Source: an uncultured Chloroflexia bacterium
Lineage (GTDB): Bacteria; Chloroflexota; Limnocylindria; Limnocylindrales; CSP1-4
Direction of reading: 5' to 3'
Assembly: GCA_963833225.1 (NCBI GenBank)
Contig: CAWHXD010000006.1
Span: forward strand, 96,001-160,000
Length of the DNA: 64,000 bases
A program made the position numbers and the translations under genes. Of this stretch, positions 1-64,000 are shown piece after piece (position 1 is the stretch's first letter; every line of letters starts with the position of its first letter). Under the pieces are notes generated by a model, which searched no databases, was not told where the DNA came from, and saw nothing but the letters and a program-made list of their open reading frames with translations.

Positions 1-98
1 CGATCGGCACCGGCCCCCCCTTTGCGGACTGGACGGTCGCGACCGCCAGCGCCCAATCGTTGCGGCGGCCGGAACGCGAACCTGGGCGGGCGCGGCGT

Positions 99-127
99 TT
101 GACGAGACCTCCTCCCGGCCATATCAT
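99..127 (+). promoter_or_regulatory. sigma70-type promoter of the rpmH operon
   Basis: TTGACG (99-104), 17 bp spacer, TATCAT (122-127), upstream of rpmH. Confidence 0.7.
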
Positions 128-241
128 CCCGCCCGACGAACACGCGCCGCCGCGCTTTCTGGCGCTCGGCGCGTTTGCGTGCCTCCAGGGGTCGGAGCTT
201 CCGGGTCCCAAGGCTGATGGAGAGGATCACGGACAGTCCCG

Positions 242-379
242 ATGGGCAAGCCGACATTCCAGCCCAAGAAGCGCCACCGCGCGAAGGAGCACGGGTTTCG
301 CGCCCGCATGAAGACGGCGGGCGGACGGCGTGTGCTCGCAAGCCGGCGCGCCAAGGGCCGGAAGGTGCTCTCGGCCTGA
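242..379 (+). CDS. rpmH: 50S ribosomal protein L34
   Basis: Translated by hand (below the ORF track cutoff): [45 protein letters not shown]; canonical position before rnpA. Confidence 0.97.
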
Positions 380-414
380 CCGACGGGCGCAGTCACAACC
401 CGCTGCGACTCGTC

Positions 415-750
415 ATGCTCTCCCGCCCGGGTGATTTCGCCCGGCTGGCGGAGGGAGGCGTCGCCAGGACGCACCCCCTGCTCGTCGGACGCTTCGTCCG
501 GACGAACCTTGACCAGACCCGGTTCGGGCTCGCAACCGGCAAACGGCTCGGAGGAGCCGTGATCCGGAACCGGGTCCGGCGCCGAATCAGGGAGGTGCTC
601 AGGGTGATGGCGCCCTCGTTCCAGCCCGGCTGGGACGTCCTCATCATCGCCCGGCCCGCGATCGTCGAGGCCGACCAGGACGCACTGGTCGGAGCATTAC
701 GCCGGGTCCTCCGCTCGGGAGGCGTGCTCGGAGGTCTGACAGGTTCGTGA
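415..750 (+). CDS. rnpA: RNase P protein component
   Basis: [25 protein letters not shown] (RNR motif); synteny; start approximate. Confidence 0.95.
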
Positions 751-965
751 GACGGCTGGGAGTCACGGTCGGGGTGGCATTGATCCACCTGTATCGGGCC
801 GTGTTCGCGTGGCTGCCGTCGAGCTGCCGGTTTGAACCTTCGTGTTCGCGCTACGCCGAGCAGGCGATCCAGAAATACGGGCTGCTGCGAGGTTCCTGGA
901 TGGGCGCCAAGCGCATCGGCCGCTGCCATCCCTGGAATCCGGGCGGCTATGATCCCGTCCCCTAA
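747..965 (+). CDS. yidD: membrane protein insertion efficiency factor
   Basis: [10 protein letters not shown] and [17 protein letters not shown] motifs. Confidence 0.96.
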
Positions 966-981
966 CGGATAGAAGAACCGC

Positions 982-2184
982 GTGACCCGCCTCGCACAGC
1001 TCCTCACCCGGCTGGCGCCGCTCCTGCTCCTGCTGGCCGTCGCGGTCATCGTGAGCGCCTGCGCCGCCGGGACGAACCCCGGGGCGTCCGGCGGTGCGTC
1101 ACCCAGCTTCTCGCAGGCGCCGCTCGCCCCGGCGCAGCTGAAGGCCAGCCCCTTTGATCTGCTCGCCTGGCTGTTCACGCCGATCTTCCAGACGCTGTTC
1201 ATCGCCCTGGTCCTGCTCGACAAGCTCACCTATCTGGTGTGGCCCGAGACCGGCAACATCGTGCTGGCGATCATCCTGCTCACCGTGGTTCTCAAGGTCC
1301 TGACCACCCCGATCACGAGGAAGCAGCTCATCTCCTCCCGGCAGACCCAGCTGCTGCAGCCGGAGATCAAGGAGATCCAGCGCAAATTCAAGGGTGACCG
1401 GGTCAAGGCGAACGAGGCGACCCAGCAGTTCTACAAGCAGCGCGGCATCAATCCGGCGGGAGGCTGCCTGCCCACCGTGCTCACCATGGGTCTCCTGATC
1501 CCGATGTACTCGGTGTTCAGCTCGGGCCTCACCAACCATGACATCCGCCCCATGCTCCACATCTTTGGCTTCGACCTCGCGTCGGTGCTCAACATCACCT
1601 GTGATGCGACACCCGTGTTCGATGCGGCGGGCCACGTCACCAACCCGTGCCTCAACCCATTCTTCCTCGGCATCGACTGGGGTCTGCCGGAGCCCGTCAC
1701 CACGGGCCTCGCGATCGCGGGATTCGGGATCAGCATCCTCGCGATCATGTCCTCGCTGGTGCAGCTCGTGGCCAGCCGCCAGATGCTGGCCCCGGTGGAC
1801 CCGCGGCTGGCCGATGACTCCAACGTCAAGGTGCAGCGCCAGATGGCCTACTTCCTGCCGCTGATCTCCATCCTCTATGGCGGCTTCCTGCCGGCCGGCC
1901 TGTTCCTCTACTGGATCGTGTCCTCGATCTTCCAGGTCGGCCAGCAGTTCCTGGTGTTGGGCTTCGGCGGTGCCTTCCCATTGTTCGGCTGGCACCCGGA
2001 GTTCGCGCGGAACCACACGCCGCGCTACCACGTGACGCTGCCGCAACCCAAGCCCATCGAACCCGGCAGCAAGAACAGCGCGGCGGACCGCGCACGAGCC
2101 CTCGACCGAGACCTTTCGGCCAAATCGACGATCAGGCCCAGGCCCAACCGACAGCGGAGCGGCCGACGCGGGAGGCGACGCTAG
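982..2184 (+). CDS. yidC: YidC/Oxa1 membrane protein insertase
   Basis: LQPEIKEIQRKFK, GINPAGGCLP, GLFLYWIVSS motifs; possible lipobox (VSAC); synteny. Confidence 0.95.
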   Translation: MTRLAQLLTRLAPLLLLLAVAVIVSACAAGTNPGASGGASPSFSQAPLAPAQLKASPFDLLAWLFTPIFQTLFIALVLLDKLTYLVWPETGNIVLAIILLTVVLKVLTTPITRKQLISSRQTQLLQPEIKEIQRKFKGDRVKANEATQQFYKQRGINPAGGCLPTVLTMGLLIPMYSVFSSGLTNHDIRPMLHIFGFDLASVLNITCDATPVFDAAGHVTNPCLNPFFLGIDWGLPEPVTTGLAIAGFGISILAIMSSLVQLVASRQMLAPVDPRLADDSNVKVQRQMAYFLPLISILYGGFLPAGLFLYWIVSSIFQVGQQFLVLGFGGAFPLFGWHPEFARNHTPRYHVTLPQPKPIEPGSKNSAADRARALDRDLSAKSTIRPRPNRQRSGRRGRRR

Positions 2185-2186
2185 TC

Positions 2187-3278
2187 ATGAGCGAGTACCA
2201 GGAATTCACCGGCAAGTCCGTCGAGGAGGCCATCAAGGCGGCCTGCGACCAGTTCGGGGTCGGCCTCGCAGACCTCGACTTCGAGATCCTGACGCCGGGC
2301 AGCCGCGGGGTGCTGGGTATGGGCGCCGAGCCCGCCCGCATCGTCGCCGCGCCTCGAAGCGCCCTTGGGGGTGCGGCACCGAAGCGCGAGGCGGCCGAGT
2401 CCAAGCCCCTGCCCACGCCGCCGCCCCGCGAAGATCGCGGTCCGCGCCGCGACTTCGGTGACCGCGATCGTGACCGCGGTCCGCGCCGCGACTTCGGCGA
2501 CCGACCCGCAGGCGACCGACCCGCAGGCGACCGACCCCCCCGCCGCGACGACCGTGGTCCGCGGAGTGATGACCGGCCTCCCCGCCGCGACGTCAGCGAC
2601 CGACCCGCAGGCGACCGGCCCCCCCGACGCGACGACCGGCCCCCCCGCCGCGATGACCGTGGCCCGCGGAGCGATGACCGTGGCCCGCGGAGCGATGACC
2701 GGCCGGGCCGTGGAGGCTCCGAGCTCACCGCGGCGGAAGTCGCCGCCGTGACCACGGCCCGTGGCTCGCTGGCCATGGAACGCGCCGAGCTCGAGGCCGC
2801 CGAGGCGACGCCTGAGGCACTCGCCGCCGGCAAGGAGATCCTCGAGACGGTCATGGGCCACCTTGGGTTCGATGGCGTGACCGTCGAGATCCGGGAGGGT
2901 GAGACGAGCCGGCTCAACGTCGTGGGCGACGGACCGGACCGCGAGGCCCTAGGCGCGCTGATCGGCCGCAAGGGCGAGCGCCTGTCGGCCCTGCAGCACC
3001 TCGTCAACCTGATGCTGTCGCGGCGGACCGGCCAATGGACCCGCGTCCTGGTGGACGTCGAGGACTACCGGGGCCGGCGCGAGCGCCAGCTCATCGACCT
3101 GGCCGCGCGTGCGGCGGAGCGGGTCGTCGAGACCGGCAAGATGCTCCAGTTGGAGCCGATGCCGGCCCTCGAGCGGCGCTGGATCCACCTCGCGCTGCGG
3201 GATAACGCGGGGGTCTCCACGCAGTCGATCGGCGAGGAGCCGAACCGGCGGGTCGTCGTCCTGCCCCGCAACCCGTAA
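2187..3278 (+). CDS. jag: Jag/KhpB (EloR) RNA-binding protein: Jag_N, KH and R3H domains
   Basis: FTGKSVEEAI N-terminus, LIGRKGERL KH motif, ERRWIH R3H motif. Confidence 0.93.
   Translation: MSEYQEFTGKSVEEAIKAACDQFGVGLADLDFEILTPGSRGVLGMGAEPARIVAAPRSALGGAAPKREAAESKPLPTPPPREDRGPRRDFGDRDRDRGPRRDFGDRPAGDRPAGDRPPRRDDRGPRSDDRPPRRDVSDRPAGDRPPRRDDRPPRRDDRGPRSDDRGPRSDDRPGRGGSELTAAEVAAVTTARGSLAMERAELEAAEATPEALAAGKEILETVMGHLGFDGVTVEIREGETSRLNVVGDGPDREALGALIGRKGERLSALQHLVNLMLSRRTGQWTRVLVDVEDYRGRRERQLIDLAARAAERVVETGKMLQLEPMPALERRWIHLALRDNAGVSTQSIGEEPNRRVVVLPRNP
2430..2705 (+). repeat. coding low-complexity repeats (DRPAG / DRPPRRD / DRGPRSD) in the Jag linker
   Basis: Tandem 15-nt CGACCGACCCGCAGG and 21-nt GATGACCGTGGCCCGCGGAGC units. 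Confidence 0.85.
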
Positions 3279-3382
3279 GCGGGCCTGAACGCCGCGGAGC
3301 CGCCGCGCCGAAGCGTGCCAAGGGGCTCGTTCAGGGCGCTCCCGCGACGATCCGCGTCCGCGCTGAACCTGAGATTGGCCCC

Positions 3383-5272
3383 ATGACCCTCGAACCCACC
3401 CCGGCGTCCCCCGCGCGCAGCGGCCGTTCGCTCCGCGTGAAGTTCGCTATGGCGTTCCTGCTGGGCGTCGCGATCGTCGTCGGCTCCGGCGGCGCCGGCC
3501 TTTACGTGTACGGGCAGCAGTACACCGGCAAGGTGCTGCCGGGCGTGCATGTCGGCAGCGCGGACCTCTCGGGCCTGACGCCGGAGGCGGCGCGGGCATC
3601 CATCGCCGATGCCTATGGGTCGCTTGGCGCGGGCGTCATCACGCTCGTCGGCCCCACAGGCGACCTGACCATTGGCTATGGCGAGATCGGGCGGCGTCCC
3701 GATACCGCGACCATGCTGGACGCTGCCCTCGGGGCGGGCCGACGCGGCGAGCCTGTGGCGGACTTGCTCAGTGCTCCCCAGATGGCGCTCCGCGGCGTGA
3801 GCATCGAAGCCGCGGTCATCTACGACCCCGGCAAGCTCGAGGCGGCCGTGGCCGCCGCCGCCGCAACGGTCGACCGTGGTGCCGTGGACGCGACGATCTC
3901 GATCGCCGATGACGGACGCTACGTCACCACCGAATCGATCCGGGGCCGCGTCGTCGATCGCCAGGCGCTGCTGGCTGCCCTGGACACGCAGCTGTCGAGG
4001 CTCGACGCGCCGGCCGAGATCCGGATGGACATCCCGTTCACGGCCAGCGCTCCAACCATCGAGACGGCTGATGTGGTCAATGCGGCCGCCGCCGCCGAGC
4101 GGATGGGGGCGGACCTCATCCTGGCTCGCGGCAGGGACAGCTGGACGATCCCGGGCAGGAAGCTGCGTCCCCTGATCACCTTCGCCACGACCGCCGACGG
4201 GAGCGTCGTTCCGGTGGTTGACGAAGCGGGCCTCGAACCGCTCCTCAAGCCCATCGCGAAGGCCGTCAACCAGCCCGCCGCAAACGCCGGGTTCCGCCTC
4301 AAGAGCAGCCACATCGTGGTTGGCAGCGCGGCCAGGGAGGGCCGCGAGCTCGACACCGATGCCACCCATGCGGTCGTGCTCCAGGCGCTCATGGCGCGCC
4401 AGGCCGGCGCCCCCGGCAGCTCGATCGAGCCGGTCGTCATCGCCAGCGACCCGGCCGTGACGGACGAGATCGCGGCCAGGATCGCGCCCCAGATGAAAGC
4501 GCTCAAGAAGGGGACCTGGACCACGTGGTTCCACATCTACGAGGGCAACGGCTTCGGCGCCAACATCTGGATCCCAGCCAGGCTCATCAACGGTTACGTC
4601 GTGGGCCCGGGCGAGACCTTCGACTTCTGGGACGCCGTGGGTTCGGTCACGCGGGAGAAGGGCTACAGGGACGGCGGGGCCATCATCGATGGCAAGACCG
4701 AGCCCCAGGGGGCGCTCGCGGGCGGCATCTGCTCCTGCTCCACGACGCTGTTCAACGCGGCGCTCCGGGCCGGCTACGAGATGGGCGCCAGGCGCAACCA
4801 CTACTACTCCATCGATCGCTATCCGGTCGGGCTTGATGCCACCGTGTTCATCTCCGGCGGGGGGTCCAAGCAGACCATGAGCTGGACCAATGACACCCAG
4901 TACCCGGTTCTCATCCGCGGCATCAACACCCGAAAGGGCAGCATCGGCTACGTGACCTTCCAGCTCTACAGCGTGCCGACCAAGCGAGTGGTGAAGATCA
5001 GCAGCCCGATCATCAAGAACCGGCACGCGGCACGCGATGTCGTCCAGTACACCTCGAGCCTCAAGCCGGGCCAGACGCAGCGCGTCGAGTACCCGGTCGG
5101 TGGCTTCGACGTGTGGCGCACCGTGAGCGTGTACGAGAACGGGAAGCTGATCCGTCGCAAGACCTACTTCTCGCACTACGCGACCGTCAACGGGCTCCTG
5201 CTCAAGGGCAAGGCCACCACGCCTCCCGCTCCCGATCCAACGCCAACGCCAACGCCAACGCCCGCTCCCTGA
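3383..5272 (+). CDS. VanW family protein with peptidoglycan-binding (PG_binding_4-like) regions
   Basis: N-terminal TM; INGYVVGPGETFDF, GGICSCSTTLFNAAL, YPVGLDATV; PT-rich tail. Confidence 0.85.
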   Translation: MTLEPTPASPARSGRSLRVKFAMAFLLGVAIVVGSGGAGLYVYGQQYTGKVLPGVHVGSADLSGLTPEAARASIADAYGSLGAGVITLVGPTGDLTIGYGEIGRRPDTATMLDAALGAGRRGEPVADLLSAPQMALRGVSIEAAVIYDPGKLEAAVAAAAATVDRGAVDATISIADDGRYVTTESIRGRVVDRQALLAALDTQLSRLDAPAEIRMDIPFTASAPTIETADVVNAAAAAERMGADLILARGRDSWTIPGRKLRPLITFATTADGSVVPVVDEAGLEPLLKPIAKAVNQPAANAGFRLKSSHIVVGSAAREGRELDTDATHAVVLQALMARQAGAPGSSIEPVVIASDPAVTDEIAARIAPQMKALKKGTWTTWFHIYEGNGFGANIWIPARLINGYVVGPGETFDFWDAVGSVTREKGYRDGGAIIDGKTEPQGALAGGICSCSTTLFNAALRAGYEMGARRNHYYSIDRYPVGLDATVFISGGGSKQTMSWTNDTQYPVLIRGINTRKGSIGYVTFQLYSVPTKRVVKISSPIIKNRHAARDVVQYTSSLKPGQTQRVEYPVGGFDVWRTVSVYENGKLIRRKTYFSHYATVNGLLLKGKATTPPAPDPTPTPTPTPAP

Positions 5273-5280
5273 GCCTTCGG

Positions 5281-6849
5281 GTGGTGGCAGCCGGGGCCGG
5301 ATCGCCGGGGTGGCAGCTGGGTACGATCTACCAGGTCTATCCCCGCTCGTTCGCTGATGGCGATGGCGACGGGATCGGCGACCTTCCCGGCCTGATGAGC
5401 CGCCTGGACCACCTCGCGCGGCTCGGCGTCGACGCGATCTGGCTGTCCCCGATCTTCCGCTCGCCGATGCGCGACTTCGGCTACGACGTCGCCGACTACC
5501 GTGACGTCGACCCCGTGTTCGGGACCCTCGCGGACGCCGACCGGCTGATCGACGAGGCGCACGCTCGCGGCATCAGGGTCGTGCTCGACTTTGTCGCCAA
5601 CCACACGTCGGCCCTCCACCCGTGGTTCCTCGACGCCCGGCTGTCGCGAGACGCACTCCACCGTGACTGGTACGTCTGGCGTGACCCGGCGCCCGATGGT
5701 GGCCCGCCCAACGATCTCGTCGCCCACTTCGGCGGATCCGCGTGGACCTTCGATCAGGTGACCGGCCAGTACTGGTACCACTCGTTCCTGCCCGAGCAGC
5801 CCGACCTCGACTGGCGCAACCCCGCGGTTCGAGCCGCGATGCTCGACACGCTCCACTTCTGGTTCCGGCGCGGCGTGGACGGGTTCCGGATCGACGTCGT
5901 GTGGATGATTGCCAAGGACGGCGCCCCATGGCAGGACGGGCGGATCGCCGCAACGCCCAGCGGCCTCGGAGGCGACCCGCGTGACGCGCTCGAGCACGGC
6001 GATGGCCCGGACATCGAGGAGTGCCTGCGGGAGCTTCGGGCCGTCGCGGAGGAATACCCGGGCCGCGTCCTGATCGGCGAGCTCTACATGGAGCCGGCAC
6101 GCGCGACCCGCTACTACGGCCGCGATGGGGACGGCCTGCAGCTCCCGCTCAACACGACCCTGATCACGACACCCTGGACTGCCCAGGCCGTGCGCCGGGC
6201 AATCGCGGCGTGCGAAGCCGCCATGCCCCCCTGTGCCTGGCCCACCTGGGTGATCGGCAACCACGACCAGAGCCGCGTTGCGACGCGTCTTGGCCCGGCC
6301 CAGGCGCGGGTTGCGGCGATGCTGCTGCTCACCCTGCGCGGCACGCCCTTCCTGTACAACGGGGATGAGCTGGGACTCCCGGATGTGCCCGTCGCGCCGT
6401 CGCAAGTGGTGGACCCGGACGGGCGCGACCCGCAGCGCTCACCGATGCCGTGGACGGCCGGGCGCCATGCCGGGTTCACCACCGGCGAGCCGTGGCTCCC
6501 GATGGTGGGAAACCCCGAAACCTGGAGCGCCGCCGCACAGGAGGCGGATCCGCACTCCATGCTGGCCCTCCACCGGCGCCTCCTCGATCTGCGGCGAGCC
6601 GAGCCCGCGCTGAGCCTCGGCTCATGGGCTGACGTCGAGGCGCCCGCCGGGGTGCTCGCCTACGACCGGGCGGCAGACGGGTCCACGTTCCGGATCCTGC
6701 TGAACCTCGGGCCAGGCGCCGTTGACGTGCCGCTCGCGGGAGCCTGGCGCGTCGTGGTCTCGACCGGTCGCGACCGGGAGGACGGGGACCCGGCCGACGG
6801 TCCCGTGCGGCTCATGGGCGACGAGGGCGTAGTGCTTCGCCGCGGTTGA
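5281..6849 (+). CDS. GH13 alpha-glucosidase / alpha-amylase family
   Basis: IYQVYPRSFAD, DFVANHTS, GVDGFRIDV, GE and NHD catalytic motifs; start approximate. Confidence 0.92.
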   Translation: MVAAGAGSPGWQLGTIYQVYPRSFADGDGDGIGDLPGLMSRLDHLARLGVDAIWLSPIFRSPMRDFGYDVADYRDVDPVFGTLADADRLIDEAHARGIRVVLDFVANHTSALHPWFLDARLSRDALHRDWYVWRDPAPDGGPPNDLVAHFGGSAWTFDQVTGQYWYHSFLPEQPDLDWRNPAVRAAMLDTLHFWFRRGVDGFRIDVVWMIAKDGAPWQDGRIAATPSGLGGDPRDALEHGDGPDIEECLRELRAVAEEYPGRVLIGELYMEPARATRYYGRDGDGLQLPLNTTLITTPWTAQAVRRAIAACEAAMPPCAWPTWVIGNHDQSRVATRLGPAQARVAAMLLLTLRGTPFLYNGDELGLPDVPVAPSQVVDPDGRDPQRSPMPWTAGRHAGFTTGEPWLPMVGNPETWSAAAQEADPHSMLALHRRLLDLRRAEPALSLGSWADVEAPAGVLAYDRAADGSTFRILLNLGPGAVDVPLAGAWRVVVSTGRDREDGDPADGPVRLMGDEGVVLRRG

Positions 6850-6883
6850 CACCCGGCTGGGGCGCGGGCGACACTCCGTCGCC

Positions 6884-7516
6884 GTGACCCTCGACCTGTA
6901 CCTCCGCGGCCTGGTGATCGGCGTGGCCGTGGCGTTTGCCCTCGGGCCCATCGGCCTGCTCGTGATCCGCCGCACGGTGGACCGGGGCTGGACGTACGGG
7001 CTTCTCTCAGGCCTCGGCGTGGCGACCACTGACGCGCTGTATGCGGCGATCGCCGCGTTCGGCCTGACGGCGGTCGGCAGCGTGCTGGTCGGCATCGATC
7101 GCCCGCTGGGCATCGGCGGCGGCGCGGTCCTCGTGGTTCTCGCCGTCCGATCACTGCGCACCGCCCGCCGCGACCTGCCTGCCGCGACCCTCCGCTCGGA
7201 TCGCAGCCGGCTCGACCACCCGCTCGCTGCCTGGGGGTCGATGGTCGCCCTGACGGCCACCAATCCCGCGACCATCCTGTCGTTCACCGCGCTGTTCGCG
7301 AGCATCGGGGCGGGGACCGGGGGTCCGGCGGGCGCCGCGTCCGTGGTCCTGGGCGTGTTTACGGGATCGGCGGCCTGGTGGGCGGTCCTGACCGGTTCGA
7401 TCGGCCTCCTCCGCGCTCGCCTGACTCCCCGGCTGGTCCGCTGGCTGAACATCCTCTCGGCGGCGGTGATCGGCGGGTTCGGCGCAGTCGCGATCGCCCT
7501 CGGTGTCGCCGGCTGA
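6884..7516 (+). CDS. LysE family translocator
   Basis: LGPIGLLVIRR, GLGVATTD, LTATNPATIL; hydrophobic; TTGACA-18-GACACT just upstream. Confidence 0.88.
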   Translation: MTLDLYLRGLVIGVAVAFALGPIGLLVIRRTVDRGWTYGLLSGLGVATTDALYAAIAAFGLTAVGSVLVGIDRPLGIGGGAVLVVLAVRSLRTARRDLPAATLRSDRSRLDHPLAAWGSMVALTATNPATILSFTALFASIGAGTGGPAGAASVVLGVFTGSAAWWAVLTGSIGLLRARLTPRLVRWLNILSAAVIGGFGAVAIALGVAG

Positions 7517-7557
7517 GACCGCCGCACGGATCGAGCGACTCGCCTTACGATCGCCCA

Positions 7558-8271
7558 ATGCCCCCGAGAGGACGCCTTCCCGCTGCTGCCGTGTTCGACT
7601 GGGACGGCACGCTCGTCGATACGCTGGCCATGATCTATCGCGCAAACGTGGCGGCGATGGGCCATTTCGGGATCACGATGTCGCGCGAGTGGTTCCGGGT
7701 GCGGTACACGCCGGACTGGCGCCAGGGCTACCGGGAGCTCGGCGTCCCCGAGTCGCTGTGGACCGAGATGTCTGACCGCTGGGCGATGGAGATGGCACGG
7801 ATGCGACCACGAGCCATGCCCTGGGCGCGGGGCGCGCTGCGTGACCTGAAGGCGAGCGGGATCCGGCTGGGCCTGGTGACGGCCTCGACCCGCGCGGTCG
7901 TCGAGCCCAATCTCGAGCGGCTCAACCTGGCGGGCACGTTCGAGAGCGCGTGGTATGCGGACGATGTCGAGCACTCCAAGCCGCACCCCGAGGCCCTGCT
8001 CCGGGCGCTCGAGGAGCTGGCGGTCGAGGCGGCGGACACGGTCTACGTGGGCGACACGACGGTGGATCTCGAGATGGCCGTTCGCGCGGGTACCTCGTTC
8101 GCGGCCGTGGGCGTCACGACACTCGAGGCCGCGTTCCGCGAAGCCGGGGTCAAACGCGTGTGGCCCGGGGTTGGCGCGTGGGCCGACGATCTGCTGGGGC
8201 GACCGGCCCGGCGAAGAGGTCCGAGCGGCACGGCCGCGCCAGGGTCCCGATCGGTACGATCGGGGGCATGA
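7558..8271 (+). CDS. HAD-family hydrolase
   Basis: FDWDGTL, KPHPE, YVGD motifs. Confidence 0.9.
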   Translation: MPPRGRLPAAAVFDWDGTLVDTLAMIYRANVAAMGHFGITMSREWFRVRYTPDWRQGYRELGVPESLWTEMSDRWAMEMARMRPRAMPWARGALRDLKASGIRLGLVTASTRAVVEPNLERLNLAGTFESAWYADDVEHSKPHPEALLRALEELAVEAADTVYVGDTTVDLEMAVRAGTSFAAVGVTTLEAAFREAGVKRVWPGVGAWADDLLGRPARRRGPSGTAAPGSRSVRSGA

Positions 8272-10620
8272 CCCCGATCCTCGACTCGTTCGACGCGGCC
8301 GCGCGCCGGGTGATGCTGCCCGCCACCGTCATCGGGCTCATCGCGGGCATTGCCGCGACCCTTGCCGGCAGCGATGGCGTGGCCTGGTGGTGCTGGACCG
8401 TCCCGGCGGCGATCGTCGGGTTGTGGCTGCTGGTCTCGATCATCCGTGACCTGTTCCGGGGGGAGGCGGGCGTCGACGTCATCGCCGTCCTCGCGATCGC
8501 TGGCGCGCTGCTGTTCGGCGAGTCGCTCGCCGCGGCGGTGATCGCCGTCATGCTCGCGACCGGTGACGCGCTGGAACGCTACGCCGACGGCCGAGCACAC
8601 CGCGAGCTCTCAGCGCTGGTCTCCCGGGCGCCCCGCACGGTGCACCGCCACGAGGACGGCACGATCCGGGACCACCCGATCGCGGACGTCGTGGTTGGCG
8701 ACCGTCTCCTCATCAAGCCCGGCGAGGTCGTGCCGGTGGATGGCACGGTCGCCGGGGTCTCGGCGACGATGGACGAGTCCGCCCTCACCGGGGAGTCCCG
8801 GCTGGCCATCCGCGAGGCCCACGATGCTGTCAACTCCGGCACGGTGAACGCCGGGGCACCGTTCGACCTGGTCGCCACGGCGACCGCCGAACGGAGCACC
8901 TACGCGGGCATCGTCCGGCTGGTCCAGGAGGCCCAGTCGTCCAAGGCGCCGTTCGTCCGGCTGGCCGACCGGTACGCGCTCCTGTTCGTGCCGCTCACCC
9001 TCGCTGATCGCCGGCTTCGCCTGGGCCGGTGTCTGGCGATCCGGTTCGCGCCCTGGCCGTGCATCGTGGTGGCGACGCCGTGCCCGCTGCTGCTGGCGGC
9101 ACCGATCGCGATCGTCGCCGGGATCAGCCGGTCGGCGCGGCGCGGCATCATCGTCAAGGGCGGTGGCGCGCTGGAGGCGATCGCCCGGGCGCGCGTCCTG
9201 CTGTTCGACAAGACCGGGACGCTGACCGCGGGCAGGCCCCACCTGGCCGACGTGGCGGTGGCGCCGGGTCGGACGCCCGAGGAGGTTCTCCGGTTTGCCG
9301 CCTCGCTCGAGCAGGTCTCGCCACATGTGCTCGCCGCCTCGATCGTCGCCGGCGCCCGGGCGCGCGAGGTGACCCTCGTCCTGCCCGAGACGGCCGAGGA
9401 GATCCCAGGCGCGGGGATCACCGGGCGCGTTGGCGGCTCGGCGGTGCTCGTCGGGACGGTGGGAGTTCGCGACCGGCGGGTCCGCGCTTCCCGCCTGGGC
9501 ACGCGACGTGCGCCGCCGGGTGACGCTCGAGGGTGCGACGGGCGTCTATGTGAGCGTTGACGGCGCCCTCGTCGGCGCCCTCGTTCTCGATGACCCGATC
9601 CGGCCGGAGACCCCGCGCGTGATCCGCTCGCTGCGTCGAGCGGGCGTGGCGCGGATCGTGATGGTCACCGGCGACCACTACGGTGTCGCGGACATGGTGG
9701 CGGCCGCGATCGGCGTCGACGCGGTGCTCGCGGAGCGCACGCCAGTGGACAAGGTCGACGCGGTGGCCGAGGAGAAGGCGCAGGCGGACGGCATCCTGGT
9801 GATGATCGGCGACGGGATCAACGATGCCCCGGCGCTCGCGGCAGCCGACGTCGGGGTGGCGATGGGTGCCCGGGGCGCCACGGCGAGCTCGGAGGCCGCG
9901 GATCTCGTGATCACCGTGGACCGCCTCGACCGACTTCCAGAGGCGATCCGGATCGCTCGCCGGGCGCGCACCATCGCGCTCCAGAGCGTGATCGCCGGAA
10001 TGGCGATGTCGATCGTGGCCATGCTGGTCGCGACCACCGGGGTCCTGCCGCCCGTCTGGGGAGCCCTGCTCCAGGAGGCCATCGACGTCATCGTCATCGT
10101 CAACGCCCTCCGCGCGTTGACGGGGGGCATGGAGAAGACGCCGCGGGTGGCGGGCTGGGCCAACCTCTCCGAGCGACTGCGGGCCGAGCACCGCGACCTG
10201 GCGCCCCCGCTGGCGCGGATCCGGCCGCTCGCGGACGGGCTGGGCACGATGCGCCCGGCCGATGCCCTGCGCGACCTGCGCCGGACCCGGGACTTCCTGG
10301 TGGAAACCCTGATGCCCCACGAGGAAGCCGAGGACCGCGAGGTGTTCCCGCTGCTGGCCCGGGCGGTCGGGAACGACGACGTGACGGCGGCCCTCCACCG
10401 GACGCACACCGAGATCTTCCACCTGGTCCGCTTCACGGAACGACTGGTGGCGGAGATGCCCGAGGAAGGCCCCGGACCGGAGGACCTGACCGACCTGCGG
10501 CGCGTGCTCTACGGGCTCGACGCGATCCTGCGCCTCCACATGGCCCAGGAGGAGGAGCTGTACCTGGCGCTCGGCGACGAGCATCCTGAAGCCGCCGAGC
10601 CGGTCCTCCAGCGGGCCTGA
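8268..10620 (+). CDS. heavy-metal P1B-type ATPase (P1B-5-like) with C-terminal hemerythrin domain; apparent frameshifts at ~9005-9060 and ~9465
   Basis: TGES, ATPCPL, DKTGT, GDGIND, QEAID; C-terminal EH...HEEAED...H...HMAQEEE hemerythrin pattern; split over ORFs 7950-9560 and 9430-10620. Confidence 0.88.
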
Positions 10621-10704
10621 GCGGCCACCCTGGACGCGCGGGGCGAAGCCGCCGCCTGCGACGCGGTGGCGTCCTGCGACGCGGTGGCGTCCCCGCGGGA
10701 GGGC

Positions 10705-11211
10705 TCAGGCGGGGCAGCTGCCGCCGTTCGCCCGCAACCGGAGTCGCCACGCGACGGTCACGGCCAGCAGCGCCAGCGATGCCGCGCCGATGTACGGCTG
10801 GATGGGCGCGTAGACGGTCATCGCGCCGCTCGCTCCGAGCAGCAGCAGAGCGATCTTGTTGCACACCGGGCAGCCGATGGCCAAAAAGGCGCCGAAGCCG
10901 GCGATGGATCCTAGGGCCGTCGTCCGCCGTTCAGCGCTGGCCGCCGCCGGTGCCATCGCGATGATCTCGATCGGTGACGTCGACGGCGGCGCTGGTGCCG
11001 TGTAGGTGGCCATCACGAGGCCCATCAGCGGAGCCGACAGCAGCCATGTCCAGATCGCAACGGTCGTGGGAGCCACGGACCGACCGAAGACCGGGTTGGG
11101 GATGATCGCGGTCGCGATCCCGAACACGAACCCCGACGCGATCGCCCACAGGACGGTATGGGCCAGCAGGCGTCGGTCCCGAAGGGCGAGGAGCGGGCAG
11201 GAGGCAGGCAT
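10705..11211 (-). CDS. small membrane protein with a CPVC motif
   Basis: Four hydrophobic segments, AIGCPVCNK, C-terminal SCP; directly downstream of ArsR. Confidence 0.75.
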   Translation of the reverse strand: MPASCPLLALRDRRLLAHTVLWAIASGFVFGIATAIIPNPVFGRSVAPTTVAIWTWLLSAPLMGLVMATYTAPAPPSTSPIEIIAMAPAAASAERRTTALGSIAGFGAFLAIGCPVCNKIALLLLGASGAMTVYAPIQPYIGAASLALLAVTVAWRLRLRANGGSCPA

Positions 11212-11226
11212 AATTCGATCGGCGGC

Positions 11227-11589
11227 TCAGCTCGGGGACGGCCCTGAGACGGCCACCCTCGGGGAATCGGGCGGCCCGGCCCGCCTGCCACCGCGGCGCT
11301 CCACGATCCCGCTGACGATGTCGCAGGCGGCGATGATCGCCGGCTCAGCAAGCCGGTATCGAACGGTCGTGCCGTCCCGCATCCCCTCGACGAGACCCGC
11401 GGAACGCATCACGGCGAGGTGCTGGCTGGTGTTCGCGAGGGTGCTCCGGATGGTCCCGGCAAGCTCCCCCACCGACCGCTCCCCCGACCGCAGGGCGTTG
11501 AGCAGGGCCAGGCGCTTGGGGTCCGTGAGGACCTTGCACAGCTCCGCATGGAGCCGGTAGCGGTCCAGGTCATCGTCGAGCGTGGGCAT
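11227..11589 (-). CDS. ArsR/SmtB family transcriptional regulator
   Basis: KVLTDPKRLALL, SVGELA, SQHLAVMR winged HTH. Confidence 0.9.
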   Translation of the reverse strand: MPTLDDDLDRYRLHAELCKVLTDPKRLALLNALRSGERSVGELAGTIRSTLANTSQHLAVMRSAGLVEGMRDGTTVRYRLAEPAIIAACDIVSGIVERRGGRRAGPPDSPRVAVSGPSPS

Positions 11590-11652
11590 GGCGTCACGGT
11601 ACAACTGGTTGCGTGGTTGCGCAAGTATGCGGACCGGGTGTGCAATCACGCG

Positions 11653-12645
11653 ATGAGCGACGATCCGCGTACCGAACTGCCGGTACCCAACCGGCGACCC
11701 CCGCGCCGGACCAACGCGGATGGCGCGCGGCCCCGCCCGGTCGTGGAGCCGTCGCTGGTCTTTGAGCCTCCGCCACCCCCACGTCGGTACGGCGACCCCG
11801 CGATGCGCCAGGACCTTGGGCTCGTGCTGTTCGTGATCGTCGCGATCGCGTTCGGCATCGTGGCCTGGAATCTCACCGGCGACCTGACCAGGGATGCGCT
11901 TACCCCGGGGCCGTCGGCGTCACCGGCTGCCCCGGGATCCGCTTCATCGAGCCCAGATGCATCCGGGTCACCGTCGCCGTCGTCAGCGCCTCCGGCATCG
12001 GCCTCACCCACGCCGACGCCCCGTCCGCAGCGCGCACCGGTCAACGTCCGGATCGAGCCACGACCGGCCGCCGCCTTCGCCTCGGAGGTCAAGAACACGT
12101 GGTGTGCCGCCGCGGCGGTCCAGATCGCCCTCAATGTCAACGGCGCTGACAGCCGGATCGACACCACGCGAGCGCGCCAGGCCCGGATCCGGAAGCTCGA
12201 GGTGAAGCTGACGACCCGTGACGACAGCCGGAATGGCGGAACGGGACCCCTCGGCATGGTCGCGACGCTGGAGCGCCTGGGGAAGGTGAGCTACGACCTG
12301 CGCATCTACCCGAGCCGAGCCGCCGCCCTGCGGGCCGCGGCGAAGTCGATCTCGAAGACAGGCCACGCGGCGATCCTGCTCGCGTGGCGCGGCGCGCATG
12401 CCTGGGTGATGACCGGCTATCGCGCGGACGCGGATCCAACCGTGTTCAGCAATGCGAAGGTGACCGGCGCCTACATCATCGACCCGTGGTACCCGCGGGT
12501 GTCCGCGATCTGGGGGCCGTCGGACAAGCCCGGCGTGTTCCAGAACGCCGCCGAGATGCGCCGCAACTACCTGCCCTGGAAGCGGCCCGAGGGCAAGTAC
12601 CCCGGGCGGGACGGCAAGTTCCTGGTCCTCATCCCCACCAGCTAG
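11653..12645 (+). CDS. membrane-anchored C39-like (papain-fold) peptidase domain protein
   Basis: TM, Ser/Pro linker, then WCAAAA ... HAWVMTGY ... IIDPW (Cys-His-Asp order). Confidence 0.65.
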   Translation: MSDDPRTELPVPNRRPPRRTNADGARPRPVVEPSLVFEPPPPPRRYGDPAMRQDLGLVLFVIVAIAFGIVAWNLTGDLTRDALTPGPSASPAAPGSASSSPDASGSPSPSSAPPASASPTPTPRPQRAPVNVRIEPRPAAAFASEVKNTWCAAAAVQIALNVNGADSRIDTTRARQARIRKLEVKLTTRDDSRNGGTGPLGMVATLERLGKVSYDLRIYPSRAAALRAAAKSISKTGHAAILLAWRGAHAWVMTGYRADADPTVFSNAKVTGAYIIDPWYPRVSAIWGPSDKPGVFQNAAEMRRNYLPWKRPEGKYPGRDGKFLVLIPTS

Positions 12646-12647
12646 AG

Positions 12648-13256
12648 TCAGGGCGCCGCCAGCTCCACGTCGCCCGAGGCGAGGAGGGCGTTGTCCGACG
12701 CGTCCCGGATCGCCAGCGTCCAGGTCCCGGGCGCCAGCGCGCACTCGGGCGCGGTGGGCTCGGACGAGGTCACCCGGAACGAGCCGTCGGCGGTCGCGAA
12801 CCGCTCCAGGACCAGGCGTGCGACCTCCGTTGACACCCGCAGCTCGCCGACCGGTCCCCCTGTCCGCCACTCGATCCGGAGGTCGGTGGCACGGGCGGGG
12901 ATCGTCGCCGTCCACGTGCGCTCGGTGCCGTCGCACCGCCAGATCGCGGGTTCAAACCGGATGACCCCGGGTCCGCCGTTTCCGCCCAGGACCACCGCGA
13001 TGACCACGGCGGCCACGATGACGCCGTTGAGGATGAGCGCTCGCGCCACCGGGAAGCCGTCGCGTGCCGGCTCACGGGCAACCTCGTCGGCCGTCGGCGC
13101 CGCCCTTCGCGCGCCGCAACGACCGCAGAAGTCGTCACCGGCAGCCCGCTCAGAATCGCAGCGCGGACAGATCCATGGACCCGCGACGGGAGGGTCGCGA
13201 TCCGCTTCGGGCTCGGCTGCAGGATCAGGGGCGGTCACGCGTGCATCATCGCGCAT
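12648..13256 (-). CDS. zinc-ribbon membrane protein
   Basis: CPRC...FCGRCG, single TM, extracellular beta-rich domain. Confidence 0.7.
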   Translation of the reverse strand: MRDDARVTAPDPAAEPEADRDPPVAGPWICPRCDSERAAGDDFCGRCGARRAAPTADEVAREPARDGFPVARALILNGVIVAAVVIAVVLGGNGGPGVIRFEPAIWRCDGTERTWTATIPARATDLRIEWRTGGPVGELRVSTEVARLVLERFATADGSFRVTSSEPTAPECALAPGTWTLAIRDASDNALLASGDVELAAP

Positions 13257-13275
13257 GACCGGCGCCGCGCGGCTC

Positions 13276-13605
13276 TCAGGCGTCGTCGTGCAGGACCGGA
13301 AGCGCCCGGGAGGCGGCGGGCAGGCGCAGCAAGCTCAGCTCGCCGGCGATCGTTCTGAAGCGGTCCGCGGCCTCGGGGCGGATCCAGTAGTACACGTTGG
13401 ATGCGCGTCGCTCGGAGCCAACCCAGCCCGTCTCCCGCAGGACCCTGAGGTGGTGGCTCACGGTCGGCTGCTCAACCGCGCAGCAGGCGGTGAAGTCACA
13501 CGCGCACACGCGGCCTCCGCCGGCGAGCTGGCGCAGGATCGCGAGCCGGGTGGGGTCGGCGGCGCCCTGCAGGAGCCGGGCATCCGGATCGAGGATGCGC
13601 TTCAT
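13276..13605 (-). CDS. arsR: ArsR family regulator, arsenic-sensing type
   Basis: ADPTRLAIL, VCACDFTACC, QPTVSHHL; divergent from arsM. Confidence 0.9.
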   Translation of the reverse strand: MKRILDPDARLLQGAADPTRLAILRQLAGGGRVCACDFTACCAVEQPTVSHHLRVLRETGWVGSERRASNVYYWIRPEAADRFRTIAGELSLLRLPAASRALPVLHDDA

Positions 13606-13612
13606 GCCAGAC

Positions 13613-13650
13613 AGCATATTGACAAACATCGATATCGGCAAGTATCAATA
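13613..13650. promoter_or_regulatory. divergent arsR/arsM promoter with probable ArsR operator
   Basis: TATTGA...TCAATA inverted ends around ATCGAT; minus strand TTGCCG-17-TATGCT; plus strand TTGACA at 13619. Confidence 0.65.
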
Positions 13651-13686
13651 CAGCGCTACGCCACCAGCACCCGGGAGATGCCGACC

Positions 13687-14514
13687 ATGATCGCCGAGAC
13701 CGTCCACGAGCAGGTTCGCGCGCGCTACGCCGCCGCCGCCGCCCAGGCTGCCGAGGGTGCGTGTTGTGCCGGCGACAACCAGGAGATCGGGCCGGAGCTG
13801 TACTCCGCCCCCGAGCGGGACGAGCTGCCCCAGGCCGCCGTGCTTGCCTCGCTCGGTTGCGGCAACCCGATCGCGGTCGCCGAGCTCCGCGAGGGCGAGC
13901 GAGTCCTGGACCTCGGTTCCGGCGGCGGCATCGACGTCCTGCTGACCGCCAGGCGCGTCGGTTCCACCGGACGGGCGTTCGGCCTGGACATGACCGACGA
14001 GATGCTCGCGCTCGCGCAGCGCAACGCGTCGGAGGCCGGCGCCACGAACGTGGAGTTCCTGCGCGGCCACATCGAGTCCATCCCGCTGCCTGCCGCATCC
14101 GTGGACGTGGTGATCAGCAACTGCGTCATCAACCTCGCGGCGGACAAGCCGGCCGTGTTCAGGGAGATTGCCCGAGTGCTGCGACCCGGCGGTCGCCTGG
14201 GCGTGACCGACATCGTGGCCGATGACCGCCTCAGCGAAGCCGAGCGTGCCGAGCGTGGCTCCTACACGGGCTGCATCGCCGGTGCCCTTTCCTTCTCGGA
14301 GTTCCGGGCCGGCCTGGAGGCCGTGGGGCTCGAGGATGTCACCATCACCCCCACCCATGACGTGGCGGACGGCATGACCAGCGCGATCGTCAAGGCGACC
14401 AAGCCCGCGAGCCCGGACGGGCAGCCCACGGGCCCTGCCCCCGCTCCCGCGACTGGCCGGGATGATCTCGCGCTCGCCGGCCCCGGGTGCTGCAGCGACC
14501 CGGGGTGCTGCTGA
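13687..14514 (+). CDS. arsM: arsenite S-adenosylmethionine methyltransferase
   Basis: [31 protein letters not shown]; CC pairs at both ends. Confidence 0.93.
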
Positions 14515-14550
14515 CGCGAAACGAGCACGTCGTTCGCCTGACTCGCGACC

Positions 14551-16209
14551 TCAGGAACCGGCGATGCGGGCCTGGGCTTGCGCGTTGTCGATCGAGATCT
14601 GGTCCTTCGTTGCCTGGGTCACGCATACATAGTCATCAGCGATGACCTGGCGCCACCAGTAGCCGTCGATGCAGGTCTGTGGTCCATAGGCGCCGTCGTA
14701 CCACCGCTGGGCTGCGGTGATCGTGTCCTGGATCGTGGCGTTGCGGACTGGCTTGCCCACGCAGACATGGTCCTCGGGCGTCGCCTCGCGCCAGACGAAG
14801 CCCTCGATGCAGGTGTCGGTGCGGGGCGCAATCCGGAACGGGCCGCGCTCGTTGTCAAGGACCGTCATGGCTCGCACATCGGCGGTCACGCACACGAGGT
14901 CGCTGGAGAACGCCTCGCGCCACACGTATCCGGCGATGCAGGTCTGTGGTCCGTAGTCGCCGTTGACCCAGCGAGACGTCGCGGCCGCCTCATCGGCGCG
15001 GGCCTGCTTGACGGTCTTTGACGTCACGCAGGTCCTGTCGTCCGCGGTGATCAGCCGCCAGGAGAAACCGTTGACGCAGGCACCCGGGGGTAGCGGCGTC
15101 GGGCTCGGCGTGGGCGTCAGGTCCGGCGTCGGCGACGGAGGCTCGGCCGAGGCTGGTCCATCCGACGGCGGCTCGTCAGACGGAGGCGCGTCGCTCACCG
15201 GCGGCACGGACGGCGAGACCAGCCCGCTGGGCGCGTCCGTCGCGTTGGCGATCAGGCTTGGCGATTCGGACGGCCCGGGCGGCAGCACGCCGAGCGCGAA
15301 ACCCGCGAGCGCAAGGACGGCGATCCCGGCCGCCGCGATTCCGACCGTGGGGAGCCATCCGGGAAAGCGCGCGGTCTGCACAAGCGTCCCGCCCGCCGTG
15401 GCGCCGGGCCGGCCGTCGGCGAGGACATCGACCTTGAATGCCCGCCGCTCCGCCGCGCCCAGCGCGATCGATGTGCGGGGCGTCACGCGGAGGGTGGTCC
15501 GGAGCTGGCCGCCGGCGGGAAGGAGCTGGGGCTCCGGGTCCAGCTCCAGGCGAAGGGCCTCGTCCGGGTCGGTGGCTGCGAGCATGACCTCGGCCGGACG
15601 ATTGCCGCGGTTGTCGACTCGGACCTCGTAGGTGGTGGTTCCGCTTGCCTTCGCCGTTGCCGGCACGATCGTGGCGGCCAGCGCACGGAGCTCGCCGACC
15701 GTGAGAACGCCGCTCTCGGTGGCCTCCTCCTCAGGGTGCTCGTGCGAGCTCGCGCGGACCAGGAACGACACTGGACCGGCCAGCGCCAGGGGCTGAAGCG
15801 GTGGCCGGAGCCGGATCGTGCAGGTGGCGTCGGTACCGGGCATGAGCCGCAGGACCGGTGTCTCGACCTCGGCCCACGAGGCGATCGGCCCCTCGACCGC
15901 GATCCGCAGCTCGTCAACAACCGTTCCCGTGTTGCGCGCCCGGAGCTTGACCGCGGCCATCCCTCCCGGGTCGGCGGCGACCGAGGTCGGTTCGAGCGTG
16001 GTCGCGACGCTGTCGGTTGGCCGCGACACGGGACGTGGAACCGGGGAAGACTCCCCGGGCCGCCGCGCCTGCACCCCGGGCGTGAGGACTGTCGGGGGCG
16101 GTTGGGAGACGGGCAGCTCGCCCTGGGCGGCCATGGGCGCGCCGCAGGTGCCGCAGAACCGGGCATCCGGCTCCAGGACCTGCCCGCCGCAGACGGCGCA
16201 CGTGCGCAT
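14551..16209 (-). CDS. zinc ribbon, Ig-like domains, TM and four extracellular Cys repeats
   Basis: CAVCG...FCGTCG; two beta-rich domains; TM; 4x CxxGxxWRxxxxxDxxCV. Confidence 0.78.
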   Translation of the reverse strand: MRTCAVCGGQVLEPDARFCGTCGAPMAAQGELPVSQPPPTVLTPGVQARRPGESSPVPRPVSRPTDSVATTLEPTSVAADPGGMAAVKLRARNTGTVVDELRIAVEGPIASWAEVETPVLRLMPGTDATCTIRLRPPLQPLALAGPVSFLVRASSHEHPEEEATESGVLTVGELRALAATIVPATAKASGTTTYEVRVDNRGNRPAEVMLAATDPDEALRLELDPEPQLLPAGGQLRTTLRVTPRTSIALGAAERRAFKVDVLADGRPGATAGGTLVQTARFPGWLPTVGIAAAGIAVLALAGFALGVLPPGPSESPSLIANATDAPSGLVSPSVPPVSDAPPSDEPPSDGPASAEPPSPTPDLTPTPSPTPLPPGACVNGFSWRLITADDRTCVTSKTVKQARADEAAATSRWVNGDYGPQTCIAGYVWREAFSSDLVCVTADVRAMTVLDNERGPFRIAPRTDTCIEGFVWREATPEDHVCVGKPVRNATIQDTITAAQRWYDGAYGPQTCIDGYWWRQVIADDYVCVTQATKDQISIDNAQAQARIAGS

Positions 16210-16435
16210 GGGACGCCTCCGAGTCGTCGCGGCGCTCACCGGTGGCCGCAGGGTCCCACAGCCTAGCCGATGGTCGGGCGGGAGGCCACCCCAGTCGCCG
16301 CGTCGGCTCGGCGGCGGACGGACGGCCTATCGGTCCGACGGGTGTTCCTGAAGCGCCGGACGCACCGCGGCTCCCTGTCCCGGACGCGGTCCGGGACAGG
16401 GGAGCCGATTTCGATGCGGCCGTGCCGGGGGCGGT

Positions 16436-17131
16436 TCAGGCCGGGCGCGTGCCCTCCACGGAGGGGTCTATCGGCATCGTGCCGGCTGGCGCCGGGAACG
16501 CCGCCGGATCGACGGTCTGGGTGTCGGTGGTGTCCCAGGACGCGGAAGCTGCCGTCGGGTCGGCCTGGCCGGACAGCGGTGCAGCCGGAGCAACGGGCGC
16601 TTGCTCGTCGCGCCGGCGGACCGACGACACCAGGAGCGCCGCCCCCAGGGCGAGGATCACCGCGGGCCCGAGGATGGCGCCGAAGACCCAGCCGGGCAGG
16701 GCGGCATCCGCCAGTGCGATTGCGCCGAACACGATCAGCACGACGCCGATGATCGCGCCGGCCCCGAGCCCCCGGGTGTCGGTGCGCCGGATGGCGGCCG
16801 GCTGGGGGGTCGCGGACCACTCCCGGCTCCATCCCGGGGCCGCCGGCGGAGCGGACCAGCCGGAGGCCGCGCCGGACGGGGCGCCGGGCCATCCGGCCGG
16901 AGCTCCCGGCGCGGCCCAGCCGGCGGGCCCGGACACCGTCGTCCAGGGCGCCGACGGGATCACCAGTGCGAGGATCACGTAGGCCAGCAGGGCCAGCCCG
17001 CCGGACGCGATGCCGACGATGATCCACAGGATCCGGACGACCGTCGGGTCGATGTCGAGGTACTCCGCCATGCCGCCGGCAACGCCGGCGAGCTGGCGAT
17101 CACGACTGCGGTACAGACGACGCGGGTTCAC
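16436..17131 (-). CDS. PspC domain membrane protein
   Basis: RRLYRSRDRQLAGVAGGMAEYLDIDPTVVR. Confidence 0.88.
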   Translation of the reverse strand: MNPRRLYRSRDRQLAGVAGGMAEYLDIDPTVVRILWIIVGIASGGLALLAYVILALVIPSAPWTTVSGPAGWAAPGAPAGWPGAPSGAASGWSAPPAAPGWSREWSATPQPAAIRRTDTRGLGAGAIIGVVLIVFGAIALADAALPGWVFGAILGPAVILALGAALLVSSVRRRDEQAPVAPAAPLSGQADPTAASASWDTTDTQTVDPAAFPAPAGTMPIDPSVEGTRPA

Positions 17132-18093
17132 TTGCACCCTCCCATGGGATTGATGGTCACGGAGCCAACGCTTGCCTCGATGGCGAGGTTGGCCTTGAAC
17201 GGAGCGGAGTCGTAGCCGGGCGTCACCCAGGCGCCGTCCTGCCGGACGAGCCCGTTGAGGTGGATGGAGCCCAGCGCAGCGGTGGAGCGCACGCGCAGCC
17301 CGAGGTCGCTCGGCGCGCACACCTCGAGCGAGCCGGCGTTCGCCGCGAGATCGCCGTCGAACGAAGCGGCCGGGAGCACGATCCCGGCTGACCCGGCATT
17401 CACCTCCAGGGCGAGGTGATCGAGGGTGGCGCCGGTGAGATCGACATGCGTCTCTCCGGAATTGACACTCAGGTCGAGGACGCCCAGGCGGGCGCCGCCG
17501 AGATCGAGTCGCCCGCGGCCGGCGTTGAGCTCGGTCACGAGGTCGATGGTCGTCGCCGTCGGGAGCGTGACGTTCCAGTCCACCCGGCCGGTGTGCTGGC
17601 GCAGGCGGCCGGAACCGCGGTCCGCCCCGACCGTCAGGCGGCCGTCCTCGGCGTTGACGTTCGTCAGGCGATTGTCGCCGTCACTGGCGGCGAGCCGCCA
17701 CGAGTTCCCGGGCTGCGTGTCCACCGAGAGCTCGCCGCAGGAGAGGCTCAGGTTGACAGCCGCGGCGCTTCCGAACGAGCCATCGTGCGTTTCGGCGGCG
17801 CGGAGTGGCGCGGCGCCGTCCGTGCACGGGACCGACAGGTGCGGCACCGTGACGACAGAGGCGCCGAGTGCCAGGCCCGGCAGCAGGGCCGCGACAATGC
17901 CGCCCGTGAGTGCCGCCGGCGAGCGGCGCAGCACGAGGCCCGCCCCGATCGCGATCACGGCGAGCGGCCACAGCACGCCCACGGTGTCCGCAACCGCGGC
18001 ACGGTCCAGGACGCCGGCAGCGACACCGAGCGTCACCCCTCCGGCGGCGAGCAGGAAGACGCCCGCGTAGAGGCTTCCACGTCTGATGGTCAT
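17128..18093 (-). CDS. LiaF/LiaG-like membrane protein with a beta-solenoid (toast-rack) domain
   Basis: LWPLAVIAIG TM region followed by repeated xNAG/xNSG beta rungs; overlaps PspC start; SD AGGAGG. Confidence 0.7.
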   Translation of the reverse strand: MTIRRGSLYAGVFLLAAGGVTLGVAAGVLDRAAVADTVGVLWPLAVIAIGAGLVLRRSPAALTGGIVAALLPGLALGASVVTVPHLSVPCTDGAAPLRAAETHDGSFGSAAAVNLSLSCGELSVDTQPGNSWRLAASDGDNRLTNVNAEDGRLTVGADRGSGRLRQHTGRVDWNVTLPTATTIDLVTELNAGRGRLDLGGARLGVLDLSVNSGETHVDLTGATLDHLALEVNAGSAGIVLPAASFDGDLAANAGSLEVCAPSDLGLRVRSTAALGSIHLNGLVRQDGAWVTPGYDSAPFKANLAIEASVGSVTINPMGGCK

Positions 18094-18433
18094 GACATCC
18101 ATCCCTCCTGGGACAGTCGTGGCGCGGCCCTCGGTCGGGGTCGGCGCTGGGCATCGGGGTTGATGCCATGAATGTGCGCCGGGATCGCCGCCGCTCCCAG
18201 CCGGGCAGCGGGCATCTTGGGGGTGGGGGAATCCCTACCGAGGGCAGGCGAGTCGGGGATTCCGAAGGGTCGCGAGGATCAGCTCGAAGCGCGTGGAAGA
18301 CGCACAGCTCCAAACGCTTCCCGGAAACCAGAACAGGTCTGGCAGGCGCACGAGACCATGGCTCCTCAGCCGGTCATGAGTGCGGGATGCCGGAAATCGC
18401 GCGCAGGACCACCCGGCTGCGCGGCCGGAGTGG

Positions 18434-18805
18434 TGGTGGAGATGGGGGAGAGTCGAACTCCCCGTCCAGAACCCTTCGCCTGGATCCACTACGAGCGTGT
18501 CCGATGATTTTCGTCAACCGGTCGGCCGCCCATCGGCAGGCTTCCGTCCGGTCCATTCACGTGTCCCTAGATCGGGCTTGGCTCCCGGGTACGCGACCTC
18601 TCCGGGGTTGCACCTTCGCTAAGTGACACTTCCACGGCCCGCGAAGGGGAGGCCGCTTCCATGCTCACCTTACCGCCTAAGCGGCGAGGGCGAGAGCAGG
18701 CTGCTTGTTGGCAGTTACTTCTGTTTGCCGCCTGTTTTACGAGGCCTGACGGCACCTCGGCTCGCGTCTCCAGACAGCTGAGCCCTGTCGAAACCACGCA
18801 TCCCC
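18434..18805 (-). ncRNA. ssrA: transfer-messenger RNA
   Basis: 5' GGGGATG..TTCGAC, 3' T-arm GTTCGACTC and CATCTCCACCA; tag ORF after AGTAACT reads ANKQPALALAA* (18712-18677); extended -10 TGcTAGGAT at ~18835-18843. Confidence 0.97.
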
Positions 18806-18932
18806 ACAGGATCGAACCGCTGTTCGGGGCGCGAATCCTAGCACTGGTCCTGCGGCAGGGCGAGCGGACCGTGATGAGGTTGCCCTGCGGGCGCGGTTGA
18901 CATCGGCCGTGGGGCACGCGCACCCTCGGCGC

Positions 18933-19523
18933 ATGACGACGCGACGCGTCTCCTGGCGACGGTCGGACGAGGTCCGGTCGGACGAGGTGTGCACGATCAC
19001 GGTGCGGGATGCCGGCCTGTCCCTTGTCGGGACCGTGCTGGGTGCGGAGGGCGGCGTCCCGGTCCGCACGGAGTACCGGATCCTCACCGATGCCAGCGGT
19101 GCCACGTCGGCGGTCCACGTCCGGGACCTGCGCGGGTTCGGGCAGCGCACCCTGATGCTCGCACGCGATGCGAGAGGTGCCTGGACGCTCGACGGCGTGG
19201 TCATCCGCGAGCTCAAGGGCTGCCTCGACGTCGATCTCGGGTGCAGCCCGTCGACGAACACGCTGCCGATCCGCCGCCTCCACCTGGGCATCGGCAGCTC
19301 GAAGACGGTCAAGGCGGCCATGATCCGGTTCCCTGACCTTGTCGTGGGGCCCGTCGGACAGGTGTACACGCGCGTCGACGAGTTCACGTACCGCTACGCC
19401 GCGGGTTCGTTCGAGGCGGAGCTGATCGTGGACGAGGACGGCGTGGTGGCCCAGTACGCCGGCTGGGAGCGCACGGGCGTGGCGACGGGGCCGGACGACA
19501 CCGCCCCGCTGGACGCGCGGTAG
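18933..19523 (+). CDS. putative glycolipid-binding domain protein
   Basis: GCLDVDLGCSPSTNTLPIRRL and VDEDG motifs. Confidence 0.8.
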   Translation: MTTRRVSWRRSDEVRSDEVCTITVRDAGLSLVGTVLGAEGGVPVRTEYRILTDASGATSAVHVRDLRGFGQRTLMLARDARGAWTLDGVVIRELKGCLDVDLGCSPSTNTLPIRRLHLGIGSSKTVKAAMIRFPDLVVGPVGQVYTRVDEFTYRYAAGSFEAELIVDEDGVVAQYAGWERTGVATGPDDTAPLDAR

Positions 19524-19557
19524 CCGGCACCGTCGAGCGTCGCCCGAGTATCAGCCG

Positions 19558-19965
19558 ATGGAGATCCGCGTTGCCGGGGCAGCCGACCTCGACGCCGTTG
19601 TCGCCCTGTGGCACGTGACCGGGCTCACGCGCCCGTGGAACGACCCGGTCGCCGACTTCGAGCGCGCCCTCGGAGGCGAGGCATCCACGATCCTGGTGGG
19701 CACCGACGGTGGCGAGCTGGCAGCCGTGGCGATGGTCGGCGACGACGGGCACCGTGGCTGGATCTACTACGTTGCCGTCCCCGAAGCGCGACGCGGGACG
19801 GGGCTGGGCGCCGCCATCGTCGATGCGGCCGAGGACTGGCTTCGCGCCCGAGGGTGTCCCAAGGTCCAGCTGATGGTCCGCGAGGAGAACGAGGCGGTCG
19901 TCGGGTTCTACCACGCCCTGGGCTACGAGCGCACCGAGGTCCTGGTGCTTGGCAAGTTCCTCTGA
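19558..19965 (+). CDS. GNAT acetyltransferase (YpeA-like)
   Basis: LTRPWNDP, GDDGHRGWIYYVAV, RGTGLG, GFYHALGY. Confidence 0.9.
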   Translation: MEIRVAGAADLDAVVALWHVTGLTRPWNDPVADFERALGGEASTILVGTDGGELAAVAMVGDDGHRGWIYYVAVPEARRGTGLGAAIVDAAEDWLRARGCPKVQLMVREENEAVVGFYHALGYERTEVLVLGKFL

Positions 19966-20028
19966 GATGGCCCCGCGCCCATCGCCGGAACCTCGGTCGC
20001 GGGTCACAGGAGCCGCTACCATCGGCCG

Positions 20029-20652
20029 ATGCGCCTGATCCCATGGGAGGAGGAGCGCCTCCAGGTCTTCGCCGCCGCCGAGCTCGCCCGGCGCCATCGC
20101 GCGGCGGGCATGCCGCTCAACCACCCGGAGACGATCGCCCTCATCTGTGACGCGATGCTCGAGGCGGCGCGGGCTGGAGCGACCGATGCCGAGGTGGAGG
20201 CGGCCGGCCGCGGGGCGGTGGCGCCCGACCAGGTCATGGACGGCGTTCGGGAGCTGATCCGCGAGGTGCGCCTGGAGGTGCTGCTGGGCGATGGCTCCCG
20301 GCTCATCGTGCTGCAGGACCCGCTCGGCCGCGGGACGCCGCCGGACCCGTTCGGACCGGGGGCGCTGGTGATCGGCGATCCCCGTGAGGTCGAGGTCAAC
20401 GAGGGCCGCGAGGCGATCTCGCTCGAGGTGACGAGCCGGTCGGCACGCCGGATCCGGATCTCGTCCCACTATCCGTTCCACCGCGTCAACCCGCGCCTCG
20501 AGTTGGATCGCGAGGCGGCCCGCGGGTTCCGTCTCGACCTGCCGGCCGGCGCGTACGAGGGCTGGGAGCCGGGCGAGACGAAGACGGTGCGGCTCGTGCG
20601 CTATGCGGGAGCTGGCGGGATCGACGACGACGCGCCCGAGCCGGAACGGTGA
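20029..20652 (+). CDS. urease-like gamma/beta subunit fusion, divergent
   Basis: gamma: EEERL..AAELARR..LNHPE; beta: NEGR..SSHYPF..NPRL..GFRLDLPAG..EPGETKTVRLV. Confidence 0.88.
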   Translation: MRLIPWEEERLQVFAAAELARRHRAAGMPLNHPETIALICDAMLEAARAGATDAEVEAAGRGAVAPDQVMDGVRELIREVRLEVLLGDGSRLIVLQDPLGRGTPPDPFGPGALVIGDPREVEVNEGREAISLEVTSRSARRIRISSHYPFHRVNPRLELDREAARGFRLDLPAGAYEGWEPGETKTVRLVRYAGAGGIDDDAPEPER

Positions 20653-22367
20653 GCCGTCTCTCCCCCGAGGAGCTCCGGGCGCGGTACGGCGCGACGACCG
20701 GGGACCGCGTGCGCCTCGGCGACACGGACCTGTGGGTGAAGGTCGCCGAGGACCGGACGGCGCGCGGCGACGAGCCGCTCTGGGGCTACGCGAAGAACCT
20801 CCGCTCGCGAATGACGCAATGGGACCAGGCGGCCGGGCCATCGGAGCTCGATGTGGTCCTGGTCGGTGCCCTGGTGATCGACCCCGTGGTCGGCGTGGTC
20901 AAGGCGGACATCGGGATCAAGGACGGCCGGATCGCGGGCATCGGGCGGGCGGGGAGTCCGGCGATCAGCGACGGGATCGACCTCGTGGTCGGCCCGAACA
21001 CGAAGGCGTACATGGCCTACGGGCTGATCGCAACGCCGGGCGCGGTGGACTCACACGTTCACACCATCGGCCCCGAGCTGCTCCCGCCGGCGCTCGCAGC
21101 CGGGGTGACGACGCTCATCACGGCCGGGTTCGAGGAGCCGCCGTTCGCGATGGAGCGCGTCCTCGCGAGTCTCGAGTCGTGGCCGGTGAACGTCGGGATG
21201 CAGGCGGGGGCCAGGGCGATGAACGAGGGCCACCTCGACAGCCTCGTGGATGCCGGCGCGATCGGGTTCAAGATCCACGAGGACAACGGCGCCTATCCCG
21301 AGCTGATCGACTGGGTGCTGCGCTACGCGGATGCGCGCGACCTCTCGGTCTCCCTCCACACGGACGGGCTCCACGAGTCGGCCGAGCTCGAGGACACGGT
21401 CGCGGCGATTGCCGGGCGAACCGTGCACGCCTACCACGTCGAAGGGTCCGGCGGCGGCCACGTGCCGGACCTCCTGGGACTCGTGCGCGAGCCATCGATC
21501 CTGTGCTCGTCCACCACGCCGACCTTGCCGTTCGGGGTCCACGCTGCGGCCGAGCACCTGCCGATGACCGTCCTCAACCACGGGCTGTCATGGGACATCC
21601 CGGGCGATGTCGAGCTGGTGCGCGAGCGGATCATCGAAGCGCGGATGGCTGCCGAGGGGCCGCTCCACGAGCTGGGCGCGATCGGGATCGTCAACTCCGA
21701 CTCCCAGGGCATGGGCCGCATCGGCGAGACGGTCCGCCGGACGTTCCAGCTGGCGCACGTGATGAAGGCCTGGCGACGCTCCGCGGCGGCCGAGGGCGTC
21801 CCGGGGCTCCCACCGGACCCTGGTCTCGTCGATCCGGACGACCGCGACGACAGCGAGCGGGTCCTGCGCTACCTGGCCAAGGTGACCGTCGAACCGGCGA
21901 TCACGCACGGGGTCTCAGCGCACGTCGGGTCGCTGCAGCCCGGGCGCATCGCCGACGTCGTGCTGTGGTCGCCCGGGTTCTTCGGCGTCAAGCCGGAGTG
22001 GGTGTTCAAGGGCGGCTTCCCGGCCTGGGGACCGCTCGGCGACGGCAACGCCTCGCTGGAGCGCGCGGAGCCCACGCGGTACCGCGCCGACTGGGCGGGC
22101 GTCGCGACGGCCGCGTGGCGCTCGTCCGTGACATTCGTGGCGTCGTCGGTGGACCGCGACGCGCTCGCCCGGCGGCTGGGGACGCGGCGGACCCTACTGG
22201 CGGCCACGGGACAGCGAGGGCTCACGCGCGCGTCGCTTGCCCGGAACCGCGCCACGGCGCCCGTGGACATCGATGTCCGGACTGGCGAGGTGTCCCTGGA
22301 CGGGCGCCGACTCGCGGTGGAACCCGTGAGCGAGGTCCCGCTCAGCCGCCGCTACCTGATGCGGTAG
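20649..22367 (+). CDS. urease-like alpha subunit, divergent active site
   Basis: DSHVH, FKIHED, LHTD, YHVEGSGGGH, NSDSQ metal-ligand motifs; flap and substrate loop altered. Confidence 0.9.
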   Translation: MSRLSPEELRARYGATTGDRVRLGDTDLWVKVAEDRTARGDEPLWGYAKNLRSRMTQWDQAAGPSELDVVLVGALVIDPVVGVVKADIGIKDGRIAGIGRAGSPAISDGIDLVVGPNTKAYMAYGLIATPGAVDSHVHTIGPELLPPALAAGVTTLITAGFEEPPFAMERVLASLESWPVNVGMQAGARAMNEGHLDSLVDAGAIGFKIHEDNGAYPELIDWVLRYADARDLSVSLHTDGLHESAELEDTVAAIAGRTVHAYHVEGSGGGHVPDLLGLVREPSILCSSTTPTLPFGVHAAAEHLPMTVLNHGLSWDIPGDVELVRERIIEARMAAEGPLHELGAIGIVNSDSQGMGRIGETVRRTFQLAHVMKAWRRSAAAEGVPGLPPDPGLVDPDDRDDSERVLRYLAKVTVEPAITHGVSAHVGSLQPGRIADVVLWSPGFFGVKPEWVFKGGFPAWGPLGDGNASLERAEPTRYRADWAGVATAAWRSSVTFVASSVDRDALARRLGTRRTLLAATGQRGLTRASLARNRATAPVDIDVRTGEVSLDGRRLAVEPVSEVPLSRRYLMR

Positions 22368-22405
22368 CGGGAGCCTCCACCCGTAGCGGGTCAATGGGCT
22401 CCCTC

Positions 22406-22560
22406 GGTCGCTGCCGGGGACCACGCGTCGCGGGTACACCCGCAATCAGGTCTGCGCGGGGCGTGACGGTCCCCGACATGACCGGTCCCGGCGCCTGGCC
22501 AGGCCATGTCAGGGCCCCCGAGTCCCCGCCTACGGGGGCCGAGACCCCGACCTAGCGACC
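22406..22560 (-). ncRNA. candidate structured RNA with a 6S-like rod and central bubble
   Basis: Nested complementary helices in a 277-bp gap between convergent genes; G-U pairs favour the minus strand. Confidence 0.4.
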
Positions 22561-22644
22561 CGGGGTCCCCGCGGCGTCTCCGCGGAAGATCGCGGCATGA
22601 TCCCGCGCCGAGAGGCGCGCGCGTGCGGTGCGAAACGTGGTGAC

Positions 22645-23697
22645 CTACCAGATGTCCCCGACCGTATACCCCTCCGGAAACGGGTCGCTCGGGTCCACCA
22701 CGTACGACGCAAAGCCCGTGATCCAGGCGGTGCCCGTGATGGTTGGCACGACAGCCGTGCGCTCTCCGATCCGGGTCTCCTCCACCAGGCGTCCCGTGAA
22801 CACCGTCCCGAGGATGCCCTCGTGCCGGAAGTCCTCGTCCAGCCCCAGCCGGCCCTTCGCATGGAGCACAGCCATCTTGGCGCACGTCCCCGTCCCGCAC
22901 GGCGAACGGTCGATGACGCCCGTCCACGTGGACGGCTTCGACCAGTCCAGCGCCCCCGTGGACACCGTGACCACGTTCCGCCACGAGTTCATCGCGTCGT
23001 GCGCGGGACCCGACAGCTGCCCGATCGTGATCCCCGCGAACCCCGGCTGCTCCGGGTGGACCACCGGCAGCTGCTCCGCCGCGGCCGCCTTGATCATCTC
23101 GGTGACACGCGTGATGTCCCGACCCTCGTCGGGCACGAGCCGGAACCCCAGCGCCTCCGCGTCGGCGATGACGTAGAACATGCCCCCGTAGGCCACGTCG
23201 ACGACGACCGTGCCCAGCTGCGGGACCTCGATCGGGACGTCGAGGTGGGTCGCGAAGGCCGGCACGTTGCGGAACGTCACGCCGGTGACCTTGCCGTTGG
23301 CGCAGGTCGCCCGGATCCGGATCAGGCCGGCGGGGGCCTCGAGCACCACCTCGGTGACGGGCTCGGTCATCGGCAGCATGCCCGTCTCGAGCAGCACCGT
23401 CGCCACGCAGATCGTGTTGGTGCCCGACATCCCCGGGTACTCGACGTGCTCCATGATCACGTAGCCGGCATCGGCCTCGGGGCGCGTCGGGGGCAGGATC
23501 ACGTTGGCGCACAGGGCCGGGTAGCCGCGCGGCTCGCGGAGCATCAGGCGGCGGAGCTCGTCCCCTTGCTGCTCGAGGTGGCGGGCCTTCTCGAGCATCG
23601 TCGCGCCCGGCACGTCCAGCACGCCGCCGACGATGACCCGGCCCGGCTCGCCCGCCGCGTGGGCGTCGACCGCCTGGAGCATCCGCGCGAGCCGCAT
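22645..23697 (-). CDS. proline racemase family protein, Ser/Cys active-site pair
   Basis: DAHAAGEPGR, MLREPRG, PGMSGTN (Ser in place of the first catalytic Cys), DRSPCGTG. Confidence 0.9.
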   Translation of the reverse strand: MRLARMLQAVDAHAAGEPGRVIVGGVLDVPGATMLEKARHLEQQGDELRRLMLREPRGYPALCANVILPPTRPEADAGYVIMEHVEYPGMSGTNTICVATVLLETGMLPMTEPVTEVVLEAPAGLIRIRATCANGKVTGVTFRNVPAFATHLDVPIEVPQLGTVVVDVAYGGMFYVIADAEALGFRLVPDEGRDITRVTEMIKAAAAEQLPVVHPEQPGFAGITIGQLSGPAHDAMNSWRNVVTVSTGALDWSKPSTWTGVIDRSPCGTGTCAKMAVLHAKGRLGLDEDFRHEGILGTVFTGRLVEETRIGERTAVVPTITGTAWITGFASYVVDPSDPFPEGYTVGDIW

Positions 23698-23809
23698 CCC
23701 GTCCTCCTCGTGCCGCCGGCAGGTACCGGCTGAGGAGAGCCTAGGGAATGCGGGCGGTGTTCGTGTACCGTGGACAACCGGGCCCGAGGCGACGACAGGG
23801 GATGGTCGG

Positions 23810-24922
23810 ATGTTCGAAGACGAGGTGGCGAGCCTGTTTCCCGCGCTCGCCGGGACCACCTATCTCAACACGGCAACGATGGGCGTCCCACCGTCGGCGG
23901 CAGTCGAGGCGCTCCGGGCGGCGGCCGACGACTGGGGCCGGGGCCGACTCGACTGGGCCGAGGCGGAACGAGCCGGGGACGAGGCCCGGGCGATGTTCGG
24001 GCAGCTCGTGCATGCGCCGGCTGGGGCCGTCGCGATCGTCCCGTATGCGAGCGCCGTCGCCGGTCTCCTCGCCGAACACCTGTTCCGACGCCATCCGGCG
24101 GGCGGCAACATCGTCGTCGGCGCCGAGGAGTTCACCTCGAACCTGTTCCCGTGGAAGGGCCTCGAGCCGCACGGGTTCGAGGTTCGCATGATCCCGTATG
24201 TCGATGGGGCAGTCCCGGAGGCCGCGATCGCCGCGGCCGTGGACCGCGAGACGCGCCTCGTTGCCGTCAGCGCCGTGCAGTCCGCGTCGGGCTACCGCGC
24301 CGACATCGCCCGGCTCCGCGAAGCCGCGGGGAGCGCGCTGCTCTATGTCGATGCCGCCCAGGCCGCGGGCATGATTCCGATCGATGTGACCGCACTCGGG
24401 ATCGACGCGCTCGCCACTCCAAGCCACAAGTTTCTGGTTGGCGTGCGTGGGATGGGCTACGGCGTGTTCTCAGCCCGCCTGCTCGACCGGATGACGCCGG
24501 TGTGGCCGGGGTGGAAGGCGGCCGCCTCCCCGATGACCAGCTTCTACGGTCCGGAGATGGTGCTCTCACCGACGGCCTCGCGACTGGACATGCCGCTGCC
24601 GTGGCTCAACGCGCTCGCCGAGCGCGAATCGATGCGCGTCCTCGCCGAGCTCGGTACGGACCGGATCCACGCGCACGACGAGGCGATGGCATCCAGGCTC
24701 ACCGAGGGACTGACGGACGCGGGTGTCCCCTTCCTCGACCATGGCGCCACGCACCGCTCGTCCATCATCTCGTGCGCGCCGGTATCGCCGGACGTCAGCG
24801 CGAGGCTGGCGGAGGCGGGCGTCATCGCGGGCGTCCGGGCCGGCCGCGTGCGGCTCGCCCTGCACCTGTACTCGACGAGCGCGCAGGTGGCGCGGGTCGT
24901 GGAGCTGCTGGCGCGACCCTAG
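23810..24922 (+). CDS. class V PLP-dependent aminotransferase-fold enzyme
   Basis: YLNTA, VDAAQ, PSHKFL (PLP Lys), RLALHLY. Confidence 0.88.
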   Translation: MFEDEVASLFPALAGTTYLNTATMGVPPSAAVEALRAAADDWGRGRLDWAEAERAGDEARAMFGQLVHAPAGAVAIVPYASAVAGLLAEHLFRRHPAGGNIVVGAEEFTSNLFPWKGLEPHGFEVRMIPYVDGAVPEAAIAAAVDRETRLVAVSAVQSASGYRADIARLREAAGSALLYVDAAQAAGMIPIDVTALGIDALATPSHKFLVGVRGMGYGVFSARLLDRMTPVWPGWKAAASPMTSFYGPEMVLSPTASRLDMPLPWLNALAERESMRVLAELGTDRIHAHDEAMASRLTEGLTDAGVPFLDHGATHRSSIISCAPVSPDVSARLAEAGVIAGVRAGRVRLALHLYSTSAQVARVVELLARP

Positions 24923-25845
24923 CCCGTGCGGGCGTCCGTGAGCTGCCGATCGGCATCCCCGGCCGCCGATCGCACCGTGATGGCCGCCACGGCCACCACC
25001 ACGACGGCCGCCCCCACCCATTGCAGAGCCTCCAGCCGCTCCCCGGCGAGCGATGCGGCCGCCACCCCGAACACGGGAATCAGGTAGAAGGACACGGCGG
25101 CGATCGACGCGGGAACCGCTCGCAGGCCGGTGAGGTAGAGCCAGTAGGCCAGGCCGTAGTAGATGAGCCCCGACGCGACCATGCTGGCCAGCCCACCGGC
25201 ACTGACCGCGGCCGGCACGACTGCCATGCCGGCAGCAGCCGCGGCTGCGAGCACCACCAGCGAGAACCCCAGCGCCCACGCCTGTTGCGCCGCGACCACC
25301 CCCAGCGTCGAGTCCATGCCCGGGAGCCATCGTCGCGTGGCCACCGTGTACACCGCGCAGCAGGCGACCCCAGCGACCGTCAGCGTCGCGCCGACCCAGC
25401 CGCCTGATGCCGTCGGCTCGTACAGCACGAGGAGGAGCCCGCCGACGGCCACCGCCGACAGCGCGAGGAGGGAGGCCCCCACCCGCTCGCGGAGCACCAG
25501 CCACGCGAGCAGCAGGATCAGCACCGGCTCGAGCGCCCATAACAGGACCGAGAGGCTGGCCGTGATCTGCGCCAGCCCGAGGAGGCTCAAGGCGTACGCC
25601 AGACCGGGGTTGAGCGCACCGAGCATGGCCAGGCGGCGGCCCCGAGGTCCGTCGGGCAGGTGCTCGCCGCGGCGGAGGGTCACGACGAGCAGGAAGGCGA
25701 CGCTGACTGCCAGCTGGATCGGCAGCAGCGCGAGCGGAGGGATTTCCGCGACGGCCTGTTTGCTGAGGACGACGCCGGTGCCCCAGCAGGCAGCGGCCAG
25801 AAGGAGCGCGACGGCAGGACGCCGGACGAGCAGTGAACCGGACAC
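24919..25845 (-). CDS. EamA/DMT family transporter
   Basis: About ten TMs, WG motif, duplicated EamA halves. Confidence 0.88.
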   Translation of the reverse strand: MSGSLLVRRPAVALLLAAACWGTGVVLSKQAVAEIPPLALLPIQLAVSVAFLLVVTLRRGEHLPDGPRGRRLAMLGALNPGLAYALSLLGLAQITASLSVLLWALEPVLILLLAWLVLRERVGASLLALSAVAVGGLLLVLYEPTASGGWVGATLTVAGVACCAVYTVATRRWLPGMDSTLGVVAAQQAWALGFSLVVLAAAAAAGMAVVPAAVSAGGLASMVASGLIYYGLAYWLYLTGLRAVPASIAAVSFYLIPVFGVAAASLAGERLEALQWVGAAVVVVAVAAITVRSAAGDADRQLTDARTG

Positions 25846-25984
25846 GAGAGACTCCGAAGCGGGAAGAGGCGACGAGACGGCTGGGCCTCAGCCTGGAGCG
25901 GGTTCGTCGTCGCAGCGAGCGTAGGACGGCGTCCGTTTTCGTCGCCCGGTCCGAGGTCGCCGGCAGGTCACGTTCCGGTCCTCG

Positions 25985-26446
25985 CTACCGGCGCCGTGCT
26001 TCGGCTACGGCGCGGTCCATGTCCCGCTTGCTGTCCCGCTCCTGGATCTCGCGCCGGCGGTCCCAGGTCTGCTTTCCGCGCGCCAGGCCCAGGAGCAGCT
26101 TGGCCTTGCCCCGATCGTTGATGTAGATCGAGAGCGGCACCAGGGTGAGGCCCTTGGCCTTGGTCTTGCCCAGCAGCTCATCGATCTCATCGCGGTGGAG
26201 GAGCAGCTTGCGGGCGCGCTTGGGCTCGTGGTTGAACCGGACGTCGGCGGATTCCCACGGCGCGATGTGCAACCCGATGATCCACGCCTCGTCACGCTCG
26301 ATGCGCGCGTACGCATCGGCCAGGCTGACCTTGTGCGCCCGGACGCTCTTGATCTCGGTGCCGCGCAGCACGATGCCCGCCTCGAAGGTGTCCTCGACGC
26401 TGTACTCGTGGCGCGCTCGTCGGTTCTGGGCGATGGTCTCGCCCAT
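25985..26446 (-). CDS. smpB: SsrA-binding protein
   Basis: NRRARHEY, EAGIVLRGTEIKS, RKLLLH, ARGK..DRR. Confidence 0.97.
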   Translation of the reverse strand: MGETIAQNRRARHEYSVEDTFEAGIVLRGTEIKSVRAHKVSLADAYARIERDEAWIIGLHIAPWESADVRFNHEPKRARKLLLHRDEIDELLGKTKAKGLTLVPLSIYINDRGKAKLLLGLARGKQTWDRRREIQERDSKRDMDRAVAEARRR

Positions 26447-26568
26447 CGGTGGCTCCTCTCGTGGTGGCAGGCCAGTGTCGCACGGGGCGGGCTGGGGCTC
26501 CGGACGCCGGGCCCCGATGGGCCCCGGGCGACGGGGCCTGGATGGGCCCGGCGACGGCGCCGGACGCA

Positions 26569-26600
26569 CGAACGCCGGCCCGTTGCCGGACCGGCGTTCG
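26569..26600 (-). terminator. GC-rich hairpin with GCAA tetraloop (terminator-like)
   Basis: CGAACGCCGGTCCG-GCAA-CGGGCCGGCGTTCG on the minus strand; no strong U tract. Confidence 0.5.
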
Positions 26601-26631
26601 AATTGCTACCGACCACCCGTCGGGATCGTCT

Positions 26632-26682
26632 CTAGACGACGATCTCCGCCGAGGTGGTGCAGCAACTACTACTGTCGATCAC
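26632..26682 (-). CDS. candidate 16-aa micro-ORF MIDSSSCCTTSAEIVV
   Basis: GAAAGGAGGTGAT upstream of a GTG start; stop codon lies in a hairpin loop. Confidence 0.4.
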   Translation of the reverse strand: MIDSSSCCTTSAEIVV

Positions 26683-26780
26683 TGCACATCACCTCCTTTC
26701 GTTCGCAAGCGACCCTACCCGATCCTGCTTGAGCGCGCAAGCGCCGATTTCGCGGGGCCGGGTGGGGACCCGCCGACGCC

Positions 26781-28124
26781 TCAGGCAGCCAGATCCGCCC
26801 GCAGGATACGGGCCGCGCCGGCACCCAGCTCCTGGAGCGCCCGGTCCAGCACCGGGTCGTCGCCGGGCGTGGCCGGCGGCTGATCGACCACGATGTCGGG
26901 CTCGATGCCGACGCGGTGCACCCACGTCCGGTCCGGTGTCAGCCACTTGGCGATCGTGAGCCGGAAACCACCGCTGTCGTCCTCGAGCTGGGTCCATTGC
27001 TGGACCGTACCCTTGCCGAACGTCCGGGTGCCGATCAGCGTCGCCCGCCCGCGATCGTGCAGCGCCCCCGCCACGATCTCCGATGCCGAGGCCGATCCAC
27101 CGTCTACGAGGAGCATCACCCGGATGCTCGGGTCCACGGCCACGCCGCCCGGCCTGGCAACGGTCTCGAGGAGCGACCCGTCGGCAGCCTCCTGCCAGAA
27201 GATGGTGCCGTCGGGAATGAACTGGCTCGCGATGTCACGGGCCGCGGTCACGTACCCGCCGGGGTTGCCGCGCAGGTCCACGATCAGCTTCGTCCGTCCC
27301 GCGTTGACGTCCTCGGTGAGCGCCGCAAGGAACTGCTGGGAGGCGTGATCGGAGAAGCCCGAGAGGCGGATGTAGCCCACGGTCCCGCCGGCCAGGTCCC
27401 TGGCCTCGACCTCCGGCCTGACGATCACGTCGCGGACGATCTCCACGTCCCGTGGCGCCTCGTCGGCCCGCTCGATGGTGAGCACCACCGCCGTGCCCTT
27501 TGGCCCCCGGACGTCGACGAGGACGTCGTCGAGCGTTCGACCGTCGTTGGGAACGTCATCGACCTGCGTCACCACGTCACCCGGCTGGAGGCCTGCACGG
27601 TCGGCCGGCAAATCCTTGATGGGGGCGATGATGACCATCCGGCAGTCCGGCCCGAGATCGCGGCAGGACGAGCTGGCTCCGGCGCCGTCGACCGTGCCGA
27701 TGGTGGCCCCGATTCCCTCGAACTCGCCCGAGATCCCCTCCAGGCTCTGCTTGAACTCGTCGGACGTGAGGTAGGAGGAGTACGGGTCGTCGAGCGCACC
27801 GATCATCCCCTTGATGGCGCCTTCCACGAGGGCCTTCCGATCGACCTCGCCGCCGGCATAGCGCTCGGTGACCGCGCGGTAGGCGTCCCAGAAGGGCTGG
27901 AACAGCTCGGTCTCGTTGGCCGGGGTGCCGGGCGTGAGCGCCACCTGCCGGCCGAGGCTCCAGCCCGAGAGGAAGAGCACGCTGCCGGCGAGGACGGCGA
28001 TCAGGCTGGCCGCCACGATGGTGGTTGCGGTCCGGCGGGCCGGTCGGCCGGAGCCCGGCGCCACGGCGGGTGACGGGGCAGCCGGGGCCTCGGGGTCCGG
28101 GGCGGCTTGAGGTTCGAGGGACAT
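26781..28124 (-). CDS. S41 C-terminal processing peptidase with PDZ domain
   Basis: DPYSSYL, GIG, DLRGNPGG, SASASEI, FGKG. Confidence 0.93.
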   Translation of the reverse strand: MSLEPQAAPDPEAPAAPSPAVAPGSGRPARRTATTIVAASLIAVLAGSVLFLSGWSLGRQVALTPGTPANETELFQPFWDAYRAVTERYAGGEVDRKALVEGAIKGMIGALDDPYSSYLTSDEFKQSLEGISGEFEGIGATIGTVDGAGASSSCRDLGPDCRMVIIAPIKDLPADRAGLQPGDVVTQVDDVPNDGRTLDDVLVDVRGPKGTAVVLTIERADEAPRDVEIVRDVIVRPEVEARDLAGGTVGYIRLSGFSDHASQQFLAALTEDVNAGRTKLIVDLRGNPGGYVTAARDIASQFIPDGTIFWQEAADGSLLETVARPGGVAVDPSIRVMLLVDGGSASASEIVAGALHDRGRATLIGTRTFGKGTVQQWTQLEDDSGGFRLTIAKWLTPDRTWVHRVGIEPDIVVDQPPATPGDDPVLDRALQELGAGAARILRADLAA

Positions 28125-28208
28125 GGCGGGGATCTCGAGCGGGTTCGACCGGCGGGCGGCCAGCGTACCGCCAGAGCGCCGAGCCTGCGTGCGGAGGCGG
28201 TGGACCGG

Positions 28209-29093
28209 CTACCGGATCAGATAGGTGCGCACCGACAGCCAGGAGCCGAGGACCCCGAGCCCGAGGCCCGTCGCGAGCACCAGCGCCGCGGTGTCGCGCC
28301 CGACCGTCCCGAGCTGCAGTGGCAGCACGTTGAAGAAGCCGACCATCGCCTGCGACAGCGGGTCCGCGGCGAGCGCGAGCAGGCCCAGGGTCAGCAGCGC
28401 CCCCAGCAGGCCGACGAGGGCACCCTCGAACACGAATGGCCAGCGGATGAACGAATCGGACGCACCCACCAGGCGCATGATCTCGATCTCCTCGGCCCGC
28501 GCCACGACCGCCAGCCGGATCGTGTTCACGATGATGAACAGCACGATCACCCCGACGATCGCGACCATCGCCACGCCCGCCGTCCGCACGAACCCGGTGA
28601 CCGTCACGACCCGGCCAACCAGGGCCTCGATGTTGAGCACGTTGCGCACGATCGGGTCGTCACGGAGGGCGCCCACGACGGCATCGAGGTCGCCGGGCGC
28701 GGTGAGCTTCACGTTGACGCTCGCATACAGCGGGTTGGAGTCGAGGTACTGGGTGAGGTCTTCGCGGCCCTGCGCCTCCTGGGTCTGGCGGAACCTCGCC
28801 AGGGCCTCGTCACGGGTGATGAACTCCACCGATGCGGTTTCGGGCATGGCATCGATCCGGGCCACCAGGTCGTCGACCTGGGCCTGCGTCGCGGTGTTCT
28901 CGACGTACGCCACGACCTCGACCTTCTGCTCCACGAAGGCCAGGCTCGCGAGGAGGACGTTCTGGAGCAGGAAGAAGCCCGCCAGGAGCAGGAGCATCAG
29001 GACCATCGTGAGCGTGGCCGCGAGACTCATCAGCGCGTTGCGCCAGAACCCCTGCCAGGCCCGCCCGAGCGAGAACAGCACGAAGGCGATCAC
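28209..29093 (-). CDS. ftsX: cell division permease
   Basis: NTIRLAVVARAEEIEIMRLVGASDSFIRWPFVFEG. Confidence 0.94.
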   Translation of the reverse strand: MIAFVLFSLGRAWQGFWRNALMSLAATLTMVLMLLLLAGFFLLQNVLLASLAFVEQKVEVVAYVENTATQAQVDDLVARIDAMPETASVEFITRDEALARFRQTQEAQGREDLTQYLDSNPLYASVNVKLTAPGDLDAVVGALRDDPIVRNVLNIEALVGRVVTVTGFVRTAGVAMVAIVGVIVLFIIVNTIRLAVVARAEEIEIMRLVGASDSFIRWPFVFEGALVGLLGALLTLGLLALAADPLSQAMVGFFNVLPLQLGTVGRDTAALVLATGLGLGVLGSWLSVRTYLIR

Positions 29094-29096
29094 TCG

Positions 29097-29882
29097 TCAG
29101 TCCTCGCGGTGGTAGGTCGCGCCGGTCTCGTCGCGGATGATCCGGCCGTCCTCGAGCGCCACGACACGCTTGCGAAGCGCGGTGACCACCTCCGCATCGT
29201 GGGTCGCCATGAGGATCGTCACGCCCAGCTCGTTGATGCGGAGCAGCAGCTGGATGATCTCCCAGCTGATGACGGGATCCAGGTTCCCGGTCGGCTCGTC
29301 GGCGATGATGATCCTCGGGTCGTGGACGAGGGCGCGGGCGATGGCGGTCCGCTGCTGCTCGCCGCCCGAGAGCTGCGTGGGCATCTGGTCCGCCTGGCCC
29401 GTGAGCCCCACGAGCGCAAGGACCCGATCCACGGCCGGGCGGATCTCGCGTCTGGGCGTGCCGGTGACCTCGAGCGCGAAGGCCACGTTCTCACGCACCG
29501 ACTTGCGGGGCAGGAGCTTGAAGTCCTGGAACACGATCCCGATCTTGCGCCGGATCCTCGGCACCTGCCGGCGCTTGATCCGGGCAAGGTCATGGCCGTC
29601 AACCAGGACGTCGCCGTGCGTCGCGAGCTCGTCGCGGATGATCAGCTTCATGATCGTGGACTTGCCGGCGCCCGATGGGCCAACGAGGAACACGAAGTCG
29701 CCCTCGGGGACGACCAGGTCCACGTCCTTGAGCGCCTCCTTGCCATTGGGGTAGCGCTTGGTCACGTCGTGGAACACGAGGAGCGCACCGTCGGCGTGCG
29801 GCCGTCGCCTGCGCCGGGTGAGCCGGTCGAACAGCGAGGGGGTCGCGGTGTGGCTGGGGGCGTCGCCCGGGATGACGGTCAT
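29097..29882 (-). CDS. ftsE: cell division ABC ATPase
   Basis: GPSGAGKST, VFQDFKLL, LSGGEQQR, ADEPTGNLD; start uncertain. Confidence 0.94.
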   Translation of the reverse strand: MTVIPGDAPSHTATPSLFDRLTRRRRRPHADGALLVFHDVTKRYPNGKEALKDVDLVVPEGDFVFLVGPSGAGKSTIMKLIIRDELATHGDVLVDGHDLARIKRRQVPRIRRKIGIVFQDFKLLPRKSVRENVAFALEVTGTPRREIRPAVDRVLALVGLTGQADQMPTQLSGGEQQRTAIARALVHDPRIIIADEPTGNLDPVISWEIIQLLLRINELGVTILMATHDAEVVTALRKRVVALEDGRIIRDETGATYHRED

Positions 29883-30017
29883 GTGCTCGCTCGGCGGGTG
29901 GTCGCGGCGAGGTCTCCGACCGAGGGCACAATCGAGGGAGCCACGTTCGCCTGAGGCTAGCACAGCGAGGCGGCGGACCGGCTGAGGCGGCGTGCCGGCC
30001 GCGCCGACACGGCGCGC

Positions 30018-31055
30018 TCAGACCAGGGCCAGCGAGATCGGGACGTAGCGTTCGAAGGGGTGATCCCGCCGCGACCAGCAGATGAGGGCGGGGAACCCGT
30101 CAAGCCGGAGGCCGGCGTCGAGCAGCGCCCGCGTGGCGACGTCGGCGGATCCCGGCACCCACATCGCGACCGCGCCCAGCATCGGCGTCTCGCGGACGGC
30201 CACGCCCAGGAGCGCGGGGTGGAGCGCGGGATCGAGCGCCGCGACGGGGCCAAGGCGCCCCCTGCCGGATCCGTACACGTAGCCCGCGACGTTCCCGGTG
30301 CGACGCTCGCGGACCAGGAACCCGGCCCGACCCTCGCGGCGAAGCCAGGCATGCTCCTGGGGATGTGCCGCCCCGATCAGCTCCCGGTCGAGCGCATCCA
30401 CGATGTCCGCGAGCCGCCGCTCCCCATCCTGCTCGCCCGATGCGATCGCCTCGAATGGCACGGCCTCGAGCGAGGCGGGCAGCAGTGGAACGGCCGACCA
30501 GCGCCGGATCTCGCCGATCAATCGCCATGCCGGGATGCGAGGCACCATGCCGCGCCGCGCGTACAGCGCGTTCGAGATCGGTTGCGCGGCGTCGGTGCAC
30601 ATGCCCCAGGTGTGGATGCCCGTGTCCAGGGGATCGTCCGGTCCTGGCACGGCCGGCCCCCCCGGGTCCACGTCGCGACCCGCTTGCGCCCGGTCCATGA
30701 GCGCCTGCCCCAGCCCGGCCGCCTGCCTTCCGGGTTGCACGAACAGCATCGCGAGAAACCAGATGCCCTCGCGGACCGTTGCCGACGAGAAGCCCACCAG
30801 CCGCTCACCGCCGCCGTCATCGCGGACCGTTGCCACCCAGTACCGCCCGGGGTCGGCCACGAGCAGGTGCGCGAGCAGCCGCCGCAGCGGCAGGACGTCG
30901 TCCGGCATCGGGGGCTGGGCGAGCCGAGCCTGGTAGTCGTCGACGGCCGCCTTGTGGAGCTGCGCGCAGGCATCGAGGTCCGACTCGCGTGCGGGTCGGT
31001 AGGCCGCCGGCCCAGGCGCGGGCGCGGCAGGGAGACCGGCCACCGGACCGGCCAC
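30018..31055 (-). CDS. tandem GNAT-family acetyltransferase
   Basis: LAMLFVQPGRQAAGLGQALM, SNALYARRG, second degenerate GNAT (RLGPVAA). Confidence 0.8.
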   Translation of the reverse strand: MAGPVAGLPAAPAPGPAAYRPARESDLDACAQLHKAAVDDYQARLAQPPMPDDVLPLRRLLAHLLVADPGRYWVATVRDDGGGERLVGFSSATVREGIWFLAMLFVQPGRQAAGLGQALMDRAQAGRDVDPGGPAVPGPDDPLDTGIHTWGMCTDAAQPISNALYARRGMVPRIPAWRLIGEIRRWSAVPLLPASLEAVPFEAIASGEQDGERRLADIVDALDRELIGAAHPQEHAWLRREGRAGFLVRERRTGNVAGYVYGSGRGRLGPVAALDPALHPALLGVAVRETPMLGAVAMWVPGSADVATRALLDAGLRLDGFPALICWSRRDHPFERYVPISLALV

Positions 31056-31059
31056 GGGT

Positions 31060-32188
31060 CTACTCCTCCCCGTCGACGTCGTCGGCGGACGGCGGCCGGC
31101 CCGTGGCGAGGCGGTCCAGCTCTGCCTGCATGAAGGCATCCAGGTCCCCGTCGAGCACGGCTCCCGTGTTCGACGTCTCGTGGGCTGACCGCAGGTCCTT
31201 GACCATCTGGTACGGGTGCAGGACATACGAGCGGATCTGGTTGCCCCAGCCGGCGGTGACGTGCTCACCGCGCAGCTTGCGCAGCTCCTCCTCGCGCTTC
31301 TCCAGCTCCACCTCGAGGAGGCGGGACTTGAGGACCCGGATCGCGAGCTCGCGGTTCTGGATCGCCGAGCGCTCGTTCTGGCAGGTGACGACGATCCCGG
31401 TCGGGATGTGGGTCAGCCGGATCGCCGACTCCGTTTTCTGGACGTGCTGCCCACCTGCGCCCGAGCTGCGGAACGTGTCGGTCCGGATCTCGTCCCAGTT
31501 GAGCTCGATCTCGACATCATCGTCCGCCTCGGGCATGACCTCGATCAGGGCAAAGGTCGTCTGGCGGCGCTTCTGCGCGTCGTACGGGCTGATTCGGACC
31601 AGGCGGTGGACGCCGCGCTCGACCCGCAGCCAGCCGTAGGCAAACCGCCCCGTGACGGTGATCGTCGCGCTCTTGATCCCCGCCTGCTCACCAGGCTGGG
31701 AGTCCAGGATCTCGGTCTTGAAGCGGTGGCGCTCGGTCCAGCGCAGGTACATGCGCAGCAGCATCTCGGCCCAGTCCGTGGCCTCGGTGCCGCCCGCGCC
31801 GGCGCTGATCGTGACCACGGCGTTCTTGGCGTCATAGTCGCCGGAGAACAGCAGGAGGGTCCGCTCGCGCTCGAACACCGTGCGAAGCCCATCGGCCTCC
31901 CGGGCGACCTCGGCCTCGGTGTCGTCGTCGGGGCTCTCGTCGAGGAGGTCCAGCAGCTCCTCGAGATCCGCGGCGCGCTTCTCCAGCGAGCGCCAGAGGC
32001 TGATCTCCTCGCGCAGGCCATCGGCCTCCCGGACGACCTTCTGGGCGGACCGCTGGTCGCCCCAGAACCCGGGCTCGATCGCTCGCGCGTCGAGCTCGGC
32101 GACGCGGGATTCCTTGGCGGCTAGGTCAAAGACGCCCCGAGGTCGACCGGATCCGCTCCGCCAGGTCTCGAGTGGACGTGGCGTCCAC
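31060..32188 (-). CDS. prfB: peptide chain release factor 2 with programmed +1 frameshift at CTT-TGA-C (32131-32125)
   Basis: GAGGTEATDW, HRLVRISPYD, GAGGQHV; the short first ORF from GTG 32188 ends in CTTTGAC and the +1 frame joins the 31878 ORF. Confidence 0.96.
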
Positions 32189-32412
32189 TACGAGCGCACC
32201 CGGAGGTCCTGGAGCAGGATCGGACGGAGCTCGATCAGCCGAAGGGCTGTCTTGCTCCGGGCGACGACGGGGTTCACGCACGGGCAATACGAGTTGTGGG
32301 TACAGACTCCGCAGTTGCCGTCGCAATCCAGGGCGGCAGCGTAGCTGCAGGTGCGGCAGTCACGTTCGCAAGCGATGAGATCCACGAACTGCGCTTCCTC
32401 AGCCTGCTTCAC
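32188..32412 (-). CDS. small cysteine-rich protein (8 Cys)
   Basis: SD-like AGGAGAGAGGGA; CERDCRTC...CDGNCGVC...CPC; stop overlaps the prfB start by 1 nt. Confidence 0.72.
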   Translation of the reverse strand: MKQAEEAQFVDLIACERDCRTCSYAAALDCDGNCGVCTHNSYCPCVNPVVARSKTALRLIELRPILLQDLRVRS

Positions 32413-32531
32413 GGTCCCTCTCTCCTGGCCGTTCGTTGTCGTAGGAGTGACGATGCGGGACGCGACGCCGTGAATACTCGGGCGAGCCTGTGGGCGAGGC
32501 GCCGGTCCCCTGGGGCGAACGACTTGGGCCG

Positions 32532-32560
32532 AGTATAGGCGTGGATTCCGCGCATTCCAA
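32532..32560 (-). promoter_or_regulatory. sigma70-type promoter for the Cys-rich ORF and prfB
   Basis: TTGGAA, 17 bp spacer, TATACT on the minus strand. Confidence 0.7.
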
Positions 32561-32663
32561 GAGGGCCGGAGGTCGAAACGGGTGGAATTTCGCGTGTTTC
32601 CGGAGAATTCGTCTCCGGATCGGCCGCACTGAGCATGTGATCGTTCACGGCCGCCGGCTGGGA

Positions 32664-33269
32664 TCAGCCGCCCTGGTGCTCGATCGCCGGCGCCCCCCCG
32701 GTCAGGAAGTACACGGCCAGCGCCCCCAGCTCGTGGATCGTCGCCTGGGCCCGCCGGAGCGGGTCCTGGGCAATCGGTGACGTAGTCGTTGGCGAGCCGT
32801 AGGCGTCGATCCCGAGATCGCCGGCGATGCGCAGCACGCGGAACATGTGGGTTGGGTCGGACACGAAGACCGCGCTGTGCATCCCGCGGGCGTCAAGCTC
32901 GTCGGCCACGGCGCTGAGGGATGTCAGCGTGTTGTGGGCCTCGTCCTCACCGAAGATCCGCGACGCGGGGACGCCGTGCTCGATGGCATAGGCACGCGCG
33001 ACGGCAGCCTCGGTCATGCGATCCCCATCGAGCTTGCCGCCCGTGACGACGAACGAGTCGGCGATGCCCGTCTTCCACAGGGCGACGGCGTGCTCGAGAC
33101 GGGCTTCGAACACCGGGGACGGGCGTCCGTCGTACTGCGCGGCCCCCAGCACGACGATGGCGTCCGCCGGTCGCTGCTCGTCGATCGCTCCCTGGCGCCA
33201 GATGGCCACGATCGAGGCGCCACCCGCGATGACCACGACGACGCACCCGACGACGAGGACGCGCACCAT
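32664..33269 (-). CDS. YdcF/DUF218 family protein
   Basis: DAIVVLGAA, RLEHA, VTGG, TEA, VSDPTHMFR. Confidence 0.88.
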   Translation of the reverse strand: MVRVLVVGCVVVVIAGGASIVAIWRQGAIDEQRPADAIVVLGAAQYDGRPSPVFEARLEHAVALWKTGIADSFVVTGGKLDGDRMTEAAVARAYAIEHGVPASRIFGEDEAHNTLTSLSAVADELDARGMHSAVFVSDPTHMFRVLRIAGDLGIDAYGSPTTTSPIAQDPLRRAQATIHELGALAVYFLTGGAPAIEHQGG

Positions 33270-33289
33270 GTCGCTGATCCGGCGGCGGA

Positions 33290-36318
<3,029 letters not shown>

Positions 36319-36359
36319 GGCCGGCTGAGTATAGGGTGACCGGCCGGGCGGCCCGATTT

Positions 36360-36644
36360 CTAGGGCTGCCCGCGCACGCGCGTCAGGGTGCGGGCGTGAC
36401 CTCGACGGAGTCCCAGTCGAGCCCGACGGTGTCTCCGGGCAATGGCTGGAACCCCGGGTCGGGGGCGACCTCGAACATGGGAGCGCGGCACGGCCACGCC
36501 CCAGCCGCCCCTGGTCATGGGGCCGTTCCAGCCCGAGCTCACCAGGGTGCCGTTGGGGAACAGGTTCGCCGTCAGCGCGGCCGCCGCGAACACGAGCGCC
36601 GTCCCGAGGCCGAGAACACCGGAGCAGATCAGGATTCGTCGCAT
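36360..36644 (-). CDS. small membrane or secreted hypothetical protein (3' frame uncertain)
   Basis: MRRILICSGVLGLGTALVFAAAALTANLFPNG. Confidence 0.55.
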   Translation of the reverse strand: MRRILICSGVLGLGTALVFAAAALTANLFPNGTLVSSGWNGPMTRGGWGVAVPRSHVRGRPRPGVPAIARRHRRARLGLRRGHARTLTRVRGQP

Positions 36645-36681
36645 GATCTTCCCCGGACGCCGCCGAGCAGGTCGCGGTTCC

Positions 36682-36938
36682 CTAGACGAGTCGCCCACAG
36701 GCCGTCGTCGTACCCGGCCACGATGAGCGCGAAGGTGACCAGCCCGAGGACCAGCCAGAAGATCACCGCCCGCGCCGTCGAGGTGGGGTTCATCTCCGGG
36801 TTGCGGAGCTCCGGCAGCGGCCACCCTGAGCGCCGCCCCCCAGCGCGAGGAGCGGAGCGTGGCTCGGTAGCTCTCCTCGGTCCCGGTCCGGACCTCGAGG
36901 CCGCCCTTGCCGTCCGGGCGGTGCAGCTGCAGGCTCAT
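36682..36938 (-). CDS. small membrane hypothetical protein (frameshifted in this sequence)
   Basis: MSLQLHRPDGKGGLE... continuing in another frame as LPELRNPEMNPTS...VIFWLVLGLVTFALIVAGY. Confidence 0.5.
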
Positions 36939-38051
36939 GCGTCTCCGAGTGGTGGCGGTCAGGCACCCGCCGATGCGGGTGAGCGGCTGATGGTACGTCG
37001 TCGTCGCTCCCGGGTGCGTCATCGCCGTCGTGGGCCGGTTGGCGTCGATCCCTTGCAGGCCATCGACGCCATCCTCCCAGAGGAGCATCTCCTGGGTGAA
37101 CGAGACCTCGGAGCTGAACAGGGCACCCACGGACTCGCCACGGTGGATCCGCCTGATCGCCTCGCCGATGAGCGGCGCCACCGAGAGGACTTGATCCGGT
37201 CGATGTGCTTGTCGGCCGGGAGCGGGACCGTGTCGGTGATGATCGACCTCGCGCAGGTTGGAGGCGGCGATGCGTTCGATCGCGGGGTCGGAGAGGACGC
37301 CGTGCGTGGCGCAGGCGTAGATCTCGTGGACGCCCTCCTTCTCGAGCGCGCGGGTGATCTCGATCAGGGTGCCCGCCGTGTCGATCTCGTCGTCCACGAT
37401 GATCGCCCGGCGCCCGCGGACATCGCCGATGACGTTGATGACCTCGGCTCGATCGAGGTTGCCGTGCCGCCGCTTCTCGACAATGGCCAGAGGCGCGTCA
37501 AGAAGCTCGGCAAACGCGCGGGCGCGCTTGGCGAATCCGAGATCCGTGACCACGACCACGTCCTCGAGCTGCTGGTCGAGGAAGTAGCGCGACAGCAGGT
37601 GGACGGCGGTCAGCTCGTCGACCGGGATGTTGAAGAAGCCCTGGATCTGGCCCTGGTGGAGGTCCATGGTCAGCATCCGGTCCGCACCTGCCACGGAGAT
37701 CATGTCCGCGACCAGGCGGGCCGTGATCGGGACCCGTGGCTGGTCCTTCTTGTCCGAGCGCCCGTAGGCGTAGTACGGGACCACGGCCGTGATCCGGCCG
37801 GCGGACGCCCGCTTGAAGGCGTCGATCATGATCAGCAGCTCCATGATCGACTTGTTCACGGGCCGCGAGGTGGGCTGGACGAGGAAGACGTCCTTCTCGC
37901 GGACGTTGTCCAGGATGCGGACGAAGATGTTCTCGTTGGCGAACTCGAACACCTCGGCGCGACCCGGCTCGGAGGCGAGGTAGCGAGCGATCTTCCGGGC
38001 CAGCTCCGGGTTGGCGTTGCCGTGGTAGATCTCGTACTGGTCCGCGTACAC
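36935..38051 (-). CDS. prs: ribose-phosphate pyrophosphokinase; frameshifts in the 3' part
   Basis: PYYAYGRSDKK, DLHQGQIQGFF, IVDDEIDTAGT, ACATHGV. Confidence 0.93.
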
Positions 38052-38076
38052 TCGGTCTCCCGTGCGCCGAAGGCGG

Positions 38077-40659
38077 TCATGACGAGCTGTCGTTCCGGCC
38101 CCTCGTCCGCGGGTCCGCTGCCGTCGGGCTGGGGGTCGCCATTGTCGCCGATGGCACCGCGGTCCGCCAGCCCCGGACGGAAGGCAGCAGATGGCGGCGA
38201 CGCTGTCGCCCTCCGCCAGGCGCATGACGATCACGCCCCGGGCCTGCGACGAGTAACGGTTCACGCTCTTGGTGTCGGTCCGGATCACCTGGCCGCCGGC
38301 CGAGATCAGGACCAGCTCCTCGTCCTCGTCGGTCACCTGCTGGACCGCCGCGACGAGGCCGGTCTTGCGCCCCTCGAGGGCGATCAGGCGGACGCCCTGC
38401 GGTCCGCGGTGCATGGTCCGGAACTCGGTGAGGCGGACGCGCTTGCCGTAGCCGGTCTCGGTGAGGACGAGCAGGTCCGCGCTCGGTCTGGACCACGCTC
38501 ATCGCCACGACGCGGTCGGCCTTGTTGGCCAGCCGGATGCCGATGACGCCACCGGCGGGCCGGCCCATCGCCCGCAGCTCGGCCTCGTTGAAGCGGGCGA
38601 TCTTGCCCATCGCGGTTGCGATGATGACGTCGTCGGTGCCCGCCGAGACATCCACCCAGGCGAGCTCATCGTCGGGGTCAACGGTGATCGCGATGATCCC
38701 CGTCGAGCGCACGCGCTCGAACTGCTCGAGCGCGGTCTTCTTGATGATGCCGCGCCGCGTGGCGAGGACCAGGTAGTGCCCGGGTTCGAAGTCCGGCAGG
38801 CAGATCGTCGCGACCGGGACCTCGCCCGATTCCACCTGGACCCCGGGCAGGTTGATGATCGCCATGCCCTCGGCCCTGGCGGCTGACGCGTCCGGGATGG
38901 AGTGGACCTTCGCGCGAGAACACGCGGCCGCGGTTCGTGAAGAACAGCGCCCAGTCGTGGGTGTTGGCCACGAGCAGGTACTCGACCGCATCCTCCTCGC
39001 GGGTGACGTGGCCGATGATCCCCTTGCCGCCGCGGTGCTGGCGGCGGTAGGTGGCCACGGGCTGGCGCTTGATGTAGCCGCGGCGGCTGATGGTGACGAC
39101 GACGTCCTCGTCGGCGATCAGGTCCTCGTCGGTCATCTCGCGGCTGGAGTCGTCGACGACCCGGGTGCGGCGCTCGCCGGCGTACTTGCGCTTCAGCTCG
39201 GCGAGCTCGTCCTTGATGATCGCCAGCACGCGGGCCGGGTTGGCCAGGATGTCCTCGAGCTCCGCGATGAGCTGGATCACCGCGAGGTACTCGTCCTCGA
39301 TCTTCTGGCGCTCGAGCGCGGCCAGGCGGGCAAGGCGCATGTCCAGGATCGCCTGGGCCTGCAGCTCCGACAGTCCGAACCGGCTCATCAGGTTGCGGCG
39401 CGCGCGTCTCGACGTCGGCCGACGCGCGGATGGTGTTGATGACCTCGTCGAGGTTATCGAGGGCGATCTTGAGGCCCTCGAGGATGTGGGCCCTCGCGCG
39501 CGCCTTCTCGAGGTCGTACTCGGTCCGGCGCCGGACGATCTCGCGGCGGTGATCGACGTAATGACAGCAGCACGCTCTTGAGCGGCAGCGTCTGCGGCTG
39601 GCCATCGACCAGAGCCAGCATGTTGAGGTTGAAGGTCGTCTGGAGCGCCGTGTGCTTGAACAGGTTGTTCAGCACCTTGTGAGGGTTGGCGTCCCGTTTG
39701 ACCTCGATGTAGATCCGCATCCCGTCCCGGTCGGACTCGTCGCGGAGGTCGCTGATCCCGTCGAGCTTCTTGTCCTTGACGAGGTCGGCGATCTTCTCCA
39801 GCAGCGACGACTTGTTCACCTGGTACGGGAGCTCGGTGACGATGATCGCCGTGCGGTCGAGGCGGGTTTCCTCGAACGCGACCTGCGCGCGCATCACGAC
39901 TCGCCCGTGGCCATGCGCGTACATCTCGCGGATGGCGTCGATCGTCTCCTGCTCGCCGGTGAGCGGGTTGCGGCGGGTCTCGAAGCGGAAGATGGAGCCA
40001 CCGGTCGGGAAGTCGGGGCCCCTGACCAGGCCGCACAGGTCGTCGTTGGTGATCGACGGGTCGTCGATGAAGGCGATGGCGGCGTCCGCGACCTCGCCCA
40101 GGTGGTGGGGCGGGATGTTGGTCGCCATGCCGACGGCGATGCCCGAGGACCCGTTGATCAGCAGGTTCGGCAGTTTGGACGGCAGGACGGACGGCTGCTT
40201 CTGGGTGCCGTCGTAGTTGTCGACGTAGTCGACGGTGTCCTTGTCGATGTCGGCGAGCATCTCCGCGGAGATGGCCGTCAGGCGTGCCTCCGTGTAGCGC
40301 ATGGCGGCCGCCGAGTCGCCGTCCACCGACCCGAAGTTGCCCTGCCCGTCCACCAGCGGGTAGCGCATCGAGAAGTCCTGGGCCAGCCGCACCAGGGCGT
40401 CGTACAGGGCGACATCGCCGTGCGGGTGGTACTTGCCCATCACCTCGCCGACGATGGCCGCGCACTTGCGGTAGGAGCTCGTCGCGGACAGCCCCATCTC
40501 GCCCATCGTGTACAGGATCCGGCGGTGGACCGGCTTGAGCCCGTCGCGGACGTCCGGCAGCGCGCGGGCGACGATGACGCTCATCGCGTAGTCGAGATAC
40601 GAGACGCGCATCTCGTCCTCGATGCGGATGGCTCTGATGTCGCCCAGGTTGTCGGTCAC
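38077..40659 (-). CDS. gyrA: DNA gyrase subunit A; several apparent frameshifts in 38170-39570
   Basis: [26 protein letters not shown], GyrA-box QHRGGKG, beta-pinwheel repeats. Confidence 0.95.
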
Positions 40660-40693
40660 GTGGAGGCTCTCCTCGGGGGCTCAGGCAGGTAGG

Positions 40694-41670
40694 TCAGGTT
40701 CGGTCGATGATGGCGCGCTCGGCGGGCGGGACGCCGACGCCGAACGCGAGGAAGTCGGCGGCCGTGGCCGCCGCGCGGGAGGTGGACGGGGATCCCGGAC
40801 GCTTGCGGATGCCGGCCACGGTCGCCTTCAGCTCCGAGGCCACGGCCGCCGGTAGCTTCTCGACGCCGTCGCGGACCACCCATGCCCGGTGGCCATCGTC
40901 GTTCTCACGCGCGGTTCGTGCCTCGCGGCGGAGGAAGGCGATGGTGGCCGGCTCGTCGATCAGCGACATCGCGCGCACGGCCCACGAGAGCGCCTTCTGC
41001 ACGTCGGGCTCGCGGTCGCCGATCAGGTCGCCGACGATCCCGAGGCCGTGACGGGCGACATCCGCGGTCCGACCCGCGGTCCGGCTGACGAACGGGATGG
41101 TCGCCACGGTGGAGCCGGCCAGCCGGCGCTCCCAGCGGGCCGGCGAGTAGACGAGCTGCTCGAGCTCGGCCCAGCGGTAGGGCTCCTCGAGGATCCCACG
41201 GCCCGCGACATGGGCGAGCCTGTCCACCGTGATCCATTCGGTTGCGCGACGGGCTTCCGTCCGGACCAGCTGCCAGGTCTGCTCCGGCTCGTGGGCGATC
41301 GTGCGGTCCAGGACGTCGATCGCGAGCCAGTGGAGCTCAGCGAGCGGCTCACCGAACAGCGCGCCGGCGATGTCGAGCAGGGCGGCCGGGCGGTCTTGGC
41401 GGGTGGCGCCCCGGAGGCCGCGACTCACCGCGCCGAGCAACGGCTGGCGGACGCCCAGCTGCGGTCCGATCCCGGGGGCGATCATCCGCTGGCCAGCGAG
41501 ATACTCGGGATCCGCGAGCGCCGCCAGGCCGGCCCGCAGGATGGCCACCAGCGCAACCGGCTCATTGGCGAGATCGCCCGCCTCCCGGCCCAGGGTCGTG
41601 GCCGTGTCCATCCGCCCGGCGACGAACGCACGGGCACGCTGCGTGGCGGCACCGGGGGCGTCGGCCCGAG

Positions 41671-41674
<4 letters not shown>
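40694..41674 (-). CDS. DNA alkylation repair (AlkD-like HEAT-repeat) protein
   Basis: LGVRQP, WITVDRLA, WERRLA, DREPDVQKALSWAVR. Confidence 0.82.
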
Positions 41675-45053
<3,379 letters not shown>

Positions 45054-45057
<4 letters not shown>

Positions 45058-45851
45058 GCAACGGCCCCCGCGTATGCGGCGGTGGATCGCCCACCACGAG
45101 CGCGCAGCTCCCCAGCCAGTGCCTGATATGCCTCCGCACCCTTGGAGTCAGGCCGGTACAGGGCGATCGGAAGCCCATGGCTGGGCGCCTCCGAGAGGCG
45201 GACGCTCCTCGGAACGATCGTCCGGAAAACCGCCTCACCGAGATGGCGACGGACCTCGTTTGCCACCTCGGACGAGAGGTTCGTGCGACCGTCGAACATC
45301 GTGAGGACCACACCGGAGATGGCCAGCCCCGGGTTGAGGTTGTCGCGAACGAGATTGATCGTCGCGATGAGCTGCGTGAGCCCTTCGAGCGCGTAGTACT
45401 CGCACTGGATGGGGATCAGCACCGCGTCCGCGCCGGTCAGGGCGTTGACCGTGAGCAGCCCGAGCGATGGCGGGCAGTCAACGAGGATCCAGTCCCACGC
45501 GTCACGCTCGGCCGCGATGGCGTGCCCAAGCCGGCGTTCTCGGCCGGCGACGGCAGCCAGCTCCACCTCGGCCCCGGCGAGGGAGATCGACGACGGCACG
45601 AGTCGCAGTCCCGCGACGCGCGTCTCCACATGCAGCTCGGCGAGCGGCAGCCCGTCCACGAGGGCGTCGTAGACGGACCTCTCGAGCGAGGCACGGTCGA
45701 TCCCAAAGCCGCTGGTGGCGTTTCCCTGGGGATCGAGGTCGATGACGAGAACGCGGTCACCGAGGAGAGCCAGATAGGTTGCGAGATTGACCACGGTGGT
45801 GGTCTTCCCGACGCCGCCCTTCTGATTGGTGCAGGCGATCGTCTGGCCCAC
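45054..45851 (-). CDS. parA: chromosome partitioning ATPase ParA/Soj
   Basis: NQKGGVGKTT, DLDPQGNAT, DCPPSLG, QCEYYALEG; extended -10 TGcTAGAAT at ~45887-45895. Confidence 0.96.
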
Positions 45852-46008
45852 TCAGCCTCCACTCCGAAACAGGATCATGAACTCGAATTCTAGCATCGAG
45901 ACCCCTTTGGCCGGGTTCGGGCAGGCGCCTCCGGCCCGTTTGGCGGATGTGTCCTGCGGCGCCCGGCAAGCATCGTGGGCGCCGCGTATGCGGCGCTCAT
46001 TTCCCGCT

Positions 46009-46024
46009 TGTTTCACGTGAAACA
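46009..46024. promoter_or_regulatory. parS centromere-like site
   Basis: Perfect consensus TGTTTCACGTGAAACA, about 160 bp upstream of parA. Confidence 0.93.
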
Positions 46025-46181
46025 AGCGGGACCGCGGCGAGCGATCCCTGCCCGATTCGACGATTGCCGGGTCTGGCGACTCCGTGGGATACTCATCGGG
46101 CGCAAGCTGTACACCCATCGTCGCGGTCGCCTACGCCCTGGCCCGACCGTCGGCTCGTCAGCCGAGGATCGAACGCCCGTC

Positions 46182-46682
46182 ATGCAACTCGTCATCGCCG
46201 CGGCGGTCGCCGTGGTGGCCGCGCTCTCCGAGTTCACCATTGTCCCGTACCTGAAGATCGGCGACGCCGTCCTTCACCCGGTCCTGGTGTTCGGCGTCGT
46301 CTGGGCCATCGCCGGTGGCCTGGAGGCAGGTCTCGCCTGGGGCTTCGTCGGAGGCCTCGCGCTCGACGTCCTGGGCCAGCGGCCGCTCGGGTCCTCGGCG
46401 TTCTCGCTGCTCATCGCCATCGGGATTGCCAGCGCCATCGCCGGTCTCCTCGGTCGGATCAAGATCATCGCCTCAGTCGCTGCCACCGTCATCGCCAGTC
46501 CGGTCTACACGATGCTCCTTGTTGTCACGACCACCGCACTCACATCGGCGTCGCTCGGTGCGGACGCGTTCGGTTCGATGGTGCCATCGGCGGTATACGA
46601 CGCGGTCCTGGCCATCATCGTGGGGCCCCTGACGCTTGCCATCGTGCTTCGCCGGCAAGCCGCCGAGCGGGTGGACTGGTGA
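46182..46682 (+). CDS. mreD: rod shape-determining protein
   Basis: Five TMs, GLAWGFVGGLALDVL; precedes PBP2 and RodA. Confidence 0.85.
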   Translation: MQLVIAAAVAVVAALSEFTIVPYLKIGDAVLHPVLVFGVVWAIAGGLEAGLAWGFVGGLALDVLGQRPLGSSAFSLLIAIGIASAIAGLLGRIKIIASVAATVIASPVYTMLLVVTTTALTSASLGADAFGSMVPSAVYDAVLAIIVGPLTLAIVLRRQAAERVDW

Positions 46683-48580
46683 ACGGCGACCTGATCACGA
46701 CCGGCCGCGAGCGCGATCGTCGGCCCGTGAGGTTTGTCGTCTTCGGGATCGTGACGATCCTGATCTTCGCGGGTCTCACGGCGCGCCTCGCCTACCTCCA
46801 GATCACGAATGGCCAGACACTGTCAGCCACGGTCCAGCAGCAGCGAACCGCCGAGGTCGCGATCCCTGCGACCCGCGGCCTGATCTTCGACCGCAATGGT
46901 CGCCAGCTGGTCCAGAACGTGGCGACGTGGGCCGTGAAGATCACGCCCTCGGAGTTGCCCTATGCGCAGCGCGACACGGTGGCTCGGCAGCTCGCCGCGC
47001 TGCTGGGCATGGAGCCCAACGACATCCTGACCACGATCGACACGGCTCCGGGCTCGCGGTTCGACCCGGTTCGCATCGCCCAGGACATCCCCGAGGACAC
47101 CGCACGGCTGGTGTCGGAGTCGTCCGACGAGCTGCCGGGCGTGCAGGTCGTCGTCGAAACCCGGCGCGAGTATCCGGACGGTGCGCTGCTCGCGCACATC
47201 CTGGGTTACACGGGTCCGATCGATGCCGCGAGCTACGAGCGCCTGAAGCCGAAGGGCTACCTGGCGGACGACCTGATCGGCAAGACCGGCGTCGAGTCCA
47301 CGTTCGAGAGCGAGCTACGGGGGACCTATGGGATCGAGGTGGTTGAGAAGGACGCCACCGGGAAGCAGGTCCAGGTCCTGTCCAACAAGCAGGACGCTGT
47401 TCCCGGAGCTTCCCTCGAGCTCACGATCGACACCAAGATCCAGCGTGAGGCCACACAGGCCCTCAAATGGGGCATGCGCGCGGCCGGCCTCAAGCGCGGG
47501 GTGTTCATCGTGATGAACCCCCAGACGGGCGAGGTGCTTGCGATGGTCAGCCTGCCCTCGTACGACAACAACCTCTTCGCACGTGGCATCTCGAACAAGG
47601 ACTTCACGCGGCTGGTGAACAACCGCAACAAGCCGCTGACCAACCTCGCCGTCCAGGCCCACTTCCCGCCTGGGTCAACCTACAAGCTGGTGACAGGGAC
47701 CGGGGGGCTCGCGGACAAGAAGATCACGGCCCAGACCAAGATCCAGACGCACGGCTACCTCACGCTGTCGGGCGCGCGCTTCTACGACTGGAACCGGACC
47801 GGATTTGGGCCATGCAACATCTACTGCGGCTTCGGGCACTCGTCCGACACGTACTTCTTCCAGGTTGCGGGCATGCTTGGCGCCGACCGGCTCGCGTACT
47901 GGGGTCGCCAGTACGGGTTCGGTCGGCCGACGGGCATCGATCTCCCTGGCGAGGTATCCGGGATCGTTCCGTCCAACCAGTGGAAGATCGACACGTTCGG
48001 CCAGCCGATGTTCGGTGGCGAGGTCTACCAGTCGGGCATCGGCCAGGGCTACGACGTCGTCACACCGATCCAGCTCATCAATGCCTACGCCGCGCTGGCC
48101 AACGGCGGCAGGCTGTACCGGCCGCAGGTGGTCCGGGAGGTTATCGGCGCCGACGGTACGGTGCTTCGGTCCTTCGAGCCGGACCTCATCCGCAAGCTGC
48201 CGGTCACGCAGAAGACCCTCCGCGAGATGCGCTTGGCCGCGCGGACCACGGTCACCCTCCGCCACACGTACAACCTGGTCGATATGCCCGTCAAGGTGGC
48301 TGGCAAGTCGGGCACCGCGGAGTTCGGCCTCCGTGACAGCAAGGGCCGGCTCCCGTTCCACTCCTGGTTCGTGGGGTTTGTCGGCAAGAACCCCTACAAG
48401 GCAGACTTCGCGAAGGCGGACTCGCAGCTGGTGTTCCTTGCCTTCGCCTACGACTCCCGGACCAAGGGCAACGCGGGCACGGAGATCGCCAAGGCGTTCC
48501 TCCAGCTGCACTTCAACATCAAGAAGGACTACCTCAACCGCGACCTCCTCCAGCGCGGCAACTTCTACCAGAGCAACTAG
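46679..48580 (+). CDS. mrdA: penicillin-binding protein 2
   Basis: RGLIFDRNG, PGSTYK (SxxK), SSD (SxD), KSG. Confidence 0.93.
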   Translation: MNGDLITTGRERDRRPVRFVVFGIVTILIFAGLTARLAYLQITNGQTLSATVQQQRTAEVAIPATRGLIFDRNGRQLVQNVATWAVKITPSELPYAQRDTVARQLAALLGMEPNDILTTIDTAPGSRFDPVRIAQDIPEDTARLVSESSDELPGVQVVVETRREYPDGALLAHILGYTGPIDAASYERLKPKGYLADDLIGKTGVESTFESELRGTYGIEVVEKDATGKQVQVLSNKQDAVPGASLELTIDTKIQREATQALKWGMRAAGLKRGVFIVMNPQTGEVLAMVSLPSYDNNLFARGISNKDFTRLVNNRNKPLTNLAVQAHFPPGSTYKLVTGTGGLADKKITAQTKIQTHGYLTLSGARFYDWNRTGFGPCNIYCGFGHSSDTYFFQVAGMLGADRLAYWGRQYGFGRPTGIDLPGEVSGIVPSNQWKIDTFGQPMFGGEVYQSGIGQGYDVVTPIQLINAYAALANGGRLYRPQVVREVIGADGTVLRSFEPDLIRKLPVTQKTLREMRLAARTTVTLRHTYNLVDMPVKVAGKSGTAEFGLRDSKGRLPFHSWFVGFVGKNPYKADFAKADSQLVFLAFAYDSRTKGNAGTEIAKAFLQLHFNIKKDYLNRDLLQRGNFYQSN

Positions 48581-48592
48581 GCAGGTCCATCG

Positions 48593-49753
48593 ATGCGCGT
48601 GATGCGGGCAGAACCCGGGCGCTTCGCCGACATGACCACCCGGTCCGTCGGCCGGGTTGGCCGTGCCTATGACCTGCAGCTGACGGTTTACGCGGCGCTG
48701 CTCGCCGCCGTCGGCCTCGTGATGGCCTACACCAACAGCGTCGAGGCCGGGACCACGGCGCTCGGCCCGGACAGCATCTTCCAGCGGGCCCTGATGTGGA
48801 CCAGCATCGCGATGGTCGTGTTCATCGTGATGACCGCCTTCGACTATCGCTGGCTGCGGACGCTGGCGTGGCCGATCTACGGCGTCAACATCGGCCTGCT
48901 GGTCCTGACCTTCGCGATCGGGACCGGCGTTGGCGGCTCGTCGCGGTGGATCAACCTGGGGCCGATCTCATTCCAGTTCTCCGAGCTCGCGAAGATCCTC
49001 ATGATCACCGTTCTCGCGACGTACCTCGGCAATCGTGAGGGCAAGCTGGATTCGCTGGGCTCGATCGTTGGCGCGTGCCTCCTGATGCTCCCGGCATTCG
49101 CGCTGGTCATGATCCAGCCGGACCTCGGTACGTCGCTGGTCCTGGTCGCCATCCTGGCCGGGATGATGTTCATGTCCGGCGCGAGCCTGCTCTGGCTCCT
49201 GGCCGGCGCGCTCGGCGTGGTGCTCGCCATCCCGATCGCCTGGACATCCATCCTCCGCGACTACCAGAAGGAGCGGCTGCTGTCGTTCATCAACCCGGCC
49301 ACCGACACGCAAGGGTCCGGGTGGCAGGTGTTCCAATCGCAGATGACGGTGGGATCGGGCGGGCTGCTGGGGACCGGGCTCACCAACGGCGCCCAATCTC
49401 GCGGCGGGTTCCTGCCAGTCCAGGAGAGCGACTTCGTGTTCGCGGTTCTCGCCCAGGAGCTTGGCTTCGTCGGGGCGCTCGTCGTGTTCCTGCTGTTCGT
49501 CGCGTTGCTGTGGCGGATCCTCTCGAGCGCCTGGAAGTCGAAGGACCCGTTCGGCACCCTGTTCGGGGCTGGCCTGGCGTCGATGATCCTGTTCCAAGTG
49601 TTCGTCAACGTCGGGATGGTGATCGGGATCATGCCCGTGACCGGGATCCCGCTTCCATTCATCACCCACGGAGGGGCCTCTCTGATCAGCCTCGCGATCG
49701 GGCTGGGCATTCTTCAGAGCATCAACCTGCGCCAGGAACGAGCTGAGTGGTAG
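48593..49753 (+). CDS. rodA: SEDS family rod shape-determining protein
   Basis: RWI..QFSELAK, QPDLGT, DFVFAVLAQELG, GIPLPFITHGG. Confidence 0.93.
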   Translation: MRVMRAEPGRFADMTTRSVGRVGRAYDLQLTVYAALLAAVGLVMAYTNSVEAGTTALGPDSIFQRALMWTSIAMVVFIVMTAFDYRWLRTLAWPIYGVNIGLLVLTFAIGTGVGGSSRWINLGPISFQFSELAKILMITVLATYLGNREGKLDSLGSIVGACLLMLPAFALVMIQPDLGTSLVLVAILAGMMFMSGASLLWLLAGALGVVLAIPIAWTSILRDYQKERLLSFINPATDTQGSGWQVFQSQMTVGSGGLLGTGLTNGAQSRGGFLPVQESDFVFAVLAQELGFVGALVVFLLFVALLWRILSSAWKSKDPFGTLFGAGLASMILFQVFVNVGMVIGIMPVTGIPLPFITHGGASLISLAIGLGILQSINLRQERAEW

Positions 49754-49761
49754 GCCGGACC

Positions 49762-51069
49762 ATGCCTCGCGGCGTGGTCACCGCGGCGCTGGGGATCCTG
49801 GGAATCCTGCTGCTTGCCCCCACCGCCCTGGGCGCTGCGGGCCCGCTGCTCCCGCACGTCCCGCCCGTCCCCGCCGCAGGCGGTGAGGAGATCACGCCGA
49901 TCCTCGCCGGCCTGTTCATCCTCCTCCTCGGCGCCAAGCTGGGCGAGGAGATCCTCCGACGGCTCGGGCAGCCCGCGGTCGTTGGCGAGCTGCTCGGGGG
50001 GTTCATCGTTGGCCCCTTCGGCCTGGGGCTCGTCCAGCCCGGCGAGACCGCGCTGTTGTTCGCCGAGCTGGGCGTCGTCATCCTGCTCTTCTCGGTCGGC
50101 CTCGAGGTCCGGACCGACGACCTGCTCAAGGTCGGCAAGCCGGCGGTCCTGACGGCCGTCATCGCCATGATCCTGCCGCTCGCCGGCGGGTTCGCCCTGA
50201 CCGCCGCGATGGGCGAGCCGACGCTGGCGTCGGTGTTCGTCGGGCTCGCGCTCGCGGCCACCAGCATTGGCATCACCAGCCGCGTCCTGCGGGACCTGGG
50301 GGTGATGGACCGGACATTCGCAAGGGTCGTGATCGGGGCGGCCCTGGTGGACGACATCCTGGCGCTCGTCCTGATCGGCCTCGCGGCGGGGGCCGCGGAT
50401 GGCGACCTCACGGCGGGGACCCTGCTGGTGGGCGTCGCGGGGATCGGGCTGGTGCTGCTCGGGTTCGTGATCGCCCGCCGCGCCCGGGGCCTGCCGTCGA
50501 CGGCCTTCACGTGGCCGCTGTTCGCGGACACACCCCTCGTGCCCGCGTTCCTGATCATGCTCGCGGTGGCGCTGGTGGCCATCGTCGTCGGCCTTGCCGC
50601 CATCATCGGGGCGTTCGTGGCCGGCCTCGTGGTCGCCGAGACCGAGGCCGCGGATGAGCTGGAGCACGACATCAAGCCGCTGGCGTCGATCTTTGTGCCG
50701 TTCTTCTTCGCGGTCACCGGGTCACAGCTGGACCTGTCGGCGCTGCTCGACCTTCCGATCGCCGTGCTCGCCATCGCCCTTGCCGTCATCGGGGTCATCA
50801 CCAAGGCGGTGGGTGGCCTGGCCGGCGCCTGGTCCATCGGGCGCTGGGGGGCGATCTCCGTGGGCTTCGGCATGGTGCCTCGCGGCGAGGTTGGGATCGT
50901 GGTGGCGAACCTTGCGCTCACCGCGGGCGTGGTAGGGGCGGACCTGTTTGCCGCCATGCTGGTCGCGGTCGTCCTGACGACAGTCGCCGCCCCGTACCTC
51001 CTGGCGTGGTCCGTGCCCAGGGCGAAGATCGAGGCAGGGGCACCCGCCGAGAGCGCTCGCACCGGCTGA
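49762..51069 (+). CDS. cation:proton antiporter (CPA2)
   Basis: GQPAVVGELLGG, ATSIGI, AALVDD, GMVPRGEV. Confidence 0.9.
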   Translation: MPRGVVTAALGILGILLLAPTALGAAGPLLPHVPPVPAAGGEEITPILAGLFILLLGAKLGEEILRRLGQPAVVGELLGGFIVGPFGLGLVQPGETALLFAELGVVILLFSVGLEVRTDDLLKVGKPAVLTAVIAMILPLAGGFALTAAMGEPTLASVFVGLALAATSIGITSRVLRDLGVMDRTFARVVIGAALVDDILALVLIGLAAGAADGDLTAGTLLVGVAGIGLVLLGFVIARRARGLPSTAFTWPLFADTPLVPAFLIMLAVALVAIVVGLAAIIGAFVAGLVVAETEAADELEHDIKPLASIFVPFFFAVTGSQLDLSALLDLPIAVLAIALAVIGVITKAVGGLAGAWSIGRWGAISVGFGMVPRGEVGIVVANLALTAGVVGADLFAAMLVAVVLTTVAAPYLLAWSVPRAKIEAGAPAESARTG

Positions 51070-51109
51070 CGACCCTGCGTGGGCCGACGGCTCCGCGGTG
51101 GCCGGACGC

Positions 51110-51805
51110 TCAGCGTCGGCGGAACAATCCCTTCTTGCGGCCGTTGCGCTCGACGGCGGCCACCCGTCGCCCGTGGCGACGCAGGAGTGCGTCGATCTCG
51201 GCCTGGTAGGGCCTCCCGATCGGTGTTCGGTCCAGCCACTCGAGATACTCGAGATCCCGGCGAGCGACCTCACCCAGGGTCCAGCCCTCGTAGCGTCCGA
51301 AGGTGATGATGCTCCCGGACGGGTTCCCCGGCGGCGGACCGGCGGCGCCGGAGCCCATCGTCCGGGTGTCGTACTGGTGGCCCTCGGTCGATCGGCCGCT
51401 CGGTCGATTGGGTGAGGATCGCTCAGCACGGGCGGTGAACTGGCCCGTGGCCGGATCCTGCATGCCCGGAAGCGGCCAGGTCCGGGCGGGTTCCGGTGAG
51501 GTCATCGTCGTCCCGGGTGGCTGCCCGTGACCGCGATCCTGGGCGTGGTCCTTGCCGTCCGCGGCCACGACGCGGGCGCTCGTTCCCTCCGTGCGCACGC
51601 GAGCTCGGTCGACTGACGCACGACGGACGGGGTCTCGGAGCTGTTCCCAGGCCTGGTTGATCTGGACCATCCTGGCGACGGAATCCGGTTCCACGGACAC
51701 GTCGGGGTGGAACTTACGCGCCAGCCGCTTGTAGGCGACCTCGATGACCTCGTGATCGGCCGCCGGGTCCACCTGGAGGACCTTGTAGGGGTCGGGTGTG
51801 CTCAC
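51110..51805 (-). CDS. J-domain protein with a C-terminal FGRY..TLGEV..YLEWL domain
   Basis: DPYKVLQV, AYKRLARKFHPD, INQAWEQL. Confidence 0.85.
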   Translation of the reverse strand: MSTPDPYKVLQVDPAADHEVIEVAYKRLARKFHPDVSVEPDSVARMVQINQAWEQLRDPVRRASVDRARVRTEGTSARVVAADGKDHAQDRGHGQPPGTTMTSPEPARTWPLPGMQDPATGQFTARAERSSPNRPSGRSTEGHQYDTRTMGSGAAGPPPGNPSGSIITFGRYEGWTLGEVARRDLEYLEWLDRTPIGRPYQAEIDALLRRHGRRVAAVERNGRKKGLFRRR

Positions 51806-51956
51806 GACCCGTACATACGATTTCGAACTCGCGCACGTCGAACTTACGCGCGTCCACCTTCGCGTGGAGGCATCGTTTCGGTCCGGGTCATCGCGGCGCG
51901 AGACGACGTTCCCGTTCCGCACGACGGCTGGCTCCATCGGCGGCAGACTAACACCT

Positions 51957-52823
51957 GTGAATACGGCTCCAGATGGCTCCAAGGGACTACCCGGTACGGC
52001 CTCGACCCCTGCTCGCGAGGCGGTCCAGCGGTGGCGACTCGTGCTGGCGCGTGACGCCACCGCGCCCGACGCGGCGCAGCGGGAGCAGCTCGGCGCTTGG
52101 GAGGCTGCCCTGACCAGCTCCGGACTCCCCGTGGCCGGCCTCGACGCTGCGAAACGCCGGGCCCGCTTCGCCGTGGCCGCTCCTCTGGCCGCCGCGATCC
52201 CGGGTGAGGGGGAGCTCATCGACGTCTGGCTGGTCGACCGATTGCCGGCGTGGCGCGTTCGCGAGGCGCTCGCGGCCTGCATCCCGAGCGGCTGGCACCT
52301 GGTAGACACGTACGACGTGTGGCTCGGCGAGCCGGCGTTGCCGGGACGAGTCGTGGCGTCCGTGTACCGTGCGAGCCTGCCGCCAGGTTCCGTGCCGGCG
52401 GCCACCCTTGCCCGCGCAGCGCTCGAGCTGCTCGGTTCGCCCGAGCTTCCGCGTGAGCGGCGGAAAGGAGAGACGTCAGTCGCCTACGATCTGCGCCCGT
52501 TCCTCGATGATCTCACGGTGGAGGAGGCACCCGGCGACGGGTCACTGATCGTGCGCATGACGCTCCGGCACGATCCCGAGAAGGGCATTGGCCGGCCGGA
52601 GGAGGCCCTGGCGGCGCTCGGCGAGCGACTGGGCGCCGCTCTCGAGCCGGTCGCTCTCGTCCGCGAGCGCCTCGTGCTCGGCGCGCCACCTCCCTCGTCA
52701 CGGCCGGCACCCGGTCGGCGGATGGTTCGCCAGGGGCCGGGAAGCATCCCTTCTTCTGTGCCGGACCGTCAGGACGCTGACGGCCAGGGCCGGAGGAGCG
52801 CAGCGAAGCGCCCGGCCCCGTAG
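51957..52823 (+). CDS. DUF2344 (radical SAM-linked) family protein; native stop displaced by the IS
   Basis: WEAALTSSGLPV..RFAVAAPLAA..GEGELIDVWL; YDLRPFL; GRPEE; native end reconstructs as ...RQGPRPL* (TGA 54171-54173). Confidence 0.7.
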   Translation: MNTAPDGSKGLPGTASTPAREAVQRWRLVLARDATAPDAAQREQLGAWEAALTSSGLPVAGLDAAKRRARFAVAAPLAAAIPGEGELIDVWLVDRLPAWRVREALAACIPSGWHLVDTYDVWLGEPALPGRVVASVYRASLPPGSVPAATLARAALELLGSPELPRERRKGETSVAYDLRPFLDDLTVEEAPGDGSLIVRMTLRHDPEKGIGRPEEALAALGERLGAALEPVALVRERLVLGAPPPSSRPAPGRRMVRQGPGSIPSSVPDRQDADGQGRRSAAKRPAP

Positions 52824-54152
52824 CGCTGCCAGGTCCCGTTGAGCCGCAGGAGCCGCAGACGGACGAGGGCGGACACGCCGCGCCGGAACCAGCTCATGCC
52901 ACGGGCCTTGAAACGGCGGGCGACAACGATGTCGACCGCCTTCTCCATCGGACCCGAGGAGGCGAGCGGCACGATCGCGTAGTTCTCGATCGCCCGGCGG
53001 TTGGTGGCGACGTAGCCCCAGACCGCGGTGAGCTTGTCCGAGCGGGCGAGGTCGGCCCCCGCCTCCTCGTACGCCCAGCCGGCGAGCAGCTCGAGCAGGC
53101 CGTCGGCGTCCCCCGGCGCCGCGACCGCGAGAGCCTGCTCGAGGCGGTCGGGCCGCTCGTCGCCGATGGCCCGCCGGAGGGCCTCGACGAGGTGGTACCA
53201 GTCGAGCAGCTCGATCGCGTCCGGGAAGCTGCGCTCCCGGATCCAGCGGATGCTGGCCGCGCCGTCGGACACGAAGTAGATCCGGTCGGCCTCGAACACC
53301 CCGAGCCCCGTGCACAGGGCGGTGAACCGCTCGGCGAAGCCGGTCCAGGTCTCGGTGCCGGCGTCGAGGGTGCGGCCCGTCAGGGCTCGCCGGTTGCGTC
53401 CGGTCCGCCTCGCCCCATCGAACACGAGGCCGATCTTGACCTCGAGCTCGGTCCCGCTCGCGCGGTCGTGGACCATCGTGCCGTCGACGCTGACCCAGGC
53501 GGTGCCGCCGCGTCTTGGCCGGTCGCGTCGGTCGGGATGGGCGCCCAGCAGGGCCTCCGTCTCGGCGGCCCTCGCTGCCTCGAGCGCCGCACCCTCGCTC
53601 GCCACCCAGCGGTGGAGCTCGCTGCGCCCGATCGACCAGCCGCGCAGCTCGCCCGCGGTCTCGGCGGCTTTCGCATAGCTCATCTCGGTCACCAGCCACA
53701 GACCGCGCTCGCGGACACCGAGGGTGTGCTGGGTCCGGGACTCGAGCCCGAGGGCGACATCGAGCGGCACGGTCTCGGTCCCGCACCCGGTGCAGCGGTA
53801 CCGGCGGCGCCGGAGCTCGACCTCACCCGTGAGCGTCACCAGCCGCCGCGGCGCCCGACCGTTCGCCTTCACGGCCCCGCCACAGCCCTCGCATGCGGCG
53901 GGTGTCGGCAGAGACGCCTCGAGCTGGGTCACGAGGGCCCGCCACAGGGCGGTCCCGACCTCGGCCAGGGCCGCGCTCACGGTGCGCTCCAGCGAGCCGA
54001 CGTCCGCGTGGTCCGTCGCGAGATGCACCTGCACCGGGACCGTACACTCCATCGCGAGCCCCTCGTCACTGCTGCTGATGTCAGAACCAACAGCGTGACC
54101 GAAGGGGCTCATCTCGTTCCGGCCGGCCCAGCACAGACGTTGGGATGCTTAC
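52740..54152 (-). mobile_element. insertion sequence of ISLre2/ISKra4 (p-MULT) type
   Basis: Imperfect TIRs GGAAGCATCCCTTCTTCTGTGCCGG and (reverse complement) GTAAGCATCCCAACGTCTGTGCTGG; 9-bp direct repeat CAGGGGCCG at 52731-52739 and 54153-54161. Confidence 0.9.
52769..54052 (-). CDS. transposase (UPF0236 / ISLre2-ISKra4-like DDE)
   Basis: CEGC..CTGC zinc finger, VDGT, SDGAASI, LDWYH, SSGPME..RRFKARGMSW. Confidence 0.9.
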   Translation of the reverse strand: MECTVPVQVHLATDHADVGSLERTVSAALAEVGTALWRALVTQLEASLPTPAACEGCGGAVKANGRAPRRLVTLTGEVELRRRRYRCTGCGTETVPLDVALGLESRTQHTLGVRERGLWLVTEMSYAKAAETAGELRGWSIGRSELHRWVASEGAALEAARAAETEALLGAHPDRRDRPRRGGTAWVSVDGTMVHDRASGTELEVKIGLVFDGARRTGRNRRALTGRTLDAGTETWTGFAERFTALCTGLGVFEADRIYFVSDGAASIRWIRERSFPDAIELLDWYHLVEALRRAIGDERPDRLEQALAVAAPGDADGLLELLAGWAYEEAGADLARSDKLTAVWGYVATNRRAIENYAIVPLASSGPMEKAVDIVVARRFKARGMSWFRRGVSALVRLRLLRLNGTWQRYGAGRFAALLRPWPSAS

Positions 54153-54169
54153 CAGGGGCCGCGTCCCCT

Positions 54170-54199
54170 TTGACGGCCTGAACGTATTCGCCCTACACT
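54170..54199 (+). promoter_or_regulatory. sigma70-type promoter of rplU-rpmA-rpmE
   Basis: TTGACG, 18 bp spacer, TACACT. Confidence 0.75.
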
Positions 54200-54285
54200 C
54201 TCCGTTCGCGCCCGCGATGGTCGCTGGGCGTTTCTCCGTGTCCACGTCGCGGTCGCCCGCGGCCGCATCGCTTTTCCGAGGACCC

Positions 54286-54939
54286 ATGTACGCAGTCATC
54301 GAGACCGGCGGGAAGCAGTACCGCGTCGAGGTCGGCACCGAGCTTGAGGTGGAGCTTCTCGACGTCGAGCCGGGCCAGAACATCACGCTGGACCGCGTGC
54401 TCCTCATCGCCGACGGAGCCGAGGCCGCAGTCGGCACGCCCATCGTGGATGGAGCGGCCGTCGAGGCCGAGGTCGTCGGCGCAACCCGCGGCCCGAAGCT
54501 CATCGCCTTCAAGTACCGGCCGAAGGCCCGCCGCCGGGTCAAGAAAGGCCATCGGCAGGACCTGACCGTGCTTCGGATCGCCGATATCCGCTTTGGCGGC
54601 AAGTCCGCGGCGGAGACCGAGGCGAAGGCCAAGCCGTCGAAGGCTGACGAGAAGCGACGCCTCACCGAGGCTGCCGCCCGCCAGGCCGCCGAGGACGCCG
54701 CGCTGGCCGAGAAGCTCAAGGTTGCCGCGCCGGCCCCGGCCGAGCCTGAAGCCGAGGCGGCTCCCGCTCCGAAGAAGACGCGTGCCAAGGCCGCGACCGC
54801 AAGGGCACCCAAGGCCAAGGCCGCAACCGAGACCGAGGTCGCCGGCGCGCCCGTTGAGGACGCCGGTGGCAAGGCTGCCGCCGAGACTCCCGCGGCGGCG
54901 CCCCGCAAGCGCGCCCCGCGCACCAAGAAGGACGAGTAA
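54286..54939 (+). CDS. rplU: 50S ribosomal protein L21 with a long Ala/Lys/Glu-rich tail
   Basis: MYAVIETGGKQYRV, GHRQ. Confidence 0.96.
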   Translation: MYAVIETGGKQYRVEVGTELEVELLDVEPGQNITLDRVLLIADGAEAAVGTPIVDGAAVEAEVVGATRGPKLIAFKYRPKARRRVKKGHRQDLTVLRIADIRFGGKSAAETEAKAKPSKADEKRRLTEAAARQAAEDAALAEKLKVAAPAPAEPEAEAAPAPKKTRAKAATARAPKAKAATETEVAGAPVEDAGGKAAAETPAAAPRKRAPRTKKDE

Positions 54940-54942
54940 CCG

Positions 54943-55224
54943 ATGGCGCACAAGAAAGCGGGCTCAAGCTCGAAGAACGGCCGCGACTCCGTTGGCCAGC
55001 GGCTCGGCGTCAAGGCCGGTGACGGCCAGCTCGTGACGGCCGGGTCGATCATCGTGCGCCAGCGAGGCATGACCTTCAAGGCGGGCGAGAACGCGGGCCT
55101 CGGCCACGACTACACGATCTTCGCCAAGGTCGACGGGAAGGTGCGTTTCGAGCACGAGACCCGCGACAAGAAGCGCGTCCGGATCATCCCGGTGGCGGCC
55201 GAACCGGTCGCGACCGAGGCCTGA
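54943..55224 (+). CDS. rpmA: 50S ribosomal protein L27
   Basis: [25 protein letters not shown]. Confidence 0.98.
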
Positions 55225-55300
55225 CCGACCGGACCCGATCACACAGCGGCGACCACCGGCGGGCTCGGACCCGTACGGACGGCGCCTGAGGAGCACTCGC

Positions 55301-55513
55301 GTGAAGCCGAACATCCATCCCAAGTATCACCAGGCGAAGGTCCACTGCGGCTCGTGCGGCACGGACTTCGAGCTCGGCTCCACGCGCGAGGAGCTCCGGG
55401 TGGACGTGTGCAGCAACTGCCACCCGTTCTTCACCGGCAAGCAGAACATCATCGATACGGCCGGCCAGGTGGAGCGGTTCCAGCGCCGCCTGGATCGCCA
55501 GGCCCGCGCCTGA
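55301..55513 (+). CDS. rpmE: 50S ribosomal protein L31, Zn-binding type
   Basis: MKPNIHPKY, CGSC, CSNCHPFFTG. Confidence 0.97.
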   Translation: MKPNIHPKYHQAKVHCGSCGTDFELGSTREELRVDVCSNCHPFFTGKQNIIDTAGQVERFQRRLDRQARA

Positions 55514-55545
55514 CGGCCCCCCGGGCGTAGCCCGACAACAGCGAG

Positions 55546-55570
55546 ACGGCCCCGCCGATGGCGGGGCCGT
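55546..55570. terminator. hairpin between convergent genes
   Basis: ACGGCCCCGCC-GAT-GGCGGGGCCGT, 11-bp stem. Confidence 0.65.
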
Positions 55571-55626
55571 GCTGATTCCCGGGAGGGTTCGCCCGGCCGG
55601 GGGACGCCGGCCGGGCGAGGGGTCTG

Positions 55627-58600
55627 CTACTTGAACCTGAAGTTGGCGGTCCACACGGATCCGTCCCTCAGCCCCACCTGGAGCTGGCGGCAGGATCCTG
55701 CGTACGACTTCGGCGTCTTCCAGTTGTACTGGTAGCGGCCGCTGCCGGCGCTGTACACGAGGCCGCTCGACGAGACGACGACCGTCTCATCGACGATCTC
55801 CTCCTGCGCGCCACTGTCGCAGCTGATCGTCACGGACTTGGGGTAGCCGGCGGTCAAGATCGAGAGACCCCAGTCGCCCCCGAGGCTGAACTTCACCGGA
55901 ATGGCCTGGCCCGCGGTGACCCGGTTGAGCACCTGCGAGTCCACCGGTGCGAAGAAGCCGGTGAACAGCCACCGGATCGAGAACGGACTGGTCCCGTCGT
56001 TGGGTGAGTGCGCGGCGTCACCGTAGAACACCGCCGAGGCGGTCGCGGTGCCGACGGCAGTGTTTGCCGTGTAGGTCACGGACAGCGGCTCGTCCAGGCC
56101 GCCCGCGCCCGTGACCCGCGCCGTGCACGGTGTCAGCGGGCTGCCCGTGTAGGTGATCGTCGCCGGGCAGGTGACCGTCACGGTTGAGCCGGCCGGGGCG
56201 ATTGTGAACAGGTTGGAGGCCGACGCCGGCAGGAGCCCGTCGTCGCCCAGGAACGTTGCCGAGAGCGGGTACGTGCCCGCTCCGGCCGAGAGCGGGATCG
56301 CGAGATCCTTGACCTGGCCGTTCTGATCGGTGACGCCGCTGCGCGTCACCGAGCCAAGATGGACGACAACGAGCTTGCCCGAGATCGGGTTCCCGCTGCT
56401 GGTCAGGGTCGCGGTGATCGAGGCGGTCGTGCCGTAGGTCCCGCTTGCCGCCCCGGACAGGGCGATCGCGCTGGACGCCGGCGTGGAGGCGGCGACACCT
56501 GCGCGGTAGTACGCGGCGGAGTTGTCGTTCCGGCTCACCACGCCAAAGCCGTTGACTGCCTGGACCATGAACTGCGTGCCGGGCGCGAGCGCATTGAGGC
56601 CGCTCCACAGGCTCGGATCGGTGCCGTCACGACCGAGGGGGAAGGACTTCCAGAGCCAGCTGCCGGGCTCTGTGTAGGTCACCCAGACCTGCTGGACGTC
56701 GGCCCTGGGGTCACCCACGACATGCGCGCTGATCCGGGTGTCGCCACCTTGGAGGTCGGTCGTGATGCCGTAGATCGCTGGCGGCGCCGACTTCGACCCG
56801 TCCGCGACGCTGTTGCTGTAGAACAGCCGCAGCTTGAGGTCGCCATACAGCCGGAGCGTGACCGTGTCGCTCCCCGGCGTGGGCGCCCGGTGCTGGGCGG
56901 GCGTGGTGAACAGCGTCACCCCTCCGCCCCCCGCCACGGCGTCGACGTAGTTGGCTGACCACATCTCCGTGGGGTAGAAGGTCGGCGAGTTGAACGACGT
57001 GTGCGCGGACTGCAGCTCGGTGCCGGGTGCGCCGGTCAGCGGCGTGATCGTGCTGTCCGTGTACGAGCCGCCGATGAAGCCGATGCCGCGCAGCACGTAG
57101 CCCGCGTCGGCGGCCTTCGCGCTGGTGGCGTAGAGCGGCAGCACCGGGGCGCCCGATGCGGTGTGGACGCGACCATCGGGGGCGGTGTAGTACGTCGCCG
57201 TGAGCGTGCCGCCGCCGAGCACGTTGAGCGTCTTGGACTGCGGCACGCTGGGCGTGGACTGGTCGAGATCCGCATAGCGCAGGCCCGTGGTGAGCCCGGG
57301 CTCCGTCCCGAACGATGTCAGCGCCACGGCCCCCGATCCTGCGGGGGGATTGATCCGGTTGGGCATGTCCACGCCGAGCATGGGCAGGCCGTACAGCGCG
57401 GACTCGAGGAGCGCCTTCTGGTGGAGATCGCCGATGGCCGGGGTCTGCTTGAGGTATGCGAGCTTGGAGGCCACGAGGGCGTTGCCGATCCCGACCGGGC
57501 TGCTGCCGTTCGGGCCGACCGCGTACCGCAGCTGGTTGGAGAACTCGGTGTAGATCCGCTCGCTGTACTCGATGAAGTCCGTGTCACCGTACTGGTAGCC
57601 GGTGCCCAGGATCGAGGTCACCTGCCGCTTCGCGAAGACCTGCGGCCAGTCCAGCGTCCGGGTGACGTTCGGGATTCCGTCGCCATCGACGATGTTGTAG
57701 CCGGAGTGGCAGCCGATGCTGAAGACGATCGTGTTCTTGAGCAGGTCAGAGGGGGACGCGGCCAGGACATCGTCGGTCGTCATGATCGTCTGGAAGTCCG
57801 CGGCCAGCGCGCTGTTGGCGCTGAAGTGGCCCCCGAGAAACGTGATGTCGTTCCTCTGGCCCAGGAAGGCGCTCTTGAGGGCAGTAGCGTTCCAGCCCGT
57901 CGCGGGAGCCGCCCCGTAGGGATCGATCAGGGAGGCGCCCGCCTGGCCGGTGCCCGCGTCGAGGTTGCCCTTGATCACCAGCGCCGCATCCTCGATGAAG
58001 TCATAGCCGGTGACGAGCGAGGTCGACGGGGTGACGACGCTCTGGTCCAGGTAGGCCTGCACCATGCCGGCGATCTCGGTGGGCGTCTCAACGAGCCGCC
58101 CGACCGGGAGATCGGGGATCGGGAAGTCGATCACCCCGAGCGGGATGCTCGCGCTGGCGCCGTAGGTGTCCTGTCCGAGGGTGTAGTTGCTCCGGAGGCT
58201 CGCCTCTGACGCGGAGTTGCCGTCGACCGGCGGGAAGTAGTTGACCTCCGGGCCGATGGACGAGGTGTCGGGGTACCGGAAGAACGGCAGAACGTTGTCG
58301 CCGCCGGCGAGAACCACGTACTTGATCCCGCCGGAGGTGTTGCCCTTCCGGTAGGCATCGACGATGTCCTTGCCTGCCTGCGCGACGAGGTTCTTGGCCC
58401 AGACGCAGCCCGTGTTGGCATCGGCCAGCGCCTGCAGGTCGCGGACGCGACCCGGTGCATTGAGGTCGACGACATGACCATTGGTCGCGGAGGCGAGATC
58501 CCCGAGCTTCGCGACCATCCCGGAGGTGGCGAGGCCGCCAAACCGCGAGGTGTCGGTGAGGATGATCGTGTCGTACGTGTTCGTGATCGGTCCCGGCTTG

Positions 58601-60813
58601 ACGCTGAGGGCCGGGTTGTATGCTCCCTTGTCCGGGTCGAACGCGTTGGCGACCGGGGTGCACAGGTTGCTGTCGGCTGTCACGCTCAAGGTGAACGGCT
58701 GGGCGAGGCTCGAGACCCCGTTCTTGCCGTTGACCCGGATATAGAAGTCGCCGGTGCTGGTCCAGGTGTTGGACGCGGCATGCTCGGTCGCGAGGCCCAG
58801 GTTGTTCGACCAGGCGATGAGGCTGTAGACCTGGGCGGCGGAGAAGCTGTCCGGTGAGAACCCGGAGCCACTGAAGCCCGATCCACTGAAGCCGGACCCG
58901 GAGAAGCCCGAGCCACTGAAGCCCGAACCGCTGAAGCCGGAGCCCGAGAAGCCCGAACCGCTGAAGCCGGAGCCCGAGAAGCCGCTGCCGGAGTAGGAGT
59001 CAGGACTGAAGCCGGACCCGGAGAAGCCCGAGCCGCTGAAGCCGGACCCGGAGAAGCCCGAGCCGGAGAAGCCCGAGCCGGAGAAGCCCGAGCCGCTGAA
59101 GCCGGACCCGGAGAAGCCCGAGCCCGCGAACTCCGCGCTCAACTTCGTGAGATCCTGCTCGGCCGCGAGGGCATCGTAGGTCTGCTTGATGTCACGGAAC
59201 AGGTAGACGTCGTAGTCCTCGGGGACGTTCGAGAGGTCCAGCGTGACGCTGCCGCCCGGGACCACGTGGACCTTGAACCAGCGGGCCGTGCCGGGCTGGT
59301 CGATCCAGGTCCCGGAGGACACGGGCGTGCCATCCCCGCTGACCCGCAAGGCCCGCGGCCAGGTGTCGTTGTCGGGGCTGTTCACCACGCATGGTGAGAA
59401 GCCGGAGTAGCGGCCGGCCGGGCCAGTGACACGCGCCGCGATGAACCGCCGACCATCGCCGGGCACGCCATCGATCGAGTTCGGCGTCTCGTTGGCGGGC
59501 GTGCTCGGGTTGAAGAACGTGTTGCCGTTGTCGTCGGTGGTGACAGAGATCGCCCCAAAGTCCGTGGAGCCCTCGGCAGGAAAGACGCCGTCAGGGCACG
59601 AGGATGCGGAGGCGAAGGTGATCGTGTAGGAGGTGTTCGGGTCGGCGCTGATCCGGCCCGCATAGATCGTGGTGTCCGTGCCCGGTGCGTTGTAGGCATT
59701 GGTCAGCAGTGGCAAGCCGACCTCTGCGGGCGCTGGGACGGTGACGGAGATCGTCACATCGTGCGTGATCTCGCCAACCTGACCGCGGAGGACGACCTCG
59801 TAGTCACCCGGTGTCGCATCGGCCGCGGCGGTGACGCTGACGGTCGCCGTCGAGCTCTCGCCGTCATAGGTCGCGTCCGCGCTCACGCCGGTGGCGCCCT
59901 CGTCAGTGGAGGTCACCGAGGCGATGGTGGCATCGAATGAGGACCCCTCTTCGGTCAGGTTGACGGGGACGGCGCTGTCGCTCGACTGGCCCTGCTGGAC
60001 GAGCAGCGTGCCCGGATCCGGGTCACCGAACGAGAAGTCAGGCTCGGCGGCGACCGCCACCACGGAGACGTCGTCGAGGGCGATACCTTGCGAAGATCCA
60101 CCGGCGTCGGTCGAGGCGAATTCGATGGTCGTGCTCGTGCTCTCGGCGGCGCCCGTGAAGGACAGGGAGCCTGCCTGGTAGTTCATGTCGTTGGAGCTCT
60201 TGTCCGGCTTGATGGCGGTGAAGTCGTCCGCCGGCACACCCGCGGACACGCGCATCGAGGCGGTGTCCACCCCTGCCCCGCTCCCGTCCCAGTTCATCGA
60301 GTAGCTGAACGTCAAGATGTACTGCTGGCCTGGCGTGGTCGGGATTGCCTGGCTGATCGTGCTGGCACCGGGGCTCCCGTCAAGGTCGATTGACTGTTGT
60401 CCCTCGAACGCCGGCCAGTACGGCTCTTGAATGAGATCGATCGAGCCGCGCGAGATGGTCCAGCCGGTCAGCTTCGGATCGCCGGCGAAGATCGTGTCGA
60501 ACACTCCAGTGCGAGTGACCGTCGGCGACTCGAAGCTGCCGTTCTGGACTAGGTTCTCGGCTGGGACCCCGGGGTTCGACGCCAGCGCCGGGGCTGGCTG
60601 TGCGGAACCGGCGAGCGCCGGGGCCGGCACGAGTGCCGTCAGGCTCGTGGAGCCGATCAGGATCGCGGCGGCGAGGGCCGCCACGCGGTCCAGGACCGCC
60701 CAGGAACGACCGCCGTTCCAGCGTCCCCGATGTCCCCCGTGCTTGGCGAGGATCGGGCGACCGGGTTGCTGGCCGGCCGCGCCGGTCGGCGCGCGGTCGA
60801 AACGGGATGACAC
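55627..60813 (-). CDS. large secreted multidomain protein: DUF642-like, Ig-like, GSGFS repeats, C25 (gingipain)-like peptidase, PxKF-like C-terminus
   Basis: Signal-like segment ending APALA; NLVQNGSFE..IDLDG; YVVLAGGD..LPF, LPVGRL, GGHF, SIGCHSG; IPVKFSL; start uncertain. Confidence 0.82.
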   Translation of the reverse strand: MSSRFDRAPTGAAGQQPGRPILAKHGGHRGRWNGGRSWAVLDRVAALAAAILIGSTSLTALVPAPALAGSAQPAPALASNPGVPAENLVQNGSFESPTVTRTGVFDTIFAGDPKLTGWTISRGSIDLIQEPYWPAFEGQQSIDLDGSPGASTISQAIPTTPGQQYILTFSYSMNWDGSGAGVDTASMRVSAGVPADDFTAIKPDKSSNDMNYQAGSLSFTGAAESTSTTIEFASTDAGGSSQGIALDDVSVVAVAAEPDFSFGDPDPGTLLVQQGQSSDSAVPVNLTEEGSSFDATIASVTSTDEGATGVSADATYDGESSTATVSVTAAADATPGDYEVVLRGQVGEITHDVTISVTVPAPAEVGLPLLTNAYNAPGTDTTIYAGRISADPNTSYTITFASASSCPDGVFPAEGSTDFGAISVTTDDNGNTFFNPSTPANETPNSIDGVPGDGRRFIAARVTGPAGRYSGFSPCVVNSPDNDTWPRALRVSGDGTPVSSGTWIDQPGTARWFKVHVVPGGSVTLDLSNVPEDYDVYLFRDIKQTYDALAAEQDLTKLSAEFAGSGFSGSGFSGSGFSGSGFSGSGFSGSGFSGSGFSGSGFSPDSYSGSGFSGSGFSGSGFSGSGFSGSGFSGSGFSGSGFSGSGFSGSGFSPDSFSAAQVYSLIAWSNNLGLATEHAASNTWTSTGDFYIRVNGKNGVSSLAQPFTLSVTADSNLCTPVANAFDPDKGAYNPALSVKPGPITNTYDTIILTDTSRFGGLATSGMVAKLGDLASATNGHVVDLNAPGRVRDLQALADANTGCVWAKNLVAQAGKDIVDAYRKGNTSGGIKYVVLAGGDNVLPFFRYPDTSSIGPEVNYFPPVDGNSASEASLRSNYTLGQDTYGASASIPLGVIDFPIPDLPVGRLVETPTEIAGMVQAYLDQSVVTPSTSLVTGYDFIEDAALVIKGNLDAGTGQAGASLIDPYGAAPATGWNATALKSAFLGQRNDITFLGGHFSANSALAADFQTIMTTDDVLAASPSDLLKNTIVFSIGCHSGYNIVDGDGIPNVTRTLDWPQVFAKRQVTSILGTGYQYGDTDFIEYSERIYTEFSNQLRYAVGPNGSSPVGIGNALVASKLAYLKQTPAIGDLHQKALLESALYGLPMLGVDMPNRINPPAGSGAVALTSFGTEPGLTTGLRYADLDQSTPSVPQSKTLNVLGGGTLTATYYTAPDGRVHTASGAPVLPLYATSAKAADAGYVLRGIGFIGGSYTDSTITPLTGAPGTELQSAHTSFNSPTFYPTEMWSANYVDAVAGGGGVTLFTTPAQHRAPTPGSDTVTLRLYGDLKLRLFYSNSVADGSKSAPPAIYGITTDLQGGDTRISAHVVGDPRADVQQVWVTYTEPGSWLWKSFPLGRDGTDPSLWSGLNALAPGTQFMVQAVNGFGVVSRNDNSAAYYRAGVAASTPASSAIALSGAASGTYGTTASITATLTSSGNPISGKLVVVHLGSVTRSGVTDQNGQVKDLAIPLSAGAGTYPLSATFLGDDGLLPASASNLFTIAPAGSTVTVTCPATITYTGSPLTPCTARVTGAGGLDEPLSVTYTANTAVGTATASAVFYGDAAHSPNDGTSPFSIRWLFTGFFAPVDSQVLNRVTAGQAIPVKFSLGGDWGLSILTAGYPKSVTISCDSGAQEEIVDETVVVSSSGLVYSAGSGRYQYNWKTPKSYAGSCRQLQVGLRDGSVWTANFRFK
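58841..59124 (-). repeat. coding 15-nt tandem repeat: (GSGFS)8-PDSYS-(GSGFS)9-PDSFS
   Basis: Phe codons recur at exact 15-nt spacing, with synonymous variation between units. Confidence 0.95.
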
Positions 60814-60963
60814 AGGGAGGCCTCCTCGGGTTCAGGCACCAACGCGAGGACGACGCGCAGGGGCAGCCAGGAACAGGGTCCCGGCGGTGCCGGCAAGTAT
60901 GTGACCTTTGGCAGGGTTTGTGTAGGCCGTTCGTCCCGCCCCGCGAAACGCGGATGCGCTCGC

Positions 60964-63900
60964 CTACGAGGAAGCGGTGCCAGGGGGCTCCACGCACAGG
61001 GCCAGCGCGAGGTCAACGGCCGCCGCCGCCTCACGCTCCAGCCCGCGGCCGAAGGCGGCCGCGGCCTCGGGCTCGCCGAGCGCGGCCCGTGCTGCCCGGA
61101 GCTCCGCCTCAAGCTCCGCCCCACGCGCGACGGGTCGCGCGGCCCCGATGTCGGCCCGCATCCGGTCGGCGGCGCCCAGCAGCTCGAGTCCCGTGGCCGG
61201 ATCGGCCTCGGCGGCGATCACGGCCACGTCCTCGATCACCTCCGCCAGGTCGTACGGGTCGTCGAGGCGCCCGAAGGCCCGGATCGACTCGGCGAAGATC
61301 TGGCGGGCACGATCCGTGTCGCCCAGCCCGCGGCGGGCCTTGCCGAGGTTGAAGAAGGCAAGCGAGAGGAGCCACGGGTCGCCGACCTCACGTGCGAGGC
61401 GCACCGACTCCTCGTAGCGCTCAGCCGCCTCGGCAAACCGACGCTCGTAGAGATCGATCACGGCGAGGTTGTTGAGCGACAGGGCGATCGCCCACCGGTC
61501 CCCGACCGCGGTGCGAATGGCCAGCGCCTCCTCGTTGAGCCGCCGTGACTCCCCGAAGTCGGCGGCATACTCGGCCACGATGGCAAGGTTGGACAACAAT
61601 CGGCCGAGCTGGTCGCGATCGCCGTGGCGCTCCCGGATCCTGAAGCTCTCCAGGTATCGAGCGCGCGCGTTCTCGTATTCCCCCCGCTGGGCGGCGATGG
61701 TGCCCGACAGGTGGAGGACAACGCCGATCCCGACCTCGTCGTTGAGCCTGGTGAACAGGGCACGGGCCTCGTCCACGTGGGCGGACGCCTCGTCGTATCG
61801 TCCCTGCTTGCGTGCGACCTCGGCGAGGGCGGCCAGCGCCTCGGCCTCACCGCGCTGATGGCCAATGGCGCGCGCCAGCGACAGGGCCAGCTCGTCGATC
61901 TCGGCGGCGCGCGCCCAGTCGCCGGTCAGCTCGTACGCCTTGCCCAGCGCGAGGCGGGCCCGCATGCACTCCTCGTCCTCGAGCAGCGGGACGAGGCGCT
62001 CGTAGTACTCGACGGCCGCCTTGTTGGCGTACGAGGACTGGGCCGCCTCCGCCGCCCTCCAGAGGTACTCCCGCCTCTTGTCTTCGAGGTTGCTCCGGTA
62101 GTAGTGATGCTCCAGCAAGGGCACGTGCCGCTCCAGGTCTCCGGCCCCGGTCCGCTCGAGGTGCTCGGCCACGCGGCCATGGAGGATGGCGCGCAGGGCG
62201 AACGGCAGGCTCTCGTATGCGACCTCCTGGGTCACGACGTGCTTGAACATCCACGCCTGGTCCTCCTCGCGATCGAGAACCACGAGGTCCAGCGTGCGCA
62301 GCGCGTCAAGGTGCCCGAGGACGCTCGGCAGGCTGCCGAGCTCCTCGTACGTGGCCGGCAGCATCGGGGCGGGGAACACGCGGCCGATCACGCTGGCGAC
62401 CTTGAGCGTGCGGCGCGGGCCTTCGGCGGCCGCGTCGATGCGGCTCAGGACCAGCGTGTGCAGGCTCTGGGGCAGATCGATCGCCTCGACGGCGGACGGG
62501 TCCGACGCGTCGATGCCGGAGGCCACGATGAAGTTGAGCAGCTCCTCGACATAGAACGGATTGCCATCGGAACGGGCAGCCACGAGCTCCACCAGGGCGT
62601 CCGACACGGTCGTGCGTCCGCCCACGAGCTGCTCCATCTTGGAGCGGGCGAGCTGGGCCACCTCGTCCGGTTCCATCCTGTCCAACACCAGCTCGGAGAA
62701 CCCGGCGAGCCGCTCGACCCCAAGCCCGCCGCCCGGCTCCGTCTCGGGACGATAGGCCAGCACGAACAGGACGGGCATCCCATCCGCCGCACGCGCGAGC
62801 ACTCCGAGCAGGTCACGTGACAGCTCGTCGATCCAGTGGCAGTCCTCCAGCACCGCGATCAGCGGCGCCTCGCCCGCCCTCGCCCGGAGGCAGGAGACCA
62901 GCAGGTCCTCGAGCGATGCCTTGCGCAGCTTGGCGTCGAACGTGCGGGTGAGCGGCGAATCGGGGATCGACAGCCCCACGATCTCGGACAGGAGCGGCGC
63001 GCGGGCGACAAGCGCCGGATCGATCGCCCCCAGGTATCGCTCCAGAGCGGCGACCTGACGATCGCGCGGATCGTCGTCCTCGAGGCCCAGCAGGCGACGC
63101 CAGATCTCGCGCCAGACGAAGTACGGTGTCTTTGTCCCGTAGGACTGGCACTCCCCGAAGGCCACGATCTGGCCCGTCCGGCGAACGTTTCGCACGAACT
63201 CGGCGACAAGCCGGGACTTGCCCATCCCGGCCTCTGCGGCGATGCCGACGATCCGGCCGTTGCCGGCCGCCACCTCGGCGAGCCGGCCCTCGAGCATCGC
63301 CAGCTCGCGCCGCCGCCCGACCAGCCCCAGCTCGAACCGCGTCTTGCGGCGCGAGGCCCGCTCCAGAGAGCCGGTGAGGGCCCACGTCTCGATCGGCTCG
63401 CTCTTGCCCTTCACGGTCAAATCCGGGATGCGCTCCCAGATGAAGACCTCGCCGGCCGCCTCGCGCAGCGCACCCGTGACGTAGATCCGGCCGGGCGGTG
63501 CCGCCGACATGAGGCGGGCGGCGAGGTTCACCGCGTCACCCAAGCAGACGAAGGTCCGGCGCATCTCGTGGCCATAGGTGCCCGACCGAAGCCGCCCCTG
63601 GGTCATCCCCACCTGGATCCCGGTGGCGGCGGTCGTCTTCCGAGGTCACGCAGCTCGAGGGCTGCGGCGGCGGCCCGCGCGGCATCATCCTCGTGGGCGT
63701 GCGGCGAGCCGAACACGCCGTACAGGTAGGCGCCCTTGTCCCCGAGGGTGAGCTGGAGCACGTTGCCGTCGTAGCCGTTGAGGACTCGCTGCGCCGCGCG
63801 GACGAACTCGTCCAGCTTGCTGATCGCGTCGTCATCGTCGTCGTAGTCGATCCCGCCGAACCGCAGGAACACCGGGATCGCCGGCCGGAGCTCGGCAAGG

Positions 63901-64000
63901 AACTCGCCGCGACCGGTCCGCAGCCGCTCGTAGACCGCGGGCAGCAGCCACGGGCGGACGAGATCCTCGGGCAGTGGCGCCGGCTGGTGGCCGGGCTCCT
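60964..64000 (-). CDS. class III nucleotide cyclase + AAA/STAND-type ATPase + TPR protein; 5' end outside the window; apparent frameshift ~63640
   Basis: GDKG..FGSPHAHEDD, LGDAVNLAARLM, AEAGMGKSRL, VLEDCHWID, GNPFYVEE, FKH, C-terminal TPRs. Confidence 0.88.

Follow-up and report, generated by a model that had tools for sequence, protein, structure and literature searches.

A two-gene, short-loop urease homologue in a Chloroflexota genome that may mature without UreD, UreF, and UreG

The window, the whole 64-kb stretch of DNA analyzed here, contains two uninterrupted genes, which encode a urease-type gamma-beta protein and a urease-type alpha subunit, and the urease fold is intact. With about even confidence, we predict from sequence comparisons that this pair is an intact, selected member of a short-loop group, class A, and that it encodes an active, chaperone-independent urease that matures without UreD, UreF, and UreG. 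The genes and two segments of the alpha subunit are located as follows.

20029..20652, + strand: ureAB-like gene encoding fused urease gamma and beta domains, 207 aa, ATG start (ORF and Pfam)
20649..22367, + strand: ureC-like gene encoding the urease alpha (catalytic) subunit, short-loop class A, 572 aa, GTG start (ORF and Pfam)
21117..21143, + strand: shortened active-site loop, codons of residues 157-165 (ITAGFEEPP), in place of GGGTGPAxGTxATTCTPG (alignments)
21570..21587, + strand: mobile-flap segment, codons of residues 308-313 (VLNHGL), with the catalytic His retained and the preceding Cys and following His replaced

The two open reading frames overlap by 4 bp, and the GTG start codon of ureC lies inside the GTGA of the ureAB stop. 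All Pfam matches of both frames were over cut-off: the first matched Urease_gamma (residues 1-98, 93.7 bits) and Urease_beta (residues 110-196, 87.6 bits), and the second matched Urease_alpha and Amidohydro_1. The best solved relative of the fused gamma-beta protein was H. pylori UreA (1e9y_A, E 1.2e-35), and this protein scored 195 against the NCBIfam gamma/beta subfamily model (cut-off 243). The alpha subunit scored 618 against NCBIfam subfamily NF009686, over the cut-off of 354, and 537 against the urease equivalog TIGR01792, under the cut-off of 680. AlphaFold predicted the alpha subunit with a pTM of 0.90 (pLDDT 85 and 76 for the residue blocks spanning the shortened loop, 151-170). The model aligned to solved urease alpha chains with TM scores of 0.88-0.90, and the gene pair encodes the same three domains and fold as the canonical UreABC enzymes that are accompanied by UreDEFG (K. 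aerogenes 2KAU, S. pasteurii, H. pylori 1E9Z). A scan of positions 18800-22800 identified 0 promoters and 0 terminators. In a comparison of sequencing runs with positions 19500-22500, all 18 runs contained only small shares of the sequence words, and no RNA data set was listed among the carriers. Based on profile searches of the 3.89-Mb host genome (86% complete), this is the single Urease_alpha gene, with no second urease. The host is a soil bacterium.

An earlier note on this DNA had described a fused gamma-beta gene and an alpha gene that retain the dinuclear-site motifs, and every motif it named was located in the alpha ORF: DSHVH at 134, ITAGFEEP within 154-169, FKIHEDNG at 207, LHTD at 236, YHVEG at 262, VLNHGL at 308, and NSDSQGMG at 349. 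The window protein, at ~40% identity to canonical nickel urease, has all of the same dinuclear-site ligands (four His, an Asp, and a carbamylatable Lys) as well as the catalytic set of a substrate-polarizing His, an Asp, the flap His, and an Arg; the Lys of FKIHED is the one carbamylated in ureases and is predicted to be carbamylatable here. The positions matching K. aerogenes H134, H136, K217, H219, D221, H246, H272, H320, and D360 are conserved in 68/68 class A rows of our alignment, and the position matching R336 is conserved in 64/68. This K. aerogenes numbering agrees with the names of variant structures.

Around this retained core, the pocket is remodeled. The loop shortening, previously put at about 10 residues, amounts to 11 residues lost as gaps of 6 and 5 in the alignment to H. 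pylori UreB, and the offset to K. aerogenes numbering moves from +2 to -9 across it; a loop core of T[AG]GF-x-EP is found across class A. In the flap, C-H-H of canonical urease reads N-H-G in the window protein. Whereas canonical and M-class sequences have the flap Cys and His in 9/9 rows, class A retains the flap His in 68/68 rows but has N (34), V (32), or S (2) at the Cys position; the position after the flap His is G in 57 rows, E in 8, A in 2, and N in 1. Of the changes listed in the earlier note, deletion of the loop and absence of the flap Cys hold clade-wide, whereas HEDNG (9/68 class A rows) and the exact flap sequence VLNHGL are genus-level traits only, and DSQGMG, which replaces the canonical DSQAMG, extends beyond class A to all noncanonical classes, including one that retains ureGDEF. 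Canonical ureases bind urea through the carbonyl of an Ala located in the loop that is deleted here; with this Ala deleted and the flap Cys gone, urea may bind poorly.

When a tree was built with the loop columns left out, class A formed one clade of 68 rows (SH-aLRT 100), all of which share the loop deletion; classes A and B together had a support of 98. The members come from three phyla (Limnocylindria-type Chloroflexota, Actinomycetota, and Dormibacterota), and 14 class A proteins from these phyla have a mean column identity of 75%. The proposed clade of loop-deleted homologues is therefore present, and because a fully supported clade across three phyla shares the deletion, the changes are not private drift, which had been named as a way in which the original interpretation could fail. 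The gene is under purifying selection: among 66 pairs of 12 genus orthologues, dN/dS had a median of 0.17 and a maximum of 0.26. No cultured carrier was among the best 120 matches for the window protein or for a second class A protein (from locus L030), and we found no biochemical study of class A ureases in the literature. Within the urease family, class A thus forms a large and strongly conserved soil clade that is unstudied.

It is very improbable that the protein is an inactive relic or otherwise noncatalytic. Such a reading could draw on the frameshifted or fragmentary copies in four members of the genus (G001, G016, G017, and G059) and the remnants in two others (G003 and G010), on the 14/61 genus genomes with no Urease_alpha copy over cut-off (47/61 have one), and on the degenerate urease alpha homologues without His ligands that exist elsewhere. 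However, the ligands and catalytic residues are intact in 68/68 rows, the subunit genes are translationally coupled, and both the dN/dS of ~0.17 and the 75% column identity across three phyla speak for function.

The helper genes of nickel urease are missing. Using TBLASTN with UreG, UreD, UreE, and UreF queries from canonical loci, we detected nothing in the whole 64-kb window, as the earlier note had reported, and the whole-genome search that it proposed identified no UreG, UreD, or UreF family member anywhere in the 3.89-Mb genome (86% complete). The note's absence of a nickel importer held for the NicO type, which was not found in the genome. No ureG over cut-off was present in any of 61 genus genomes or 14 other carrier genomes, a set that includes 22 genus genomes at least 90% complete and single-contig assemblies. 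Based on TBLASTN analysis, helper genes flank 5/5 canonical or M-class loci versus 0/83 class A loci. An ordinary nickel urease whose ureDEFG genes were missed would require incomplete genomes to account for all of this; the host genome is indeed only 86% complete, and many relatives are fragmented metagenome bins, but the count of 0/61 plus 0/14 for ureG, the recovery of helpers by the same scan beside 5/5 canonical or M-class loci, and the replacement of UreD-docking residues make this explanation barely credible.

In H. pylori urease, UreD docking and the nickel tunnel depend on D336, R340, and Y543 (PMC10121161). Canonical and M-class rows have an acidic residue, Arg, and an aromatic residue at these positions in 9/9 cases. 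In contrast to canonical urease, class A has R44/A8/L6/D3 at the position of D336, H51/L8/R8/I1 at that of R340, and G58/gap6/A3/Q1 at that of Y543; the corresponding residues of the window protein are R325, I329, and G546. Together with the clade itself and the lack of ureG in the carriers searched, these replacements support the different maturation route that the note had suggested.

Two known systems resemble a helper-free urease. The iron-containing urease UreA2B2 of Helicobacter mustelae (PDB 3QGA) is likewise a two-gene form with fused gamma-beta and reportedly does not depend on helper genes for nickel; its sequence is no nearer to the window protein than those of other ureases (3qga_C, E 1.4e-129; 1e9z_B, E 3.4e-136), and its bearer is a host-associated epsilonproteobacterium, whereas the window comes from a soil lineage. 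Bacillus subtilis UreABC is a urease that is active even though the genome lacks ureDEFG, and in our profile searches this control genome matched Urease_alpha and did not match ureG, UreD, or UreF. Like the predicted class A enzymes, it is a urease maturing without the usual helpers, but its catalytic subunit is canonical in sequence, unlike that of the window. After the ureases, the next-best structural matches were allantoinase and hydantoinase/dihydropyrimidinase (TM 0.42-0.48), which have the same superfamily barrel. These are self-loading enzymes with a carbamylated-Lys dinuclear center that act on N-substituted ureido groups without chaperones; however, they are only 14-17% identical to the window protein and have neither gamma/beta subunits nor the urease N-terminal domain.

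By analogy with allantoinases and hydantoinases, the metal center of the window enzyme may assemble by itself. The ureido C-N bond would then be hydrolyzed by the usual urease mechanism, in which the bridging hydroxide attacks and the flap His protonates. The loop deletion may have at least as much to do with exposing a site that is otherwise buried, so that metal can be loaded without helpers, as with substrate choice, and it may additionally broaden specificity to include N-substituted ureas. The most likely substrate in the host would be urea made intracellularly by an agmatinase-family ureohydrolase, in a cell that would have no other urea-breakdown route and no urea importer. An agmatinase-family gene occurs in the host genome and in 58/61 genus genomes, a distribution too broad to discriminate between readings. 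UrtA, the urea importer, was over cut-off in 0/61 genus genomes, and no urea carboxylase was identified in the host genome; these absences do not separate the substrate readings.

Our neighbor assignments rest on TBLASTN together with Pfam or NCBIfam matches, and those ORF clusters that were antisense artefacts of calling by codon-position GC were excluded. An agmatinase gene (TIGR01230 over cut-off) is located directly upstream of ureAB in locus L036, and another immediately follows a class B ureC in locus L113; the link comprises these two loci only, one of them class A, and is absent from the window. Adjacency to agmatinase favors urea as the predicted substrate. Among the points against the main reading are the TIGR01792 score below cut-off, the lack of UrtA in the 61 genus genomes, and a second gene association. 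In 12 of the 24 actinobacterial (HEDW)-type class A loci with enough upstream flank, the gene pair is linked to an agmatine-deiminase-like (PAD) gene. The order is ureAB-PAD-ureC in six loci (L030, L032, L034, L071, L072, and L073) and PAD-ureA-ureB-ureC in four (L031, L066, L067, and L082), and the genes form divergent pairs in L037 and L039. A PAD gene linked to, or lying between, the subunit genes favors a putative N-substituted urea, since the PAD enzyme would yield such a compound and not urea itself.

It is possible, though we put it forward only tentatively, that the enzyme is a ureido-amine amidohydrolase whose native substrates are N-substituted ureas, for example citrulline-like compounds or N-carbamoylputrescine, which agmatine deiminase produces, and that it replaces AguB. 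The alkyl chain would fit into the space freed by the loop deletion, and the distal amine would be bound by the Glu that is conserved in the G-F-x-E-P loop, in keeping with a pocket whose wall is deleted while its loop core is conserved. Half of the HEDW-type loci with enough flank show the PAD link, which is carried by 10/14 rows of one subclade (support 96), and agmatine deiminase is the nearest family to the PAD genes (293-326 bits on TIGR03380), albeit below the cut-off of 381.8. However, the link occurs in 0/16 Limnocylindria-type loci and is absent from the window, and a PAD_porph gene is present in only 10/61 genus genomes, whereas urease is present in 47/61. AguB was over cut-off in 0/5 PAD-linked genomes, with a best match of ~100 bits in two; the other three and the host genome have AguB-like matches of 190-265 bits, so that the argument from a missing AguB fails for most of the PAD-linked genomes. 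The agmatinase neighbors, in turn, point to urea. The switch to a bulkier substrate proposed in the earlier note stays conjectural: the PAD gene in the operons of an actinobacterial subclade speaks for it, agmatinase, a urea-releasing enzyme, speaks against it by adjoining two other loci, and the window lineage has neither neighbor. Extending the idea to class A as a whole, as a chaperone-free and possibly non-nickel ureidohydrolase family with N-carbamoyl-amines such as N-carbamoylputrescine as native substrates, is a shade more doubtful still.

No neighbor is constant across the class A clade. In L036, the gene after ureC encodes a DUF1989 protein; 7 class A loci have Amidohydro_3 genes nearby, and 4 loci have a same-strand MFS transporter gene upstream. 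Such variety, with the remodeled pocket, would suit another small C-N substrate (guanidine, formamide, or another small amide), the guanidino-enzyme neighbors then reflecting a shared nitrogen-scavenging regulon and not a pathway. We consider this improbable: the full urease catalytic set is retained, the neighbors lack a constant member, and no guanidine or other riboswitch was detected at Rfam gathering thresholds in 20 class A loci and the window, where the only Rfam matches were tRNAs, one antisense coding-region match (5_ureB_sRNA in L067), and a tmRNA.

Urease is the textbook example of a nickel enzyme dependent on GTP-driven delivery machinery of its own. Class A keeps the catalytic core, has lost the active-site wall and the UreD-docking residues, and does not co-occur with ureG in the carriers searched; a helper-free class A urease would show how a urease-type center can assemble unaided and with which metal. 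In metagenomes of soils and wetlands, class A genes count as "urease". Should these enzymes use a different metal, not be subject to nickel limitation, differ in their response to urease inhibitors, or prefer N-carbamoyl-amines, estimates of ureolysis made from gene counts would have to be revised, as would those of the turnover of polyamine and guanidino nitrogen. Were the N-carbamoyl-amine reading true, class A would be an unrecognized enzyme for the final step of the pathway that starts with agmatine deiminase. It would be widespread among uncultured Actinomycetota, Chloroflexota, and Dormibacterota of soils, and every annotation of it as urease would be wrong. The ureAB-deiminase-ureC operon offers a concrete pairing open to bench test.

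Clusters consisting of ure(AB)C only, with no accessory genes in the cluster, have been noted in Streptomyces coelicolor (SCO5525-SCO5526) and S. avermitilis; that paper notes only their gene order (PMC2492869). Unlike the host genome, which has no canonical cluster, S. coelicolor carries a complete one in addition. A Wenjunlia protein without the ligands (P0193) was considered as a stand-in for the second Streptomyces urease and rejected, as it stands alone. Its nearest relatives are 56-60% identical proteins of 573 to 582 residues, mostly named Streptomyces ureases.

The urease-like pair consists of a fused gamma-beta gene and an alpha gene, with the GTG start of the alpha gene lying inside the GTGA that terminates the ureAB-like ORF. 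A tmRNA and smpB, about 7 kb apart, bracket the pair.

18434-18805, minus strand: tmRNA (Rfam, 137.9 bits)
20029-20652, plus strand: ureAB-like gene, gamma-beta fusion; uninterrupted ORF, 207 residues (Pfam Urease_gamma and Urease_beta)
20649-22367, plus strand: ureC-like gene, alpha; uninterrupted ORF, 572 residues (Pfam Urease_alpha and Amidohydro_1)
25985-26569, minus strand: smpB (Pfam, 192.7 bits)

The alpha subunit encoded in the window (window alpha) scored 618 bits against the NCBIfam urease alpha subfamily model, above its cut-off of 354, and 537 bits against the urease alpha equivalog model, below its cut-off of 680. The nearest solved structures were H. pylori UreB for alpha (E 3.4e-136) and UreA for gamma-beta (E 1.2e-35); in sequence, the iron-containing H. 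mustelae enzyme (3QGA) lies no nearer to window alpha than other ureases do. AlphaFold, given an alignment of 24 sequences, produced a model of window alpha (pTM 0.90, mean pLDDT 82.8) that matched solved urease alpha chains at TM 0.88-0.90, with allantoinases and hydantoinases as the next fold class (TM 0.42-0.48).

All motifs that an earlier note had read in window alpha were found at the places it gave. Mapped to the K. aerogenes residue numbering, which fits the H134, K217, H219, D221, C319 and H320 variant entries among the structure matches, window alpha retains the complete set of urease ligands and catalytic residues (H136, H138, K208, H210, D212, H237, H263, H311, R327 and D351). In the flap, Cys is replaced by N310 and the second His by G312; the Ala of DSQAMG is G354. 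The shortened loop, put at about 10 residues lost in the earlier note, is a real deletion of 11: alignment to H. pylori UreB has two gaps in this region (6 and 5 residues), and the offset from window to K. aerogenes numbering shifts from +2 ahead of the loop to -9 beyond it; the window loop is therefore short by 11 residues.

Beyond database matches, we surveyed a representative search, 14 genome loci from Actinomycetota (Euzebyaceae, Egibacteraceae, Streptosporangiaceae and others) and Dormibacterota, and 80 metagenome loci. Five loop classes emerge from the pooled urease alpha sequences.

Table. Loop classes of urease alpha (class; loop; length change)
Canonical; GGGTGPAxGTxATTCTPG; none
M; GGGLGPVTVGICSGG; -3, C-H-H flap retained
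I; GMGxGGVFDVGVNP; -4
B; TGGLNDNPA; about -10
A (window alpha); T[AG]GF-x-EPP; -11

Among the motif changes first noticed in window alpha, the shortened loop and the missing flap Cys extend to all 68 class A rows, where the Cys position reads N34/V32/S2; the second flap His is likewise lost throughout (G57/E8/A2/N1). HEDNG proved to be a trait of the genus only, the last-but-one position being W29/Y24/N9/F6 in class A, and DSQGMG is common to classes M, I, B and A, including class M with helper genes. Of the two Glu positions in the class A loop, only the second is invariant; the first can be E, D, T, N or Q.

We built a tree of 102 rows with IQ-TREE (quick search, LG+C20), with loop columns excluded and the root on the canonical class. 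Seven ligand-less representatives, locus L038, 11 of the 16 near-duplicate genus rows, three loci that were frameshifted or truncated (L025, L039 and L040), and seven metagenome loci with <480 aligned residues were omitted. The canonical class and class M each formed a single group (support 97 and 99), class I was a grade, and A plus B formed a single clade (81 rows, support 98). Class A itself is a single clade of 68 rows (support 100), which contradicts drift private to this genome, the alternative that the earlier note had posed. Window alpha is nested in a 35-row Limnocylindria-type clade (100) and then in a 9-row genus clade (100). The best 120 database matches to window alpha all have at least 80% identity, and the few named sequences among them come from Chloroflexota or Limnocylindrales bins.

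Mean column identity was 75% across 14 class A proteins from three phyla, and dN/dS among 12 genus orthologues (66 pairs) had a median of 0.17 and did not exceed 0.26; the alpha gene evolves under purifying selection. In some genus members the gene is frameshift-split or cut to a C-terminal remnant (genome contigs G001:C2:148738-150454, G017:C5, G003:C19 and G010:C7, and genomes G016 and G059, the latter at L025), which may be either genuine lineage-specific decay or an assembly artefact. Gamma and beta, fused in the window, are separate small genes in one actinobacterial class A subclade (L031, 8061-8363; L067, 2623-3176). Seven full-length urease alpha homologues (P0142, P0170, P0183, P0191, P0193, P0198 and P0212), with Serratia marcescens and Wenjunlia vitaminophila among their sources, lack several His/Lys/Asp ligands and resemble pseudo-ureases; P0193 stands apart, its nearest matches (56-60% identity) being mostly Streptomyces ureases.

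The reported lack of ureDEFG was borne out: tblastn of the window was blank, and a search of the organism's own genome (3.89 Mb, 20 contigs, 86% complete), which has one Urease_alpha gene, found no match to UreG, UreD or UreF at E <= 0.01. The same genome has no NicO transporter and two weak cobW-family matches (32 and 26 bits). Across the 61 genomes of the genus, Urease_alpha was above cut-off in 47 and ureG in none, with one sub-threshold match (48 bits). The 14 other carrier genomes each have one full-length urease alpha (G085 has an additional marginal 23-bit match), and none of them has ureG above cut-off; four weaker matches scored 23-45 bits. The metagenome scan supplied its own positive control, recovering canonical and M loci with ureG, ureD, ureE and ureF directly downstream (Pfam). 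Using tblastn, helper proteins were found at 2/2 canonical and 3/3 M loci, and at 0/71 class A loci and 0/12 genus loci (together about 724 kb of class A flank), 0/5 class I loci and 0/14 pattern-labelled B loci, including L144, which has an M-type loop and little downstream flank.

Class M occurs on metagenome contigs L141, L143, L144 and L145 (the L144 record is labelled marine), with DSQGMG and the C-H-H flap, and ureG/D/E/F genes adjoin it in L141, L143 and L145; a short loop alone therefore does not imply helper loss. A class I urease (-4 loop, separate gamma gene) is present as a second urease in two genomes of the genus, at L062 (G067:C253, 9572-11248, minus strand) and G068:C247; its neighbors are HipA genes and an Opp/Nik-type ABC transporter (SBP_bac_5), and ureG exceeds its cut-off in neither genome.

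Nim et al. 2023 (PMC10121161) describe Lys219 of H. pylori urease as buried, the Gly-rich loop and residues 330-340 as shifting on UreD binding, R338 and R340 as flipping towards UreD, and activation as abolished by D336A and by Y543A. The D336/R340/Y543 equivalents are acidic, Arg and aromatic in 9/9 canonical and M rows. The class A rows read R44/A8/L6/D3, H51/L8/R8/I1 and G58/gap6/A3/Q1 (R325, I329 and G546 in window alpha), and the catalytic Arg (H. pylori R338) is retained in 64 of the 68. With these UreD-contact positions replaced, the alpha subunit has therefore lost the docking surface together with the helper genes. The loop deletion may also expose the buried site, which would allow unaided metal loading. 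Sequence comparison indicates that class A is a real, selected, chaperone-independent urease branch with a rebuilt active-site entrance, whose metal and substrate can each be tested experimentally. A 2008 paper (PMC2492869) describes urease gene order without helpers in S. coelicolor (SCO5525-5526) and S. avermitilis. A full-text search of the main text of articles found no literature on the class A clade or on urease coupled to agmatine deiminase.

Same-strand putative glycolipid-binding and GNAT genes precede the pair in the window, and a proline-racemase-family gene is convergent with it; EamA and SmpB lie further out, with S41 peptidase, FtsX and ABC ATPase beyond smpB. Limnocylindria-type loci keep this downstream block, which suggests an ancestral gene order retained on the chromosome rather than an operon. 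Amidohydro_3 genes lie near seven class A loci, and a same-strand MFS transporter is upstream in four loci. An Rfam search detected no riboswitch in 20 class A loci or the window.

Agmatinase releases urea, and agmatine deiminase yields N-carbamoylputrescine; genes for both types of enzyme neighbor these ureases, and the context therefore supports urea and N-substituted urea, in different lineages. An agmatine-deiminase-like gene (348 bits to the deiminase profile PAD_porph; 293-326 bits to TIGR03380, below its cut-off of 381.8) lies between ureAB and ureC, 12-50 bp ahead of ureC, in L030, L032, L034, L071, L072 and L073, immediately upstream of ureA/ureAB in L031, L066, L067 and L082, and divergent from ureC in L037 and L039. 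Where 1.7 kb or more of upstream sequence was available, 12/24 class A loci of the actinobacterial (HEDW) type have this link, against 0/16 of the Limnocylindria (HEDY/F/N) type; it occurs in 10/14 rows of one class A subclade (support 96). At the genus locus L025, such a gene lies 2.4 kb upstream on the opposite strand. In Dormibacterota L036, agmatinase (TIGR01230, above cut-off) directly precedes ureAB and a DUF1989 gene follows ureC; agmatinase (again above the TIGR01230 cut-off) directly follows the class B ureC of L113.

For the window enzyme, the main rival substrate to urea is an N-carbamoyl-amine, which we consider rather unlikely. An argument from missing AguB (above cut-off in 0/5 deiminase-linked genomes) fails because three of those five and the window organism have AguB-like matches of 190-265 bits. 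PAD_porph is present in only 10/61 genus genomes, and agmatinase is core (58/61), with an agmatinase-family gene in the window organism (193.7 bits; cut-off 174.3). Urea carboxylase is absent from this genome, and a profile search found no UrtA in the organism or above cut-off in any of the 61 genus genomes. From genomic context, urea ranks ahead as the probable substrate, with about an even chance of being correct. The organism's sole deiminase-like gene is unlinked to the urease and sits among F420 genes (L064, G000:C19, 3938-9263); its neighbors are cofD-like, cofE and an F420-dependent LLM oxidoreductase, odd surroundings for a polyamine enzyme.
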